From assembly GCA_963733375.1 (NCBI GenBank), contig CAVTDB010000008.1, positions 32,001-96,000 on the forward strand: a DNA stretch of 64,000 bases, written 5' to 3'. This stretch comes from Nitrospirota bacterium. Its GTDB lineage: Bacteria; Nitrospirota; JACRHJ01. How positions within the stretch are numbered: position 1 is the stretch's first letter; every line of letters begins with the position of its first letter. A program made the translations under genes and the position numbers. Shown here piece by piece: positions 1-64,000 of this stretch. The notes beneath the pieces are model-generated. The model made no database searches. It was not told where the DNA came from and worked only from the letters and a program-made list of their open reading frames with translations.

Positions 1-453
1 CTGATATACGCATTCATGAACCTTGGCGCGTTCGGCATGGTCGTGGCCCTCTCAAGGGGCGGGATGACCGGCGAACGCATCGAGGACTTCGCGGGCCTGG
101 CCAAAAAGAACCGCATGGCGGCGCTTTTGATGCTGATATTCATGTTCTCGCTGGCGGGCATCCCGCCGACCGCCGGGTTCATCGGCAAGTTCAATATCTT
201 CATGGCCGCCCTGAACTCCGGGTTCCTGTGGCTCGCGCTGATAATGGTGGCGATGAGCACGGTCTCGGCGTTCTTTTACCTGCGTGTCGTTATGGTGATG
301 TACATGAAGGAGCCTGAGGACGAGCGCAAGGTATCCCCGAACCTCTCCATGTACACGGCGATGGCCGTCGCCGCGTACGCCGTCCTGTATATCGGGATGA
401 ACCCTTACGGGGTCTTGAACTTCGCAGTCAAATCCGTGTCCGGGCTGATGTAG
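1..453 (+). CDS. nuoN: NADH-quinone oxidoreductase subunit N, 3' part (truncated by window start)
   Basis: Hydrophobic protein with FSLAGIPPTAGFIGKF and S.FFYLRVV motifs typical of the NuoN C-terminus. Confidence 0.9.
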   Translation: MIYAFMNLGAFGMVVALSRGGMTGERIEDFAGLAKKNRMAALLMLIFMFSLAGIPPTAGFIGKFNIFMAALNSGFLWLALIMVAMSTVSAFFYLRVVMVMYMKEPEDERKVSPNLSMYTAMAVAAYAVLYIGMNPYGVLNFAVKSVSGLM

Positions 454-554
454 GAAAACACGCCGCTCATTCCCCAGCCTTCTTTGTTCATAACCAATTT
501 AAACTAACGGTAAAAGGCATTAAAATCAAAGGGAATTCAGACTTTCCCCAAAAC

Positions 555-584
555 TTGACATAAGGGTCTCTACAGCGTTATAAT
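555..584 (+). promoter_or_regulatory. sigma70-type promoter
   Basis: TTGACA (555-560), 18-bp spacer, TATAAT (579-584); no credible ORF follows. Confidence 0.8.
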
Positions 585-625
585 TTAATTAGAGCAGATG
601 ATAGCTCGATTGATCTTTGATAAAA

Positions 626-819
626 ATTCTCTGCGGTGCAGGAATGGCGGCTTCTGCTTTTCTCTTGCAGGTTCATAAGAATGGGGGCCTCTGCACGGGG
701 TTGATTCGCCCGTCTCTTGCCTCCTTTCGGGGCGGGTGAAGAGCTACTGGCGGGGTCCCCATAATCAATGAATAATGCATCAGAAAAGGCTATTAGCCTA
801 AGCCTTTATCGCAGGGAAT
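626..819 (+). ncRNA. 6S-like rod-shaped RNA (194 nt)
   Basis: 12-bp closing helix 626-637/808-819 with nested helices 681-691/752-762 and 705-716/729-740; G-U pairs work only on the + strand; size and shape fit 6S RNA but the family was not verified. Confidence 0.55.
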
Positions 820-825
820 AAATAA

Positions 826-894
826 TTGGGGATAGGATCAGAGAAGGTCTATAAGGGAGGTGAATAAAGCCCTTCAAAAACATTCTATCCTCAA
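826..894 (+). ncRNA. hairpin domain carrying an SD-like AAGGGAGGTGA
   Basis: 13-bp helix TTGGGGATAGGAT (826-838)/ATTCTATCCTCAA (882-894) with G-U pairs on the + strand. Confidence 0.45.
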
Positions 895-902
895 GGATTA
901 AT

Positions 903-1062
903 AAAAAAGATACCGCGCTGGTTCACGCTAGTGAACGTTAAGTTACTCATCCGTAGGGCGCGTAACACCGCCTCAAAGCGTGGCAGGCCGAGCCTTTTAA
1001 GGCCTCAAAAATGACCTGTTGCTGACGGATTGGGAAAAAAGAACGTAGCGCGGTATTTTTTT
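903..1062 (+). ncRNA. structured RNA domain of unknown family ending in a U tract
   Basis: Closing helix AAAAAGATACCGCGCT/AGCGCGGTATTTTTTT; inner pairings ATCCGT/ACGGAT and GTGGCAGG/CCTGTTGC. Confidence 0.45.
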
Positions 1063-1110
1063 GTGTCGGCGCAGGCGGGGCAGAGAGGGGAGGTAGGGCG
1101 TTTGATTCTG

Positions 1111-1500
1111 TTATTTTTCGAGTAGTTCCCGGAGCCATGCGGGCGGCCTGACAGGTTTTCCCTGCCTGTCGACGAATGCATGTTGCGTCATCCCTTGGGC
1201 AAGCTTTTCGTTATCCCGCAGTATCTCGTATTCAAATCCCAGCCGAACTCCCTTGCATTCTGAAACCGCGGTCCTGATTGTGAGCAGGTCGTCATATCGC
1301 GCCGATTTCAGGTACTTGCATGACGCCTCGATCACCGGGAGGTAATATCCCTCGTCTTCCAGTTCTCTGTATGGCCTGCCGAGGGAGCGTATCAGCTCCG
1401 TCCTGCCGATTTCAAAATAAGTCAGGTAGTTGCCGTAATAGACAAAACCCATCTTGTCCGTCTCGGCGTAGGTTACACGGTGCGGGAAATCGAAGCTCAT
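1111..1500 (-). CDS. acyl-CoA thioesterase, YbgC/FadM hotdog family
   Basis: RVTYAETDKMGFVYYGNYLTYFEIGR motif; start taken at MSFDF. Confidence 0.88.
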   Translation of the reverse strand: MSFDFPHRVTYAETDKMGFVYYGNYLTYFEIGRTELIRSLGRPYRELEDEGYYLPVIEASCKYLKSARYDDLLTIRTAVSECKGVRLGFEYEILRDNEKLAQGMTQHAFVDRQGKPVRPPAWLRELLEK

Positions 1501-1612
1501 CCTACGCCCCTCCCCTGAACAGATTCCATCAGCCTGCGTACCTGGGCAAGCTTTACTACACGGCATCTTATAGTGCGTTGTCGGAAGGGGTATTGGCCAG
1601 CAGGACGCGCAT

Positions 1613-2502
1613 TTACTTGTAGCCCATTTCCCTTAAAGCGCCCGGCTTCTCGCGCCAGTCCTTCTTCACTTTTACCCAGAGTTCCAGGTATATCTCGGAG
1701 CCGAGCAGCCGCTCGATATCCTTCCTCGCCGCCTGGCCTATTTTTTTAAGCATCTGTCCGTTCGCGCCGATTATGATTCCCTTGTGCGAGTCCTTTTCGA
1801 CATATATATCCGCGCGTGTATATATTTTATCGCCATGCTCCTTCATCTCTTCCACGAGGACCGCCGTCGAATACGGCACCTCGTCCTTTGTCATCCGGAA
1901 TATCTTCTCCCGGATAATCTCGGCGGCGATAAACCTCTCCGGCTGCTCCGTCATCTCGTCTTCAGGATAATATTGCGGCCCTTCAGGGAGATAATCGATT
2001 ATGGTCTTCCTAAGGTCGGGCAGGTTTTTTCCTTTAAGCGACGAGACGGGGATTATTTCCGCAAAATCATATATGGAAGAATATTTATTTATGAGCGGAA
2101 GGAGCGCGTCCTTCTGCACCAGGTCTATCTTGTTTATCACGAGGAAGACCTTCGTCCTCAGGCCCTTCAGGAATTCGATTATCTCTTTCTCGGCCTCGCC
2201 CGGATTTTTATCCGCCTCCGCCATGAACAGCACGATATCGACTTCCGAGCACGCCTCTTTCGCCACCTTCACCATATACTCGTTCAGGCGGCCTTTCGGC
2301 TTGTGCAGGCCCGGCGTGTCCAGGAATATCACCTGCGCCTCTCGGGCAGGGTGAGGATGCCTGTCACGCGGTTCCGGGTGGTCTGGGGTTTATCGGATAC
2401 GATGGAAATCTTCTCCCCGACCAGCGCGTTTAAAAGGGTGGATTTCCCTACGTTCGGTCTCCCGATAATCGACACGAACCCGGAGTAAAATGCTTTTTTC
2501 AT
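1613..2502 (-). CDS. era: GTPase Era (one frameshift near 2345, probable sequence error)
   Basis: [23 protein letters not shown] and KH-domain SHKGIIIG motifs across two frames. Confidence 0.93.
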
Positions 2503-2515
2503 TTCCATCTGTTTT

Positions 2516-3116
2516 TTATTTCCATCTCTTGTATAAATTATTGTCTATTCCCAGCAGGTCCAGCGCCCGCCCGGCCAACTGGTCTATTATATCCTGAATC
2601 GTCTTTGGTTTGTTGTAAAATCCGGGCATGGCGGGGAGGATATGGACGCCCAGGCGGGCAAGTTTCAGCATGTTCTCCAGGTGTATCGCGGAAAGCGGCG
2701 TCTCGCGCGCCATTAACACCAGCGGGCGGCGCTCCTTCAGCATCACGTCCGCCGCGCGTTCGATCAAGTTATTCGCGTATCCGTTTGCGACTCCGGCAAG
2801 GGTCTTCATGGAGCACGGCGCGATTACCATCCCGGCCGTCCCGAAGGAGCCGCTCGCAATCGGCGCATACATGTCGTCTTCGGGATAGAAGCTGAGCAAA
2901 TCTCCCTTGAGCTTCAAGGCGTCCGCGATTATCTTCGCGGCGGCGTTTCCGCTCTCTGCCGGAGATATCCACGCCCGTCTCGTCTTTCATTATAGAGACG
3001 CCTTCGCGGCTGGCGGTGATTATCACTTCATGCCCCGCATCCGCAAGCCCGCGAATCACCGCAAGCCCGTACGCGCTCCCGGAAGCCCCGCTGACGGCAA
3101 CGATATATTTAGACAT
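2516..3116 (-). CDS. ubiX: flavin prenyltransferase UbiX (frameshifted)
   Basis: [13 protein letters not shown]-terminus; [26 protein letters not shown] and RETP motifs. Confidence 0.92.
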
Positions 3117-3125
3117 AAGATGGCA

Positions 3126-3164
3126 CCCTCACCCCCGACCCCTTCCCGTAAAGGGCGAGGGAGA
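3126..3164. repeat. short intergenic palindromic element (CCCTCACCC...GGGCGAGGG type)
   Basis: CCCTCACCCCCGACCCCTTCCCGTAAAGGGCGAGGGAGA between ubiA and ubiX; single copy in the window. Confidence 0.4.
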
Positions 3165-3171
3165 AAAAAAG

Positions 3172-4026
3172 TCACTTTATAAATACCGCGCCCGCCGTGA
3201 AGATGAATATCGTGACGCTGATGTAGCCGTTCATGTTGAAGAACGCCGCGTCCAGCTTCCTTAAATCCCCGCCACGGATAAGCATATGCTCATACACCAG
3301 CATACAAGACGCCGCGAACACTCCTATGAGATAAACGAAATTGAGCCCCAGAAGCCTGTATATCGCGAGAAGCCCGGCTATCGCCAGCGCGTGCAGGAGG
3401 CGCGAAACCCATAAGGACTTATTTATCCCAAGATAACGCGGGATGGAGTGCAGGCCCTCGTTTCTGTCAAACTCCAAATCCTGCAGGGCGTACAGGATGT
3501 CGAACCCGGCGACCCACGCAAGGACCGACAGCGCGAGGATAACGACCGGTAAATCAATCGTCCCCCGGATTGCGGCCCACGCGCCGACCGGGGCCAGGCC
3601 AAGCGCCAGGCCCAGGAAGAGGTGCGATGCCCAGGTGAAGCGTTTCGTGACGGAATAAAAAGTCAGGACGGCTATGACCACCGGCGAGAGTTTGAAACAT
3701 AAAGGGTTCAGCATATATGCCGCCAGTACCAGCAGGGCGTATGATGCCAGGCTGAATATCCCGACCTGCGCCTTTGTCAGAAGTCCGGCAGGTATCGCGC
3801 GCGTCTTCGTCCGCGGGTTCCTTGCGTCGATCTCCGCGTCCAGCAGGCGGTTCATCCCCATCGCGCCGGAGCGCGCGCCGACCATCGCGACCATTATCCA
3901 AAGTATCTGCCGCCACGTCGGAAGCCCGTCCGCCGCAAGTACCGCGCCCGTGAACGCGAACGGCAGCGCGAATATCGTGTGCGGGAACTTTATCATCTCC
4001 AGGATTATTTTAATGCGGTTGATCAT
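3172..4026 (-). CDS. ubiA: UbiA-family prenyltransferase (MqnP-like, futalosine menaquinone pathway)
   Basis: IKFPHTIFALPFA, NRLLDAEIDARNPRT and GFDILYALQD motifs. Confidence 0.9.
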   Translation of the reverse strand: MINRIKIILEMIKFPHTIFALPFAFTGAVLAADGLPTWRQILWIMVAMVGARSGAMGMNRLLDAEIDARNPRTKTRAIPAGLLTKAQVGIFSLASYALLVLAAYMLNPLCFKLSPVVIAVLTFYSVTKRFTWASHLFLGLALGLAPVGAWAAIRGTIDLPVVILALSVLAWVAGFDILYALQDLEFDRNEGLHSIPRYLGINKSLWVSRLLHALAIAGLLAIYRLLGLNFVYLIGVFAASCMLVYEHMLIRGGDLRKLDAAFFNMNGYISVTIFIFTAGAVFIK

Positions 4027-4030
4027 TTCT

Positions 4031-4399
4031 TTACTGATGAGGAGTTACATTTGCCAGTTTTTCAAAATGGGAATCGCTCGTTACAACCTTGCAGCCATAT
4101 TCAAAAGCAGTCGCATAAATTATCGCGTCCGCCATTGCCAAAGAATGTCGATACTGAAATCGGCGGCGGTCAGAGCAATTTTTTCGGTAAGGGTCATGAT
4201 TTGAGTATTTTGAATTTGTCCTGCCGCAATCAGTACCTCTTCTTCGTCATAGTTCTGCCTCAGCTTTTTATAAACCTCATAAAGGACATATGGATGGCGT
4301 AATAATCTCAGCCTTATTTTTGAAATATTGTTCAACCTGTGCTCTCATCGGGCTATCGGAGAGATATTCGAGCCAGACGGAAGAATCAAGCAGGATCAA
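4031..4399 (-). CDS. vapC: VapC-like PIN-domain toxin (frameshifted)
   Basis: TTG start overlapping the antitoxin stop; LLDSSVWLEY...EVYKKL...LAMADAIIYATA...VTSDSHF pieced from several frames. Confidence 0.8.
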
Positions 4400-4605
4400 T
4401 AGCGGTCCTCATGCTCACGATAATTCGAAATGTCCATGCCTTTGAACATCCCCATCAGATTCTTGAGAGGCATCTCAGGGACCATGTGTATAACGCCTTT
4501 TTTAAAGATAAAGATAATTTTCTGCCCGCTTTTTATTCCCGCCTGTTCTCTTATCTCTTTTGGAATAACTATTTGATATTTTGGGGAAACTATGGCCGTG
4601 CTCAT
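4396..4605 (-). CDS. AbrB/MazE-fold antitoxin
   Basis: VSPKYQIVIPKEIREQAGI motif; GGAGG SD; directly upstream of the PIN gene. Confidence 0.85.
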   Translation of the reverse strand: MSTAIVSPKYQIVIPKEIREQAGIKSGQKIIFIFKKGVIHMVPEMPLKNLMGMFKGMDISNYREHEDRY

Positions 4606-4686
4606 TCCGGGGCCTCCTAATTATCATACATTTATACTATCGATAGGTATATCGTAATACCAATGAGCTAAAAAGTCAACAGGCTG

Positions 4687-6158
4687 TTACAGCCCCAACT
4701 GCCCCCACTTCTCATCTACCCGCTTTATCACTTCCGGGTCCATCTTTATCTCGTCGGGCCATTCGCGGGTGAAGCCTTCGCCGGGCCATTTCTTCGTGGC
4801 GTCGATGCCCATTTTTGAGCCGTAGCCGAGGATCGGGGCAGGCGTGGTCCAGCACGTCCATCGGGCCGTCCACTAATACCGTGTCGCGCCTCGGGTCCAC
4901 GTGGTTCATCACTTTCCACGCGACCTCGGAGTAGTCGTGCACGTTTACGTCCTCGTCCACCACGATTATGAATTTCGACAGCATCATCATCCCCGTGCCC
5001 CAGATGTTATGCATCACCTTGCGCGCGTGGCCGGGGAAGGTTTTTTTAATTTTCACTATTACGTTATTGTGAAATACTCCTTCGACGGGGAGGTCTATGT
5101 CCAGTATGTCCGGGGCGATCATCTGGAGAAGCGGCAGGAAGATGCGCTCGGTCGCCTTGCCGATGTACGCGTCCTCCTGCGGCGGACGGCCCACGACCGT
5201 CGCGGGATAGATGCAGTCCTTCCTGTGCGTGACGCAGGTGACGTGGAAGACGGGATATAAATCCGCGAGCGAGTAATATCCGGTGTGGTCTCCGAACGGG
5301 CCTTCGACCCTGCGCTCGCCCGGCTCGACATATCCTTCCAGGACTATCTCCGCATGCGCCGGGACGCGGATATCCACCGTCTTGCACTGCACGACTTCCA
5401 GCGCCTCCTTCCGGAGGAAACCGGCGAACATATACTCGCCCACTATCGGCGGCAGGGGGGCGGTGGACGCATAAATCGTGGCCGGGTCCGCGCCGATGGC
5501 GACCGCGACCTCCATCCGCTTGCCCGCGCCCTCGTAATGCGCATAATGGCGCGCGCCGTCTTTGTGCTTGTGCCAGTGCATGCCCGTGGTGTTTTTGTCG
5601 AAGACCTGGACGCGGTACATGCCGAGGTTCGTGATCCCGGTCACCGGGTCCACCGTCGCCACCATCGGAAGCGTGACGAACGGGCCGCCGTCGCCGGGCC
5701 AGCAGGTAAGGACCGGGAACTTAGTTAAATCAACCTCGTCGCCCGTGAGCACGACTTCCTGGCACGGGGCCTTTTTCACGGTCTTCGGGAAATATGAAGA
5801 AATCTCGTTTAATTTCGGCAGGACGGAGAGCTTTTCCATGAACCCCGCGCCGGGGCCGGGGAATAGCTGGGTCGGGTCCGCCACGGCCTTTACGCGCACG
5901 CCTATCTCATCCAAGTTAGTAACCCCGAGCCCTAACGCCATGCGCTCCATGGAGCCAAGCGCGTTGGTCAGGACGGGGATCATTCGTCCCCTTTACGTTC
6001 TCGAAGAGCAGGGCGGTGTTTTTAGCCCCTTTTTCCTTGGAAACACGGTCGGTTATCTCCGTTATCTCAAGGTACGGGTCAACTTCCGCCTTAATCCGCC
6101 GGAGCAGGCCGCGGGATTCCAGGGCCGTGATAAACTCGCGCAGGTCTTTATATGCCAA
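4687..6158 (-). CDS. ubiD: UbiD-family decarboxylase (menaquinone biosynthesis type; frameshifted)
   Basis: YKDLREFI...[17 protein letters not shown] and [11 protein letters not shown] motifs. Confidence 0.92.
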
Positions 6159-6279
6159 AAAAGCCTCCAATTATTGGTCAAGAGGAGGAATTTCCTCCGG
6201 ATGCTCACTTAAAGCGCCTATCTCGCGCGAATATAAAGGAAAATACGAGGAAAGTCAAGAAAGTACCGCCCGAAACTCC

Positions 6280-6308
6280 TTGACACGAACCGGTGCTGAT
6301 AATATAAT
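6280..6308 (+). promoter_or_regulatory. consensus sigma70 promoter of the ketosynthase operon
   Basis: TTGACA (6280-6285), 17 bp, TATAAT (6303-6308). Confidence 0.8.
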
Positions 6309-6357
6309 CAAACCCTCCTGAAACCGGTTTTTTTCGCCTTTAATAATGAGCAGGTGC

Positions 6358-7576
6358 ATGGGCAGGGAAAGAAGAGCGGCCGTAGTCGGGCTGGGTGTGG
6401 TAAGCGCACTCGGAATGACGGTAATAGAGTTCTGGGATGGGCTTACCTCCGGGCGCTGCGGAATAGGGCCGGTCGACCTGTTCGACACCTCCTCGTACCG
6501 CACCAGCATCGGCGCGCAGGTCAAGGGCCTGGACCCGTCTATGCCATTTCACTCAAAGAGAGCTTAAAAGGATGTCCCGCTGCGACCAGCTTGGGCTGAT
6601 TGCCGCCAGGGAGGCGGTAAAGGACAGCGGCCTGGACCTTGGGACTATCGCCCCGGAGCGTGTCGGCGTGTGCCTTGGCGGCGGCGCGGGGGGGATGCTC
6701 TCCGGCGAAAAATACCGGCGCGACCTCTACCTTAAATTACGCAAGCCCCGTCCGACCCAGCTCATACCGTTCTCGCCCAGCGTCACCACGGACTACATCG
6801 CGCAGGAATTCGACTGTGAAGGCCCGCGGGCGACGGTCGTCACCGCATGCTCGTCCTCGTCCACTTCGGTTGGATACGCCGCGGACTGGATAAAAAACGG
6901 AGACGCGGACATAGTCATCACGGGCGGCAGCGACGCGATGTGCGAGCTTACTTATGCCGGGTTTAATTCGCTCCGGGCGGTGGACGACAGGCCCTGCCGG
7001 CCCTTCGACGCCGGGAGAAAAGGCCTATCGCTCGGCGAAGGCGCGGGGATACTGGTGCTGGAAGAGATGGGACGGGCGAAGGCGCGCGGGGCCAGGATTT
7101 ATGCCGAGATAGCCGGGTATGGTATAGCGGCAGACGCATATCATATGACCGCGCCCATTGCTTCCGGCGACGGCGCGGCGAGGACGATACTCGCGGCTCT
7201 TGCGGACGCGGGGATTGATACGGACGCCGTCGATTATATCAACGCGCACGGGACCGCGACTAGGTTCAACGATGCGGCGGAGGCGGCGGCGATAAAGAAG
7301 GTGTTCGGCGAGCGTGGGCGCAGCATTCCGGTAAGCTCGATTAAGTCCATGATAGGGCATTGCCTCGGTTCCGCGGGAGGGCTTGAGGCGGTTTCGACGG
7401 TACTCACGGTCTTTTCCGGGATAATACCGCCGACTATAAATTTTGAAAACCATGACCCGCAGTGCGACCTGGACTGCGTGCCCAACGATGCGCGCAAAAT
7501 GGACGTGCGGGCGGCGATATCGAACTCGCTGGCCTTCGGCGGGAACAATACGACAATCGTGGTCAGGAAAGCGTGA
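6358..7576 (+). CDS. beta-ketoacyl-ACP synthase, FabF-like, catalytically intact (frameshift near 6560)
   Basis: TACSS, NAHGTAT, KSMIGHCLG and SNSLAFGG; N-terminus (VVGLGVVSALG) lies in the preceding frame. Confidence 0.92.
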
Positions 7577-7615
7577 ATAGGGCCGGGGGCGTTATGAATA
7601 TCTGGCTGGACGTAC

Positions 7616-8842
7616 ATGAATAGAGTCGTAATAACCGGCATAGGCACCGTAAACGCGCTGGGGCTGGACGTCCCTTCTTTTTGGGAAGGCATAAAATCCG
7701 GGCGCTGCGCCATCGGGCGGATTTCAGGCTTCGATACGGCGCCGTTTGGCTCAAAGCTCGGCGCGGAGGTGAAGGGGTTCGAGCCGTCCAGGTTCGTAAA
7801 CCCCATGAAGCTCAGGCGCATGGACAAGCTCTCCCAGATGGCCCTTGTCTCATCCATCGAGGCGATGAAGGATGCGGGCCTGACTGCGGGTATCCTGCCG
7901 CCTGAGCGTATAGGCGTCGTAATCGGGAACGGGTACGGCGGCACTTCCTGCACGGAAGAATTCTTCGAGGGCCTGCTCATGCGCGGGCCGTCCGGGGTGA
8001 ACCCCATGCTCTTTCCCACTACCGTGCCGAATTCCGCGGCGAGCCTGACGTCGATAGAACTGAACCTGAAAGGCCCGAACTGCACGTTCTGCCAGAAAGA
8101 CATATCCGCCGAGGAAGCGGTGATATACGCGGCGGGGCTTATCCGTAAAGGCGCGGCCGATGCCGTAATCGCGGGCGGCGGCGAGGAATTGAACGACGTG
8201 ATATATCATGCGTTCGATTCGCTCGGGATACTCTCGCCCGGCAGAAAAGGCGGCGAAGAGGGCTGTTTTCCGTTCGGACGTATGAGGAACGGGAGGGTCC
8301 TTGGCGAGGGCGCAGGCGTGCTGGTGCTGGAGTCGCTGGAATCCGCAAGCAGACGCGGGGCAAGAATTTATGCGGAGGTCGCGGGCGAGGCGATATTCGG
8401 CGGACGGCCAGGCATAGCGTCCTACGGGAAAGACTTCGCCCCCGCGACAAAAGCCATGGGCGCGGCGTTATCTAAAGCGGGCATGTCGGATACCGAGGTC
8501 GATTATATATCTTCTTCCGCGAACTCCACGCCTGAGCTGGACGAACTGGAAGTGAACGCGATAAAGAATTTTTTCGGACAGTCCGCCGTACGCATCCCTA
8601 TAAGCGCGATAAAGCCCATGACCGGCGATTTCGAAGGCATGGGAGGCGTCCGCCTTGTCGCCTCCGTACTGGCGATGGAGAACTCGTTTATCCCGCCGAC
8701 TCTGAACCAGACGGAACCGGAGGAGTGGTTTAACCTGGACTGCGTCCCCGGTAAGGGCAGGGAGAAAGACCTGAAGAACGTGATGCACCTGGCAATCGGC
8801 AACGGCGGCGCGTGCGCATGCATAATACTTAAAAAAGCATGA
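7616..8842 (+). CDS. ketosynthase-like protein lacking the catalytic triad (chain-length-factor-like)
   Basis: Full-length KS-like sequence with QKDIS for TACSS, SSANST for AHGTAT and KPMTGD for KSMIGH. Confidence 0.85.
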   Translation: MNRVVITGIGTVNALGLDVPSFWEGIKSGRCAIGRISGFDTAPFGSKLGAEVKGFEPSRFVNPMKLRRMDKLSQMALVSSIEAMKDAGLTAGILPPERIGVVIGNGYGGTSCTEEFFEGLLMRGPSGVNPMLFPTTVPNSAASLTSIELNLKGPNCTFCQKDISAEEAVIYAAGLIRKGAADAVIAGGGEELNDVIYHAFDSLGILSPGRKGGEEGCFPFGRMRNGRVLGEGAGVLVLESLESASRRGARIYAEVAGEAIFGGRPGIASYGKDFAPATKAMGAALSKAGMSDTEVDYISSSANSTPELDELEVNAIKNFFGQSAVRIPISAIKPMTGDFEGMGGVRLVASVLAMENSFIPPTLNQTEPEEWFNLDCVPGKGREKDLKNVMHLAIGNGGACACIILKKA

Positions 8843-10273
8843 AACCTTTTTATGACATAGCCGTAATCGGCGCGGGTATAGGCGGCCTCACGGCCGGCGC
8901 GTTACTTGCGAAGAAGGGTTATTCCGTCGCGGTATTCGAGGCCGGCGACGTACCGGGCGGCTATTGCACCACATTCAGACGGCGCGGCTTTACGTTCGAC
9001 TCCTGCCTGGACGCAGTAAGCGGGTGGGGAGAGGACGGCTGGCTCCGTAAGATATTTCACAAGCTGGGTATTGAAAACCGTGTGGAACTGCTGCGGCTCG
9101 ACCCTCTGCGGGTGGATAATTTCGCCGGAGATATAGTGAACGTGCCGGGGACTATCCCGGAGCTGATAAACCTCCTTTACGGCATAGCGCCAAAAGAAAA
9201 AGAAGGCATATTAAGCCTGCTGGATGCAATGGAGGAAATCTACCGGACCGCGATGGCGACGCCGCCTGAAATGCTTTACACCTGCTCTACGATAAAAGGC
9301 GCGGCCGGGAAATACAGGGGAAGGTCATATAAAGAGCTTCTCGATGAATTTATAAAAGACCCGAAGGCGAGAGCGGTGATGTGCGACAGATGCGCTTTTC
9401 TGGGCCTTCCGCCGTCGAAGGTATCCGCAATCGCCATGACCATAATGTTCATGACATATGCCGTGGGCGGCGGCTACAGGATAAAAGGCGGAGCAGGCAA
9501 CCTGACGGCCGCGCTCGCGGGGGCGCTTCGGGAAAATGGCGGAGAGCTGCACGTGAAGGCGCCGGTTTCCAAAATCCTGACGGACGGCGGGAGGGCATGC
9601 GGCGTGGCGGTTCCGGGATGCGAAGTCCGGGCGAATGCGGTAATATCGGCGGCGGACGCGGCTGAGGCTTGCAGGATGGCCGGTATCGATATCGAAACGA
9701 GAACACCGTCGATAAGTTTCTTTATGGTTTATCTGGGCCTGAAGGATGCGCCGCCTGTCCCTGACAGCATGGGGTATTATCCCGGATATGATATAGAGGC
9801 CACTTTTGGCGACGTGGCGCATGATATAGCCTCGCCGAACGCCTCGCTTGAAATAATAAATTACTCCGGCCTGAGCCCGGAAATGGCGCCGGAGGGCCAT
9901 GCGTCCGTAATGCTGATGTCGAAGGCGAAGTATGTATATTCGATGCCGTGGAAGAAGTGCAAATACCGTGAGTCGGAGAAGCTGATTGCGCTTGCGGAGC
10001 GGGCGGTCCCAGGGCTTAAGGGATTCGATAATATTTAAGGAACCGGCGACGCCGCCGACACTGGAAAGATATACCGGCAACTCGCTCGGCGCGGCGTTTG
10101 GCTGGGAACAGGACGTGCGCAATGCAAGGACTTCTTCCCGCCCGCGCCTGCCGGGGCTGTATTTCGCCGGGCACTGGACATATCCGGGAGGCGGCATAGA
10201 ATCGGTCGCGGCCTCCGGCCTCGCGGCGGCGGAGGGCGCGGCGGCCTGGATAAATAAAGAGGCGTTCAATTGA
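8839..10273 (+). CDS. phytoene desaturase-like FAD oxidoreductase (frameshift near 10030)
   Basis: GAGIGG, GGYCTTFRRRGFTFD, TPPTLERYTGN and LYFAGHWTYPGGG. Confidence 0.85.
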
Positions 10274-10698
10274 AATTCCATGAGAGTGAAATCCGCGTCC
10301 GTTTCTACGAGGCCGATTCATGGGAGATGGCCTGGCATGGCCATTACGTGGGCTGGTTCGAGGCCGGCCGCATAGGGCTTGCAAAGGAGTTCGACCTGAT
10401 GCCCGCGCGGTTCACGGAGCTTGGGCTTTACGCGCCGGTTATAAGCCTGAAGGTGGATTATAAAGCGATGGGGAAGTTCGACGACCTGATAGTCATTCGA
10501 ACTGCCGTAAAAGTTCCGACAAAGGCCGCGCTCGAATTCATCTACGAGGCCATCAGGAAGGAAGACGGGAAACTTCTGGCAACCGGCGAGACGACACAGG
10601 TGCTGGTGAATAAAAAAGGGGAACTTATATATATAATCCCCGAGCCGCTGAAGTCCCGCGTGGATGAGATGGTAAAATTCTGCAACGGGGAAACATGA
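10270..10698 (+). CDS. hotdog-fold acyl thioesterase
   Basis: RVRFYEADSWEMAWHGHYVGWFEAGR; overlaps both neighbours by 4 bp. Confidence 0.85.
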   Translation: MKFHESEIRVRFYEADSWEMAWHGHYVGWFEAGRIGLAKEFDLMPARFTELGLYAPVISLKVDYKAMGKFDDLIVIRTAVKVPTKAALEFIYEAIRKEDGKLLATGETTQVLVNKKGELIYIIPEPLKSRVDEMVKFCNGET

Positions 10699-12323
10699 AG
10701 GTACTTTTAGCGGACCCGCCGCATTTAATCTGGGACCTGATGAAGGGATGGGTGCCGAACCCCGCCCTCCTTGCGCTCGGCGCATATCTGGAGCGCGAGT
10801 TCGATACGCGGGTCATGGACTGCACCGTGATGCCCGACCCCTGGAGGGACCTGGAGCGGGAGGTTGCAGAGTTTAAGCCTCAGGTGGTGGGGCTGTGCTG
10901 CATCGGCACGACCTATCTCTACGACTCCCTGAACGCGGCGAAACTCGTGAAGATGGTAAGCCCGGGCACGAAGGTCATCATCGGCGGGACCCATCCGACC
11001 CTTGCGCCGGAAGAGGTCCTGGCGCTTGGGCCGGACGTGGATTTCTGCTGTGTCGGCGAAGGGGAAGAAACACTGGCGGAGTTTGTCCGCGCCGTAAGCG
11101 GCGGAGAAAAAGATTTCTCGAATATAAAAGGGCTTGCCTTCCGCGACGGTTCCCAGGTGATTAAGACACAGGCGCGTCCCTTCATCGAAGACCTGGACTC
11201 GCTCCCGATACCCGCATACCACAGGGTCCCGATGGGAAACCCGCTTTATACGATCGACGTGCTGGGGCCGAAATGCGTGGTCGCCGCATTCTCCCGCGGC
11301 TGCGGGTACAAATGCACCTTCTGCACGGAGACTCTCAGGTGGGGAAACCGCTGGCGTGGGAAATCGGCCTGGAAGATGGTGGAGGAGATCGAACTCCTCC
11401 AGAAAAATTACGGCATCAAGACTTTTCTACTGGGCGACAACGACTTTCTCTGGGACAGGAAACGCAACTTAGAGTATTGCGAGCTGATGGAGAAGAAAGG
11501 CCTCAAGGCGAACCTCTGGGTGCAGGCGAGGCCGGACCATATCCTCCGGGACCGCGAGCTGATACCGAGGCTCAAGAAGATCGGCCTCTTTGAAATACTG
11601 CTGGGGATTGAATCGTTCGACCAGAAGATGGTGGATACCTGGGACAAGCGCGAGGAAATCCAGACCATGATAGAGGCGATCAGCCTGCTAAAAAAGAACG
11701 GCGTCATGGTCATGACCAACCTCATGTTCGGGCATTGGAACGACGACAGGAAAACCATCGACAACCTCGTGACGTCGGCAAAGAAATATTCGGACTTCTT
11801 CGCGCTCTCGATCGCGACGCCTTTCCCCGGTACTCAATTTTATAAAGAGGCGAAGGAACAGGGGAGGATCGAGGAAAACGATTACAGGAAGTTCGACTGG
11901 AACAACCCCGTGATGTCCACGAAACACCTGACGCGTAAAGAGGTCGGAAGGCTTCACGGGCTGGCTTTCGGGAAATTTTACGCAAGGCCCAAGACCCTGT
12001 TCCAGGCGTTATTCTCCACAAACCCTTACATCCGGAAATTATATAAATCGTTTGCGACGTATCTCTTCCGCAAGCTTATAAAGAGGCCGTGGAAACAGCC
12101 CGGGTTCATGCTGTTCGATAACTACCTCCTGAAGCGGGCGGGTAAACTGAAAATGGTGAAGGCGTCGGGCCAGCGGGAGAAGTGCGACATATGCGGCGTC
12201 AAGGTCGGGTTGTATTCCGGATACCGGTGCAGCAACCCTGAGTGCAGGACGCTTTTCTGCCTGGACTGCAACGCCGGAGGATTTTATAAGCAGTGTCCGA
12301 ATTGCGGGAGCACCGCAGCTTAA
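10695..12323 (+). CDS. B12-binding radical SAM enzyme 1 with C-terminal 8-Cys domain
   Basis: GGTHPT and GEGE in the N-terminal domain; SRGCGYKCTFC; tail CDIC/CSNPEC/CLDC/CPNC. Confidence 0.9.
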   Translation: MKVLLADPPHLIWDLMKGWVPNPALLALGAYLEREFDTRVMDCTVMPDPWRDLEREVAEFKPQVVGLCCIGTTYLYDSLNAAKLVKMVSPGTKVIIGGTHPTLAPEEVLALGPDVDFCCVGEGEETLAEFVRAVSGGEKDFSNIKGLAFRDGSQVIKTQARPFIEDLDSLPIPAYHRVPMGNPLYTIDVLGPKCVVAAFSRGCGYKCTFCTETLRWGNRWRGKSAWKMVEEIELLQKNYGIKTFLLGDNDFLWDRKRNLEYCELMEKKGLKANLWVQARPDHILRDRELIPRLKKIGLFEILLGIESFDQKMVDTWDKREEIQTMIEAISLLKKNGVMVMTNLMFGHWNDDRKTIDNLVTSAKKYSDFFALSIATPFPGTQFYKEAKEQGRIEENDYRKFDWNNPVMSTKHLTRKEVGRLHGLAFGKFYARPKTLFQALFSTNPYIRKLYKSFATYLFRKLIKRPWKQPGFMLFDNYLLKRAGKLKMVKASGQREKCDICGVKVGLYSGYRCSNPECRTLFCLDCNAGGFYKQCPNCGSTAA

Positions 12324-12327
12324 AGTC

Positions 12328-12448
12328 GCTACCTTTTTAGTAAAAAGGTAGCACCAAAAACTTTTAAACTGTCCCGCTTTCTTTTGGTTCTTTTCTTTCT
12401 CGAGAGATTTAGCTGTCCAGAGCGATAGCGAAGACGAAAGAAAAGAAC
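12328..12448. repeat. two intergenic inverted repeats
   Basis: GCTACCTTTTT/AAAAAGGTAGC (12328-12352) and GTTCTTTTCTTTC/GAAAGAAAAGAAC (12387-12448). Confidence 0.6.
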
Positions 12449-12466
12449 GGTTTTGAGGTTTATACG

Positions 12467-13946
12467 ATGAGAGTTTTATTAGTCGATCCGCCGCATGAGA
12501 TATTCAAGTTCTTCAGGGGCAGGATGCCCTCTCCGTCCCTGACCGCGCTTTCCGCGTATATAGAAAAAGATTTCGAGGTGCGCGTCATCGACTGCACCGT
12601 GCAGGAGCGGCCCTGGGCCGCCCTGGAAGAGGCGGTGCGCGACTTCAAGCCCGCCGTCGTCGGCATTACGGCCATCTCCACTTCTTATATCTACGACGCC
12701 ATGAACGCCGCTTACCTGGTGAAGCTCATCGACCCGTCCGTCATTACAATCGGCGGCGGAGTCCATATGAGCCTTATGCCGGAGGAGACTCTTCAGAAAT
12801 GCCCGAGCATGGACTATATCGTGATTGGCGAGGGAGAGCTTACGTTAATGGAGTTCCTGAAGGCGGCCCAGTCCGGCGAAAAGGATTTCGGCAATATCCC
12901 CGGACTGGCCTTCAGGAAGGACGGCGGCATCCACATCGGAGAGCGGCGCGAGCTTATACCGGACCTGGATACGCTTCCGCTCCCGGCGTATCACCACTTC
13001 CCGATGAACAAATACCTGATGCCGTCGCTCGGCATGGCGACGCATAATTCGATAGTCCTGACCACCGCGCGCGGATGCGAAGGGGTGTGCACGTACTGCA
13101 CGGAGGCGAAACTCTGGCGTAGCACCTGGAGGCCGAAGTCAGCAAAGCGTGTCGTGGAAGAGATGGAGCTGCTTTACAGAAACCACAACAAGTTCAGCTT
13201 CATGTTCGGCGACGATTCCTTCAACTGGAAGCGCGAAAGGGTGGAGGATTTTATCAGGGAACTGGAGAAGAAAAAGCACCCGTGGCATTTCTGGTTCCAG
13301 TCGCGCGCGGAGCATATCGTCCGGGACGCGGACCTGCTGCCGAGGCTTAAGAAGCTTGGGCTGTATATGATATCCATGGGAGTTGAGACCCCGTCCGAGA
13401 ATGCGCTTAAGAACTACCGCAAGAAGCAGACGGCCGACGTCTCCATCCAGGCGATGAAGCTCATCAAGAAGAACGGGCTGCTGCTCATCACGAACATCAT
13501 GTTCGGAGACATCGACGATACGGAAGAAACGCTCCAGCAGACGATAGATTTCGCGAAGCCGTATTCCGACCACTTCGCCATCTGCCTGACGACGCCGCTG
13601 CCCGGTACGGAGTACTGGAAGACGCGCGAAGGAGCAGGGGAGAATAAAGGTCTGGGACTACTCCAAGTATGATATGCTGAACCCGGTGATGGACACGCGC
13701 ACGCTGTCGATTGAGAAAATCGCGGAGATACATCCGAAGTCGATACAGAAGTTCTACTCGCGCTTCCGCGTCTTCTGGGACGCATATTTTTCGCCGAACC
13801 CGTACCTCCGGAAGAACAACAGGTTCTTCGCAAAGATAGCCTGGGAGACGATAACGCACACGCCCTGGGTGCAGAAGAATTACGTGCCGTTCGAGAAGTA
13901 CATGGAAGAGAAGACGGGGAAGGAATTCGAGAGGGTGCATATATGA
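12467..13946 (+). CDS. B12-binding radical SAM enzyme 2 (frameshift near 13625)
   Basis: GGGVHMS, GEGE and ARGCEGVCTYC; paralog of enzyme 1. Confidence 0.9.
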
Positions 13947-15294
13947 AGATATTGATTATCTCCCCGGAAGGCCGGCACACGGCGGTCGGGAAAAAATTCA
14001 AGTTTCCGTTTCCGACGGCTGGCGCGCCGATGGTGGCCGCGCTGACGCCCGAGGACTGCGAAGTAAAGATAATCGACGAGATTGTCGAGGACATAAACTT
14101 CGACGAGCCTGCCGACATGGTCGCCATCTCGTCCATGACGCCGATGGCCTCGCGCGCGTACGAGATTTCGGAGGAGTTCAGGAAGCGCGGAGTGGCGACG
14201 GTAATAGGCGGGATACATCCGACGGCGTGTCCGGAAGAGGCGGGAGAGCACGCGGACTCCGTGATAATAGGCGAGGCGGAAGACCTCTGGCCGAAGGCGG
14301 TGGAGGATTTCAGAAACGGCAGGCTCCAGAAATTTTACAAGAAGGATTACCTGCACTCGCTGACGGGACTGCCGAGGCCGCGCTGGGAACTGCTTCGGAA
14401 CGATAAATATTTTCCGATCACGATAGTCGAGACCTCGCGCGGGTGCCCGCACAACTGCGATTTCTGCGCCGTCACGAACTTCTACGGCGGCAAATACCGC
14501 GTGCGCCCGGTGGCGGAAGTGGAGAAGGAAATCCAGTACCTCTACGACAGGCCCGCGCTCACCGGACTGAAGCGGATGTCCACGCCGTACCCGAAGGGGA
14601 TGATATTTTTCGCGGACTCCAACATCACGGCGAACAGGAAATACGCGAAAGAGCTTTTCACGATGCTCGCGAAATACAAAATCCCCTGGCAGAGCTACTC
14701 GACGATTTCCGTCGCGGACGACCCGGAACTTTTGAAGCTCGCGCAGGCATCCAACTGCGTGGGGCTTGCCATCGGATTTCGAGTCGCTCTCCGGCGAAAA
14801 CTTGAAGAAGATAGGCAAGGGATTCAATAAGCCGGAGAAGTACGCCGAGTCGATTACTCAAATTGAAAGACCACGGCATCGGAACGGTGGCGAGCTTCAT
14901 ATTCGGGCTGGACTGGGACGACGTGGGCGTGTTCGAGAGGACGAAGAAATTTATCGACGACAATAAAATCGATTCGTCGTTCTTCCTGATTTCCACCCCT
15001 CTTCCAGGCACGGGATACCGGCAGAGGCTGCTTGACGAAGGCCGGATATTCGACCACAACTGGGACCGCTACGACTGTACGCATGTGGTCTTTCAGCCGA
15101 AGCTGATGACTCCGGAGCAACTGTCCGAGGGCGTATATTGGCTGTGGCGCGAGACGCTGTCGCATAAATCGATCTGGAAGAGGCTTTACGGCGGGCCGCA
15201 GTTCATGTTCTACCTGGGGATGAACTACGCGATGAAGATGCTTGACAAAAAGATTCACCCGGCACGCTCGGAAAATCCGGCGCTCATTAAATAG
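13943..15294 (+). CDS. B12-binding radical SAM enzyme 3 (frameshifts near 14780-14860)
   Basis: GGIHPT, GEAE, SRGCPHNCDFC and TPLPGT. Confidence 0.9.
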
Positions 15295-15323
15295 CGGTTT
15301 CCTTTAATCCCGGTTTTCTTTGG

Positions 15324-15351
15324 CCGCTTTCTTTTCCCCAAAAGAAAGTGG
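15324..15351. repeat. intergenic hairpin related to 12387-12448
   Basis: CCGCTTTCTTTT-CCCC-AAAAGAAAGTGG preceded by TTTTCTTTGG. Confidence 0.5.
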
Positions 15352-15359
15352 GACTTTAA

Positions 15360-16722
15360 ATGAAAATTTCCATAATATTCCCAAAAAAAGACGGCGACCC
15401 CGGCGCGATGGGCATGACTATGCCTTACGTCCTGCCGCACCTTGGCCGCGCTGTCCCAGCCCCGGCACGAGATAGAACTCGTGAACCTCTTCAAGCAGAA
15501 AGAGGATTACGGCGGAAGGCTCCCGGACCTGGTCGGGATAAGCGTCATGACGCCGATGGCCCAGGAGGCGTACCGGGTCGCCGGCGAGTACAGGAAGCGC
15601 GGGGTGAAGGTGGTCCTTGGCGGTCATCACGTCAGCGCGATGCCGTTCGACGCGAAAGAGCATGCCGATGCGGTGGCGGTGGGCGAGGCGGAGGAGACCT
15701 GGAAAATTATTCTGGACGATGCGGAAAATAATGCGCTGAAAGATTTTTATATAGGCGGGCCGCTTTACGATGAAGGTTATTTCAAAGGCTATAACATCCA
15801 TCATTCGCCGGAGCGGCCCAGCCTCGTTGGACTCCCCCAGCCCAGGCGGGAGCTGCTGAAGAACAGATACTTCTTCGACTGCATAATCACCACGCGCGGC
15901 TGTCCGTACAGGTGCAAGTTCTGCGGCACGTCCAGGTTTTACGGCGGCGTCGTGCGGCACAGGCCGGTAGAGGAAGTGATAAACGAGATCCGCCGGATGG
16001 GCAGGTTCTTTTTGATGGCGGACGACGACATATTCGGCGACATTCCATACCGCCTGAATCTGTATTCGAAGATGAACGGGCTTAAGAGATTCATGCGGTG
16101 GCATGGCGCCGGAGCGGTCTCCGCGGTACTTGAGCGGGACGGCGAAGAGATGGTTAAGCTCGCCGCCAAAAGCGGGCTGGAGACGGTATTTACCGGGCTG
16201 GAATCGGCGGAAGGCGATACGTTGGACGCGCTCGGAATAAACGCGAAGCTCAGGCGGCCGGAAGGCGGGAACCTTGAAAAAATCGCCCTGGCGGTAAAGA
16301 AGGTGCAATCGCTTGGCGTAATGGTCTTCGGGTTTTTTGTCCTGGGTTTCGACACGGACGACAGCCAGAGTTTCGACAGGACGCTGGAGTTCTGCGACAG
16401 GCTGAACGTGCCGCCCATACCGTTTTTGCTCATGCCGCTCCCGGGTACGCCGCTCTGGGACGAGATGAGCGGCAGGCTTATCCCCGGACAAGGCTGGGGG
16501 AAATGGGACGGAGTGCATGCGCTATGCGACCACCCCTCACTTTCGCCGCGCCAACGGGAGGCGCTGCTTTACAAGCTCAGGAAGAGCGCTTATACGTACG
16601 GGAGGATTTTGCGCAGGGTAAAAGGTTTTTCACCTGCCGCCGCCATGAACGGCTTTATGATGCAGGCTGGAATCAGGCGGAGCTTCGAAAGCGACTGGAA
16701 GAGGACTAATGGCGGAATATGA
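15360..16722 (+). CDS. B12-binding radical SAM enzyme 4 (frameshift near 15440)
   Basis: GGHHVS, GEAE, TRGCPYRCKFC and MPLPGT. Confidence 0.9.
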
Positions 16723-18214
16723 CGCTGTAATAATAGGCGCGGGAGTTGCCGGCCTCGTGGCCGGGAATTACCTGCTGGATTCCGGGAAGACGGTTTTAAT
16801 CGTCGAGCAGATAAAGTATCCCGGCGGGTGCGCGTGCACGTTCGGGAAGCAGGGGTATAAATTCGACGGCGCCGTACACTGGATAAGCCAGGCGGGCGAA
16901 GGCGGGATAGTAAAATCAATTTTGAAGGAGTTCGGGCTGGACGGGGAAGTGCGGTTCGAGCGGCTTCCGGCGCCGCCGCGGGTATGGTTCCATGACAGAA
17001 AAATCGAGCCTTCCTTCGGCAGGGAAAATATAATCAAATCTTTTTCCGGGGCCTTCCCGGACGAATCAAATAAATTGGATGCATTCTGGAACGAGACGGA
17101 AGAGACCCTTAAACAGCTCTGGCGGCTTGTAAAACGGCAGCCGTCGAAGATGGCGTCATTTGAGAAGCTGCTGTTCAACCTTTCGTTCCCGTTCAAGTTT
17201 AAAAAAATCGCAAAATATCACAAGAAAAAAGCGTCCGACGTTATCGCGGAATATTTCAGGGACGACCGGCTTAGGCTTGCGCTGGAGACGATGGGAATTT
17301 TTCCGGACATATCGTTCGTGCACTATGCGTGGTTTAATTCCGTCGCCCTGGAAGGGGACGCCTATTATCCGGCCGGAGGCATCCGCGCGGTCCCTGACGC
17401 GCTGGCTAACCGTTTCGTCTCCAGGGGCGGAGAGATAAGGTATCGGTGCAAGGCGGAGAAGATTATTTTCACCGATAAAAAAATTTCGGGCGTTATAGCG
17501 AACGGCGAAGAGATATCCGCGAAGGTAGTGGTTTCCGCGTCCGACGCGACGAAGACATTTTTGAGCCTTATCGGCGAAGAAAAACTCCCGGCGGAATTTG
17601 TATCCGGCCTGAAAGAGTGGAAGGTGTCGGAGCCGTTCTTTTATGTGTACCTGGGAGTGAATTCCGATTTGCGCGAAAGAGGCTTCGACGGCTCGCCGAT
17701 ATGGTATATACCGAAAAACATCGACAGGAAATCCCTGCCGATGCTGGGAGGAAAAGCGCTCGGCATTGGGATGCCGTCCCTTCTGGACCGCTCTCTTGCG
17801 CCGGAAGGAAAGAGCGTGGTAATCATCGGCATGGCCGCGTCATGCGCTTTCATGGACGCCTGCCCGGTCCGGGCCGAGGCCGGGGCGAACTACAGGGAGA
17901 ACGAGCATTACAAGGCTGTTAAGGAAAAAGTGGGCGAGTATCTGATAGACCTCGCGGAGGAGGCGATACCCGGCCTTCGGGAAAAGATAGAACTGAAAAT
18001 ATTCGCCACCCCTCACACGTTCGAGCGTTATACCGGGAACCTGCACGGGGCGTCGTCCGGATGGTCTATGGCGGCGGACAAGCAGCATAAGCTGTCCGTG
18101 AAAACGCCCATACCGGGCTTATATCTCGCGGGGCATTGGACGATGAACCCGGGCGGAGTGCCTGCCGCATTCGTGAGCGGGAAACTGGCGGCGGAAGAAA
18201 TTCTGAAACGCTAA
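16709..18214 (+). CDS. second phytoene desaturase-like FAD oxidoreductase
   Basis: GAGVAG, GGCACTFGKQGYKFD, TPHTFERYTGN and LYLAGHWTMNPGG. Confidence 0.88.
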   Translation: MAEYDAVIIGAGVAGLVAGNYLLDSGKTVLIVEQIKYPGGCACTFGKQGYKFDGAVHWISQAGEGGIVKSILKEFGLDGEVRFERLPAPPRVWFHDRKIEPSFGRENIIKSFSGAFPDESNKLDAFWNETEETLKQLWRLVKRQPSKMASFEKLLFNLSFPFKFKKIAKYHKKKASDVIAEYFRDDRLRLALETMGIFPDISFVHYAWFNSVALEGDAYYPAGGIRAVPDALANRFVSRGGEIRYRCKAEKIIFTDKKISGVIANGEEISAKVVVSASDATKTFLSLIGEEKLPAEFVSGLKEWKVSEPFFYVYLGVNSDLRERGFDGSPIWYIPKNIDRKSLPMLGGKALGIGMPSLLDRSLAPEGKSVVIIGMAASCAFMDACPVRAEAGANYRENEHYKAVKEKVGEYLIDLAEEAIPGLREKIELKIFATPHTFERYTGNLHGASSGWSMAADKQHKLSVKTPIPGLYLAGHWTMNPGGVPAAFVSGKLAAEEILKR

Positions 18215-18939
18215 ATTATCCGGCTGTCCAGATTGAACGTCTGGCCGCTGACGGAGCTTATGCCCGTCAAATGAAGTATGAAGGAAGCGACCTCGGCGGG
18301 ATTTGAATAGACCTTCAGCAGGCCCTCCGAGAGGGCGTTCGATTTTGCCCGTTCCGATGCGGAATCTCCCATCTCCGTAAGCATATATCCCGGCAGGACG
18401 CAGTTTGACTGTATGCCGTGCGGCGCGAGTTCCATGGCCGCGGCCTTCGTAAGTCCAATCAAAGCGGCCTTGGAAGCCGCATAGGCCGCATGTCCCGCTT
18501 TCCCTTTGACCCCTGTAATCGAGGCGACGTTAATTATATGGCCGGAGGTCTGGCTTATCATAACACGTGAAGCGGCCTTTATCATATTGAACGGCCCCTT
18601 CAGGTTTATCCGCAGAGTTTCGTCGAGCGTTTCGTCCGTCAGGCGCAGGAGCAGGGCTTCATGTGAAACGCCCGCATTGTTTATCAGCGCGTCCAGCCGC
18701 CCCCAGCGGGCCTCCGCCGCATTTACCAGCTTCCCGGCCTCATCAGCAAAGCCTACGTCCGCCTGAAAAACCAGCGCATCGCCGCCCGATGATATTATCT
18801 CTTTCGCAACCGCCTCGGCCTTTGCCTGTGAACTTGAATAATTGACTGCCACGCCCCAGCCCGCGCGTCCAAAAGCGAGGGCAACCTCGCGCCCCAACCC
18901 TCTCGACGCGCCGGTCACTATGACGGCTTTTCGCATCAC
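18211..18939 (-). CDS. FabG-like short-chain dehydrogenase/reductase
   Basis: TGASRGLG, NNAG and YAASK. Confidence 0.88.
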   Translation of the reverse strand: MMRKAVIVTGASRGLGREVALAFGRAGWGVAVNYSSSQAKAEAVAKEIISSGGDALVFQADVGFADEAGKLVNAAEARWGRLDALINNAGVSHEALLLRLTDETLDETLRINLKGPFNMIKAASRVMISQTSGHIINVASITGVKGKAGHAAYAASKAALIGLTKAAAMELAPHGIQSNCVLPGYMLTEMGDSASERAKSNALSEGLLKVYSNPAEVASFILHLTGISSVSGQTFNLDSRII

Positions 18940-20057
18940 AGCTTCTCCACAGCACCCAGGAGCGCCTCGATTTCCGAAGGCTCATGCGCAGCCGAAACAG
19001 TGAAGCGGATGCGGCACTGCCCTTCCGGGACCGTCGGCGGCCTGATTGCGGGGGCATAAAAACCCGCGTCCAGGAGCGCGCCCGATAATTTCACCGCCTC
19101 GTCCGCCCCGCCGACGATTACAGGGATTATTGGGGTCCCGCCGCCGGTTACTTTAAAGCCCGATTTTTTTAATCCGTCCCGCAGTAGACGTGCGTTATCA
19201 TGCAGACGCGAGAGCCTCTCCGGGCTCATCTTGCAAAACTCTTAAAGCCGCCGAAGACGCGGCGCATGCGGGAGAGGGGAGGGCGGTGGAAAAAATAAAA
19301 GAGCGGGCGTTATTTATCAGCAGGTCGATTATCTCGGCGTTTGCCTGCGGCAAATGCGCCGTAAGAGCCGAGCGCCTTTCCGAGCGTGCCCATCTGGATA
19401 ACGTCAGGCCCGGCGGACAATCTGAAATGTTCAAATATACCGCGTCCGGTACTTCCTAAAACTCCGGTGGAATGGGCCTCGTCAACCATCAAAAGGGCGT
19501 TATATTCTTCTGCATAGCCGGACAATCTCCGGCAGGGGGGCGATATCCCCGTCCATGCTGAAGACGCCCTCGGTGACGATGAGCCGTTTTTTATAACCTG
19601 ATTTTAAAGAGAGCAGTTTTTTCAGGCCGGCGTGGTCGTTGTGGCCGTAGATATTGACTTCCGCTCCCGATAGCCTGCACCCGTCGATGATGCTTGCGTG
19701 GTTTAAACGGTCGCTGAAAATTATGTCGCCTTCTCTCGCCAGCGCGGGGATTATCCCGGTGTTGGCCAGATAGCCGGAGCCGAAAAGCAGCGACGACCCG
19801 GTTGATTTAAAATCGGCAATCTCTTTGCGCAGGTTTTCGTGGTATCTGGTATGGCCGGAAATGAGAGGCGCGGACCCCGCCCCGAAACCATAATTTTCCG
19901 AGGCCTCTTTCGCGGCGGAGATTACTTCCGGATGCATCGCCAGGCCGAGGTAGTCGTTCGAGCAGAACAACGTGACTTCCCGGCCGTCGATTACGGCGCG
20001 GGTAGGGGAAAGTCTTTTGAAGGTCTTCAAGTAACGCGGGTACTTAAAATTTTGCAA
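18936..20057 (-). CDS. bioF: 8-amino-7-oxononanoate synthase (several frameshifts)
   Basis: [46 protein letters not shown] and IRPPTVP. Confidence 0.92.
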
Positions 20058-20058
20058 T

Positions 20059-20945
20059 TTAATTCGCTCCGCGAAAATGCAGAATTTCCACCGCCCCACT
20101 GACCAGCACCGGCGTCTCCCGCATGTAATCGAGATATTTCTTCATATCGAATTTATCCGCATCCACAAAAAACGCCCGTCCGCCGAATATGCCGCCCGGC
20201 TCTTTTATAGAGGTTATCCTGCAATATCCGCGGGCCAGGGATGCGGCATAACCGGTGGTATAGCGCGGGTCGTCGGAGATGCATAATTCGGCTACCGCGC
20301 CCGGCGCATTCGCTACCTTAGTCGCAAGCGCGAGGGCTTCCCGGAAATGGGATGTAACGCAGTTTAATTCCTTTTCAGCCCGCAAAACTTGAGGAAGCGC
20401 ATTTTGACCCCAGTCCACCGCCCGCGCCCGGATTCCGCGCACACGGTCCGGCTCCAGCCTCTCTCCCGTCCTGGCGTCAATCAGCATCGCCCCGCGCATG
20501 TTCTCTCCGGCAGGCGAAGCGCCGGAGGAAATCTGGTCCAGCGCGCCTCTCGCCGCAATCTCGGAGACGCCCGCCTTCACGAGTTCAAAGACGGCAATAT
20601 CATGGGAAATATTTACGGCTGAATCCACTTGACCTATGGCAGCCGTTCGGGTGACAGCCGTTTGCGGGCCGACGGAGGGCGTTCGGTGGGGATTGTTTAT
20701 TACCGGGAGCGGCTTAAACTTAAAAATCTCTTTCCCCGCCAGGGACGTAACCGTAACCGCTATCTCTTCCGGCGGGCCGTTCTCGTGCGCCATCGCACGC
20801 TTGATAAGCGCCGACGTTACCGCCTCGACTTCATCAGCCGGGGCGATCCTCTCCGCGCCCGATATGTGCCTGCCGCCCCGGGCCGCGCGCATCCTGACGG
20901 AGAGATTTACCTGTCCAGAGCGACAGCGAAAGACAGTTCAGCCAT
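20059..20945 (-). CDS. bioW: 6-carboxyhexanoate-CoA ligase
   Basis: [43 protein letters not shown] and GGRAFF. Confidence 0.88.
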
Positions 20946-21856
20946 GAAGCCGCATCCCCAGGTCTTCTATCATGCGGAGGTCGTCCGCGAAATCCCTGCC
21001 GTTCGTCGTGAGATAATCGCCCATCAAAAGGCCGTTTGCGCCAGCCATGAAAATCATCGGGTGCAACTCGCGCAGCGAGGTCAGCCTTCCGCCGCATACC
21101 CGTATTTCCTTTTCCGGCAGGATGTGCCGGAGCAGGGCGATAGATTTAAGCGCCTCGAAAGGCGTCATGAAATCCGCATTTTCTAAAGGCGTGCCCGGTA
21201 TAGGCATAAGGAAATTGACCGGGACCGAATCTATGCCGAGACGGGCCAGCTGCAGAGGCCATTTCAGCCCGGTCGTTTAAATCCTCGCCCAGGCCAAAAA
21301 TCCCGCCGCTGCAAGTGGACAGCCCCGCATCCTTCGCGGCCAGAAGGGTCTCGACCCGCTCGTCGAACGTATGGGTCGAGCATATCCTTGGGAAAAAATT
21401 TTTCGAGGTTTCCAGGTTGTGGTGATAGCGGTTTAAGCCGGCCTCTTTTAATGTACGGAGCTGGGGAGCCGACAAAGTCCCAAGCGTGGCGCAAGGAAGA
21501 AAGCCCGTTTCCCGGACTCTTTCGACCATACGGGCTATGCTGGAGAGCTCTTTGTCCGAGTTTATCCCCCGGCCGGATGTCACGATGCAGAAACGCCTTA
21601 CGCCTTTTTCAAAGGCCCGGTTCGCCGCCTCCGTGACGGCATCCGCCGGAAGCAGGGGATATGTGTTGACCTGGGTCCCATGATGGGCGGACTGGGCGCA
21701 AAAGGCGCAGTCTTCCGGGCAGTTACCGGAACGGGCGTTGATTATGGAGCATGCGTCGACCAGGCCGCCGAAATTTTTTTCCCGGATGCGCCCGGCCTCC
21801 CGTATAAATTCCCAGGGCTTCTCTTCCAACTCCTTTAAATGATTCTTAATTTGCAT
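20938..21856 (-). CDS. bioB: biotin synthase (frameshift near 21250)
   Basis: SGNCPEDCAFCAQS, YHHNLETS, CSGGIFGLGE, IRVCGGR and GDYLTT. Confidence 0.93.
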
Positions 21857-21932
21857 TTTTTTTAAATGAGCGTTATCCTATAGTATGAGTTACAATATAA
21901 ACAGAGGATAAGGTTAGACGGGGCGGAGTTTA

Positions 21933-21964
21933 TTGTCAACATGAAAATAGACGTAGGTTTACAA
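21933..21964. promoter_or_regulatory. BirA operator
   Basis: TTGTCAAC-N16-GTTTACAA upstream of bioB, matching the BirA box layout. Confidence 0.8.
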
Positions 21965-22078
21965 AGTCGGGTATGGTAATCAGGGTCGCGGAGGCCTGAT
22001 TCGGCTCAAAGACCTTGACATCCGTATCCAAAGAAATTAATATAAAATGTAGGCTGATAGAATAATTTGGGAGTCAAG

Positions 22079-24515
22079 ATGTTCGAAAAATTTACGGATA
22101 GAGGCAGGAAGGTGATAATCTTCGCCAGGGAAGAGGCGGAGAGGCACCAGAACGATTACCTTGGGACGGAGCACCTGCTCCTTGGGCTTCTCCGGGAAGA
22201 GGACGGCATACCTATCGCCGTGCTCCGGAAGCTGGGCCTGAATACCGAGCAGGTCCGGATGGAGGTGGAGCGCAACCTCCCCGGCGGAATGGGGAACCTC
22301 GCATTCGGCGAGATACCTTTCACCCCCAGGGCGAAAAAGGTTCTGGAACTGGCGATAGAAGAGGCCAGGCTCTTAGGCCACAACTATGTCGGCAGTGAAC
22401 ACCTCCTGCTTGGAATAATCAGGGAAGAGGAAGGGATAGGCGGCAAAATCATCCGGAACCTGGGGGCGCACCTCCTGGGGGCCCGCCAGCTTACTATAAA
22501 TTTCGTACGCAGGAGCCCGGGACAGGCGGCCAGGGACAAGAAAAGCCCCACGCCGGCGCTGGACGAGTTCGGGCGCGACCTTACCCAGCTTGCCAAGGAC
22601 GGGAAGCTCGACCCCGTCATAGGCCGGGATAACGAGATAGAGCGCGTAATGCAGATACTGTCCCGCCGGACCAAGAACAACCCGGTGCTCATAGGAGAGC
22701 CGGGTGTAGGCAAAACGGCTATCGTGGAGGGTCTGGCCCAGCGGATAGTGAACGACGAAGTGCCGGAAAACCTTGCAAACCGCAGGCTTGTCGCGCTGGA
22801 CCTGGGCTCGTTAATCGCGGGCACCAAGTACAGGGGACAGTTCGAGGAACGCCTGAAAGTAGTAATGAAGGAGATCTCCCAGGCGGAGAACGTCATAATC
22901 TTTATAGATGAGCTGCATACCCTTGTGGGCGCGGGCGCGGCGGAAGGCTCCGTGGACGCTTCAAGCATGTTAAAACCCGCCCTTTCCAGGGGCGAGATAC
23001 AGTGCATAGGCGCAACCACGCTCGACGAGTTCCGCAAGCATATCGAGAAGGACGGCGCGCTTGAGAGGCGGTTCCAGCCCATCCAGGTAATGCCGCCGAC
23101 GATGGAAGAGGCGGTTAAGATACTCCAGGGCCTGAAAGGGAAATACGAGGCCCACCACAAGGTTAAATATAAAGACGAGGCGGTGGAGGCTTCCGTAAAG
23201 CTCTCCGACCGCTATATAACCGACCGTTACCTGCCTGACAAGGCCATTGACATAATCGACGAGGCGGGCTCGAGGGCGAAGCTCCAGAAATATACCCTGC
23301 CGTCGGAGATACGCGCGGTAGAGCGCGACATGAAGAAGGCGGCCAAGAACAAGAGCCTGTTCCTCCGGCTGCAGGATTCGGAGAAGGCGGAGTATTTCAC
23401 CCGTGAAGAGGAGCGCCTGAAAGAGCAGTTCGAAGAGGCGCAGCGCACCTGGCGCGACTCCCAGGAAAAGATCCAGCCATTGATAGGCGAGGAAGAAATC
23501 GCCGGGATTATATCGAAGATTACCGGGATTCCGCTTTTCAAGCTCGAAGAGAAGGAATCCGAGAAGCTTCTCCGGATGGAGGAGTTTCTGCACAAGCGGA
23601 TTGTCGGACAGGACGAGGCTATCCATGCGGTCTCAAGGGCGATCCGCCGCTCCCGCGCCGGCATAAAGAGCCGGAAGAAACCTATCGGCTCCTTTATCTT
23701 CCTCGGCCCCACCGGCGTGGGAAAGACGGAGCTTGCGAGGGTGCTGGCGGAATTCCTTTTCGATAACGAGGATGCGCTTATCAGGGTGGACATGTCCGAA
23801 TTCATGGAGAAGTTCACCGTCTCCAGGCTGACCGGGGCGCCTCCCGGATACGTGGGATACGAAGAGGGCGGCCAGTTGACGGAGAAGGTCACGAAGGCGT
23901 CCGTACTCGGTGGTGCTTTTCGACGAGATAGAGAAGGCCCATCCGGACCTCTTCAATATACTGCTCCAGGTCCTGGACGACGGCCTGCTCACGGACAGCT
24001 ACGGGAGGAAGGTGGACTTCAAGAACACCGTGCTCATCATGACCTCAAACCTCGGGGCGAGGCTCATAGACAAGAACGTGAACATGGGCTTCCACAGCGA
24101 CAAGGGCATGGACAGCAAGTCGATAAGCGATAAAGTGATGGGCGAACTGAAGCATTTCTTCAACCCGGAGTTCCTGAACCGGGTGGACGACATGATCGTC
24201 TTCCATCAGTTGAATAACGAGCAGCTCTTGAAGATCGTGGACCTGCTGGTGGACGAAATGAACAGCATGATACTGGAGCAGAACATCCAGCTCGACGTGG
24301 CCCAGGAAGTGAAAGAGTGGATTATAAAGAATAACTTCCAGCTATCCTACGGGGCCAGGCCGCTAAGGCGCGCCATCCAGAAGAATATCGAAGACCCGTT
24401 CTCCGAGGAACTCCTGCGCGGACGGTTCAAAGAGGGCGGGAAGGTCCTCGTGAAGCTGCGCGACGGTTCAGTGGTGTTCGAGGAAGTGCCGCTGGAGGCT
24501 TTCGCTGAAGTCTGA
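22079..24515 (+). CDS. clpC: Clp protease ATPase ClpC (frameshift near 23895)
   Basis: MFEKFTDR N-domain repeats; Walker A motifs GEPGVGKT and GPTGVGKT; [11 protein letters not shown]. Confidence 0.95.
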
Positions 24516-24534
24516 AACGCTAAGACTATAAATT

Positions 24535-24566
24535 AAAAAGCACGGGGTAAGTCCCCGTGCTTTTTT
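24535..24566. terminator. bidirectional intrinsic terminator
   Basis: AAAAAGCACGGGG-TAAGT-CCCCGTGCTTTTTT between convergent genes. Confidence 0.85.
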
Positions 24567-24600
24567 GTTTTTTTTTTATCTTTTTTATCTTATTTTCATT

Positions 24601-24696
24601 TTATGGGGCGGTTATGAGTTTATACACTCCGTAAACTCCCGCCGACACAAACCCCAACACGGTAAATAGGAAACCCATAACGAATACGCCTGTCAT
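24601..24696 (-). CDS. 31-aa single-helix membrane peptide (not in ORF track)
   Basis: AGGAGG 6 nt before ATG; MTGVFVMGFLFTVLGFVSAGVYGVYKLITAP. Confidence 0.65.
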   Translation of the reverse strand: MTGVFVMGFLFTVLGFVSAGVYGVYKLITAP

Positions 24697-24770
24697 TTTC
24701 GGCCTCCTCTGTCTAGTAGATGTTCCTGACTTAAGTATAGCACAAATTAAAGATAAAATCAGGAATTACT

Positions 24771-25243
24771 ATGGGTAAGAAAAGCGCGGGACTTCTGATG
24801 TACAGGCTGAGGGGCGGGGTCCTGGAACTGTTCCTCGTGCATCCCGGCGGGCCGTACTGGGCCAAAAAAGACCTGGGGGCGTGGACGATACCGAAGGGGG
24901 AGATCTCCGAATCCGGAGGAACCTCTTCATGCGGCGAAGCGTGAGTTTTTAGAGGAGACCGGCTTTCCCGTTCCGGAGGAAGACCTTTTTTTGAAACTTA
25001 CTCCCCTGAAGCAGCCGAGCGGGAAGGTCATACATGCCTGGGCGTTCGAGGGCGATTGCCTTCCGGAGACGCTTGCAAGCAACACCTGCACCATTGCAGT
25101 GGCCGCCCAGGAGCGGGAAGTTCATTGATATTCCGGAGGTTGACAGGGGCGGGTGGTTTAAAATCCCGGAGGCGAAGGAGCGGATAATCGCGGGGCAGAG
25201 GGGTTTTATAGAGGAACTGGAAGAGAAGCTTAGCGTCCCCTGA
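24771..25243 (+). CDS. NUDIX hydrolase (frameshifted)
   Basis: KKSAGLLMYR, LVHPGGPYW, WTIPKG, AAKREFLEETG and PEVDR. Confidence 0.85.
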
Positions 25244-25703
25244 AATAGTTTTCAATTACCAGGAGCGCCACTCCGTCGGCAAACACCAGCAGGTTTAATA
25301 CCGCGCTTACGGCATGGAGCCTGCCGAACTTCCTGCGCATCGGGTCGTCCTTGGGCGCGTTTTCAAACGAACCCACCTGCTTCTTTACGATTAAAATGTC
25401 CGGATGGAGCTTGAACGTGACATAGGAATTAATCAGCACCGCGAATATGAGCAGGATTATAGAGGCCTTGAAACCGCTCCCGGTCCATACCTGCCGCGAA
25501 ACGAGGTACAGGAGCATGGCAAAAATCGACAGTGAGAAGTTATAAAGGAAATATGCGTTAAAGAACTTATCCACGATGGCCGCCGCCGCGTCCCGGCTGA
25601 AGCCCTTGAAGATAAGCGGAGTGATGACGAAGGTGAACAGGGCGATGCCGCCTATCCAGAGAGAAACTGTTAACATGTAGAGGATAAATGCTATAAACTT
25701 CAT
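25230..25703 (-). CDS. DUF4149-type membrane protein
   Basis: Four hydrophobic segments; FGRLHAVSAVLNL. Confidence 0.75.
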   Translation of the reverse strand: MKFIAFILYMLTVSLWIGGIALFTFVITPLIFKGFSRDAAAAIVDKFFNAYFLYNFSLSIFAMLLYLVSRQVWTGSGFKASIILLIFAVLINSYVTFKLHPDILIVKKQVGSFENAPKDDPMRRKFGRLHAVSAVLNLLVFADGVALLVIENYFRGR

Positions 25704-25742
25704 TCTTTAGATGATACCATAACTCATGGAAAAAAAGCTGAA

Positions 25743-26249
25743 ATGAAAAATAAAATCAGGGTCGGGATAAGCTCCTGCCTCCTGGGCGAAAAGGTCCGCT
25801 ACGACGGCGGCGACAAGCTTGACGTTTACATCATGGAGAGCCTGGGGAAGCAGGCATTGTTCGTGCCGGTATGCCCGGAGGCGGAATGCGGGATGCCGAC
25901 GCCGCGAGAACCCATGCGGCTGACGGGCGACCCGGCCGCTCCCCGCCTGGTGACTGTAAATACAAAATTGGATTTTACGGAAAAATTATCGGCATGGGCG
26001 AATAAGAGGGTCGCGGAGCTGGAGAAGGAAAACCTCTCCGGCTTTGTGTTTAAGAGCCGCTCGCCCAGTTGCGGGCTCAGGGGAGTGGAAGTATCAGGCG
26101 AGGACGATGTACCCGCGAAAATCGGGACAGGCATTTTCGCGAAGATATTGACGGACAAGTTCCCGGCCCTGCCGGTAGAGGAAGAAGCAAACCTTCACGA
26201 CCCCGAGGCCATGGAAAAATTTTTAAGCCTACTTTTCCCAACCCCATAA
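25743..26249 (+). CDS. DUF523 / 2-thiouracil desulfurase family
   Basis: GISSCLLGEKVRYDG, PVCPE and KSRSPSCG. Confidence 0.88.
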   Translation: MKNKIRVGISSCLLGEKVRYDGGDKLDVYIMESLGKQALFVPVCPEAECGMPTPREPMRLTGDPAAPRLVTVNTKLDFTEKLSAWANKRVAELEKENLSGFVFKSRSPSCGLRGVEVSGEDDVPAKIGTGIFAKILTDKFPALPVEEEANLHDPEAMEKFLSLLFPTP

Positions 26250-26280
26250 CGGGTCGTATCAATTTAGTGTCCTTTAAAAT

Positions 26281-26962
26281 TTAGCTTGCTTTAAGAAATG
26301 CAGCCGCTATAAATGCGGCCTCCGACGGTGAGTGTTTCATGCCTTCGGCTTCCATGGCCTCAAGGATGGGAACGTCTCTTTCCTTCTGCCTCCGGTGGAA
26401 AATATACCGCACCTTTGAAACCCTTCATACGCAGGCCGGCATTAAATGCAAGACCGGCTATGTCCGGGAGACCGAAGAACCTTACGCCATGCCATATAGA
26501 AGCAGGATCGTTCTCATTTTTCCTGCGCCGCCTTGCCCAGGGACTATTTTTGTTAAGGAATCCAAGTAATAGGATACCGTCCTTCTTCAGCACCCTTGAC
26601 AGTTCAGTTAAGACATGCGCTGGGTCATCAATAAATTCCAGTGTACAAACCGAGATAACCTTGTCGAATGTTGATGGTTCGAAAGGTAAATCCTGAAGAG
26701 ATGCCTTAATCAAGGTGGAACCTCTGCCCCTGAAATTGGCAGAGTATTTCAACATATCTTCGTCCTCGTCCACACCTGTAACATTCAAGCCCAGACGAAG
26801 CAGCTCTTCCAGGTACACGCCCGTGCCGCACCCGGCATCGAGGACTTTATCACCGGGGTTGAATGATACCAGCGAGAAGAGGGCGTCTTTTTCCAGGCGG
26901 TGGCATAGCGAACCAAACGTGGTCCCGTACCATGCGTCGTATTGGGCAGGGTCTATCTTCAC
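26281..26962 (-). CDS. class I SAM-dependent methyltransferase (C-terminal frameshift)
   Basis: YDAWY, VLDAGCGTG and LPFEPSTFD. Confidence 0.85.
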
Positions 26963-27016
26963 GCATGCACCTGTCAGAAAGTCATGACCTCGCGCTCCAA
27001 GCCTATGCTCCTCCGC

Positions 27017-27511
27017 TTAAAAAGTCAGATTCATATCCGCCTTCATTACCACGTCTTTATAATACGTGGCCGGGTCCGCGACCTTGACTCCGTCATAAAA
27101 TTCGCTCTCCTTGATGTCGAATAGCTCCTTGTTCAGAGGACATGCCCATACGCGCGCCTTCTCGGCTATGAGGAAGAACATAAGGTCTTCCGCGCTTGGA
27201 AGGTTCATCTCGTCCATCTTTTTCAGCACGGCCTCGCCGATCTCCGGCTGGTCGGGCAGGCACTTCAGCGTTTTTATTTTTTCCCGGTGTACGGCGTTTA
27301 TACCGCGCGACCCGAAGAACACATCCACGCTGTTGCCTTCCCGCAGAAGGGAAAGCGCGGTCATAAGGGCGTTATAGACCTGGCATAGCTCGTCGCTGAA
27401 ACACATGACGGATACGTTCTTCTTTACCTTTTCCGTTTTCACGCGCTCGGAAGACGGCGACGGGTTCGACGTGCTGCACGCGGAGACGACGTTCTTTTTT
27501 TCCTCTTCCAT
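27017..27511 (-). CDS. DsrE/DsrF-like protein
   Basis: ALMTALS..VDVFFGSRG and VWACP pattern; GAGGAGG SD. Confidence 0.65.
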   Translation of the reverse strand: MEEEKKNVVSACSTSNPSPSSERVKTEKVKKNVSVMCFSDELCQVYNALMTALSLLREGNSVDVFFGSRGINAVHREKIKTLKCLPDQPEIGEAVLKKMDEMNLPSAEDLMFFLIAEKARVWACPLNKELFDIKESEFYDGVKVADPATYYKDVVMKADMNLTF

Positions 27512-27526
27512 TTCGATACCTCCTCT

Positions 27527-28339
27527 TTATGCAGGCTTCAATGGCCTGCTCATAACCTGGTACCACATCCTGAAGGCCGGTGATGGCGATAATTCCGGCG
27601 ATTGCATAGCGGAGTTTCTTGGTATTGACCCTCTTGCTTACCCGGCCCGCCGATCTGGGCGCCGGGAATCGTGCCATGCCGACCAGCGCTATCGCATACG
27701 GCCAGATTATCTGTCCGGTGGCCATCTTGCCTATCGTGCCCATCACGGCGCCCCGAGAGCGACAATCCCAAGCAGTGCTCCCGATGACGATGCGGGTCGG
27801 GATGTTAAGCAGGTATATCATTACGGGGATGTAGATGAACGCCCCCGGCGCGCCGACCATGCCGCCAAAACAGCCGATAGCAAGGCTTACCCCCGACGCC
27901 AGGATCTTGTTGTACTTGGACGTCCTCGGGCGCTACATCCTCGCCCTGTTCGCGTTTCGGCACGAACATCACCACTGCGGCTATCACCGCCATGGTGGCG
28001 AAAATGGCAAGCAGAAAGTCGCTCTTTGGTGTGCTTGGAGAAAAGCGCACCGGCAAGGTTGCCGATAGCATTAAAGAGTCCCATGTAAATCAGGAGGGAC
28101 TTGCTGACGAATTTGTTCTTATTATGCACGATAAGGCCCGAGACCGAGGCCGCGAGCACCTGCACCATGCTTATCGCCGCGACCTGCTTCATGTCGAGAT
28201 GCCCGATTCCGAAGAATGGGCGGCACATACAGGAGGAGCGGTATCATGAATATCGCCCCGCCAAGCCCTAGCAGGCCCGAAAGGAAACCCGCCGCCCTAA
28301 ACCTAAAAATAAAAGAGTAACAAGAAATGATACTTCCAC
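27527..28339 (-). CDS. TauE/SafE sulfite exporter family (many frameshifts)
   Basis: GFLSGLLGLGGAIFMIPLL and GMVGAPGAFIYIP repeats. Confidence 0.8.
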
Positions 28340-28353
28340 TATGTACTCCTTTC

Positions 28354-28688
28354 TCAACGGCCGCCCGTTTTGTTTGCGTAGAAGGTCTTACCGGGCAGCA
28401 GGCGGGCGCGGGCAGGCTTTCTTTATGTTCTTTCGCGAGCGCCGCGAGGATATCCAGCACCTTCGGGTCTTTAAGGAAATAACAGCGAAGTTTTCCGTCC
28501 ACGTAGAAGTCCACGAGGCCCGCACGCCTGAGCATTGACAGGTGCTGGGAAATATTCGACTGGCCCGTCCCCAGAATTTCCTCCATGTCGGAGACGCAGA
28601 GCACGTCGTTTTCCAATTTCTTTAATATCTCCAGGCGGTAATGATGGGCCATGACCTTCAGCAACTCGGCCATTTTTTTATAATCCAT
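28354..28688 (-). CDS. ArsR/SmtB family regulator
   Basis: LLKVMAHHYRLEIL, LCVSDM, QSNISQHLSMLR; C-terminal ACCP; 3' end approximate. Confidence 0.88.
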
Positions 28689-28713
28689 TGAATTTCCCTC
28701 CACGATGAATAGG

Positions 28714-28735
28714 CATATCATAATATGATGATATG
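28714..28735. promoter_or_regulatory. probable ArsR operator
   Basis: CATATCAT-N6-ATGATATG inverted repeat just upstream of the ArsR start. Confidence 0.6.
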
Positions 28736-28819
28736 ACGATAAGATAGAGGAGCAGGCTTAAGTTGTCAAGAAGAATTATTTACTATAACAACAATTATCA
28801 GGAGGTCTAAATTTGTCGC

Positions 28820-28848
28820 TTGACAAGTAGTGAGCATATGTTCATAAT
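28820..28848 (+). promoter_or_regulatory. promoter with an embedded palindrome
   Basis: TTGACA-17-CATAAT with TGAGCATATGTTCA (28831-28844) in the spacer. Confidence 0.65.
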
Positions 28849-28871
28849 TAGTTGTCGTAGGAGGTAGAGAT

Positions 28872-29567
28872 TTGAGACCTAAGTCTTGCAGGACGGTTGG
28901 AGTGCAGCCCGGCGTCACATACTTCAAGCCGCGGGGCGTCCCGCTGTCAGACCTTGAGGAAGCAGTTCTGGCGGTGGACGAGTTTGAAGCGATAAAGCTT
29001 GCCGACCACGACGGGCTTTACCAGGAAGAGGCCGCCGTCAGGATGAATATTTCACGCCCTACTTTCAGCCGGATAATAGATTCAGCTCACAGGAAAATAG
29101 CCGATGCGCTCGTGCATGGCAAGGCTTTAAAAATCGAGGGAGGCAAGGTCGAGATAGCCTCAAATGTAAAACCGGCAACACAACGAGGAGGAAAAATGAA
29201 CATTGCGGTATCCACCACCGACGGAAAGACGATCTGCGGTCACCTTGGAAAGTGCAAGGACTTCATTATCTATGAAACCGACGGCAAGGAAGTAATAAGA
29301 AAAAGCTTCAGGAGGTCGGGCGGCGCCTGCCCCGGGCACGGCGATCACGGTGATAGCGGAGGGCACGTGCACAACGTCAGTCCCTTCGCCGGCTGCCACG
29401 CCGTAATTACGCAGGGCATGGGGCAGGGGATGCTTAACGGCCTCGTGCAGGCGGGCATCCAGCCTGTAATAACCGACCAGACCGACCCGGATACCGCCAT
29501 AGCAAACTTCCTGAATGGCGAGCTGTCCGGCACGGCGAAATCCACCTGCTCCTGCGGCGAGCATTGA
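28872..29567 (+). CDS. DUF134 HTH domain fused to a NifB/NifX-like domain
   Basis: YFKPRG..DEFEAIKLAD..QEEAA..ISRPTF, then IAVST..GHLGKCKDF..GMG. Confidence 0.8.
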   Translation: MRPKSCRTVGVQPGVTYFKPRGVPLSDLEEAVLAVDEFEAIKLADHDGLYQEEAAVRMNISRPTFSRIIDSAHRKIADALVHGKALKIEGGKVEIASNVKPATQRGGKMNIAVSTTDGKTICGHLGKCKDFIIYETDGKEVIRKSFRRSGGACPGHGDHGDSGGHVHNVSPFAGCHAVITQGMGQGMLNGLVQAGIQPVITDQTDPDTAIANFLNGELSGTAKSTCSCGEH

Positions 29568-29632
29568 TCTGCCGACCGTAAAAAAAGTAATCTCAACCAG
29601 AAGCGACTTTTACAGAGCAAAAAGGAGATAGA

Positions 29633-29992
29633 ATGACCGACAAACTGGTGATAGTGCTCTCGCACGGTACGGACAACCCCAACAAATCCACAAGGGCCCT
29701 GCATCTGGCAAAAGTGGCGAAGGAAAACGGCAAGGACGTTAAGATGTTTCTGCTGGACGACGCCGTATTCATTGCCAAGAAAGGCGTTACCGACAACCTC
29801 CGCTCGGCGACCGGGGACATAGCAGCCGACCTCATGACATTTCTGGAGGATTTCGAGGTGCCGATTTATGCCTGCACGCCGTGCGCAAAGGCCAGAGACT
29901 TAAAGGAGTCGGACTTCGTTAAAAACGCCCGGATGGAGCCGGGCACAACGCTGATAAAGATGACTTCCGACCACGCCGTTATAAGCCTGTGA
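29633..29992 (+). CDS. DsrE family protein
   Basis: MFLLDDAV and YACTPCAKAR. Confidence 0.85.
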   Translation: MTDKLVIVLSHGTDNPNKSTRALHLAKVAKENGKDVKMFLLDDAVFIAKKGVTDNLRSATGDIAADLMTFLEDFEVPIYACTPCAKARDLKESDFVKNARMEPGTTLIKMTSDHAVISL

Positions 29993-30025
29993 GCTGACAG
30001 TGGATGGATGCTTAAGGAGGGCGCT

Positions 30026-30490
30026 ATGGAACAAAAGGTCGAAATAGACCTGCAAGGGTATAAAGAAAAGGCCAAGACGGACATGAAGGGCTTTCTCTTC
30101 TGGGAGAAGGACCTGCTGTTCAGGGGGATGACGCAGTCGGGTTATGAAATCGAGTTCGACGCGGCGGTGCAATGGGGGTGCATGCCGACAGAATCCCTCA
30201 TGCTGTCGCTGGCCGGCTGCATGGGCATCGACGCGGTAAGTTTCCTGCAAAAGATGAAGGTCGAGCTTCATAAGTTCAAGATGGATATAGACGGCCTCAG
30301 GAACCCAACGCCTCCGCAGTATTTCAAGGAAATCACGATGCACCTCCACTTCACCGGAGTGGGCATAAAGGAAAAGCAGGTAGAGCGCGCCATCGCCCTG
30401 TCTCAGGACAAGTACTGCTCCGTGTATCATTCATTGCGAAAAGACCTGAAAGTAAATGTCGGCTATACTATTACAGATATAGTCGATTGA
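30026..30490 (+). CDS. OsmC/YhfA family protein
   Basis: PTESLMLSLAGCMGID and LSQDKYCSV. Confidence 0.85.
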   Translation: MEQKVEIDLQGYKEKAKTDMKGFLFWEKDLLFRGMTQSGYEIEFDAAVQWGCMPTESLMLSLAGCMGIDAVSFLQKMKVELHKFKMDIDGLRNPTPPQYFKEITMHLHFTGVGIKEKQVERAIALSQDKYCSVYHSLRKDLKVNVGYTITDIVD

Positions 30491-30555
30491 GTACCAGGAA
30501 TATTTCAGACCATGCAGTAATCGCAAACCCCGCTTTCAAACGGAGGACACCGCAA

Positions 30556-31339
30556 ATGGATAAAAAAGAGATATCCAGACGTGGACTGCTTGCCGGTGCG
30601 GGCATGCTCGCGGCTGGGGCAGCGCTTTCCGCCGGTGCGATGGGTTTTCTGACTGATGCCGAGGCGAAGACCCAGGCAGCGCCAACGTGGCCGTGGCCGT
30701 ATGTGAAACTGGACCCGGCGGACCGCCGAAATCGCTTATAACGAATGGTACAGGCTTTACTGCGGCGGGGCGGTAATCAGCAGCGTGTTCGGCCAGCTCA
30801 AGGAAAAGGTGGGACAGCCGTATGCGTCGTTCCCGACGGACGCCTTTATCTTCCTTGAGGGAGGCATATCCGGATGGGGGACGGTATGCGGCTCGAACGC
30901 GGGTGCGAACGTTGTAGCAAACGTGATTATCGGCCCGAAACTTTTCGGCGACGGCATGTTGATGGGAAGCGAGATAATGCAGTGGTATTCCGAGACGGCG
31001 ATGCCGGTATTCCTCCCGAAAGAGCCGAAGGTAAAGTCCGAGATAATAAAGACCACCAGCGACTCTCCGCTCTGCCATATCTCCGTGGGGAAATGGATGA
31101 AGGCTTCCGGCAAGGGTCTGAAAAGCCCCGAGAGAAGGGACAGGTGCGCAAGGGTAACGGCGAGCGTCGCCTATCACCTTGTGGAGCTTTTAAACAACTG
31201 GAAAGACGGAAAGTATTATACGGTCGGCGAAATACCTTCCGAGTGCGGCATAACGGCACAGCATAACTGCACGGACTGCCACGGTGACAAAATTCCGCCG
31301 ATCCCCCCGTCAATCACGCCTCTATCTTCAAAAAAGTAA
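30556..31339 (+). CDS. Tat-exported split-Soret cytochrome c-like (C-GCAxxG-C-C family) protein (frameshift near 30725)
   Basis: ISRRGLL signal; WPWPYVKLDP, GWGTVCG, LCHISV, RRDRCARVT and C-terminal CTDCH. Confidence 0.78.
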
Positions 31340-31346
31340 ACTTTCA

Positions 31347-31379
31347 GGGCCGCTTGCAGAGATGTGAGCGGCCTTTTTT
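31347..31379 (+). terminator. intrinsic terminator
   Basis: GGCCGCTTGCA-GAGA-TGTGAGCGGCC followed by a T run. Confidence 0.75.
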
Positions 31380-31952
31380 ATTAGTTGCCTGAACCGGAGT
31401 TCCGGGGCCCGGGTGCCACATATCCTTGACAAGAAAGCAATTTCATGAGAAAGTTTAATCTATAATAATTACTGCTACTATTGAACGGAGGTATGCATGA
31501 GCTCAGCGCAAAGTGATTTAAAGGTTACTGTAAGGTTAAAGAGGAGGGCTATCCGGTCGGACGGCTCGGGGCGCACATCAAGCATGGGATGAACTGTACT
31601 TTCAGGGCCTTTTTCCAGGAGTATGACAGGGTGGGGTTGCCGCGCGTAGGAGCGGCTTCTATAAGACCGTAAAGATATCAGACAGCCTTGGTCATTAAAT
31701 GGGGGTCACGGCATGTGCCGTAACCCCTTTTAATTTTTGCGGATGATTTTTTCTTGACAGGGCGGCTCTTCATGTGATATTGATATTGCAATTCAATTTC
31801 ATTTATCGGGACGCGAACGACAGGCCACTTCGGGGCGTCCATAACCAGCCTTCTAACGGGGCCGCATGAAACAGAAATACTTAGCCATCGCAAAATACCC
31901 TAACTTCGATTTCAGCGTCACCAAACTTAAAAGGCCAAGGACTTAAAAAAGT

Positions 31953-33418
31953 CTAAAATTGAATCGTCCCTTCCGCGTCGCCCATATCGAATACCGGGAG
32001 CTTCGGCGCGCTCCTTGCCCAAAAGCTCGTCGATAAGCGACTGAGGCGCACTCCTGTAACGCATCTCCACGTGAATGAAAGCGGCCCTTTCGTGCCCTGG
32101 GGTATCTCGAAGACAAACTCCTCCACGTCATAACCCAGCGGCGCTATCCTGTGGTCGTACAGGCAAAGTCGTCGCCTCCGGCAGGAAAAGCGTGGGTTTT
32201 ATCTCTTTCCCGCCCTTACCCAGAATGGATTTATAAATTACCGCGCCCGGCTTGATGTTACCCTTTTCTCAAGGTCTCCGGAGCGGAATATGACATGCCC
32301 TTCCGAGTCCTTGACCGTCACGTCCAGCCACATCTCACGCACGAATGTAAGCCCCGTGGGGAGGTAATGCCCGGCGCCGGAGTTCGTGACCTTTATAGGC
32401 ATACGGTACAGAGTGCCGGGTTTTGGTTTTTCCGACCCTATAAACTCCACCGTAACGGCGTGTTTAAGCCGGTCCTCAGCCATGCGCGCTTGCGGGTGAT
32501 GACCCAAAAGCGCCGTGACGGCTAAATTCCCGCCTACGAAATAGTGCTGCCAGATGTGCGGCCTTTTCTTGCCGCCCATCTCCTCGGGCGCGGCGAAGCC
32601 CGGCACGTCAGGTCTTATGGTGCTGCCGGTTGAAGGGTACTGTGGTGTCTGGCGCATATGGCAGTCCTGGCAGGTGACGGTGGTGGCGGGGTCGCCGGTG
32701 TTATATGGTCCGGTGCGCCACTCGGAATAGGTGTTCTCGATGGACATTTTATTGTGCGCGTGGTTAACGTCGTGGCACATCCCACATAGCTCGGAACGGG
32801 TATGGAGTTCGGAGAACTTTGTCTTGTGAAATGGCGAGACCGAGTCCTTGAACGGGCCGTATTTGATCCCGGATTCTTCTTCCGCGGCGTTCCCGGGTTC
32901 CAGGAGATAAGCCCCGTTGCCTATCCCGGCGGAGCTTTTGACCGAGTGGCAGAAATCGCAGAATACTCCATCGCCCTCCACGCCGGAAAGGATTTTCGTG
33001 TAGCGGGCAAGGTCGTTGGCGACGTAGCCCGCGGGCGTGTGACAGCGCGAGCACATGGCAACCTCCGACTTTTCACCATCATCCGTGGCCCCCTTTACAT
33101 ATGTCATATACACGGCCTGGAATACCGGGTCTATCCACGCGGACGCCATCATAGAGCCGTTCCATTGCTGGAAGATGTCCGCGTGGCATCCGGCGCAGAC
33201 CTGGGGCTCGTGGAAGGAACCCGATTTGTGCGACCCCGGCATGTCCGGGACGTCCAGAGCATGTTCGATGGCGCGGTAACCTTCGGGAGCACCCATATCG
33301 GGGACGCCTTACCGTGTTGCCACTTCGCCCACACGGAATAATCCTCGGCAAAGGCCGGCGAAAAGGCGGAGAGAACACCTATAAGAGCAAATAACATGGA
33401 CAACCGAATGTTCTTCAT
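31953..33418 (-). CDS. exported multiheme cytochrome c (frameshifts near both ends)
   Basis: Signal peptide; five CxxCH motifs (CAGCH, CSRCH, CDFCH, CGMCH, CQDCH); GAGHYLPTG. Confidence 0.88.
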
Positions 33419-33735
33419 TTGCACCTCCTGGGCCGGTTTATTATCAGTATAATAAATTTTTTGATTAATTTCAGAGATGCCGATACAAACATCAGCGCGC
33501 GGATCGTCGAACCTTCGGCGTGAAGGGATCTGGCCGGGGAAACAGGAACAATGGTTTTCAAGTTAAGTCCTTTATTCAATGAGATTCGATGCTTGCCAAA
33601 AAATAATTTTTTTGTTATAGTGTGACTAAGACTCAAGTTTTTACCACCCAAGAAGTTCTGATTTCATCAAGTACTATTTCTGATTGCAACGCCTAAAAGA
33701 TCAAGCGCTTTAATACTTTAATATCAGGAACAATA

Positions 33736-34239
33736 ATGGCTACCGTCCAGATTGGTATGCAATCCATGTAGGTCCAGACAAGAATTTATTGTCTTCGCCG
33801 AACTGAGTCTCAAAGGGATAGAGGCCTTTCTGCCTTCCGTGACCAAAGTACGTCAATGGAAGGATAGAAAAAAACAGGTCAGATTCGCCCTATTCCCCGG
33901 ATATTGTTTTGTCCGTACAGCGCTGCATCAGAATGAATACCGGACGATACTGAAAATAAGAGGGGTCGTTACTTTTGTATGTCTGGAGAAAAACAACCCG
34001 CTCCCGGTGCCGTCGGAAGAGATACTCTCCTTAAAAGGCATGATTGATAGCGGCGCGGAAACTTTAATCTATCCGGGCCTTGAATTAGGGGCAAGGGTTA
34101 TAGTAACGAGAAGTTGTTCTCCGCGATGTGGAAGGGACTGGTAAAGAAAGAAAACGTTGACCTGTTCGTCATCAATATAGGCATTCTCGGCAGAAGCGCG
34201 GGTGTAAGGATTTCTGCCGAGGATATTGAGGCTTGCTGA
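33736..34239 (+). CDS. NusG paralog antiterminator (UpxY/LoaP-like; frameshifted)
   Basis: WYAIH..RSRQE, EAFLP..RQWKDRKK..LFPGY; heads the polysaccharide cluster. Confidence 0.8.
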
Positions 34240-34372
34240 AGCTGCACCGTGATCTACCAGTACGCGAATAACGCAATAATAAACAAGAAATTTGCCTTCT
34301 CGGTCACATGTATATGCCATATGCACATGTAACCGAGGGGGGCGAAGCCTGAAAAAAGGAGGCAATCTTTCC

Positions 34373-35437
34373 ATGTTTCACGGCAAAAACGATTTCTTAA
34401 ATATGCTCTGCCTGGAGAGGAAAAGGACGGAGCGCTCGCGCAGGCAGTTTTGTCTGATGCTCCTTAACCTGGAGAGGTTTCGTCAATTGACTGAAAGGCG
34501 TCAGGTAGCGAAGAAGATAAAGCATTTGCTTGAATCTTTCACGAGGGAGGTCGATATCAAGGGCTGGTACGATTCCGACTCCGTCGCAGGCGTCATCTTT
34601 ACCGAGACTGACCGGACCCGCGCGCAGTACATCGAACATAAGCTGCGCCAGAACATGGAGAAAGTCCTTCATAAAGAAAAGTCGGATAATGTCATAATTT
34701 CAATCCATGTCTTTCCCGACGAAGAACGCGGGCACAAATCGGACGATGCATCGGACTTAATGCTCTATCCGGACCTGGTAAAGCAAAATCCCCGTCAGGC
34801 GTCGCATCTGCTAAAACGGATAATAGATGTTGCCGGCAGCGTAATCGGTCTGGCCGTCCTCTCGCCTTTTTTTCTTATAATTTCTCTTCTCGTCAAGGTT
34901 TCTTCAAAAGGGCCGGTCTTCTTCAGACAGGAGAGGATAGGCCGGTGCGGGAAAAAATTCGTTTTCATCAAGTTCAGGACGATGCTTACGGATAATGACC
35001 CGGGCATACACAAAAAGTTCGTGACGGATTTTATCTGCGACCGGGACGGCTGCCATGCACAAGATGGGGAAGGGCAAAAAATTTACAAAATAAAAAGGGA
35101 CCCCAGGGTCACGCCGCTCGGGCGGGTCCTCAGGAAAGCCAGCATAGATGAACTCCCCCAACTCTACAACGTCCTGAAAGGGGAGATGTCGCTCGTGGGG
35201 CCCAGGCCGCCTATCCCGTATGAGTTCGACGCATATGATGTCTGGCACAAACGGCGCGTAATGGAGATAAAACCGGGGATTACGGGCTTATGGCAAGTCG
35301 GCGGACGGAGCAGGACCACCTTCGATGAAATGGTGCGGCTTGATATCCAGTACCTGAAGGAGTGGTCGATATGGTTGGATATCAAGATACTACTAAAGAC
35401 GCCCCTGGCGGTGATGTTTGCCGGGGGGGCATATTAG
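34373..35437 (+). CDS. priming sugar transferase (polyprenyl glycosylphosphotransferase)
   Basis: KRIIDV, FIKFRTM, DPRVT, DELPQL, MSLVGPRP and KPGITGLWQV. Confidence 0.92.
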   Translation: MFHGKNDFLNMLCLERKRTERSRRQFCLMLLNLERFRQLTERRQVAKKIKHLLESFTREVDIKGWYDSDSVAGVIFTETDRTRAQYIEHKLRQNMEKVLHKEKSDNVIISIHVFPDEERGHKSDDASDLMLYPDLVKQNPRQASHLLKRIIDVAGSVIGLAVLSPFFLIISLLVKVSSKGPVFFRQERIGRCGKKFVFIKFRTMLTDNDPGIHKKFVTDFICDRDGCHAQDGEGQKIYKIKRDPRVTPLGRVLRKASIDELPQLYNVLKGEMSLVGPRPPIPYEFDAYDVWHKRRVMEIKPGITGLWQVGGRSRTTFDEMVRLDIQYLKEWSIWLDIKILLKTPLAVMFAGGAY

Positions 35438-35475
35438 GATTTGAACGGTTGATTAAGCCGATGGGAGGAAAGTCT

Positions 35476-36474
35476 ATGGTTAATATCGGCGTGATAGGTT
35501 ACGGATACTGGGGCCCGAACATCGTCAGGAATTTTAACGGCGCCGAGGGCGCCAGGGTTGTCTCTATCTGCGACAAGAGCCAGGCCGCGCTTAACCGCGC
35601 CGGGAAAATGTACCCGGGCATTGACATAACGCGGGAGTACCTTGAAATCCTGGCTTCGAAGAATATCGACGCCGTCGCGATAATCACTCCGGTCTCGACG
35701 CATTTCGCGCTGGCCAAGACGGCTTTAGAAAACGGGAAAAATATATTTGTCGAAAAGCCGTTTACCGCGACGGCGGCGCAGGCCGACGAACTGATAGACC
35801 TGGCTGAAAAAAAGGGCCTCAAGATAATGGTGGACCATACGTTCATCTTTACGGACGCCGTGCGAAAGATCAAAGATATCACGGATGAAAATAAACTGGG
35901 CGTCCTTTACTATTACGATTCGACGAGGGTCAACCTGGGGCTCTTCCAGGATGACGTGAACGTCATCTGGGCCTTGCGCCCCATGATTTCGCGATAATGG
36001 ATTATCTGGTCAAGGAGAAACCATCCGCCGTATCGGCGTCCGGCAAGGCGCATGTCAACGGCAGGGAAGATACCGCCTACGTTACCGTCTATTTCACGAA
36101 CAACATGATAGCGCACTTCAACGTCAACTGGCTGTCGCCCGTAAAGCTTCACCGTCCTCATCGGCGGAGAGAAGAGGATGCTGGTCTGGAACGACCTGGA
36201 AGCGGACGAGAAGATAAAAATTTACGACAAGGGGGTCGAGGTCAAGACTAAGGAAGGGATATACGAGAGACTGGTAAGCTACCGGTCGGGGGATATTTCG
36301 GTGCCGAGGATAAATCAGGTAGAAGCGCTCAAGGTGGAGACGGAATATTTTATCGAATGCATAAACTGCGACAAGACCCCCATAAACGACGGACATTCAG
36401 GCCTCCGAGTCGTGAAGCTGCTCGAGGCGTGCGATCAATCCTTGAAAAGTAACGGGGCCATGGTGAATATATGA
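35476..36474 (+). CDS. Gfo/Idh/MocA oxidoreductase (frameshifted)
   Basis: GVIGYGYWGPN and FVEKP. Confidence 0.88.
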
Positions 36475-36956
36475 AGTACCTGTCCATAGAAAAAGATGTC
36501 CACATAGGGAAGGACGTAAAGCTCGCGGAGTTTATCAATCTGTACGGATGTTTTATCGATGACAACACCAGGATAGGGGCCTTCGTGGAGATACAGAAAA
36601 ACGCGAGGGTAGGCAAAAACTGCAAGATTTCAAGCCATAGCTTCATCTGTGAAGGCGTCACCATTGAAGACGGCGTCTTCGTGGGCCATAACGTAACCTT
36701 CATCAACGACAAGTTTCCCCGTGCGACAAATCAGGCCGGCGGGTTAAAGAGCGAAGCCGATTGGAAGGTGGAGCCCACGCTTGTAAAGAAAGGCGCGTCG
36801 ATAGGTTCGGGCGCGACGATTCTCGGCAATCTGGTCATCGGAGAGAACGCTATTGTCGGAGCAGGCAGCACCGTTACCAGTGACGTCCCGCCTCATTCCA
36901 TAGTGGCCGGTAATCCGGCCAGATACATAAGGAAAATAAACCATGAACAGCAATGA
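36471..36956 (+). CDS. hexapeptide-repeat N-acetyltransferase
   Basis: Left-handed beta-helix repeats; GNPAR. Confidence 0.9.
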   Translation: MKYLSIEKDVHIGKDVKLAEFINLYGCFIDDNTRIGAFVEIQKNARVGKNCKISSHSFICEGVTIEDGVFVGHNVTFINDKFPRATNQAGGLKSEADWKVEPTLVKKGASIGSGATILGNLVIGENAIVGAGSTVTSDVPPHSIVAGNPARYIRKINHEQQ

Positions 36957-38139
36957 AAAGATCCCATTTCTGAACCTTGTCACTCCCCATCTGGAGCTTG
37001 AGGAAGAGCTGGTGGACGTTTTCCGTAACGCCATAAGGACGGGAAGGTTCATCGGCGGAAACGAGGTGGAGGAGTTCGAGGGGGAGTTCGCACTGCACTG
37101 CGACGCGGAATACTGCGTCGGAGTCGGCAGCGGGACGGATGCGCTGAGGTTCGCTTTGATAGCGGCTGGCGTCAGGCAGGGAGAGATGGTAATTACCGTG
37201 CCCAACACCTTTATTGCGACTACCGAAGCCATCACTCAGGTCGGCGCGACAATAGCTTTCGTCGATATAGATGAGCGCACATACAACATGGCCCCGGCCA
37301 GGCTCAGGGATTACCTGGAAACCAGGTGCAAAAAGGATAGTGCCTCGGGCCGTCCCGTAAACGTTGAGACTGGAAGAGTTGTCTCGGCGGTAATACCCGT
37401 CCATCTCTACGGTCAGATGGCCGATATGGAACCGATAATGGAGATTGCGGAGCAGTACAAACTGATAGTAATCGAGGATGCATGCCAGGCGCACGGCGCT
37501 CAATATTTTTCGCGGAAAGAGGGCTGCTGGAAAAAGGCAGGGTCTATCGGGCACGCCGCCGCCTTCAGTTTTTATCCGGGTAAAAATCTCGGCGCCTGCG
37601 GCGAAGGCGGGGCGGTAACAACAAGATATCAGGATATCGCCCGGCAGGTCGGCATGCTCAGGGACCACGGCCAGAGCAAAAAATATTATCACGATATCGA
37701 GGGCTATAACGGCCGTCTGGACGCCATTCAGGCCGGCATCCTGCGGCGCAAGCTGATACATCTCCCGACATGGAATGAGAGCCGCCGGCAGGCCGCTGGC
37801 AGGTACGACGAACTCCTTAAAAATATCGACGGTGTCGTAGTCCCGCATCAGCCGGACTGGGCAATGTGCGTTTACCACCTCTACGTTATCCGCATCGAGG
37901 AACGCGACGGCCTCAGGCGGCATCTCGCGGATAACTCCATAGATACGGGGCTCCATTATCCCGTGCCGCTGCACCTCCAGGATGCGTATGCCTATCTCGG
38001 CTATAAAGAAAATGATTTTCCCATATCGGAGAAAATTGCCGGCGAGATGCTTTCCATCCCCATGTATCCGGAACTCACGTCGTCTCAGCAGCAATGCGTG
38101 GCGGAAGGCATAAGGCGGTTTATATGTCAGACGGTATAG
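36943..38139 (+). CDS. DegT/DnrJ/EryC1 sugar aminotransferase
   Basis: SGTDAL, PVHLYGQ, IEDACQAHG and FSFYPGKNLGA. Confidence 0.93.
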   Translation: MNSNEKIPFLNLVTPHLELEEELVDVFRNAIRTGRFIGGNEVEEFEGEFALHCDAEYCVGVGSGTDALRFALIAAGVRQGEMVITVPNTFIATTEAITQVGATIAFVDIDERTYNMAPARLRDYLETRCKKDSASGRPVNVETGRVVSAVIPVHLYGQMADMEPIMEIAEQYKLIVIEDACQAHGAQYFSRKEGCWKKAGSIGHAAAFSFYPGKNLGACGEGGAVTTRYQDIARQVGMLRDHGQSKKYYHDIEGYNGRLDAIQAGILRRKLIHLPTWNESRRQAAGRYDELLKNIDGVVVPHQPDWAMCVYHLYVIRIEERDGLRRHLADNSIDTGLHYPVPLHLQDAYAYLGYKENDFPISEKIAGEMLSIPMYPELTSSQQQCVAEGIRRFICQTV

Positions 38140-39162
38140 AGATTATAAACCCGTTGTCCTGTCCCGGCTGGGATGACCTGGTCATCGCTTCCGGCAAGGG
38201 CACGTTCTTCCACTCGTCGAACTGGGCGAGGGCCTGCATGAGTCTTACGGATACAAACCGGTCTACTTTGCTTTTCCTGATGACGAAGGGCATAAGGCGT
38301 TGGTGCCATTCATGGAAGTAAAAAGCCGCATCACGGGCAAGAGGGGAGTTTCACTACCCTTTACCGATTATTGCGAGCCGATTATACCCGACGGCTGCAC
38401 GATCGGCGACGTCACGGCACGCATCGTCCGGTTCGGTAAGAGCGCCGGCTGGCGATATATCGAACTGAGGAGCGGCGGCGGCATGCCTCCCTGGGTCCCG
38501 CCTTCGTCTTTTTACTACGGCCACGTGCTGGATATCTCCAAGGACGAGAAGACGTTATTCTCCTCTTTTCACAAGAGCGTGCGAAGGAATATAAAAAAGG
38601 CGGAAAAGGAAGGCGTAAAAGTCTCCGTATGCAGTTCACTGGAGTCCATAAGGAAGTTCTACCGGTTAAACTGCATGACCAGAAAGTTGCACGGCCTTCC
38701 TCCGCAACCGTACCGGTTCTTCGAAAAGGTATATGAGCACGCCGTCTCGAAAGGGCATGGCGTGGTCGTGCTTGCTGATTACAACGGCAAGACTATAGCC
38801 GGCAACGTGTATTTTCATTTCGGCGACAAGGCAATGTATAAGTACGGGGCTTCCGACAGGGAGCACCTGCATTTAAGGGCAAACAACCTGGTCATGTGGG
38901 AAGCTATAAGGCACTATGCAAAAAATGGCTTCAGGAGTTTCTGTTTCGGCAAGGCCAACCTGAAAACAGCGGGCTATTACAGTTCAAGAGGGGCTGGGGC
39001 GGTCATGAACAGGTCGTTAATTACTATAAGTACGACTTAAAGCAAGGCTCCTATGTCACGGAAACTTCGAAACTCCGTGGCTTTCATAACAAAGTTTTCG
39101 CAAACATGCCCGTTCCATTCCTCCGGCTCACTGGTTATCTTTTATACAAGCATATGGGATGA
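38124..39162 (+). CDS. FemAB-like GNAT protein (frameshifted)
   Basis: VSLPFTDYC, RRNIKKA, NNLVMWEAI and GLLQFKRGWG. Confidence 0.8.
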
Positions 39163-39229
39163 TGCTATAAATGGCAGGATTTCGTGCGGGAAATATAGGT
39201 GAACGTTCAAGTGGAATTACCAGTTGAAA

Positions 39230-40298
39230 ATGTGTAACTCATCGAATTACAGCATCGCGGAAATCGACCCTCTTGTCGATGAGCGATGGGACTATTGTAG
39301 AGAACCATCCCTTCGGGTGGATCTGCCACCACTCCGGGTGGAAAAAGGCCTCGAAAGGAGTTTCCGTCATCTGGTAGCCCACTATTTCGTCATTCTCCGG
39401 GGAGGCAGAATTCAGGCGGGATTGCCGGTTTACGAGGTCAGGAGCTGGCTCACGGGCAACCGGCTGGTGAGTATCCCATTTGCCACGATCTCGACCCGCT
39501 CATTTCATCCGATGAAGACCTGGCGGCGCTTATAAGCGCCGCAATAGAGCTCTCCCGTGAGCGGAATATAGACACGATAGAAATACACCTCAAATCATCT
39601 TCCTTCTTCAGTAAAACCGCTTTGGGCGCTGCGGAGTGCCATAAGCCCACTACCTGCCCCTCGGCAGGCCGCCCGAAGAGCTGCTTAAGACCTTTCACCG
39701 TTCATGCGTAAGGCAGCGTATCACGCGGGCGGCGAAGAGCGGTATCGAAGTGATGGAAGGAAAGACCAAATGGCCTCCGGGACTTCTACAGGCTTTATGT
39801 GCTGAGCCGTAAAAGGCTTGCCCTGCCTCCCCAGCCCTACGCCTTTATCGAGTCGCTCTACAAAGTTTTTTATCCGCAGGGCGGAGCCTCTCTTCTCATC
39901 GGGAAAAAGGAAGGAAATCCTATCGCGGCGCTCCTCCTTTTGAAGTTCAAGGGACGGGTATCGGCGGAGTTCGCGGTCTACGATGCGGCATATCTGAATA
40001 TCAGCCCGATCCACCTTCTTTTCTGGGAAGCAATAAAATTGGCCGCCGCCGAAGGGTTCAGTACATTTGACTTTGGCAGCGACCTCTCCGTTTAATCGGA
40101 CCTGATGGATTTCAAGGACAGATGGGGACGATGGTGGCCGACATGCCGGAGTTCCATTATCCTTCCCGGGATGCGTCGGGAAAAGATGCCGTCAGGGAAA
40201 AAAAATTCAGCTACCGGTTTATGCGGAAGACTTGCGAAAAGGCTCCGGCCTTCGCGCTTCCCTATATCGGAAATTTCTGCTACCGCCACCTGGGGTAG
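39230..40298 (+). CDS. second FemAB-like GNAT protein (many frameshifts)
   Basis: LTGNRLVSIPF, LPPQP, HLLFWEAI and FKDRWG. Confidence 0.72.
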
Positions 40299-40330
40299 AT
40301 ATCGTTCCCACTATGAGGCTATCGGGTCAT

Positions 40331-41000
40331 ATGAGGCTATCGGGTAAAGTTGCCCTTATAACCGGCGGAAGCCGCGGGATTGGGAAAGAGATCGCCGGCA
40401 TGCTCGCGCGCGAAGGGTCTGAAGTCGTGATTTGCGCGAGGAATGCCGGTGAACTGCGGGAAACCGCATCGCCATCGCGCGCGCGGGCGGGAAATGCATA
40501 TTCAGGGAAACCGACGTAACCGAAGAGGAGCAGGTAAATGCCCTCGTGCGGAATATTTTCGTCCTTATGACGGCTCGATATTGGTGAATAACGCGGGTGT
40601 CGGAATCTATAAACCTCTGGTGGAGTCGAGCACGGAAGACTGGGAAAAGGTAATGAATACAAACCTCAAAGGAGCCTTTTATTGCGCCAGGGCTTCCGCC
40701 TCGGTAATGATGGCGCAGCGGAGCGGAATAATCGTCAATGTCGCTTCGGGCGCCGGAAAGGAAGGCTTCGCGAACTTGTCAATTTACTGCGCTTCCAAGT
40801 TTGGACTTCTGGGACTGAATTCGCTGAGCAAGGAATTAAGACGGTACGGAATCGTGCTTGCCGTTACCCGGATATACGCGCACGGACTTCTTTAAAACGT
40901 TCCCGGCATCGTTCAGGATGCGGAGCAGTGCCCAGGAGCCGTGCGAAGTAGCGCGTCAAGTGATAAATAAGAAGTGCTTCTGGAAAGATTACCGCGAAGG
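40331..41000 (+). CDS. SDR oxidoreductase (frameshifted, end approximate)
   Basis: TGGSRGIG, NNAG and YCASK. Confidence 0.75.
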
Positions 41001-41024
41001 TTGTGCGAATTGCCAAGGAGAAAA

Positions 41025-42195
41025 TATGGACATGAAGATGAACGTTTCCTTTATTGGCTGCTGGTATAGAGGCGACATGTACTCGCATCATTTCATGAGC
41101 TTGATCCGGGGGATCGACCGGATGACGGACTTAATGTCAAGCTGATTACATCTAACTGCAATTGCTTTTCGAGTGCGCAAAGATTCGAAATCGCCCTGAT
41201 GAGTTGTTAAACGATAAATGTAAGGTTGTTAAATTACCCTACGCGCCGCTTGAGCCCAACAAAAAATATGGGCTCCTTAAATACAACCTCGTGAAGCATT
41301 CAAGGCTGAATTATTTCCTCGATATGACGCGTGGAGTGTTTTTCTTTCACAGGGCAGGGATCGGATATCATACACTTTGACCAGGTGCTCCGGGCGTTTG
41401 GGATATTATCGTTCACCACGCTGTTGGCATGCTCAAAATTGTTCGGCAAGAAGGTCGTGGTTACCGTGCATGAACTGCCCCTCTCCAGGAGAGATATAAA
41501 AGCCTGTCGAAGTTCTATAATCTTGCCGATAAGGTACTTGTCTTCTCTGAAGGTTTCAGGGATGAACTGAAAGGCCTGGGAGTCAGGGGGGGAAAGATTG
41601 AAATAGTGCCCTTTGCCGTATCCCTGGAGCCGATAAAAGATTACAAGAGAGAGGGCTTTATCTTTTTCGGCGGCCATAAGCTGCTTAAGGGAAAAGGCTT
41701 CGATAACCTTCTCTACGCATTGAAGATTGTGAAATCCAAGGGAAGAAAGACCCCGTCGTCATCTATACCGGCAAGGGGTGCAGCGGCCTTGAAGATGGAA
41801 AACAAAGAGTTGCAGATGAAGGCTTGGAGGAATTCATTTCATGGCGTGATTTCCTGTGGGGCCCGATGCTCTGCGAAGCTTATCAAGAACGTAGGATGCC
41901 TCATCCCGTTTACCGGCGGTTCTGGGAGACATCCGGCGACTTCCGCGATGGCTAACGCGACACCGGTAATCGCGACGAAAAAGCCGCTCTCCCCGAATAT
42001 CTCGGCGACCTTGGCATCTTCATTGGCGAGGGGTCGGCGGAGGAGTTGGCGGATGCGATGATGCATCTCCTCGACCACCCTGAGGCCGCCATGTCATCCG
42101 GGACGAAACTCAGGGAGAGGGCGGAAAAGTTTTTCAGCGCGGAGACGATAACCCAACGGCTCGTAGCCATCTACCGAAGGGTTAAAATTCGTGAC
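41025..42195 (+). CDS. GT4-like glycosyltransferase (many frameshifts, ends approximate)
   Basis: VVVTVHE, KGFDNLLYA, AMANATPVIAT and LADAMMHLL fragments. Confidence 0.6.
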
Positions 42196-42241
42196 CGACG
42201 CGCCGCTCGCCTATGGATGCCTTTGCTTGTGAGGATGACCG

Positions 42242-43228
42242 ATGTTGATGGAACAGAAGAATCGGCGTTTAGCACTGAACAGCCTGTACTATATATTCAA
42301 GCCCTTTTTCCCGCGGCGTCTCCAGCTGTTAATCAGGCGTAAGGTCGTTCAGTTCCAGTCGAAAAAATACGCCGATATATGGCCGATTGATGAGAATTCC
42401 GCCAGAGTTCCCGACGGATGGCGTGGTTGGCCGTCGGGGAAAAAGTTTGCTTTGGCGTCACGCATGATGTCGAATCCTGGAGAGGACAGGAGAGGTGTCG
42501 GAAGTCATGAAGCTGGAAGAAAGTCTTGGCTTCAGGTCGTCATTCAATTTTGTCCCGCGTCGCTACGCGGTTTCTCCATCGCTTCGCAAATCTCTGGTGG
42601 AAAGAGGTTTCGAAGTTGGAGTGCATGGCCTGTACCATGATGGGAAATATTATCTGGCAAGAAATACCTTCGCGGAGAGAGCAAAAAAGATAAACCATTA
42701 TCTCAGGGAATGGAACAGCGTCGGATACCGCGCCCCCGCGATGTTCAATAAGCTGGAATGGTTCCACGACTTAGATATTGAATACGACTCTTCTACCTTC
42801 GATACAGACCCGTTCGAGCCGAATGCAAAAGGAGTCGGGACGGTCTTTCCATATTTTTGTAAAATACGAGAATACAAAAAAAGCATTCGTTGAACTACCA
42901 TATACCCTTGTGCAGGATTTTACTCTGTTCGTCCTCATGCGTAAGGGCGATATAGATATCTGGAAGAGGAAGCTGGACTGGGTGGCAAAGCATGGCGGAG
43001 TCGCGTCATAAACACGCATCCCGACTACATGAAGTTGGATCGGGAGACATGCGGGAATGAACAATATCCGGCTGAGCGCTACTCTGAGTTTCTGGAATAT
43101 GTAACTGATCGTTACAAGGGCGAATACTGGGATTCCTGCCCAGAAACATCGCGAGGTTCTGGTCGGAAAAATATGGGGGTAAACAGTATCGATTGAAAGA
43201 ATATATATCCAATCCGGGCGTTTCATGA
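42242..43228 (+). CDS. polysaccharide deacetylase-like protein (frameshifted)
   Basis: THDVE, SSFNFVP, EVGVHG, YDSSTFDTDPFEP, ELPYTL and HPDY. Confidence 0.72.
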
Positions 43229-44400
43229 AAATCTGCATGCTCGCATACACATTCTATGAGAGCGACAACCGTGTGCGCAGGTACGCCGAAGCTCTTTCGG
43301 GGAGGGGAGACAGCGTAGAGGTCATATCACTGCGTCGCGAGAGGCAGCCCGCCGAAGGCGTCCTGAACGGTGTCAAAATATTCAGGATTCAGAAGAGAGT
43401 GGTAAACGAGCGCGGAAAGCTCCTCCACCTCTTAAGGCACCTGTTATTCTTCGTTAAGTCATCCATATTCCTTATGAAGAAAAGCATCATGTCCCGTTAC
43501 GACGTTATTCACGTCCATAATATTCCAGATTTTGAGGTCTTTGCGGCCTGGCTCCCAAAGTGCCTGGGCGCCAGAATTATCCTTGACCTCCATGAGATGG
43601 TCCCTGAATTCTACGCCAACAAGTTCAACGTGGGAGAAGAATCGATTATATTCAGAACGCTGAAATTCATAGAAAAGGCCTCCGTGCGTTTTGCCGACCA
43701 CGTAATCATCGTGAACCATTTATTGGAGAAAAGACTGGTTTCACGCTCAGTCAAACAGGAAAAATGCAACACGTTCATCAATTACCCTGAAGGCGCACTT
43801 TTTAATACTGCGTACGAAAAACCGAAGAGCAGCCGATTCGTCATGATCTACCCGGGTTCTCTCAACAGGCATCAGGGACTCGATATCGCCGTGAAAGGCT
43901 TTTACCACGTCAAGGACAGGCTTCCGGACGCGGAGTTTCATATCTACGGGGAGGGCGGCGCGCAGCCTGAATTGCAAACCTTGATTCGGGAGCTCAATCT
44001 CGGCTCAAGAGTGTTTCTGCAAGGGGACCCTCCCGTTTAGCGAAATGGTCCGCGTTATGGCAAGGGCAGACTTTGGTATGTGCCTAAAAGGGCTGATTCC
44101 TACGGAAACGAGGCGTTTAGTACGAAGATATTTGAGTTTATGGCCCTTCGCGTACCTGTACTCGTATCCGATACGCGAATAGACAAGTATTACTTCAGCG
44201 ATTCAAATATAAGATTTTTCAAATCCGGCGATGAGAAAAACCTGGCGGACGCAATGTTCCACCTCGCGAAAAATCCGGAGATAAGGAAGCGAATGGCGGA
44301 GAACGGATACCGTCATGCGGCTGCAAACAGCTGGGAAGTGAAGAAGCATGATTACTTGTCTCTCGTCGACAGGCTGACTGGACAAGGGCAGGTCAGATGA
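43225..44400 (+). CDS. GT4 glycosyltransferase (frameshift near 44040)
   Basis: DNRVRRYA, HVHNIPD, DLHE and STKIFEFMA. Confidence 0.85.
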
Positions 44401-45279
44401 ATATGCCATTTCGCGCCGATCGTTTTCTCACCCTTCAGGTTGCCGCGCCTTTGATGACGCTGGCCGGGACGCGGGCGTTACGCATACCCATACTCATGTA
44501 CCATAGCATTTCCAGCGATATCGAGCATGACATGCATCCTTATTGCCGGCTTGCTACAACTCCGGAGGTTTCACCCGACATATGACTTTTTTGACTAACC
44601 AGGGATATCAGTCCTTATCGCTGGATTTCGCGGTTAAGTACTTGCGCATGGAGCACGGTATTAACGAAAGCTTGCCGGTCAAACCAGTTGTCATCACATT
44701 CGACGACGGACTCCGGGATTTCTATATAAATGCGTTTCCCATCCTTAATAAATATGGTTTTTCCGCTACCGTTTTTCTTCCGGCCGCAATGATCAAAGAC
44801 AGGCCCGCAACAATCGAGAGAAAAGAACGCCTGACCTGGCAGGAGGTAAAGGCGCTTCACAAGGAAGGGATTATTTTCGGATCCCATACCATGACACATG
44901 CTCAATTGAGGACGATGTGGAAAAAGGAGATAGAGTTTGAACTGAAGTGTTCCAAGGATACGATAGAAGATAAATTGGGGACAGCGGTAGAATCTTTCTC
45001 TTATCCTTACGCATTTCCCGAAGGCTACTCGTCATTTGTTGGTTATCTTTTGAAAGCACTGAGGAAATGCGGGTATAAAAACGGCGTCAGCACGAGGATC
45101 GGCATAGCGACGCCGGAAAGGGATGACCTTTTTCTCAAGCGCATACCCGTGAATTCTGCGACGATAATGAATTATTGCATGCAAAGCTGGAGGGCGCATA
45201 CGACTGGCTGTCCTATATACAGCACGCGACCAAGTCGGTAAGTGCGAAATTGGGTTGGTGCTTAAACAGGCTCAGCTAA
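44397..45279 (+). CDS. NodB-type polysaccharide deacetylase (frameshifted)
   Basis: PILMYH, ITFDDG, GSHTMTH and FSYPY. Confidence 0.85.
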
Positions 45280-45329
45280 ATGTCTACCTGATATATCAAT
45301 CAGGTAGACGTTGATAGAAAGAGAAAACC

Positions 45330-46274
45330 ATGGCATCCATATCTATAATTATCGTCAGCTGGAATGCAAAAAAATATCTTGAAGAGTGCCTAAACTCCAT
45401 TCTTAGTTGTCCGTTGCCTTATGATACGGAGATAATAGTCGTAGATAATGCTTCGTCTGACGGCTCCCCCGATGCGGTACGAGACGAATTTCCCGGGGTC
45501 CGTCTCATACGCAATGATGATAATTATGGATTTGCAAAGGCTAACAATATAGGGATACGAGCAAGCACGGGCGACTATCTTTTTTTATCAACTCCGATGT
45601 CGTAGTAAAAGCAGGATGTTTTGAAAAGATGATCGCGTATATGGAAGGGATCCCGATATAGGTGTCCTCGGCCCCAAAATACTTAGTCCGAACGGCGCGG
45701 TTCAGCGGTCTGCATGGGGTTCCCGACCTTGTGGAACTCTTTCACCAGAGCGTTGGCGCTCGATTCGGTTTTCCCGGGAATGAAGTTATTCGGCGGACAT
45801 CTGATGACTTTCTGGCCGCACGACGATACCCGTTCCGTGGACGTGATAAATGGATGCTTTTGGGCGGTCAGGCGAAAAGCCCTGCAGGAGGTATAGCCAT
45901 TAGATGAAAGATTTTTTATCTACGGAGAGGACATGGACTGGTGCAAGAGGTTCCACGAGAAGGGGTGGAAAGTGGTCTTCTATGCTGAAGCGGAGGCCGT
46001 GCATCACGGGGGCGCGAGTTCCGCTAACGCACCCTTGAAATTCTTTATCGAAATGCAGCGGGCGGATTACATGTATTGGGAAAAGCATCATACTCGCCGG
46101 GTTGCGACCGCCTTCCTGCTTATCTGTCTTCTCCATCATATGGTCAGGTTCCTGGGCGAGGCTGCGTCATACTCATTCAGACGGCAAAGGAGGCCTGATG
46201 GAAGTTATAAAATCAGGCGCTCCCTGGCGTCAATAAAGTGGTCTTTCAATTCTTTGATTATCACGCGGCGATGA
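45330..46274 (+). CDS. GT2 glycosyltransferase (frameshifted)
   Basis: IIIVSWN, VVDNASSDGS, NYGFAKANN and EDMDWC. Confidence 0.85.
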
Positions 46275-46320
46275 ACCGGCAGCGATTCTCCGACCGCCAA
46301 CCTGTCAAGAGGCATCGAAC

Positions 46321-47189
46321 ATGATTGATTACAGATATGTGTTAATAACACCCGCAAGGAACGAGGAAACATATATTGAAAAAACGATACAGGCAGTCAT
46401 ATCGCAAACGGCCCTGCCTGAGAAATGGGTGATTGTCAGCGATGGGTCAACCGACCAGACTGAGAATGTAGTCGCGAAATATTTAAGCCGATACGGTTTT
46501 ATAGAATTGCTTAGAGTCCAGGGGGACAATGAGCGCAATTTCGGATCGAAGGTGCGGGCAATACATAAAGCCCAAGGGCTATTGACAGGCACGGAATACG
46601 AGTTCATCGGCAACCTTGATGCCGATATAACTTTTGGGGCTGATTATTATGAGTTAATACTTAATAAATTCATGGTCAATAGTCGCCTGGGTATTGCCGG
46701 CGGTTTCATACATGAAAAGGAAAAAGGAGAGTTTATCCGCCGTCCATTTAACGATACTGGCGCGGTCCCCAATGCCATCCAGCTTTTCAGGCGGGAGTGT
46801 TATGAGGAAACCGGCGGTTTTATCGCATTAAGATACGGCGGTGAAGATTCATATTCAGAAGTCATGGCGAGGGGCGCCGGCTGGGAAGTTGAGTCCTTTC
46901 CCGACATTAAAGTATTGCACCACAGACGCACGCTGACCGCGGAGGGCATCTTGAGGGAGCTTTCAGACAGGGGAAAATGGATTACGACCTTGGCAGCAGC
47001 ATTATTTTTGAGCTTCTGAAATGCATTGCCAGGACGAAGATAAAACCGTACGGAAAATATGCGGGGTACAGGTTTGCGGGTTTTATCTTCCAGATATCTC
47101 GCCAAAGGAAAAAGAGGGGTCTCCAAGGAATTTATCAAAAAACTGAGGCGCGAACAGTACAGCAAAATTATAAACATATTAAACCATAA
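46321..47189 (+). CDS. GT2 glycosyltransferase (frameshifted)
   Basis: ITPARNEE, VSDGSTD and NLDAD. Confidence 0.85.
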
Positions 47190-47239
47190 ATCAAGACTTT
47201 AGTCCCATATCAGCAGCTGGTTATTTATTTATATTATGC

Positions 47240-48544
47240 ATGGGTCTTCTCCTGCTGATATTGCCGCGCAGGTATGCGCTCATGCCGTTATTATTGAGCG
47301 GCTGCTATATGACCCTGGGACAGGCCTTTCTCATAGGGCCGTTGCATTTTTCAATATTTAGAATCATGCTACTTTTCGGTTGGATCAGGATCTTCAGGAA
47401 GAACGAACTGGCCCATATCAGACGCAACTATATTGACAAGGTCTTGATAGCGTCAACCATAGTCAGCTCGCTGATATATGTTCTCGATAGAGGGATGTCC
47501 ACTGCGTCGATAATAGATCAGCTTGGAGTAATTTATGACACGATCGGAATCTATTTTTTGCTTCGCGCACTCATATTCGGGATGGATGACATAGTCCGGG
47601 CGGTTAGGCTGTTGGAAGTCGTCATCGCCCCGCTGGCGGTGTTGTTTGCACTGGAGTACATTACCGGTAAAAATATTTTTTCGGTTTTCGGCGGCGTGCC
47701 GCAGTTTACGGAAATGCGGGATGGCGCTCTCCGCTGCCAGGGGCCGTTCAGGCATCCGATTCTTGCGGGAACTTTTGCGGCAACAGCCATGCCGCTCTTT
47801 GTCGGACTATGGGGCTACAGCCACAAAAGGCGACTGCTGGCCGTGAGCGCTATCATGGCCACCGCGGTAATAGTCTTCTGTTCGTCTTCGAGCGGGCCGA
47901 TTATCGCATACCTGACTGGCATGTTCGGTCTGTTGTTCTGGGTTTTCAGGTCTAAAATAAAGATTATCTTATGGGGCTTGTTGTTAATGATAATAGGCCT
48001 GCAGATGACCATGAATGCGCCAGTATGGCACGTGATAGGCAGTATGAGCGATTTGATTGGAATGGGCACGGGATGGTACCGTTCAAGGCTTATAGATGCC
48101 GCCGTCGAGCATTTTAATGAATGGTGGCTGATGGGCACTACTTATACAGCAAACTGGATGCCGGCTGCGGGACTCGGTTTTAATCCGAATAATATTGATG
48201 CCAATAGCGCGGATATAACGAACCAGTTTATAGCCGAAGGGATCAGGGGAGGGCTTACGTCTCTGCTTCTGTTCATCTGGCTTATAATCAAATGTTTTAA
48301 AACCGCCGGAAAAGGAGTCAATGGTAAAACCAATTTTTTAATCAACGAGCGGTTTATAATATGGACAATCGGCTGCGCACTGCTCACCCATATCGCATCC
48401 TTTATCTCGGTAACTTACTTCGATCAGATCATTATCTTCTGGTACATGCTTATAGCCATGATTGCCGCGTTGGCTAACTCCGTGGCTCCTGTCAAAAAGC
48501 GCTGGGCTTATTGTCTGTATTATGCCCAGCAATCCAGTCCGTAA
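47240..48544 (+). CDS. O-antigen ligase/Wzy-like polymerase
   Basis: Polytopic membrane protein with RCQGPFRHPILAG and DITNQF; true start may lie upstream. Confidence 0.7.
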   Translation: MGLLLLILPRRYALMPLLLSGCYMTLGQAFLIGPLHFSIFRIMLLFGWIRIFRKNELAHIRRNYIDKVLIASTIVSSLIYVLDRGMSTASIIDQLGVIYDTIGIYFLLRALIFGMDDIVRAVRLLEVVIAPLAVLFALEYITGKNIFSVFGGVPQFTEMRDGALRCQGPFRHPILAGTFAATAMPLFVGLWGYSHKRRLLAVSAIMATAVIVFCSSSSGPIIAYLTGMFGLLFWVFRSKIKIILWGLLLMIIGLQMTMNAPVWHVIGSMSDLIGMGTGWYRSRLIDAAVEHFNEWWLMGTTYTANWMPAAGLGFNPNNIDANSADITNQFIAEGIRGGLTSLLLFIWLIIKCFKTAGKGVNGKTNFLINERFIIWTIGCALLTHIASFISVTYFDQIIIFWYMLIAMIAALANSVAPVKKRWAYCLYYAQQSSP

Positions 48545-48574
48545 ACGTGAAATGCAGGGAATATCCAAATAATT

Positions 48575-50019
48575 ATGGGGAAAACCGTCAATTTAATCCT
48601 GAAAAATTCAACCGCGCTTGTCGTCGGCAGGTTGATTGCGAAAGCCATAACATTTTGCTTCGTGTTTATAACTGCGCGGTATTTGGGAGTCGGAGGGTAT
48701 GGACAGCTGTCGTTCGCCCTTTCCCTGACGGGTCTTATCGCGGTTTTTCTGGATATGGGCACGTCACAGCATGGTATCCGTGAGCTTGCAAGGACACCGT
48801 CAAAAGCATCCCAATATCTAAGCAATGTGCTGTTCCTAAGGTTTTGCCTAGTATTTCTCGCGCTGAGTGTAATGGCCGCTTTCTTTTTGTTTACCAATCG
48901 CCTTACCAACCAGTCGCTGATCCTCATCCTGTCGATTTCAATAGCGTTAGGAGCCTTTTCCGGGGTGCCGAGTATTATTTTTCAAGCGACCCAGCGGATG
49001 GAGTTCGACGCATTCCGCGAAATACTTAAAGCGGTCTTGCTGCTTTCAACCGGGTTTATCGCTATTAAGCTCGGCAAGGGCGTATTGGGGATTGCCGTTG
49101 CGTACGTTGCGGTTGCTATTTTCGACCTGATATTTTCCTACTTGATTTTGAAAAAATATTTCCCTGGCTTGTCGATCAAAATAAGCTCGCAATCTGCAAA
49201 GACGATTCTAAAAGGGAGTATACCGTTAGCGCTATTGGTCATGAACACGCAGGTTTATTCAAGGGTTGATATATTCATGCTTCAAGCATTGGATACAACT
49301 AAAGCTGTAGGCTTTTACAATGCGGCATATCGGTTTGTCGATACTTCGCTGATGTTTTCCGGGGCCTTCTGCATGGCGTTATATCCGGTGCTTACAAAAC
49401 TGGCCCATGAAACGGGAGACGCATTCGACCGTTACATGAACAGCTCTTTAAAACTGCTAAGCTACAGCGGCCTGTTCCTTGGGTTAGGCGTTTTTTTTGC
49501 CTCGGATACAATAATCCATATAGTGTTCGGCAGCGCCTTTGCTGAATCCTCAAGGGCCCTGAGAGTGCTTGTATGGGCGAACGCGGTCATGTTCATTGGA
49601 GGGTTTCTTGCTACCAGCATGATAGCGATAAATAAACAATGGCTTAATTTTGGTTACGGTTTGGGTCAGATACTTGTAAACGTAATTCTGGATTGGATTT
49701 TTATTTCACGGTACGGTTTTGTCGGCGCGGCGGTGGGGACGTTGCTGGCGGAGCTGTTTTACGTAGTGCTGGTATTGTCTTATCTTAGGTTCGGAAGAAA
49801 GACCAGGGTGGATTTGACCAGGGTCTTTCTTGTACCGTTAGGCGCCGCGAGCGCGGTCATGTTGATTGATGGTTATTGCCTGTTGCAATCAAGACGTCCT
49901 ACCTGGGCTTAATGATGACGCTGCCTTTGTACAGCCTCGCCGTATATGTTCTTGGCATTAAAAAAGAAGAAAAACAAATGCTTTTTGGGCTGCTCGCGCC
50001 GCGTCGGGCAGACTGATAA
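48575..50019 (+). CDS. Wzx-type flippase (C-terminal frameshift)
   Basis: ARYLGVGGYG, DMG, RVDIFML..VGFYNAAYR and YGFVGAA. Confidence 0.88.
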
Positions 50020-50033
50020 AAGGAGAAGGTAAA

Positions 50034-50966
50034 ATGACCGACATTAATCAATCGGAGAAACCTCTCGTAAGCGTCATTATGCCGAACTACAACAAAGAGG
50101 GATTTATTGCCGAGGCAATCAGGGGCATTCAAAACCAGTCCTATGAAAATTTAGAGTTAATAATCGTCGATGACGTTTCAACGGACGGGTCATTAAAAGC
50201 TATGAAAAGAGCGGCCGCGGGAGACAGCAGAATAAAAATATTCTCGCAAGCGAGGAATATGGGAGCGGCCGCCGCGCGCAATACGGGCCTTAAGAACTCC
50301 AGGGGGGATTGCATAGGGTTTTGTGATTCTGACGATATCTGGCTTCCGGAGAAACTGGATATTCAGATGGGAGCTCTCAAACGAAACCCTGGAATTGATG
50401 TCGTACATGGTGATTCATTAATAATAGATGCCGCAGGTAACCTGACCGGGGAAAAGTTCAGCTCCATATACGCCACCGAAAAGAGAAACAAGAACGGTTT
50501 CATATTCAATGACCTGATACGTACGAATTATATCTCGACATCGACAGTATTATTCAGAAGGGCCTGTGTTGAAAACCTCGTACTTTTTCCGGAGAATATG
50601 AAATGGCTGGAAGACTGGATATATATGTTAAGACTCGCGTACAAATGCAAGTTCCTCTATTTCAAGAAGCCGGTGGTCAAATATCGTGTTTACGAGGGGA
50701 ACAGTATGCATGACGTTGAAAATTACGATAAATCGAGGTTATCCGCATATCCGATGCTCCTGTCCGAATTTCCGTCATTGGATGAAAATATTAAGGCATT
50801 CCTGCATCAAAGGATGGGGCGTGTTTTGCTTGGGCTCAGTCGCCCTGTTGAAAGCAGGCGGTATTTGCTGAAGTCTTTGGTTAAGCGTCCCTTCAGCCCG
50901 AAGACTCTTGGCTACTACTTCTTAAGCTTTCTCCTTCGCTCAAAACAGCAGATTGCCGCAGGCTGA
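50034..50966 (+). CDS. GT2 glycosyltransferase
   Basis: VSVIMPNYN, VDDVSTD, ARNTG and FCDSDD. Confidence 0.92.
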   Translation: MTDINQSEKPLVSVIMPNYNKEGFIAEAIRGIQNQSYENLELIIVDDVSTDGSLKAMKRAAAGDSRIKIFSQARNMGAAAARNTGLKNSRGDCIGFCDSDDIWLPEKLDIQMGALKRNPGIDVVHGDSLIIDAAGNLTGEKFSSIYATEKRNKNGFIFNDLIRTNYISTSTVLFRRACVENLVLFPENMKWLEDWIYMLRLAYKCKFLYFKKPVVKYRVYEGNSMHDVENYDKSRLSAYPMLLSEFPSLDENIKAFLHQRMGRVLLGLSRPVESRRYLLKSLVKRPFSPKTLGYYFLSFLLRSKQQIAAG

Positions 50967-50994
50967 AATTTGCGGACAAAGAAGGAGACCCATA

Positions 50995-52498
50995 ATGGCA
51001 AAGCATAAAAGTTATTTAACGTTGCTAGCGGCGATATTTGTTTTTTTTGCTATGGGCGTCTCTAATGCGTTCTCGTCAGCCTATTATGTCGATTTTGCAA
51101 ACGGCAACGATTCAAATGCGGGAACATCCACGGCAGCGCCGTGGGTGCATTGCCCTGGGGACCCGAAAGCCGCCGGCAACCCCGCCGGCGTTACGTTGTC
51201 GCCCGGTGATAAAATTTTCTTTAAAGGCGGCGTCCAGTATAACGGACAGGTGAACGTAAAGTGGTCCGGCTCCAGCGGGAATACGATAACTTACGACGGC
51301 AACTCGGCAGGTAACTGGGGGGCCGGCCATGCGATAATCGATGCGCAAGCAAAGAGAAGTTATTGTTTTGATTTTCCTTCCGCCAGAAATTATATCACTA
51401 TAAACAATTTTGAACTAAGGAACGGTCCAACTATCCGGCGCTCCCAGAATGATATACGCGCACAACGCGTCTTCCTATGTTGAAGTTGCCAACTGCGTCA
51501 TACATAATACCGGCAATCCAGCCCCTTCGGTTACAAGCGGCATGGGGATCTGGGCCAATGGCTCATATTGGCGAATCCATAATAATCTGATGTACGATTG
51601 CTATGACACTGCAATTTATTTAATAAACGGCGCGTCTTATAACCAGGTATATAACAACGAATTCCATGACAAGATAAGATGGGGGGTCGTCGTTAAATCA
51701 GATTCGGGCGCGACCATTCAAACAGACAATTCAATACACGACAATTACTTCCATGACATTTATTATTATGACGGCCGGGGCCCGCATACCGATTGGATAT
51801 TTCTTAGCCTGACAACGAACGGCCAGATAAATAACACTAAAATTTATAATAATTCATGCACAAATTCGAAGACTTTTGCCGACTACGGAGGCACTGCGAT
51901 TGTGTACATAGAAAACTCGGGAGACAATAGCTCCGGCGGCACCATAAACAATACTCTGGTTTACAATAATGCAATCCGAAACCCGCATGAGTATTATGCG
52001 GCCGATGTCCATGCCACGGGAGGCAATATCCTAAATACGTACTTCTATAACAACTCTTTTTATAGTTCAAGAGGATGCGCCATGCTTTATGCCGATACTT
52101 TCGGTACTCCTTGCACGATTAACGGGTTAACTTTAATGAATAACGTGTGGGCTGAATCGAACCATATCATAATGTGGCTGAATGGAAATGTAAGAAATAT
52201 CGCCATCAACTATAACAGCTATTACTCAAGCTTTCCTTCGCCGTTTAAGATCCAAAGCACGCATTATTCCTGGAGGAACTGGAGAGATTTGGGATATGAC
52301 GCGAACAGTTCGGGACCTCAATCGGTCCCTATGTATGTTAATGCGGCAGATATGACAGGCAACCTGTCGCTGCGCGCCGGCTCGCCCGCGATCGGCGCGG
52401 GGACCAATCTGTCTTCGGTATTTAAAACGGATAAGGACAACTCCCCGCGCCCGCAAAGCGGCATGTGGTGCATGGGGGCGTATGAGTTCAATCCATAA
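50995..52498 (+). CDS. secreted right-handed beta-helix protein (frameshift near 51445)
   Basis: Signal peptide; YYVD..GNDSNAGTS..PW; Asn-rich repeats; SPAIGAG..D....RP..W.MGAYE tail. Confidence 0.75.
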
Positions 52499-52640
52499 TG
52501 GCGGGAGTTCCCGCGATGATTTTTCGTTGATTTATAAAAGCATTCTTGTATAATATCCCAAGCAAGAGCTAAGGCAATCCCTTCTTAGAAGCACGCACTA
52601 CCCTTTAGTATATCGGGTTTGTAAGCAGCTTGGAATTATA

Positions 52641-52675
52641 AAGCCTGTCTCTGGCAACGGGGATGGGCTTTTTTT
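52641..52675 (+). terminator. intrinsic terminator with GCAA loop
   Basis: AAGCCTGTCTCTG-GCAA-CGGGGATGGGCTT followed by a T run. Confidence 0.75.
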
Positions 52676-52711
52676 ATACTCGCGCTTCTGGCGCTCCGGC
52701 AGGATTAGAAC

Positions 52712-53383
52712 ATGATTAAAAAGAACATGGTAACCATGGAAAAACGGGAATTAAAAAGCGAGTTTCTGGATAAATTCCCGGATTTTAGCAAAATGCCCGA
52801 TGCGCTGGTGGATAAGATACTCCAAAGCGCATGCCGCCGGGTTATACCAAAAGGCCGGTATGTATGCAGGGAAGGCGAATTCAGTCAATCGTTCGCATTC
52901 TTCATGTCGGGCGAAGTCAGGGTTTTCAAGGATGGGATAGACGGCCGGGAGATAACTCTTTACGAGGTAGGACCGGGCGAAACCTGTATTATAAATGCGC
53001 TATGCATACTCTCCAAAATGTGCGCCCCCGCCAATGGGATAACGCAGACGGCGTGTGACGCGATACTCTTGCCGGCCCCGTTGTTTCGCAACCTTGCCGA
53101 GAAACACGGCGTGCTGAGGGAATATGTCTTCGGCGTCCTGGCCAACAAATTCGTGAACATAATAGCCCTGGTCGAAGAAGTCGCATTCGAACATATAGAC
53201 GAAAGGCTTATGGAATACCTGGTGGAAAAATCCGAGGACGGCGTTTTGCACGTCACCCATCGAAAAATAGCGAGCGACCTCGGCACTTCAAGAGAGGTCG
53301 TAAGCCGCCTGCTGAAAGACTTCGAAAGAAAGGGCCGGCTTGGCCTGTCAAGAACCTTTATACGCCTGACTGACACCCAGTAA
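52712..53383 (+). CDS. Crp/Fnr family transcriptional regulator
   Basis: GREITLY..GPGETC; HTH THRKIASDLGTSREVVSRLLK. Confidence 0.92.
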   Translation: MIKKNMVTMEKRELKSEFLDKFPDFSKMPDALVDKILQSACRRVIPKGRYVCREGEFSQSFAFFMSGEVRVFKDGIDGREITLYEVGPGETCIINALCILSKMCAPANGITQTACDAILLPAPLFRNLAEKHGVLREYVFGVLANKFVNIIALVEEVAFEHIDERLMEYLVEKSEDGVLHVTHRKIASDLGTSREVVSRLLKDFERKGRLGLSRTFIRLTDTQ

Positions 53384-53400
53384 TCTCCCATCCTCCGGTT

Positions 53401-53483
53401 TGTGACTTACGTCACAGATAACGTGTGACTTGAAGCACAGACGCATACCCGCGTTTATGTATAATGCCGTGACTTATGTCACA
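53401..53483. promoter_or_regulatory. three CRP-type boxes around a -10 element
   Basis: TGTGA-N6-TCACA (53401-53416), TGTGA-N6-GCACA (53424-53439), CGTGA-N6-TCACA (53468-53483); TATAAT at 53460-53465. Confidence 0.8.
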
Positions 53484-53549
53484 GACGGCGCCAATATGCG
53501 AGGCGCTCATAAACTCAACGCTGATAACGGGAATTAAGGAGGAAACGAG

Positions 53550-53789
53550 ATGCCTGAAGTAACGATTGACCGTACAATAGACGCACGCGGTGCGGCCTGT
53601 CCGGGTCCGACGATGGAACTGATAAAGGCTATGAAAGCGGCGGAGGTCGGGGCGGTGGTAGAAGTTCTGTCGTCCGATAAAATGACCACCGTCGACGGTG
53701 CGGCATGGCTGAACAAAGTAGGGCAGGAGATGGTGGCAGCCAGCGACAAAGGGGGCTACTGGAGCATAATCGCAAAAAAAATCAAATAG
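53550..53789 (+). CDS. TusA-family sulfur carrier
   Basis: IDARGAACPGP motif. Confidence 0.9.
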   Translation: MPEVTIDRTIDARGAACPGPTMELIKAMKAAEVGAVVEVLSSDKMTTVDGAAWLNKVGQEMVAASDKGGYWSIIAKKIK

Positions 53790-53805
53790 GAAATGGAAAT
53801 AAAAA

Positions 53806-54945
53806 ATGTCTAAGAGAATTGTAATAATCGGAGGGGGGTCCGCGGGTACGATTACCGCCAACACCGTCGCAAGGAACCTTTACCGGCAGCTCGTCAATGG
53901 CAGCGTAATCATCAACATGATTACGGACAAGCCGGACCACGTATACCAGCCTGGACTTCTCTACGTCGTCTTCGACAAGATGCGCGCGGACGAGATAGTA
54001 AGAAGGCAAAAAGACCTGCTTGACCAGCACATCAACCTGTTTGTAGACCCCGCGGTAAAGATCGACAGGGATAACAAGGTCGTGTATACCGCGAGCGGAA
54101 AGCAATTTCCGTACGACTATCTCGTCATTGCCACAGGGTCGAAGATCGTGCCCGAAGAGATCCCGGGGCTGAAAGAGGGAGCACACTGGTTCTACGACCT
54201 GGAAGGCGCGAAGAAACTACGCCAGGCCTTGTTGGATTTCAAAGGAGGAAGGATCGCCATCACCATCGGCGTCCCGCACAAATGTCCGGTAGCCCCGCTC
54301 GAAATCACGTTCATGCTCCATGAATACTTCAAGCAGAAGGGCATGCTCGACAAGGTGGAGCTTTTTTATACCTATCCGATCAACAGGCTGCACTCAATCC
54401 AGTCTCTGGCGGACTGGGCGGTCCCGGAGTTCGAGAAGAAGGGCATCAAGTACGAGACCTTCTTCAATATGGAAGAGATAGACCCGGTAAATAAGGTCGT
54501 ACGGTCCATGGAGGGCAGCGAACTGAGCTACGACCTCCTCATAGCCGTACCGCCGCACAAGGGCGCTCAGGTCGTTACGGATTCCGGGCTCGGAAAAGAC
54601 GGGTGGATTGTAACGGATAAAAAGACCCTGCGTAACGAAGGCTACAAAAACGTGTATGTAGTCGGGGATACGACCGACCTCCCCATAAGCAAGGCGGGCT
54701 CGACAGCCCATTTCGAGTCACACGTCGTTGCGGACAGGCTTTCATCCGAAATACTTGAAAACAGCACCGGCGCGGAGTACGACGGCAAGGTCATATGTTT
54801 CGTCGAGACGGCGTTCGACCAGGCGACGTATATATGGTTCGATTACCAGAACCCGCCCACCCCGGCGCCTCCCTCAAAAATGATCCACTGGATGAAACTG
54901 GGATACAACAGGCTTTACTGGCTTTCCGCGAGGGGTATATTATAA
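53806..54945 (+). CDS. sqr: sulfide:quinone oxidoreductase-like flavoprotein (short type)
   Basis: GGGSAG, HVYQPG, KCPVAPLE, SKAGSTAH and YDGKVICF. Confidence 0.8.
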   Translation: MSKRIVIIGGGSAGTITANTVARNLYRQLVNGSVIINMITDKPDHVYQPGLLYVVFDKMRADEIVRRQKDLLDQHINLFVDPAVKIDRDNKVVYTASGKQFPYDYLVIATGSKIVPEEIPGLKEGAHWFYDLEGAKKLRQALLDFKGGRIAITIGVPHKCPVAPLEITFMLHEYFKQKGMLDKVELFYTYPINRLHSIQSLADWAVPEFEKKGIKYETFFNMEEIDPVNKVVRSMEGSELSYDLLIAVPPHKGAQVVTDSGLGKDGWIVTDKKTLRNEGYKNVYVVGDTTDLPISKAGSTAHFESHVVADRLSSEILENSTGAEYDGKVICFVETAFDQATYIWFDYQNPPTPAPPSKMIHWMKLGYNRLYWLSARGIL

Positions 54946-55629
54946 ATGGAATACGCTGCCAAGACATTGACTGAAATGCTCTCCGAGCCCAAGACTATGG
55001 ATGCGTTGACGCACCTTTTAGACAGCTTGACAAAGCTTCATGAGGATGGCGCCCTCGACTCCTTTATAGAGACAGTCCAGACCATTTCCACGATGAAGGA
55101 CCAGCCCCTGGATGCGGTGGTGAAGCAGGACTCCAACATGTCGCAGATATCCGACGTCATATCCTTCATGACCAACTCGGTCAACGATAAGATGTTAGAG
55201 CACAATGCGGAGATGATGGGAGAACTGCTGGTCATCGCAAACGAAGCCGCCGACCCCTGCATGGTAGACGCGATCAGGGAACTGAAAAGGCTCCAGAAGT
55301 CGGGGAACTTAAAAACCCTCTCGGAGGCGTCCGACATGGTGGCTTTCATGTCCAACGCCGTGACGGATACGATGGTCCAGCGGTTGACGACCCTTATCGC
55401 CGCGTTCGTCGAAGAGGTATCCACGCCGCATGTTCAGGACAGCTTGATAAGCATGACGAAATGCCTGTCCATGACGGTCCAGGAGTTCGCGGTAACCCCG
55501 CCAAAGCCGGGCCTGAAAAGTATGATGAAGGTCATGAAGGACCCTGAAGTCCAGCAGGGGATCATTTTCATGTCTACGCTCGCAAAAAACATGCACAGGT
55601 GCATGATAGATACGTATTCGGGCGAATAG
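54946..55629 (+). CDS. DUF1641-type helical protein
   Basis: C-terminal PPKPGLKSMMKVMKDPEVQQG; follows the SQR-like gene. Confidence 0.7.
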   Translation: MEYAAKTLTEMLSEPKTMDALTHLLDSLTKLHEDGALDSFIETVQTISTMKDQPLDAVVKQDSNMSQISDVISFMTNSVNDKMLEHNAEMMGELLVIANEAADPCMVDAIRELKRLQKSGNLKTLSEASDMVAFMSNAVTDTMVQRLTTLIAAFVEEVSTPHVQDSLISMTKCLSMTVQEFAVTPPKPGLKSMMKVMKDPEVQQGIIFMSTLAKNMHRCMIDTYSGE

Positions 55630-55650
55630 AACATCAATTCGGGACCATTC

Positions 55651-55688
55651 AAAGGGGTTACGCTTAAGTCGGCGTAACCCCTTTTTTT
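55651..55688 (+). terminator. intrinsic terminator
   Basis: AAAGGGGTTACGC...GCGTAACCCCTTTTTTT. Confidence 0.85.
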
Positions 55689-55750
55689 GCGGAAAAGCCG
55701 TTATTTATCCTGAAAAAGTGTTGACAGGGAGTAAATGGGCGTGATAAAAG

Positions 55751-55764
55751 AATGAACGTTCATT
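55751..55764. promoter_or_regulatory. TetR operator
   Basis: Perfect palindrome AATGAACGTTCATT upstream of tetR. Confidence 0.7.
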
Positions 55765-55780
55765 TTACTTGAGGTGACCG

Positions 55781-56380
55781 ATGGAGAAAACAGACAAACG
55801 ATGCGCCATTGTATGCGCGACACTCGACCTGGTGGCGGAGCAGGGGTTCCATGGAGCGCCCATGGCCCTCGTGGCAGAGCGCGCCGGGGTCGCGGCAGGG
55901 ACCATCTACCGCTATTTCGAGAGCAAGGACGTCCTGATAAACGAGGTGTACCACTACCTGGAGGAACGGTTTTTCAAGGCGGTGATGGAGGACTACTCTG
56001 AAGACGACCCGGTCCGCGACCGCTTCCTCCACATAGGAGAAGTGCTGGTCCGTTACTGCATAGGAGCGCCGCTGGAGTTCAGGTTCCTGGAGCAGTTCCA
56101 CAACTCCCCATACGGGGCGGTACACCGCCGTGAAAAACTCTTCGGCAAAGGCAACAGGGATGTCATCACGGAGCTTTTCGACGAAGCGCTTAGCGCGGGG
56201 ATAGTGAAGGACCTGCCACTCCCGGTGCTCTTCGGGCTCGCCTTCGGGCCGTTGCTCGATATCTGCCGTGACCACATACTTCATTTCATCGAACTGGACG
56301 ATGAACTTATATCGCGCTGCGTCGAGGCTTGCTGGGATGCCCTGAGGCGCTATCCCGACGAAGGGCTTCCGCGGGCGTAA
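55781..56380 (+). CDS. TetR/AcrR family regulator
   Basis: GFHGAPMALVAERAGVAAGTIYRYFESK. Confidence 0.93.
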   Translation: MEKTDKRCAIVCATLDLVAEQGFHGAPMALVAERAGVAAGTIYRYFESKDVLINEVYHYLEERFFKAVMEDYSEDDPVRDRFLHIGEVLVRYCIGAPLEFRFLEQFHNSPYGAVHRREKLFGKGNRDVITELFDEALSAGIVKDLPLPVLFGLAFGPLLDICRDHILHFIELDDELISRCVEACWDALRRYPDEGLPRA

Positions 56381-56397
56381 TTTTTGATTTGATGACG

Positions 56398-56433
56398 AAT
56401 GAATATTCATTATTTGGATAATGAGCGCTTATT
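56398..56433. promoter_or_regulatory. two further TetR-type operators
   Basis: AATGAATATTCATT (56398-56411) and AATGAGCGCTTATT (56420-56433). Confidence 0.65.
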
Positions 56434-56451
56434 TCAAAGGGTGAGGTAGTT

Positions 56452-57649
56452 ATGAAATTCAGGTACGGATTTGGTTTGTCTATGGTCGCCGTCATTACGG
56501 CTGGCGTGATGGTAATCAGCGGTTGCGGGAAAAAAGCGGCGGCACTTTCCGGGGTGCAGATGCCTCCTCCCGAGGTCGGAGTCGTGACCGTGACGCCTCA
56601 GCGGGTGGCGCTGACGACGGAGCTTCCGGGACGGACCTCCGCGTATCTCGTAGCCGAGGTGAGGCCGCAGGTCGGGGGGATAATTTTGAAGCGCCTCTTC
56701 ACGGAGGGTTCCGACGTGAAGGCAGGGGAGGTCCTCTACCAGATCGACCCGTCCACGTACCAGGCCGCGTATGCCAGCGCGAAAGCCGCCCTCAGCATGG
56801 CGGAAGCGAACGTCGTCCCGGTCCGGCTGAAGGCCGAGCGTTACGGACAACTGGTGGCGATAAACGCGGTCAGCAAGCAGGACTTCGACGAGGTCTCGGC
56901 CCAGCTGAAGCAGGCGGAGGCGCAGATCGAGTCAGCCAAGGCCGCGCTCCAGATGGCGCGGATAAACCTGGCGTATACGCAGATAACGGCGCCGATTTCC
57001 GGCCGTATCGGGCTGTCGTCCGTGACGACCGGGGCCCTGGTTACCGCGAGCCAGACTGCGCCTCTTGCGACTATACAGAGTCTGGACAAGGTTTATGTGG
57101 ACGTCACCCAGTCGGCGGCGGACCTGCTTCTTCTGAAGCAGAACATTGCCCGCGGACGGATGAAGAAGGACGGCGACCAGGCGAAAGTGAAGCTCGTCCT
57201 GGAGGACGGGACGCCTTATCCGCTTACCGGGACGCTTAAATTTTCCGACGTAACCGTGGACCAGAGCACCGGGTCCGTGACGGTGCGTACCGTTTTTCCC
57301 AACCCGAAAGAGGTGCTGCTGCCGGGGATGTATGTCCGGGCGATACTGGAGGAAGGCGTCGACGAGAATGCTATCCTGGTGCCCCAGCAGGGGGTGACCC
57401 GCGACCAGTCGGGAGATGCGACGGCCCTCGTGGTAGGGCGAGTCCGGCAAGGTGGAGCTTCGGGTCCTGAAGGTGGGCCGCACTATCGGGGACAAATGGC
57501 TGGTGGAAAATGGCCTGAAGCCGGGTGACCGCGTAATCGTTGAAGGGGTGCAGAAGGCGAAGCCCGGCACGGTGGTGAAAGCCGTCCCTGCCGGCGCGGA
57601 TATTACGGCGGCGAGTGCGGGCGCTTCACCATCGATAGCGAAGAATTAA
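56452..57649 (+). CDS. RND periplasmic adaptor, AcrA/MexA-like (frameshift near 57440)
   Basis: Lipobox ISGC; [15 protein letters not shown] and APISGRIG. Confidence 0.93.
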
Positions 57650-57659
57650 GGAGACCTAC

Positions 57660-60600
57660 ATGTCAAGATTTTTCATCGACCGCCCCATCTTCGCCTGGGT
57701 GATCGCGATCATGGTAATGCTGGCGGGTGTCCTTGCAATAAAGACCCTGCCGGTCTCCCAGTATCCGCCGGTAGCGCCGCCGCAGATAGCCATCAACGCC
57801 GTTTACCCCGGGGCGTCGGCCAAGACCGTCGAGGACACCGTGACCCAGGTCATCGAGCAGAAGATGAACGGCATCGACAACCTGCTCTACATGAGCTCCA
57901 CCAGCGACAACACCGGGGCCGCGACCATCACCCTCACCTTCAACGCCGGGACCGACCCGAACATCGCCCAGGTGCAGGTCCAGAACAAACTGCAGCTCGC
58001 CATGCCGCTTCTGCCTCAGCAAGTTCAGCTGCAGGGAATCCAGGTTACAAAGGCGACCAAAAACTTCCTGCTGGTGATGGGCTTCATCTCGGAGGACGGG
58101 CGGCTGAACAGATACGACCTCGCCGATTACGTCGCCTCCCACATCCAGGACCCGCTTAGCCGGGTCGAGGGCGTCGGCGACATGAACCTGTTCGGGTCCC
58201 AGTACGCCATGCGCATCTGGCTCGACCCCAACAAGCTGAACAACTACCACCTGACCCCGGCGGACGTCCGTGCCGCGATACAGGCACAGAACGCCCAGAT
58301 CTCCGCGGGCCAGCTCGGCGGTGCGCCCGCCGCCGCCGGCCAGCAGCTGAATGCGACCATTACGGCGCAGACCCTGCTTAAGACCCCTCAGGACTTTGAA
58401 AAAATCGTGCTCAGGACAAACCCCGACGGCTCGACCATCAGGCTTAAGGACGTGGCGCGGGCGGAGTTGGGAAGCGAAAACTACGAGACGATCGCCCGCT
58501 ACGACGGCAAACCTGCCGCAGGGCTCGCGATCAAGCTTGCGACGGGGGCTAACGCCCTCAAAACGTCCGAGGCGGTGAAGGCGAAGGTCGCCGAGCTTTC
58601 CAAGTACTTCCCGCCGGGGATGAAGGCCGTCTTCCCGTACGATACGACTCCCGTGGTAAAGATATCCATCAAGGAGGTCGTGAAGACGCTGGTCGAGGCG
58701 ATCTTCCTGGTCTTCCTGGTCATGTTCCTCTTCCTCCAGAACATCCGGGCGACCCTCATCCCGACCATCGCCGTGCCGGTCGTCCTCCTGGGGACCTTCG
58801 CGGTCCTGGCCGCCTGCGGCTTCTCGATCAACACCCTGACGATGTTCGCCATGGTGCTTGCAATCGGGCTACTGGTGGACGACGCAATCGTCGTCGTCGA
58901 GAACGTGGAAAGGATAATGTCCGAGGAGGGGCTGTCCCCGAAGGAAGCGACGCGCAAATCCATGGGGCAGATCACCGGCGCGCTCGTCGGCATCGCGCTC
59001 GTCCTCTCGGCGGTCTTCGTCCCGATGGCGTTCTTCGGCGGCTCCACCGGGGTCATCTACCGCCAGTTCTCCGTGACGATCGTCTCGGCCATGATCCTCT
59101 CCGTGCTTGTGGCGATGATACTCACGCCCGCCCTTTGCGCGACCATCCTTAAACCCGTAAGGAAAGGACACGTCGCGGCGGAGGGCGGCTGGTTTTCGGG
59201 CTTTTTCCGCGGGTTCAACCGCATTTTCAACTGGTTCAGCCAGGGCTATCAGACCAGGGTCGGGAAGATGCTCGGGAAGACCGCGCGTTACCTGGCCGTC
59301 TACCTTGTGCTGGTAGCGGTCATGGCCTTTGTATTCCTGCAGGATGCCGACGGCCTTTCTTCCGGACGAGGACCAGGGCTTTCTCTACAGCATGGTGCAG
59401 CTTCCCGTCGGCGCCACACAGCAGCGCACCCTGAAGGTGTTAGAGCAGCTCGAACACCACTACCTCGTGGAGCAGAAGGACGCGGTAGACTGCCTCTTTA
59501 CGGTCACGGGCTTCAGCTTCGCCGGCAGCGGCCAGAACATGGGGCTCGCCTTCGTCAAGCTCAAGGACTGGGACCTGCGGAAGGGCCCCGGACCTGAGTG
59601 CAAAGGCAGTGGTCGGGAAGGCGATGGCCGCTTTCTCGAAGTTCCGGGACGCCATGGCCTTTGCCTTCATGCCTCCCGCGGTCCGTGAGCTGGGTAACGC
59701 CACGGGCTTCGACTTCGAACTCCAGGACAGGGGCGGGGTCGGGCACGAAAAACTGATGGAGGCCCGCAACCAATTACTTGCCATGGCCGCCAAGGACCCG
59801 GACCTTACGGCGGTCCGTCCAAACGGCCAGGATGACACGCCGCAGTTCAAACTCGACATAGACAACGAGAAGCTCGGCGCGCTGGGGCTGTCGCTGGCAG
59901 ACGTCAACGACGCCATCTCTTCCACCTGGGGGAGCTCCTTCGTCAACAACTTCATCGACCAGGGCAGGATCAAGAAGGTGTACCTCCAGGCGGACGCCCA
60001 GTTCCGCATGAAGCCCGAGGACCTGGACTACTGGTTCGTCAGGAACAAGACCGGGGGGATGGTGCCGTTCTCGGCCTTTGCCACCGCGCACTGGACTTAC
60101 GGGAGCCCGCGTCTTGAGCGATACAACGGCATTCCGTCGGTTGAAATCATGGGCCAGCCGGCGCCCGGAAAAAGCTCTGGCGAGGCGATGAAGGTCATGG
60201 AGGAGATGGCGGCGAAGCTTCCACAGGGGATCGGCTACGAGTGGACCGGTCTCTCATACGAGGAGAAACAGGCGGGCAAACAGGCTCCGGCGCTTTATGC
60301 CATCTCGCTGCTTGTGGTGTTCCTGAGCCGTGGCGGCGCTGTATGAGAGCTGGTCGATCCCCTTTGTCAACCTGCTGATGCTGCCGCTCGGCCTCGTAGG
60401 GGCGGTGACGGCGGTTACGCTGCGGGGACTCCCTAACGACATCTACCTCCAGATCGGGCTTCTGACAACCGTCGGGCTTTCGACCAAAAACGCCATCCTG
60501 ATAATCCAGTTCATCAAGGACCAGCTGCGCCAGGGCCATGAACTGGTGGAGGCCACCCTGGCGGCGGTCAGGATACGGCTTCGCCCCGTCCTCATGACCT

Positions 60601-60833
60601 CCCTGGCCTTCTTCTTCGGCACACTGCCGCTTGCCCTTTCACACGGGGCGGGGGCAGCGGCGCAGAACGCGATCGGCACCGCGGTAACCGGCGGGTTGCT
60701 TTCGGCTACCTTCATCGACATGATGTTCATCCCGTTCTTCTTTGTCCTTGTTTTCAGGCTTTTCGTGAAGAAGCACCGCCGGGAACCCGCCCTTCAACCC
60801 GATTTGTCCGCCACTGCCCCGGAGGTGGACTGA
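57660..60833 (+). CDS. RND transporter, AcrB/MexB-like (several frameshifts)
   Basis: [27 protein letters not shown] and [12 protein letters not shown]. Confidence 0.95.
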
Positions 60834-60834
60834 T

Positions 60835-62267
60835 ATGAGAAGCTTAAAGCGACCTGGCGGCCCTTTGTCTTGCCCTGGCGGCATTCTTATTGCTGAGCGG
60901 CTGTGCGACCATGGCCCCCGAATACAGCCGCCCCGCGTCTCCCGTGCCCGACGCCTGGCCAGGCGGCCCGTCCTACAAGGAGACGGCAGGCAAAACGCCC
61001 GAAAAAGCGGCGGCAGACATCCCATGGAAAGAATTTTTCCTCGACCCGCATCTGCGCGAGCTGATCGGCCTGGCCCTGAACAACAACCGCGACCTGCGCG
61101 TTGCCGTCCTTAATATCGAGCGGTCCCAGGCCCAGTATCAGATCCAGAGGTCGGACCTGTTCCCCAAAATCGACGCCGTGGCTGACGGTGATTTTGAACG
61201 GGTGCCCAAGGCCTTTTCAGGGACCGGAAAGTCGGAAACGGTCCAGCAATTAAGCGTCGGCCTTGGCCTCAGCTCCTACGAGCTTGACCTTTTCGGCAGG
61301 ATACGGAGCCTCAAGGACCAGGCGCTGAACCAGTACTTCGCCACGGAAGAGGCCCGGCGCAGCGTCCAGATAAGCCTGGTCTCCCAGGTCGCCTCCACCT
61401 ACCTGGGCCTCGCCGCGGACCAGGAGCGGCTCAAACTTGCCCAGGGAGACCCTGGCGAACCAGAAGGATTACTACCGCCTCGTCAAAAGCCGCTTCGATG
61501 CCGGGGTCGCGTCCGCCCTGGACCTCCATCAGGCCGAGACCAGCGTCGATTCGGCCGAGGTCGATATCGCCCGTTACACGACCGTGGTGGCCCAGGACGA
61601 GAACGCCCTGGATTTTGTGGTCGGCGCGCCGGTACCGGCCGGACTTCTCCCGCAGGCCCTCTCCGAGACGCTTACCGCGCTGAAGGACATTACCCCCGGC
61701 CTGCCGTCCGGCGTTCTGCTCAGCCGGCCCGACATCCTTCAGGCCGAGGACCTGCTCAAAGGGAACAACGCGAACATCGGCGCGGCGAGGGCGGCCTTCT
61801 TCCCGCGGATTACGCTGGTCTCATCCGTCGGCCTCGGCAGCGACGACCTTGCCGGGCTCTTCAAGCCGGGTTCGTTCGCCTGGAAATTTGCCCCGCAGAT
61901 ATCCCTGCCGATCTTCAACGCCGGGAGCAACCGCGCCAACCTGAAAGTTGCACAGGTCGACAAGGATATTGCGGTGGCCGATTACGAGAAGGCGATCCAG
62001 AACGCCTTCCGGGAGGTGGCCGACGCCCTCGCCGAACGGGGGACGATCGACGAGCAGGTCGCGGCCCAGCAGTCGCTCACCGACGCCACCGCCCAGAGCT
62101 ACCGCCTCTCCCAGGCCCGCTACGAAAAGGGGGTTGACAGCTATCTGAACGTCCTCGACTCCCAGCGGTCGCTTTACGCCGCCCAGCAGAACCTGATCGG
62201 CGCGCACTTAGCCAGGCTTACGAACCTGGTGACCCTGTACAAGGCGTTGGGCGGAGGGGGAGTGTAA
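60835..62267 (+). CDS. outer-membrane efflux lipoprotein, OprM-like (frameshifted)
   Basis: LSGC lipobox; [20 protein letters not shown] and LYKALGGG. Confidence 0.93.
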
Positions 62268-62313
62268 GGGCGCTGGCTTCTTTGCTTCGTCAAGCTGTGC
62301 TATAATTAGCAAC

Positions 62314-62538
62314 ATGAGAAAGATAATTTTAGCCCAATTCATCATCCTGCTCATAGGCACCTTGTTCGCCTGGACGAATTTTACGGTTGAACTTATTGCA
62401 TGGCTTAAAAAAGCGCCCTGTCCTGTTGGCTGCACGGTATCGACATCGAATCCCTTTTTGGCTCCCTGCTTTTATGGCGCCTTATTCTTTACGGCGGCCT
62501 TTGTTTTAAGCGCTATGTTATTGAAGAGGATTAAATAG
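62314..62538 (+). CDS. small two-helix membrane protein with a Cys-containing loop
   Basis: Two hydrophobic segments flanking CPVGC...PCFYG. Confidence 0.6.
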   Translation: MRKIILAQFIILLIGTLFAWTNFTVELIAWLKKAPCPVGCTVSTSNPFLAPCFYGALFFTAAFVLSAMLLKRIK

Positions 62539-62650
62539 ACCAAAATAAACCGCCAAAAGCCGCCGCCCGCAAGTTTGACACTTCCAGCGCAGGTACCTAT
62601 AATCATAAGTACCGATAAGATGTTAACCGACATTAAAAAGGAGAACGCGT

Positions 62651-62761
62651 ATGTGCCAGACATGCGGATGCCCGCCATGCAAGACCTGCGGAAAAGAAAT
62701 TAAAAACGGCGTATGTTCAGGCTGCAATAAACCCTCTGACAAATGCACCTGCAAGAAATAA
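62651..62761 (+). CDS. 36-aa Cys-rich metallothionein-like peptide (not in ORF track)
   Basis: AAGGAG SD; MCQTCGCPPCKTCGKEIKNGVCSGCNKPSDKCTCKK, 9 Cys. Confidence 0.75.
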   Translation: MCQTCGCPPCKTCGKEIKNGVCSGCNKPSDKCTCKK

Positions 62762-62997
62762 GACCGGAAAAAAATTCTGACAGGGAACAGGTCGAAATAG
62801 TTTCAGATGACAAAGAGGCGTCCTGGGGGCGCCTTTTTACTGATTTGCAAGACTTATGCCCGCACATCTTTGACCAAACAGGGGCTTACCGATATAATTA
62901 GAGGTAGGATATTGTTTAATTAATACTCTGTCCTGATATGCGGGCAGAGGCTGACTGCCGGGAATTTCGGGATGTTGAGCCGCGTGGAGGCGACAAA

Positions 62998-63852
62998 ATG
63001 AAAAAGTTACTTCTGGGAACAATCCTTCTGGGTCTGGCGCTTGCCGTTCCTGTTCCAACAATGGCAAGGGTAGAGTATAAATATTGGAATTCCTCTCCCG
63101 CCGCTTCCGCCGCCCATCATATTTCCGGCGCCGCCGGCTGTGATACCGTTGCCTGATACGGACGACGTGTACGTCGACCCTGACGTAGACGCGGACATCT
63201 ATTTCTGGGATGGCTTCTGGTGGCGTTTATGGGACGGTCGCTGGTATCGCTCACCTTATTATGACCGGGGCTGGGGTTATTATGCGGTGTTCCAAGTTTT
63301 TATTTCGACGTGGACCCAGGCTGGAGAGGGTTTTACAGAAACCATGACTGGCATGGACACCCGTGGAACTACAATCGGATCCCTTACGGGACATTTCACC
63401 AAAACTGGAGGGGCTGGCATAATAATGGACATTGGAGGCACGACAGCTGGGGCGTCCGGGGCTATCGGCCCGCACCGCAACGGCAGAGACAGGAACTAAG
63501 ACGTCAAAGGCAGCAGCAATTTGAGCGGAGGCCTGAGGTCCAGCGAAACATGCAGCAGAGACGCGGGCAAGGAGTAAGACCCGAGGGCCGGACAGCCGCG
63601 AGGCGGACAAGAAAGAATGCAACCCCAGGGCAGGCAACCCGGGAGACAGCAGCAAGTCCAACCACGGGGTCAGGAACGCGGGGGTGGACCGACACCCGCA
63701 AGGAAGACCTGAAGGAGGGCCGGGGCGTGTTCAGCAACGCGGAGGTGGACCACAACACCCGCAAGGAAGACCTGAAGGAGGGCAGGGGCGCGGCCAGGGC
63801 GGTGGCAGCCATGGCCAGGAACGAGGCCACGGCCAGGGGGCGGCCACGGTGA
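62998..63852 (+). CDS. secreted Pro/Trp/His-rich protein with low-complexity tail (frameshifted)
   Basis: GGAGG SD; signal MKKLLLGTILLGLALA; FWDGFWWRLWDGRWYRS; WRG repeats; Gln/Gly/Arg tail. Confidence 0.65.
63692..63783 (+). repeat. intragenic direct repeat, 63-nt period
   Basis: ACACCCGCAAGGAAGACCTGAAGGAGGGC at 63692-63720 and 63755-63783. Confidence 0.85.
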
Positions 63853-63898
63853 GCGCGAAAATCGTTAATTGTTTTCAATTAAGGACATAGCCCATTAA

Positions 63899-63940
63899 TA
63901 AAAAAGGCCGTATTCCGGCATGGAACACGGCCTTTTTTTT
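63899..63940. terminator. intrinsic terminator
   Basis: AAAAAGGCCGTATTCC...GGAACACGGCCTTTTTTTT. Confidence 0.8.
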
Positions 63941-64000
63941 GCCTGGGCGAGGGTTATGTCATGTTTTGCATTGTGAATTCATCAGGCGGTTTTTTGAACA

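Follow-up and report, generated by a model that had tools for sequence, protein, structure and literature searches.

The window analysed here is a stretch of 64,000 nucleotides from the genome of a Nitrospirota bacterium. At about 591-1062 its forward strand carries a locus of some 470 nucleotides, which is headed by a sigma-70-type promoter and folds into three domains (Table 1). The -35/-10 pair of the consensus promoter that a first-pass annotation had recognized in the window (TTGAC[A/T], 16-18 nt, TATA[A/C]T) was kept in 14 of 14 homologues, and we infer that transcription starts at about 591-592. In several homologues a TG base pair lies 5' of the -10 hexamer. The same annotation had seen no credible ORF behind the promoter, and the homologues bore this out: among the 14 members there was no ORF of at least 20 amino acids with common start and stop columns, and no start codon lay at normal Shine-Dalgarno (SD) spacing 3' of the GGAGG in domain 2. 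Judged from these alignments, with no conserved ORF in the 14 members, the locus is non-coding.

The 5' neighbour of the locus varies, being nuoN in five of eight genomes and other genes in genomes G007 and G003; because the upstream genes differ between genomes, the RNA is not a UTR. No same-strand gene lies 3' of it in the window. The gene era is the convergent neighbour in only four of the eight genomes, the remaining downstream neighbours are a radical SAM enzyme, an fn3 protein and an SLT transglycosylase, and the neighbours gave no functional lead. The window assembly has apparent frameshifts near the RNA, with era split at ~2330; era is intact in G002. A thioesterase homologue in G008, G010 and G011 was considered as a synteny anchor and discarded as a 35%-identical paralogue in another operon. 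A repeat or mobile element was also rejected, since the RNA gene is present in a single copy in the window genome and two pattern matches in viral contigs were coding sequence that failed the domain 3 model.

Table 1. Features of the RNA locus, in window coordinates
Feature	Position	Strand	Details
Sigma-70-type promoter	555..584	+	TTGACA 555-560, 18-nt spacer, TATAAT 579-584; 12/12 consensus positions
boxA-like element	610..622	+	UUGAUCUUUGAUA; single-stranded, outside all conserved helices; putative NusB/S10 loading site
Domain 1, long rod	627..818	+	H1 627-638/807-818, H2 683-689/754-760, H3 694-699/744-749
Domain 1, further helices	627..818	+	H4 705-716/729-740; small side hairpin H5 789-791/801-803
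Loop 1	717..728	+	UUGCCUCCUUUC; 720-728 CCUCCUUUC, identical to the genome's own 16S rRNA 3' tail (anti-SD)
Domain 2	826..894	+	Outer H6 826-837/883-894, inner H7 843-847/871-875, apical loop 2 848-870
SD-like sequence in loop 2	853..863	+	AAGGGAGGUGA; 856-863 GGAGGUGA, exact complement of 16S tail UCACCUCC
Domain 3	906..1062	+	Closing H8 906-918/1048-1060, H9 921-926/931-936, H10 937-939/1042-1044
Domain 3, further helices	906..1062	+	H11 946-954/1025-1034, H12 956-962/968-973, H13 980-989/1013-1022 with variable tip
U tract	1056-1062	+	U7, overlaps 3' strand of 13-bp stem H8

Distribution, expression and conserved fold

We found 14 distinct homologues. One class-level uncultured Nitrospirota lineage has the RNA in 8 of its 12 genomes, and six metagenome contigs supply the other members; the stand-alone RNA is about 470 nt long in the window and 342-555 nt in its relatives. 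The element was modelled by three partial covariance models (R1, R2 and R3). Genome members were found by BLAST and, independently of loop 1, by the domain 3 model R1, which scored members at 98-172 bits and the G005 copy, cut at a contig end, at 41.6 bits. Two sequences from a loop-pattern scan of genome contigs (L019 and L020) failed to align and were removed before every count. With every query the RNA was missing from the other four class genomes (G008-G011), among them G008, which is 96% complete in 10 contigs. The RNA is therefore dispensable, and this argues against a core ribosomal role. Weak R2 and R3 matches beyond the lineage (E 8e-4 to 0.1 per genome) were set aside, with unrelated hairpins among them, as were domain 3 core-pattern matches in G143, G218 and G272, where the model gave no match at the pattern site.

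That a transcript exists is supported by metatranscriptome contigs, which cover the element. Within the stretch 300-1400, contigs from the RNA runs X1/X3, X6 and X7, of only 32 million letters, cover ~605-1079 only, with one contig beyond the element (1316-1400, depth 2). Summed word depth over 633-817 was ~490-2260 by bin in X1/X3, whose near-identical tables may be one data set, and ~107-614 in X6, and over 818-1039 it was ~22-42; these values come from contigs, not reads, and cannot prove transcript ends, strand or level. The intervals 300-595 and 1114-1298 are without RNA-contig cover, a weak hint on the transcript boundaries. One RNA contig stops at 822 with an A run, and this weak hint is compatible with processing of domain 1 to an abundant fragment of ~180 nt that carries loop 1.

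At the 3' end, the U tract said to end the last domain was indeed found directly after the last stem. The 13-bp stem 906-918/1048-1060 and the U7 are kept in 13 of 13 complete members, and together they may form a terminator-like 3' end. The stem encloses ~130 nt, and the terminator scan, for which a "loop" of more than 8 nt is too long, did not call H8. One RNA contig end is joined to adapter at 1053.

The consensus structure of the 14 members, derived with RNAalifold and RIBOSUM scoring, comprised 102 pairs, with 90.5% of cells paired and compensatory changes on both sides in 35 pairs. None of 500 shuffles matched the score of this fold, and slid controls reached 41-49% of cells paired and 12-16 both-side-changed pairs. 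The three-domain fold was in this way shown, from aligned homologues, to be backed by covariation. Each of the three stem-closed domains originally drawn at 626-819, 826-894 and 903-1062 has its closing helix (H1, H6 and H8, respectively). In domain 1, both sides had changed in 5 of 12 pairs of H1 and in 5 of 12 of H4, with 94-98% of cells paired; in domain 2, the outer helix H6 had 95.8% of cells paired and three pairs changed on both sides, and the inner helix H7 had 81% and three of five pairs; in domain 3, H12 had C-G in place of U-A in 5 of 14 members, and 5 of 10 pairs of H13 had changed on both sides. Domains 2 and 3 match domain 1 in their degree of conservation.

The strand assignment, which had been based on G-U pairs, was upheld: the plus-strand fold had z = -6.88 versus z = -2.87 for the minus strand, and several conserved pairs switch between U-A and U-G, which is possible on the plus strand only. 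Taken together, the fold, promoter and ORF tests agree on the promoter-led, non-coding, three-domain RNA of about 470 nt on the plus strand that the first-pass annotation had described.

Two complementary apical loops

The anti-SD-like and SD-like sequences are present in apical loops, as described before, and the homologues keep their complementarity in 13 of 14 cases. The 16S rRNA of the window genome ends in ...GGAUCACCUCCUUUCU, and its identity with loop 1 extends over 9 nt, beyond the CCUCC core; the bases 5' of CCUCC are UCUUG in the RNA and GAUCA in 16S. Positions 711-729 are invariant in the 8 of 8 genomes found independently of the loop and in all 14 members, the invariance in the six metagenome members being partly by construction, since these were found with the loop pattern. 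In 14 of 14 members loop 1 is predicted to be unpaired (p 0.72-0.99). All 12 of its bases are invariant, more than pairing with GGAGG needs, which hints at a protein or another partner.

The GGAGG of loop 2 is kept in 13 of 14 members, L017 having GGAUG. Between 717-728 and 853-863 we recovered the 11 contiguous pairs, three of them G-U, that had been proposed, with a duplex dG of -14.4 kcal/mol; 6 of 1000 loop 2 shuffles were as good. Across the members, the loop 1-loop 2 duplex was equalled by 6-73 of 1000 shuffles in 13 of 14 cases, at -11.5 to -16.2 kcal/mol, and by 431 of 1000 in L017, at only -7.1 kcal/mol. A loop-loop pairing, as pseudoknot or kissing loop, is beyond the reach of a covariation test; loop 1 is invariant in 14 of 14, and the sole change in the GGAGG core, that of L017, is without compensation. 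In 13 of 14 members, the duplex predicted for loop 2 and the organism's own 16S 3' tail is stronger than the one predicted for the two loops. The UGA of GGAGGUGA forms Watson-Crick pairs in the former duplex but only pairs rich in wobbles in the latter. The complementarity of the two loops could also be a purely structural tertiary contact.

The first-pass annotation had further suggested that the AAGGG of the SD-like stretch might pair with CCCUU (870-874). This alternative pairing exists in the window but is not the conserved one; the helix supported by the homologues joins GAAGG 843-847 to CCUUC 871-875, and the SD-like stretch stays in the loop.

A boxA-like leader and a relative of domain 3 in an rRNA spacer

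The boxA-like box, the identity of loop 1 with the 16S 3' end and the occurrence of a domain 3 relative in an rRNA spacer were absent from the first reading. The box lies 22-48 nt 3' of the -10 hexamer in 12 of 14 members, and the two 342-nt members, the shortest, are without it. UUGAUCUUUGAUA agrees at 11 of 13 positions with the B. subtilis boxA consensus AUGAUCUUUGAAA as quoted in PMC13753749, and it resembles the boxA sequences of the genome's own rrn leader (GGUCUUUGAAAAC) and ITS (GUUCAUUGAAAAC); the motif alone is common, a loose regex giving 121 matches in the genome. According to the same paper, boxA has also been reported ahead of suhB and of CRISPR operons. A hairpin 5' of the box is not conserved. 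A pairing of the box with the conserved UCAAGGA 3' of domain 2 was rejected: judged by eye, it showed no compensatory change and was broken in L023.

From its likeness in sequence, UUGAUCUUUGAUA is probably an rrn-type boxA with an antitermination role as in rRNA operons. It would load NusB/S10, and the Nus-loaded RNA polymerase would carry the long untranslated transcript through Rho-dependent termination, as it does in rRNA operons.

The search for domain 3 homologues covered 401 genomes of the phylum by pattern and 151 by model. The sole homologue beyond the lineage lay in G041, a genome of another class, between 23S and 5S rRNA (46.8 bits, E 9e-10), with all helices kept. It is preceded by a boxA-like GUUCUUUGACA, and its variable hairpin has a predicted CUGCCUUGCCU/AGGUGGGGCAG pairing; this hairpin may hold in cis a portion of the duplex proposed for the two loops, as a single case recognized post hoc. 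The 23S-5S spacer of the window genome itself has no domain-3-like element, and beyond boxA no similarity of the RNA to its own rrn leader, ITS or 23S-5S spacer was found.

Candidate functions and known systems

The Infernal/Rfam comparison advised for the region was run and gave no family match. In window 1-4000 at E<10 there were chance miRNA and lncRNA matches only (E 0.5-10, far under the cut-offs), the whole window had no gathering-score match to Rfam 15 (4227 models), and in seven other members at E<1 there was one chance match to a miRNA model, outside the RNA. A tRNA/tmRNA scan of the window (ARAGORN for tmRNA) found none. An identity as RNase P RNA or tmRNA was rejected, the canonical genes scoring 306 bits and 168 bits elsewhere in the window genome; among relatives, RNase P RNA was over the cut-off in four of four and tmRNA in three of four. 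Our literature search found no report of such an RNA, and none of an RNA with both Shine-Dalgarno partners in exposed loops. We are highly confident that the gene is real and represents a new RNA family. The fuller statement, that ~591-1062 (+) is the gene for a stand-alone, apparently abundant structured ncRNA of about 470 nt that works through SD/anti-SD pairing, is one that we put forward tentatively.

We consider a link of the RNA to translation initiation or the ribosome through SD/anti-SD pairing to be possible rather than probable. In a closed form, the anti-SD-like loop and the SD-like loop would kiss; in an open form, the anti-SD-like loop would engage the SD regions of mRNAs and the SD-like loop the 16S tail of 30S subunits, so that the RNA would buffer or sense the capacity for SD/anti-SD pairing. 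An RNA that mimics both the 16S tail and the mRNA SD naturally suggests itself as a candidate regulator or sensor of the capacity to initiate translation. A more elaborate version, which we regard as unlikely, makes the RNA a regulatory mimic of the ribosome, transcribed in the manner of rRNA (consensus promoter, Nus/boxA) and bearing a 16S-tail copy on one domain and a perfect SD on the adjacent one. Its paired loops would imitate the SD:anti-SD helix in the closed form; in the open form the SD loop would capture free 30S subunits by their anti-SD, with the tail mimic competing for mRNA SDs. Spare initiation capacity might in this manner be sensed or buffered, for instance when cells grow slowly in peat and sediment, and domain 3 might tie processing or assembly of the RNA to the ribosome-biogenesis machinery.

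It is somewhat unlikely that the locus encodes a large structured RNA unrelated to translation, acting for instance as protein scaffold, ribozyme or ligand binder, in which CCUCC and GGAGG would make only an architectural kissing contact and their likeness to anti-SD and SD would be a by-product of a stable pairing between a purine loop and a pyrimidine loop. The ornate multi-domain fold would suit such an RNA, as would invariant single-stranded stretches unrelated to the SD (CCCCCAUAA, AAUUG and GGGAAAAAGGAAC), the loop-loop complementarity in 13 of 14 members and the predicted pairing in cis of related sequences in one hairpin of G041; absence from 4 of the 12 class genomes fits an accessory function. 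However, the match to the 16S tail is 9 nt long and runs past the CCUCC core, the predicted pairing of loop 2, which carries GGAGGUGA, favours that tail over loop 1 in 13 of 14 members, and the boxA-like leader and the rRNA-spacer homologue of domain 3 point to the ribosome.

The same leader and spacer homologue bear on a pre-rRNA mimic derived from an rRNA operon, a decidedly unlikely origin. Such a mimic would combine an rrn-like promoter and boxA, H1 as a leader-trailer-like helix around a mini "16S" reduced to its 3' tail, and domain 3 as a spacer module, and its targets, bound or titrated, would be rRNA maturation or assembly factors that recognize the 16S 3' end or spacer structures, such as nucleases, Era-like GTPases or ribosomal proteins. 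The Era GTPase binds the 16S 3' end. Besides the boxA-like element itself, the 9-nt 16S tail sits at the apex of a long helix starting right after boxA, the domain 3 homologue in the G041 23S-5S spacer again follows a boxA-like GUUCUUUGACA, and era is the convergent neighbour in four of eight genomes. But era adjacency is not conserved, and UCUUG rather than the GAUCA of 16S precedes CCUCC, so that the Era recognition sequence is not kept. The RNA also shares nothing beyond boxA with its own rrn leader, ITS and 23S-5S spacer, the last of which is without a domain-3-like element, and the rRNA-spacer case is a single one among the 401 phylum genomes searched by pattern and the 151 searched by model.

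A conventional base-pairing sRNA, whose C/U-rich loop 1 would bind a few mRNA ribosome-binding sites in the manner of C-rich loops in Gram-positive sRNAs while the rest of the molecule only stabilizes or presents the loop, seems to us very doubtful. In all 14 members loop 1 is exposed, invariant and predicted to be unpaired, RNA-library contigs are far deeper across domain 1 (633-817) than across domains 2 and 3, and the contig end at 822 with its A run fits, as a weak hint, a loop-bearing fragment of ~180 nt. Yet a 9-nt anti-SD copy would match nearly every SD of the genome and so could not single out targets, domains 2 and 3 are conserved like domain 1, which a mere scaffold would not need, and the size and the boxA-like element would be unusual in an sRNA of this kind.

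The proposal of a 6S-like, RNA polymerase-binding RNA did not survive, and neither did a CsrB-like protein sponge; both are close to refuted. Domain 1 has the length (~190 nt) and rod shape of 6S RNA (RF00013), the RNA appears to be abundant, and loop 2 contains A(N)GGA-like motifs. However, the element gave no Rfam 6S match even at E<10, domain 1 is almost fully paired and lacks the large central bubble, and a canonical 6S RNA lies elsewhere in the window genome (G000:C9:128216-128394, 99.4 bits), with 93-99 bits in five of five genomes searched; 6S is also present in G008, which is without the new RNA. A CsrA sponge of the CsrB/RsmZ type was rejected because no CsrA gene (PF02599) was found in five of five genomes searched and the RNA has a single conserved exposed GGA-containing loop. 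That the locus is non-functional, as a decaying remnant, a mis-assembly or a small protein gene broken by assembly errors, could be suspected from the apparent frameshifts nearby and the split era (~2330) but is barely credible, as 14 independent assemblies keep the promoter, compensated helices and invariant loops, share no reading frame, and RNA-library contigs cover the locus at high depth.

If the reading of the RNA as a translation-linked molecule with a boxA leader is true, it adds a new class of large bacterial ncRNA from a poorly known, uncultured Nitrospirota lineage and extends Nus/boxA antitermination to a stand-alone ncRNA outside the model phyla, and the domain 3 module shared with an rRNA spacer would offer a handle on the origin of such RNAs. 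Even if the mechanism is wrong, the 102-pair model, the three covariance models and the 14 sequences can seed an Rfam family and genome annotation.

Several known systems share parts of this design. In Staphylococcus aureus RNAIII hairpins and in RsaE/RoxS, C- or C/U-rich loops bind ribosome-binding sites, and the new RNA likewise exposes a pyrimidine-rich apical loop complementary to the SD; unlike those sRNAs, to which it has no sequence or Rfam kinship, it repeats 9 nt of the 16S tail in this loop, which is therefore complementary to SDs at large, and it also has an SD-like loop of its own and two further conserved domains. Riboswitches and RNA thermometers that sequester the SD also hold SD-like and anti-SD-like stretches able to pair within one RNA, whereas here each motif occupies the apical loop of a different domain, the SD is followed by neither a gene nor a start codon, and the RNA is predicted to end at its own terminator. 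OLE, GOLLD, ROOL, HEARO and raiA are large "ornate" bacterial ncRNAs without an assigned function. The new RNA resembles them in its several hundred nucleotides, multiple domains, strong covariation and narrow phylogenetic range; it differs in its phylum, in the boxA-like leader and the anti-SD and SD loops, and in having no match in Rfam 15. Compared with rRNA operon leaders that carry boxA, the RNA encloses no rRNA, its body being a 342-555 nt ncRNA, and two members are without the box; but it shares with them a strong consensus promoter, a single-stranded box of the UGYUCUUUGAAA type within ~30 nt, a long helix between the sequences that flank the body and a long untranslated transcript.

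Locus and transcription unit

Between nuoN and a YbgC-type thioesterase gene (454-1110), where no credible ORF was found, lies a conserved, structured, promoter-led RNA that bears a copy of the 16S rRNA tail and a Shine-Dalgarno (SD)-like loop.

Features of the RNA locus and of its partial homologue in G041, a genome of another class
Feature	Coordinates	Strand	Remarks
nuoN, 3' end	1-453	+	best NCBIfam matches all NuoN
Promoter, sigma-70-type, TTGACA / 18 nt / TATAAT	555-584	+	12/12 consensus matches
boxA-like box UUGAUCUUUGAUA	610-622	+	conserved, single-stranded
Loop 1 (apical, domain 1) UUGCCUCCUUUC	717-728	+	flanks included, 711-729 invariant in 14/14 members
Loop 2 (apical, domain 2)	848-870	+	GGAGG in 13/14 members
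YbgC-type thioesterase	1111-1566	-	strand opposite to RNA
era	1613-2508	-	split into two ORFs in the window's assembly
Domain-3 homologue site	L040 1488-1773 = G041:C117	-	286-nt 23S-5S spacer, same strand as rRNAs

For the loops and the U tract as well as for the three closing stems, the positions given in the first-pass annotation are right. The RNA sequence occurs only once in the genome (2.39 Mb, 81% complete). All 14 members of the homologue set carry a promoter of the form TTGAC[A/T], 16-18 nt, TATA[A/C]T, with TG preceding the -10 hexamer in several, and the distance from this hexamer to the 3' U tract ranges from 342 to 555 nt. Because the genes upstream vary between genomes (nuoN in five of eight; in G007 a divergent gene, in G003 yet another), the RNA forms a separate transcription unit rather than a UTR.

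In the window, era is read as an N-terminal part of 59 aa (2329-2508) and a C-terminal part of 239 aa (1613-2332), both on the minus strand, with frames that meet at ~2330; the orthologue in the related genome G002 is intact, being one 298-aa ORF (L003 2442-3338). The split is probably an assembly indel, possibly a pseudogene. A UbiX-family gene (2516-3116, minus strand) also has an apparent frameshift: the ORF at 2516-2917 corresponds to UbiX profile positions 59-181, and an overlapping ORF in another frame (2769-3116) has a start that by eye resembles the UbiX N-terminus. This second frame break suggests indel errors in the contig.

Fold, distribution and presence in RNA libraries

Compared with shuffled sequence, the plus-strand fold of 590-1070 (-184.6 kcal/mol) has a z score of -6.88, and the minus strand one of -2.87. 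RNAalifold returned 68 pairs for the 14-sequence alignment, 23 with compensatory changes, and 102 pairs in 13 helices under RIBOSUM scoring. In the 102-pair count, 90.5% of cells were paired and 35 pairs had changed on both sides, as against 41-49% and 12-16 pairs in slid controls, a comparison biased in favor of the consensus structure, which was derived from the alignment on which it was tested. The covariation score was 0.227 versus 0.143 in shuffles, and on every measure all 500 shuffles scored lower. The covarying helix of domain 2 is GAAGG 843-847/CCUUC 871-875 (for example, GUAAGA/UCUUAC in member L028), and not the alternative AAGGG/CCCUU pairing proposed earlier. The closing stem of domain 3 (906-918/1048-1062) is flanked by an A run on its 5' side (903-908) and a U run on its 3' side; on the minus strand it likewise reads as a stem followed by U-rich sequence, and transcripts from the convergent thioesterase-era operon could end there as well.

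Of the other 11 genomes in its family, 7 had the region in a BLAST search of 40 relatives, which also gave two dubious short matches elsewhere in the phylum. The exact loop 1 pattern occurred at nine loci in genome contigs, seven of them homologues, all titled Nitrospirae/Nitrospirota MAGs; the other two, L019 and L020, were chance matches that gave no alignment and were left out. All seven loci found in metagenome contigs were homologues, one identical to a genome locus, and the final set comprised 14 distinct sequences. In the collection searched, the class, order and family of this lineage are the same 12 genomes, 8 of which have the RNA. It was not found with any query in G008-G011 (of which G008, in 10 contigs, reaches 96% completeness), and this lack in 4 of the 12 argues against a core role. 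These four share a coded genus with RNA-bearing G006; the absence looks like lineage-specific loss or a split deeper than the genus code implies. The closest thioesterases in G008, G010 and G011 are only 34-35% identical and lie in another operon; none was found in G009. Across 151 genomes sampled from the phylum, models of the domain-1 apex and domain 2 gave strong matches only in the lineage of the RNA, the weak ones that were inspected being unrelated hairpins.

Of the 23 runs listed, ten RNA runs contained some of the stretch; three were tiny metatranscriptomes of ~32 million letters, in which 25-43% of the sampled words were present. When contigs were compared with 300-1400 at a minimum likeness of 85, those of X1, X3, X6 and X7 covered only ~605-1079, except for a depth-2 contig at 1316-1400 (X1/X3). 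Word depth by bin, summed over related organisms, was ~490-2260 over 633-817 in X1/X3 (near-identical tables that may be one data set) and ~107-614 in X6, was ~22-42 over 818-1039, and reached ~2800 at single places. In X7, from another study, a single contig of depth 2.5 spanned 605-841. Loose contig ends, which like the contigs are no proof of transcript ends, strand or level, carried adapter sequence ahead of 645 and after 1053, and 22 consecutive A after 822. These data provide good evidence for a high level of the element in RNA libraries. Contig depth was roughly 10-100 times higher over domain 1 (633-822) than over domains 2-3 (818-1076); together with the ends at 645 and 822, the depths give a weak hint of an abundant domain-1 fragment produced by processing.

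Complementary loops and identity of the RNA

The 16S rRNA of this genome ends in ...GGAUCACCUCCUUUCU, so positions 720-728 of loop 1 are identical to its last nine bases but one. The invariance of loop 1 in eight genomes is independent of the search pattern, these having been found by BLAST and the domain-3 model. Loop 2 reads GGAGGUGA in most members, the exact complement of UCACCUCC. The earlier reading of a noncoding RNA with complementary loops held: in 13 of 14 members the loop 1:loop 2 duplex is predicted at -11.5 to -16.2 kcal/mol, a level reached by 6-73 of 1000 loop 2 shuffles; in L017, which has GGAUG, the value is -7.1 kcal/mol, reached by 431 of 1000. Loop 1 is predicted to be unpaired in all 14 (p 0.72-0.99), and loop 2 mostly unpaired in the majority, excluding the L029 figure, which refers to a wrong GGAGG. 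Since loop 1 is invariant, covariation is uninformative on their pairing. For loop 2, the 16S tail is predicted to be a stronger pairing partner than loop 1 in 13 of 14 members.

The RNA may be pictured as acting through SD/anti-SD pairing, with a closed form in which the two loops would kiss and open forms in which they would engage 30S subunits and mRNAs. As rival explanations, the kissing could be purely architectural, or the RNA could be a conventional anti-RBS sRNA.

Rfam scans of the window and of other members gave no family matches, and the 6S-like part of the first interpretation did not stand: canonical 6S, RNase P RNA and tmRNA genes all lie elsewhere in the genome, on which grounds a divergent form of any of them was rejected. 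A CsrA sponge was rejected, no CsrA gene being found in the 5 genomes searched; a viral origin was ruled out, as was a coding reading, the 14 members sharing no ORF of at least 20 aa in the same frame and position. Full-text literature searches, mostly at the level of listings, found no description of such an RNA. We rate it as a new RNA class.

Features in common with rRNA operons

A conserved single-stranded box lies 22-48 nt downstream of the -10 hexamer in 12 of 14 members. The boxA consensus reported for B. subtilis is AUGAUCUUUGAAA, with demonstrated NusB binding, and that for E. coli is UGCUCUUUAACA (PMC13753749); the window's box agrees with the former at 11 of 13 positions. In the rrn operon of this genome, the leader contains GGUCUUUGAAAAC, and GUUCAUUGAAAAC lies ahead of 23S. 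The motif alone is common, with 121 loose matches genome-wide; from its conserved position and lack of pairing, we consider it fairly probable that the box is an rrn-type boxA. The rrn antitermination complex is reported to require boxA, which also suffices for it (PMC10250234). The transcript of the RNA may be subject to boxA-dependent antitermination. The single rRNA operon found reads 16S, tRNA-Ile, tRNA-Ala, 23S, 5S, and three TTGACA-type promoter-like sites precede its 16S gene (L041 1030-1300, G000:C6).

Outside the lineage, the covariance model of domain 3 (164 positions, 36 pairs) matched once (46.8 bits, E 9e-10 per genome), in G041, which belongs to a different family and class and is the sole genome of its family in the collection. 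The match has the 3' end of 23S rRNA on one side and 5S rRNA on the other, is preceded by boxA-like GUUCUUUGACA, and keeps every helix with only two non-canonical pairs. When 401 genomes of the phylum were scanned by pattern, three chance matches and no further domain-3 homologue came up, and no domain-3-like element was found in the short 23S-5S spacer of the window's genome. A further rival holds that the RNA is a pre-rRNA mimic for maturation factors. In the variable inner hairpin of the G041 element, CUGCCUUGCCU is predicted to pair with AGGUGGGGCAG; in this one case, noted post hoc, the modeled hairpin resembles the UUGCC/GGUGR portion of the loop 1:loop 2 duplex formed in cis.
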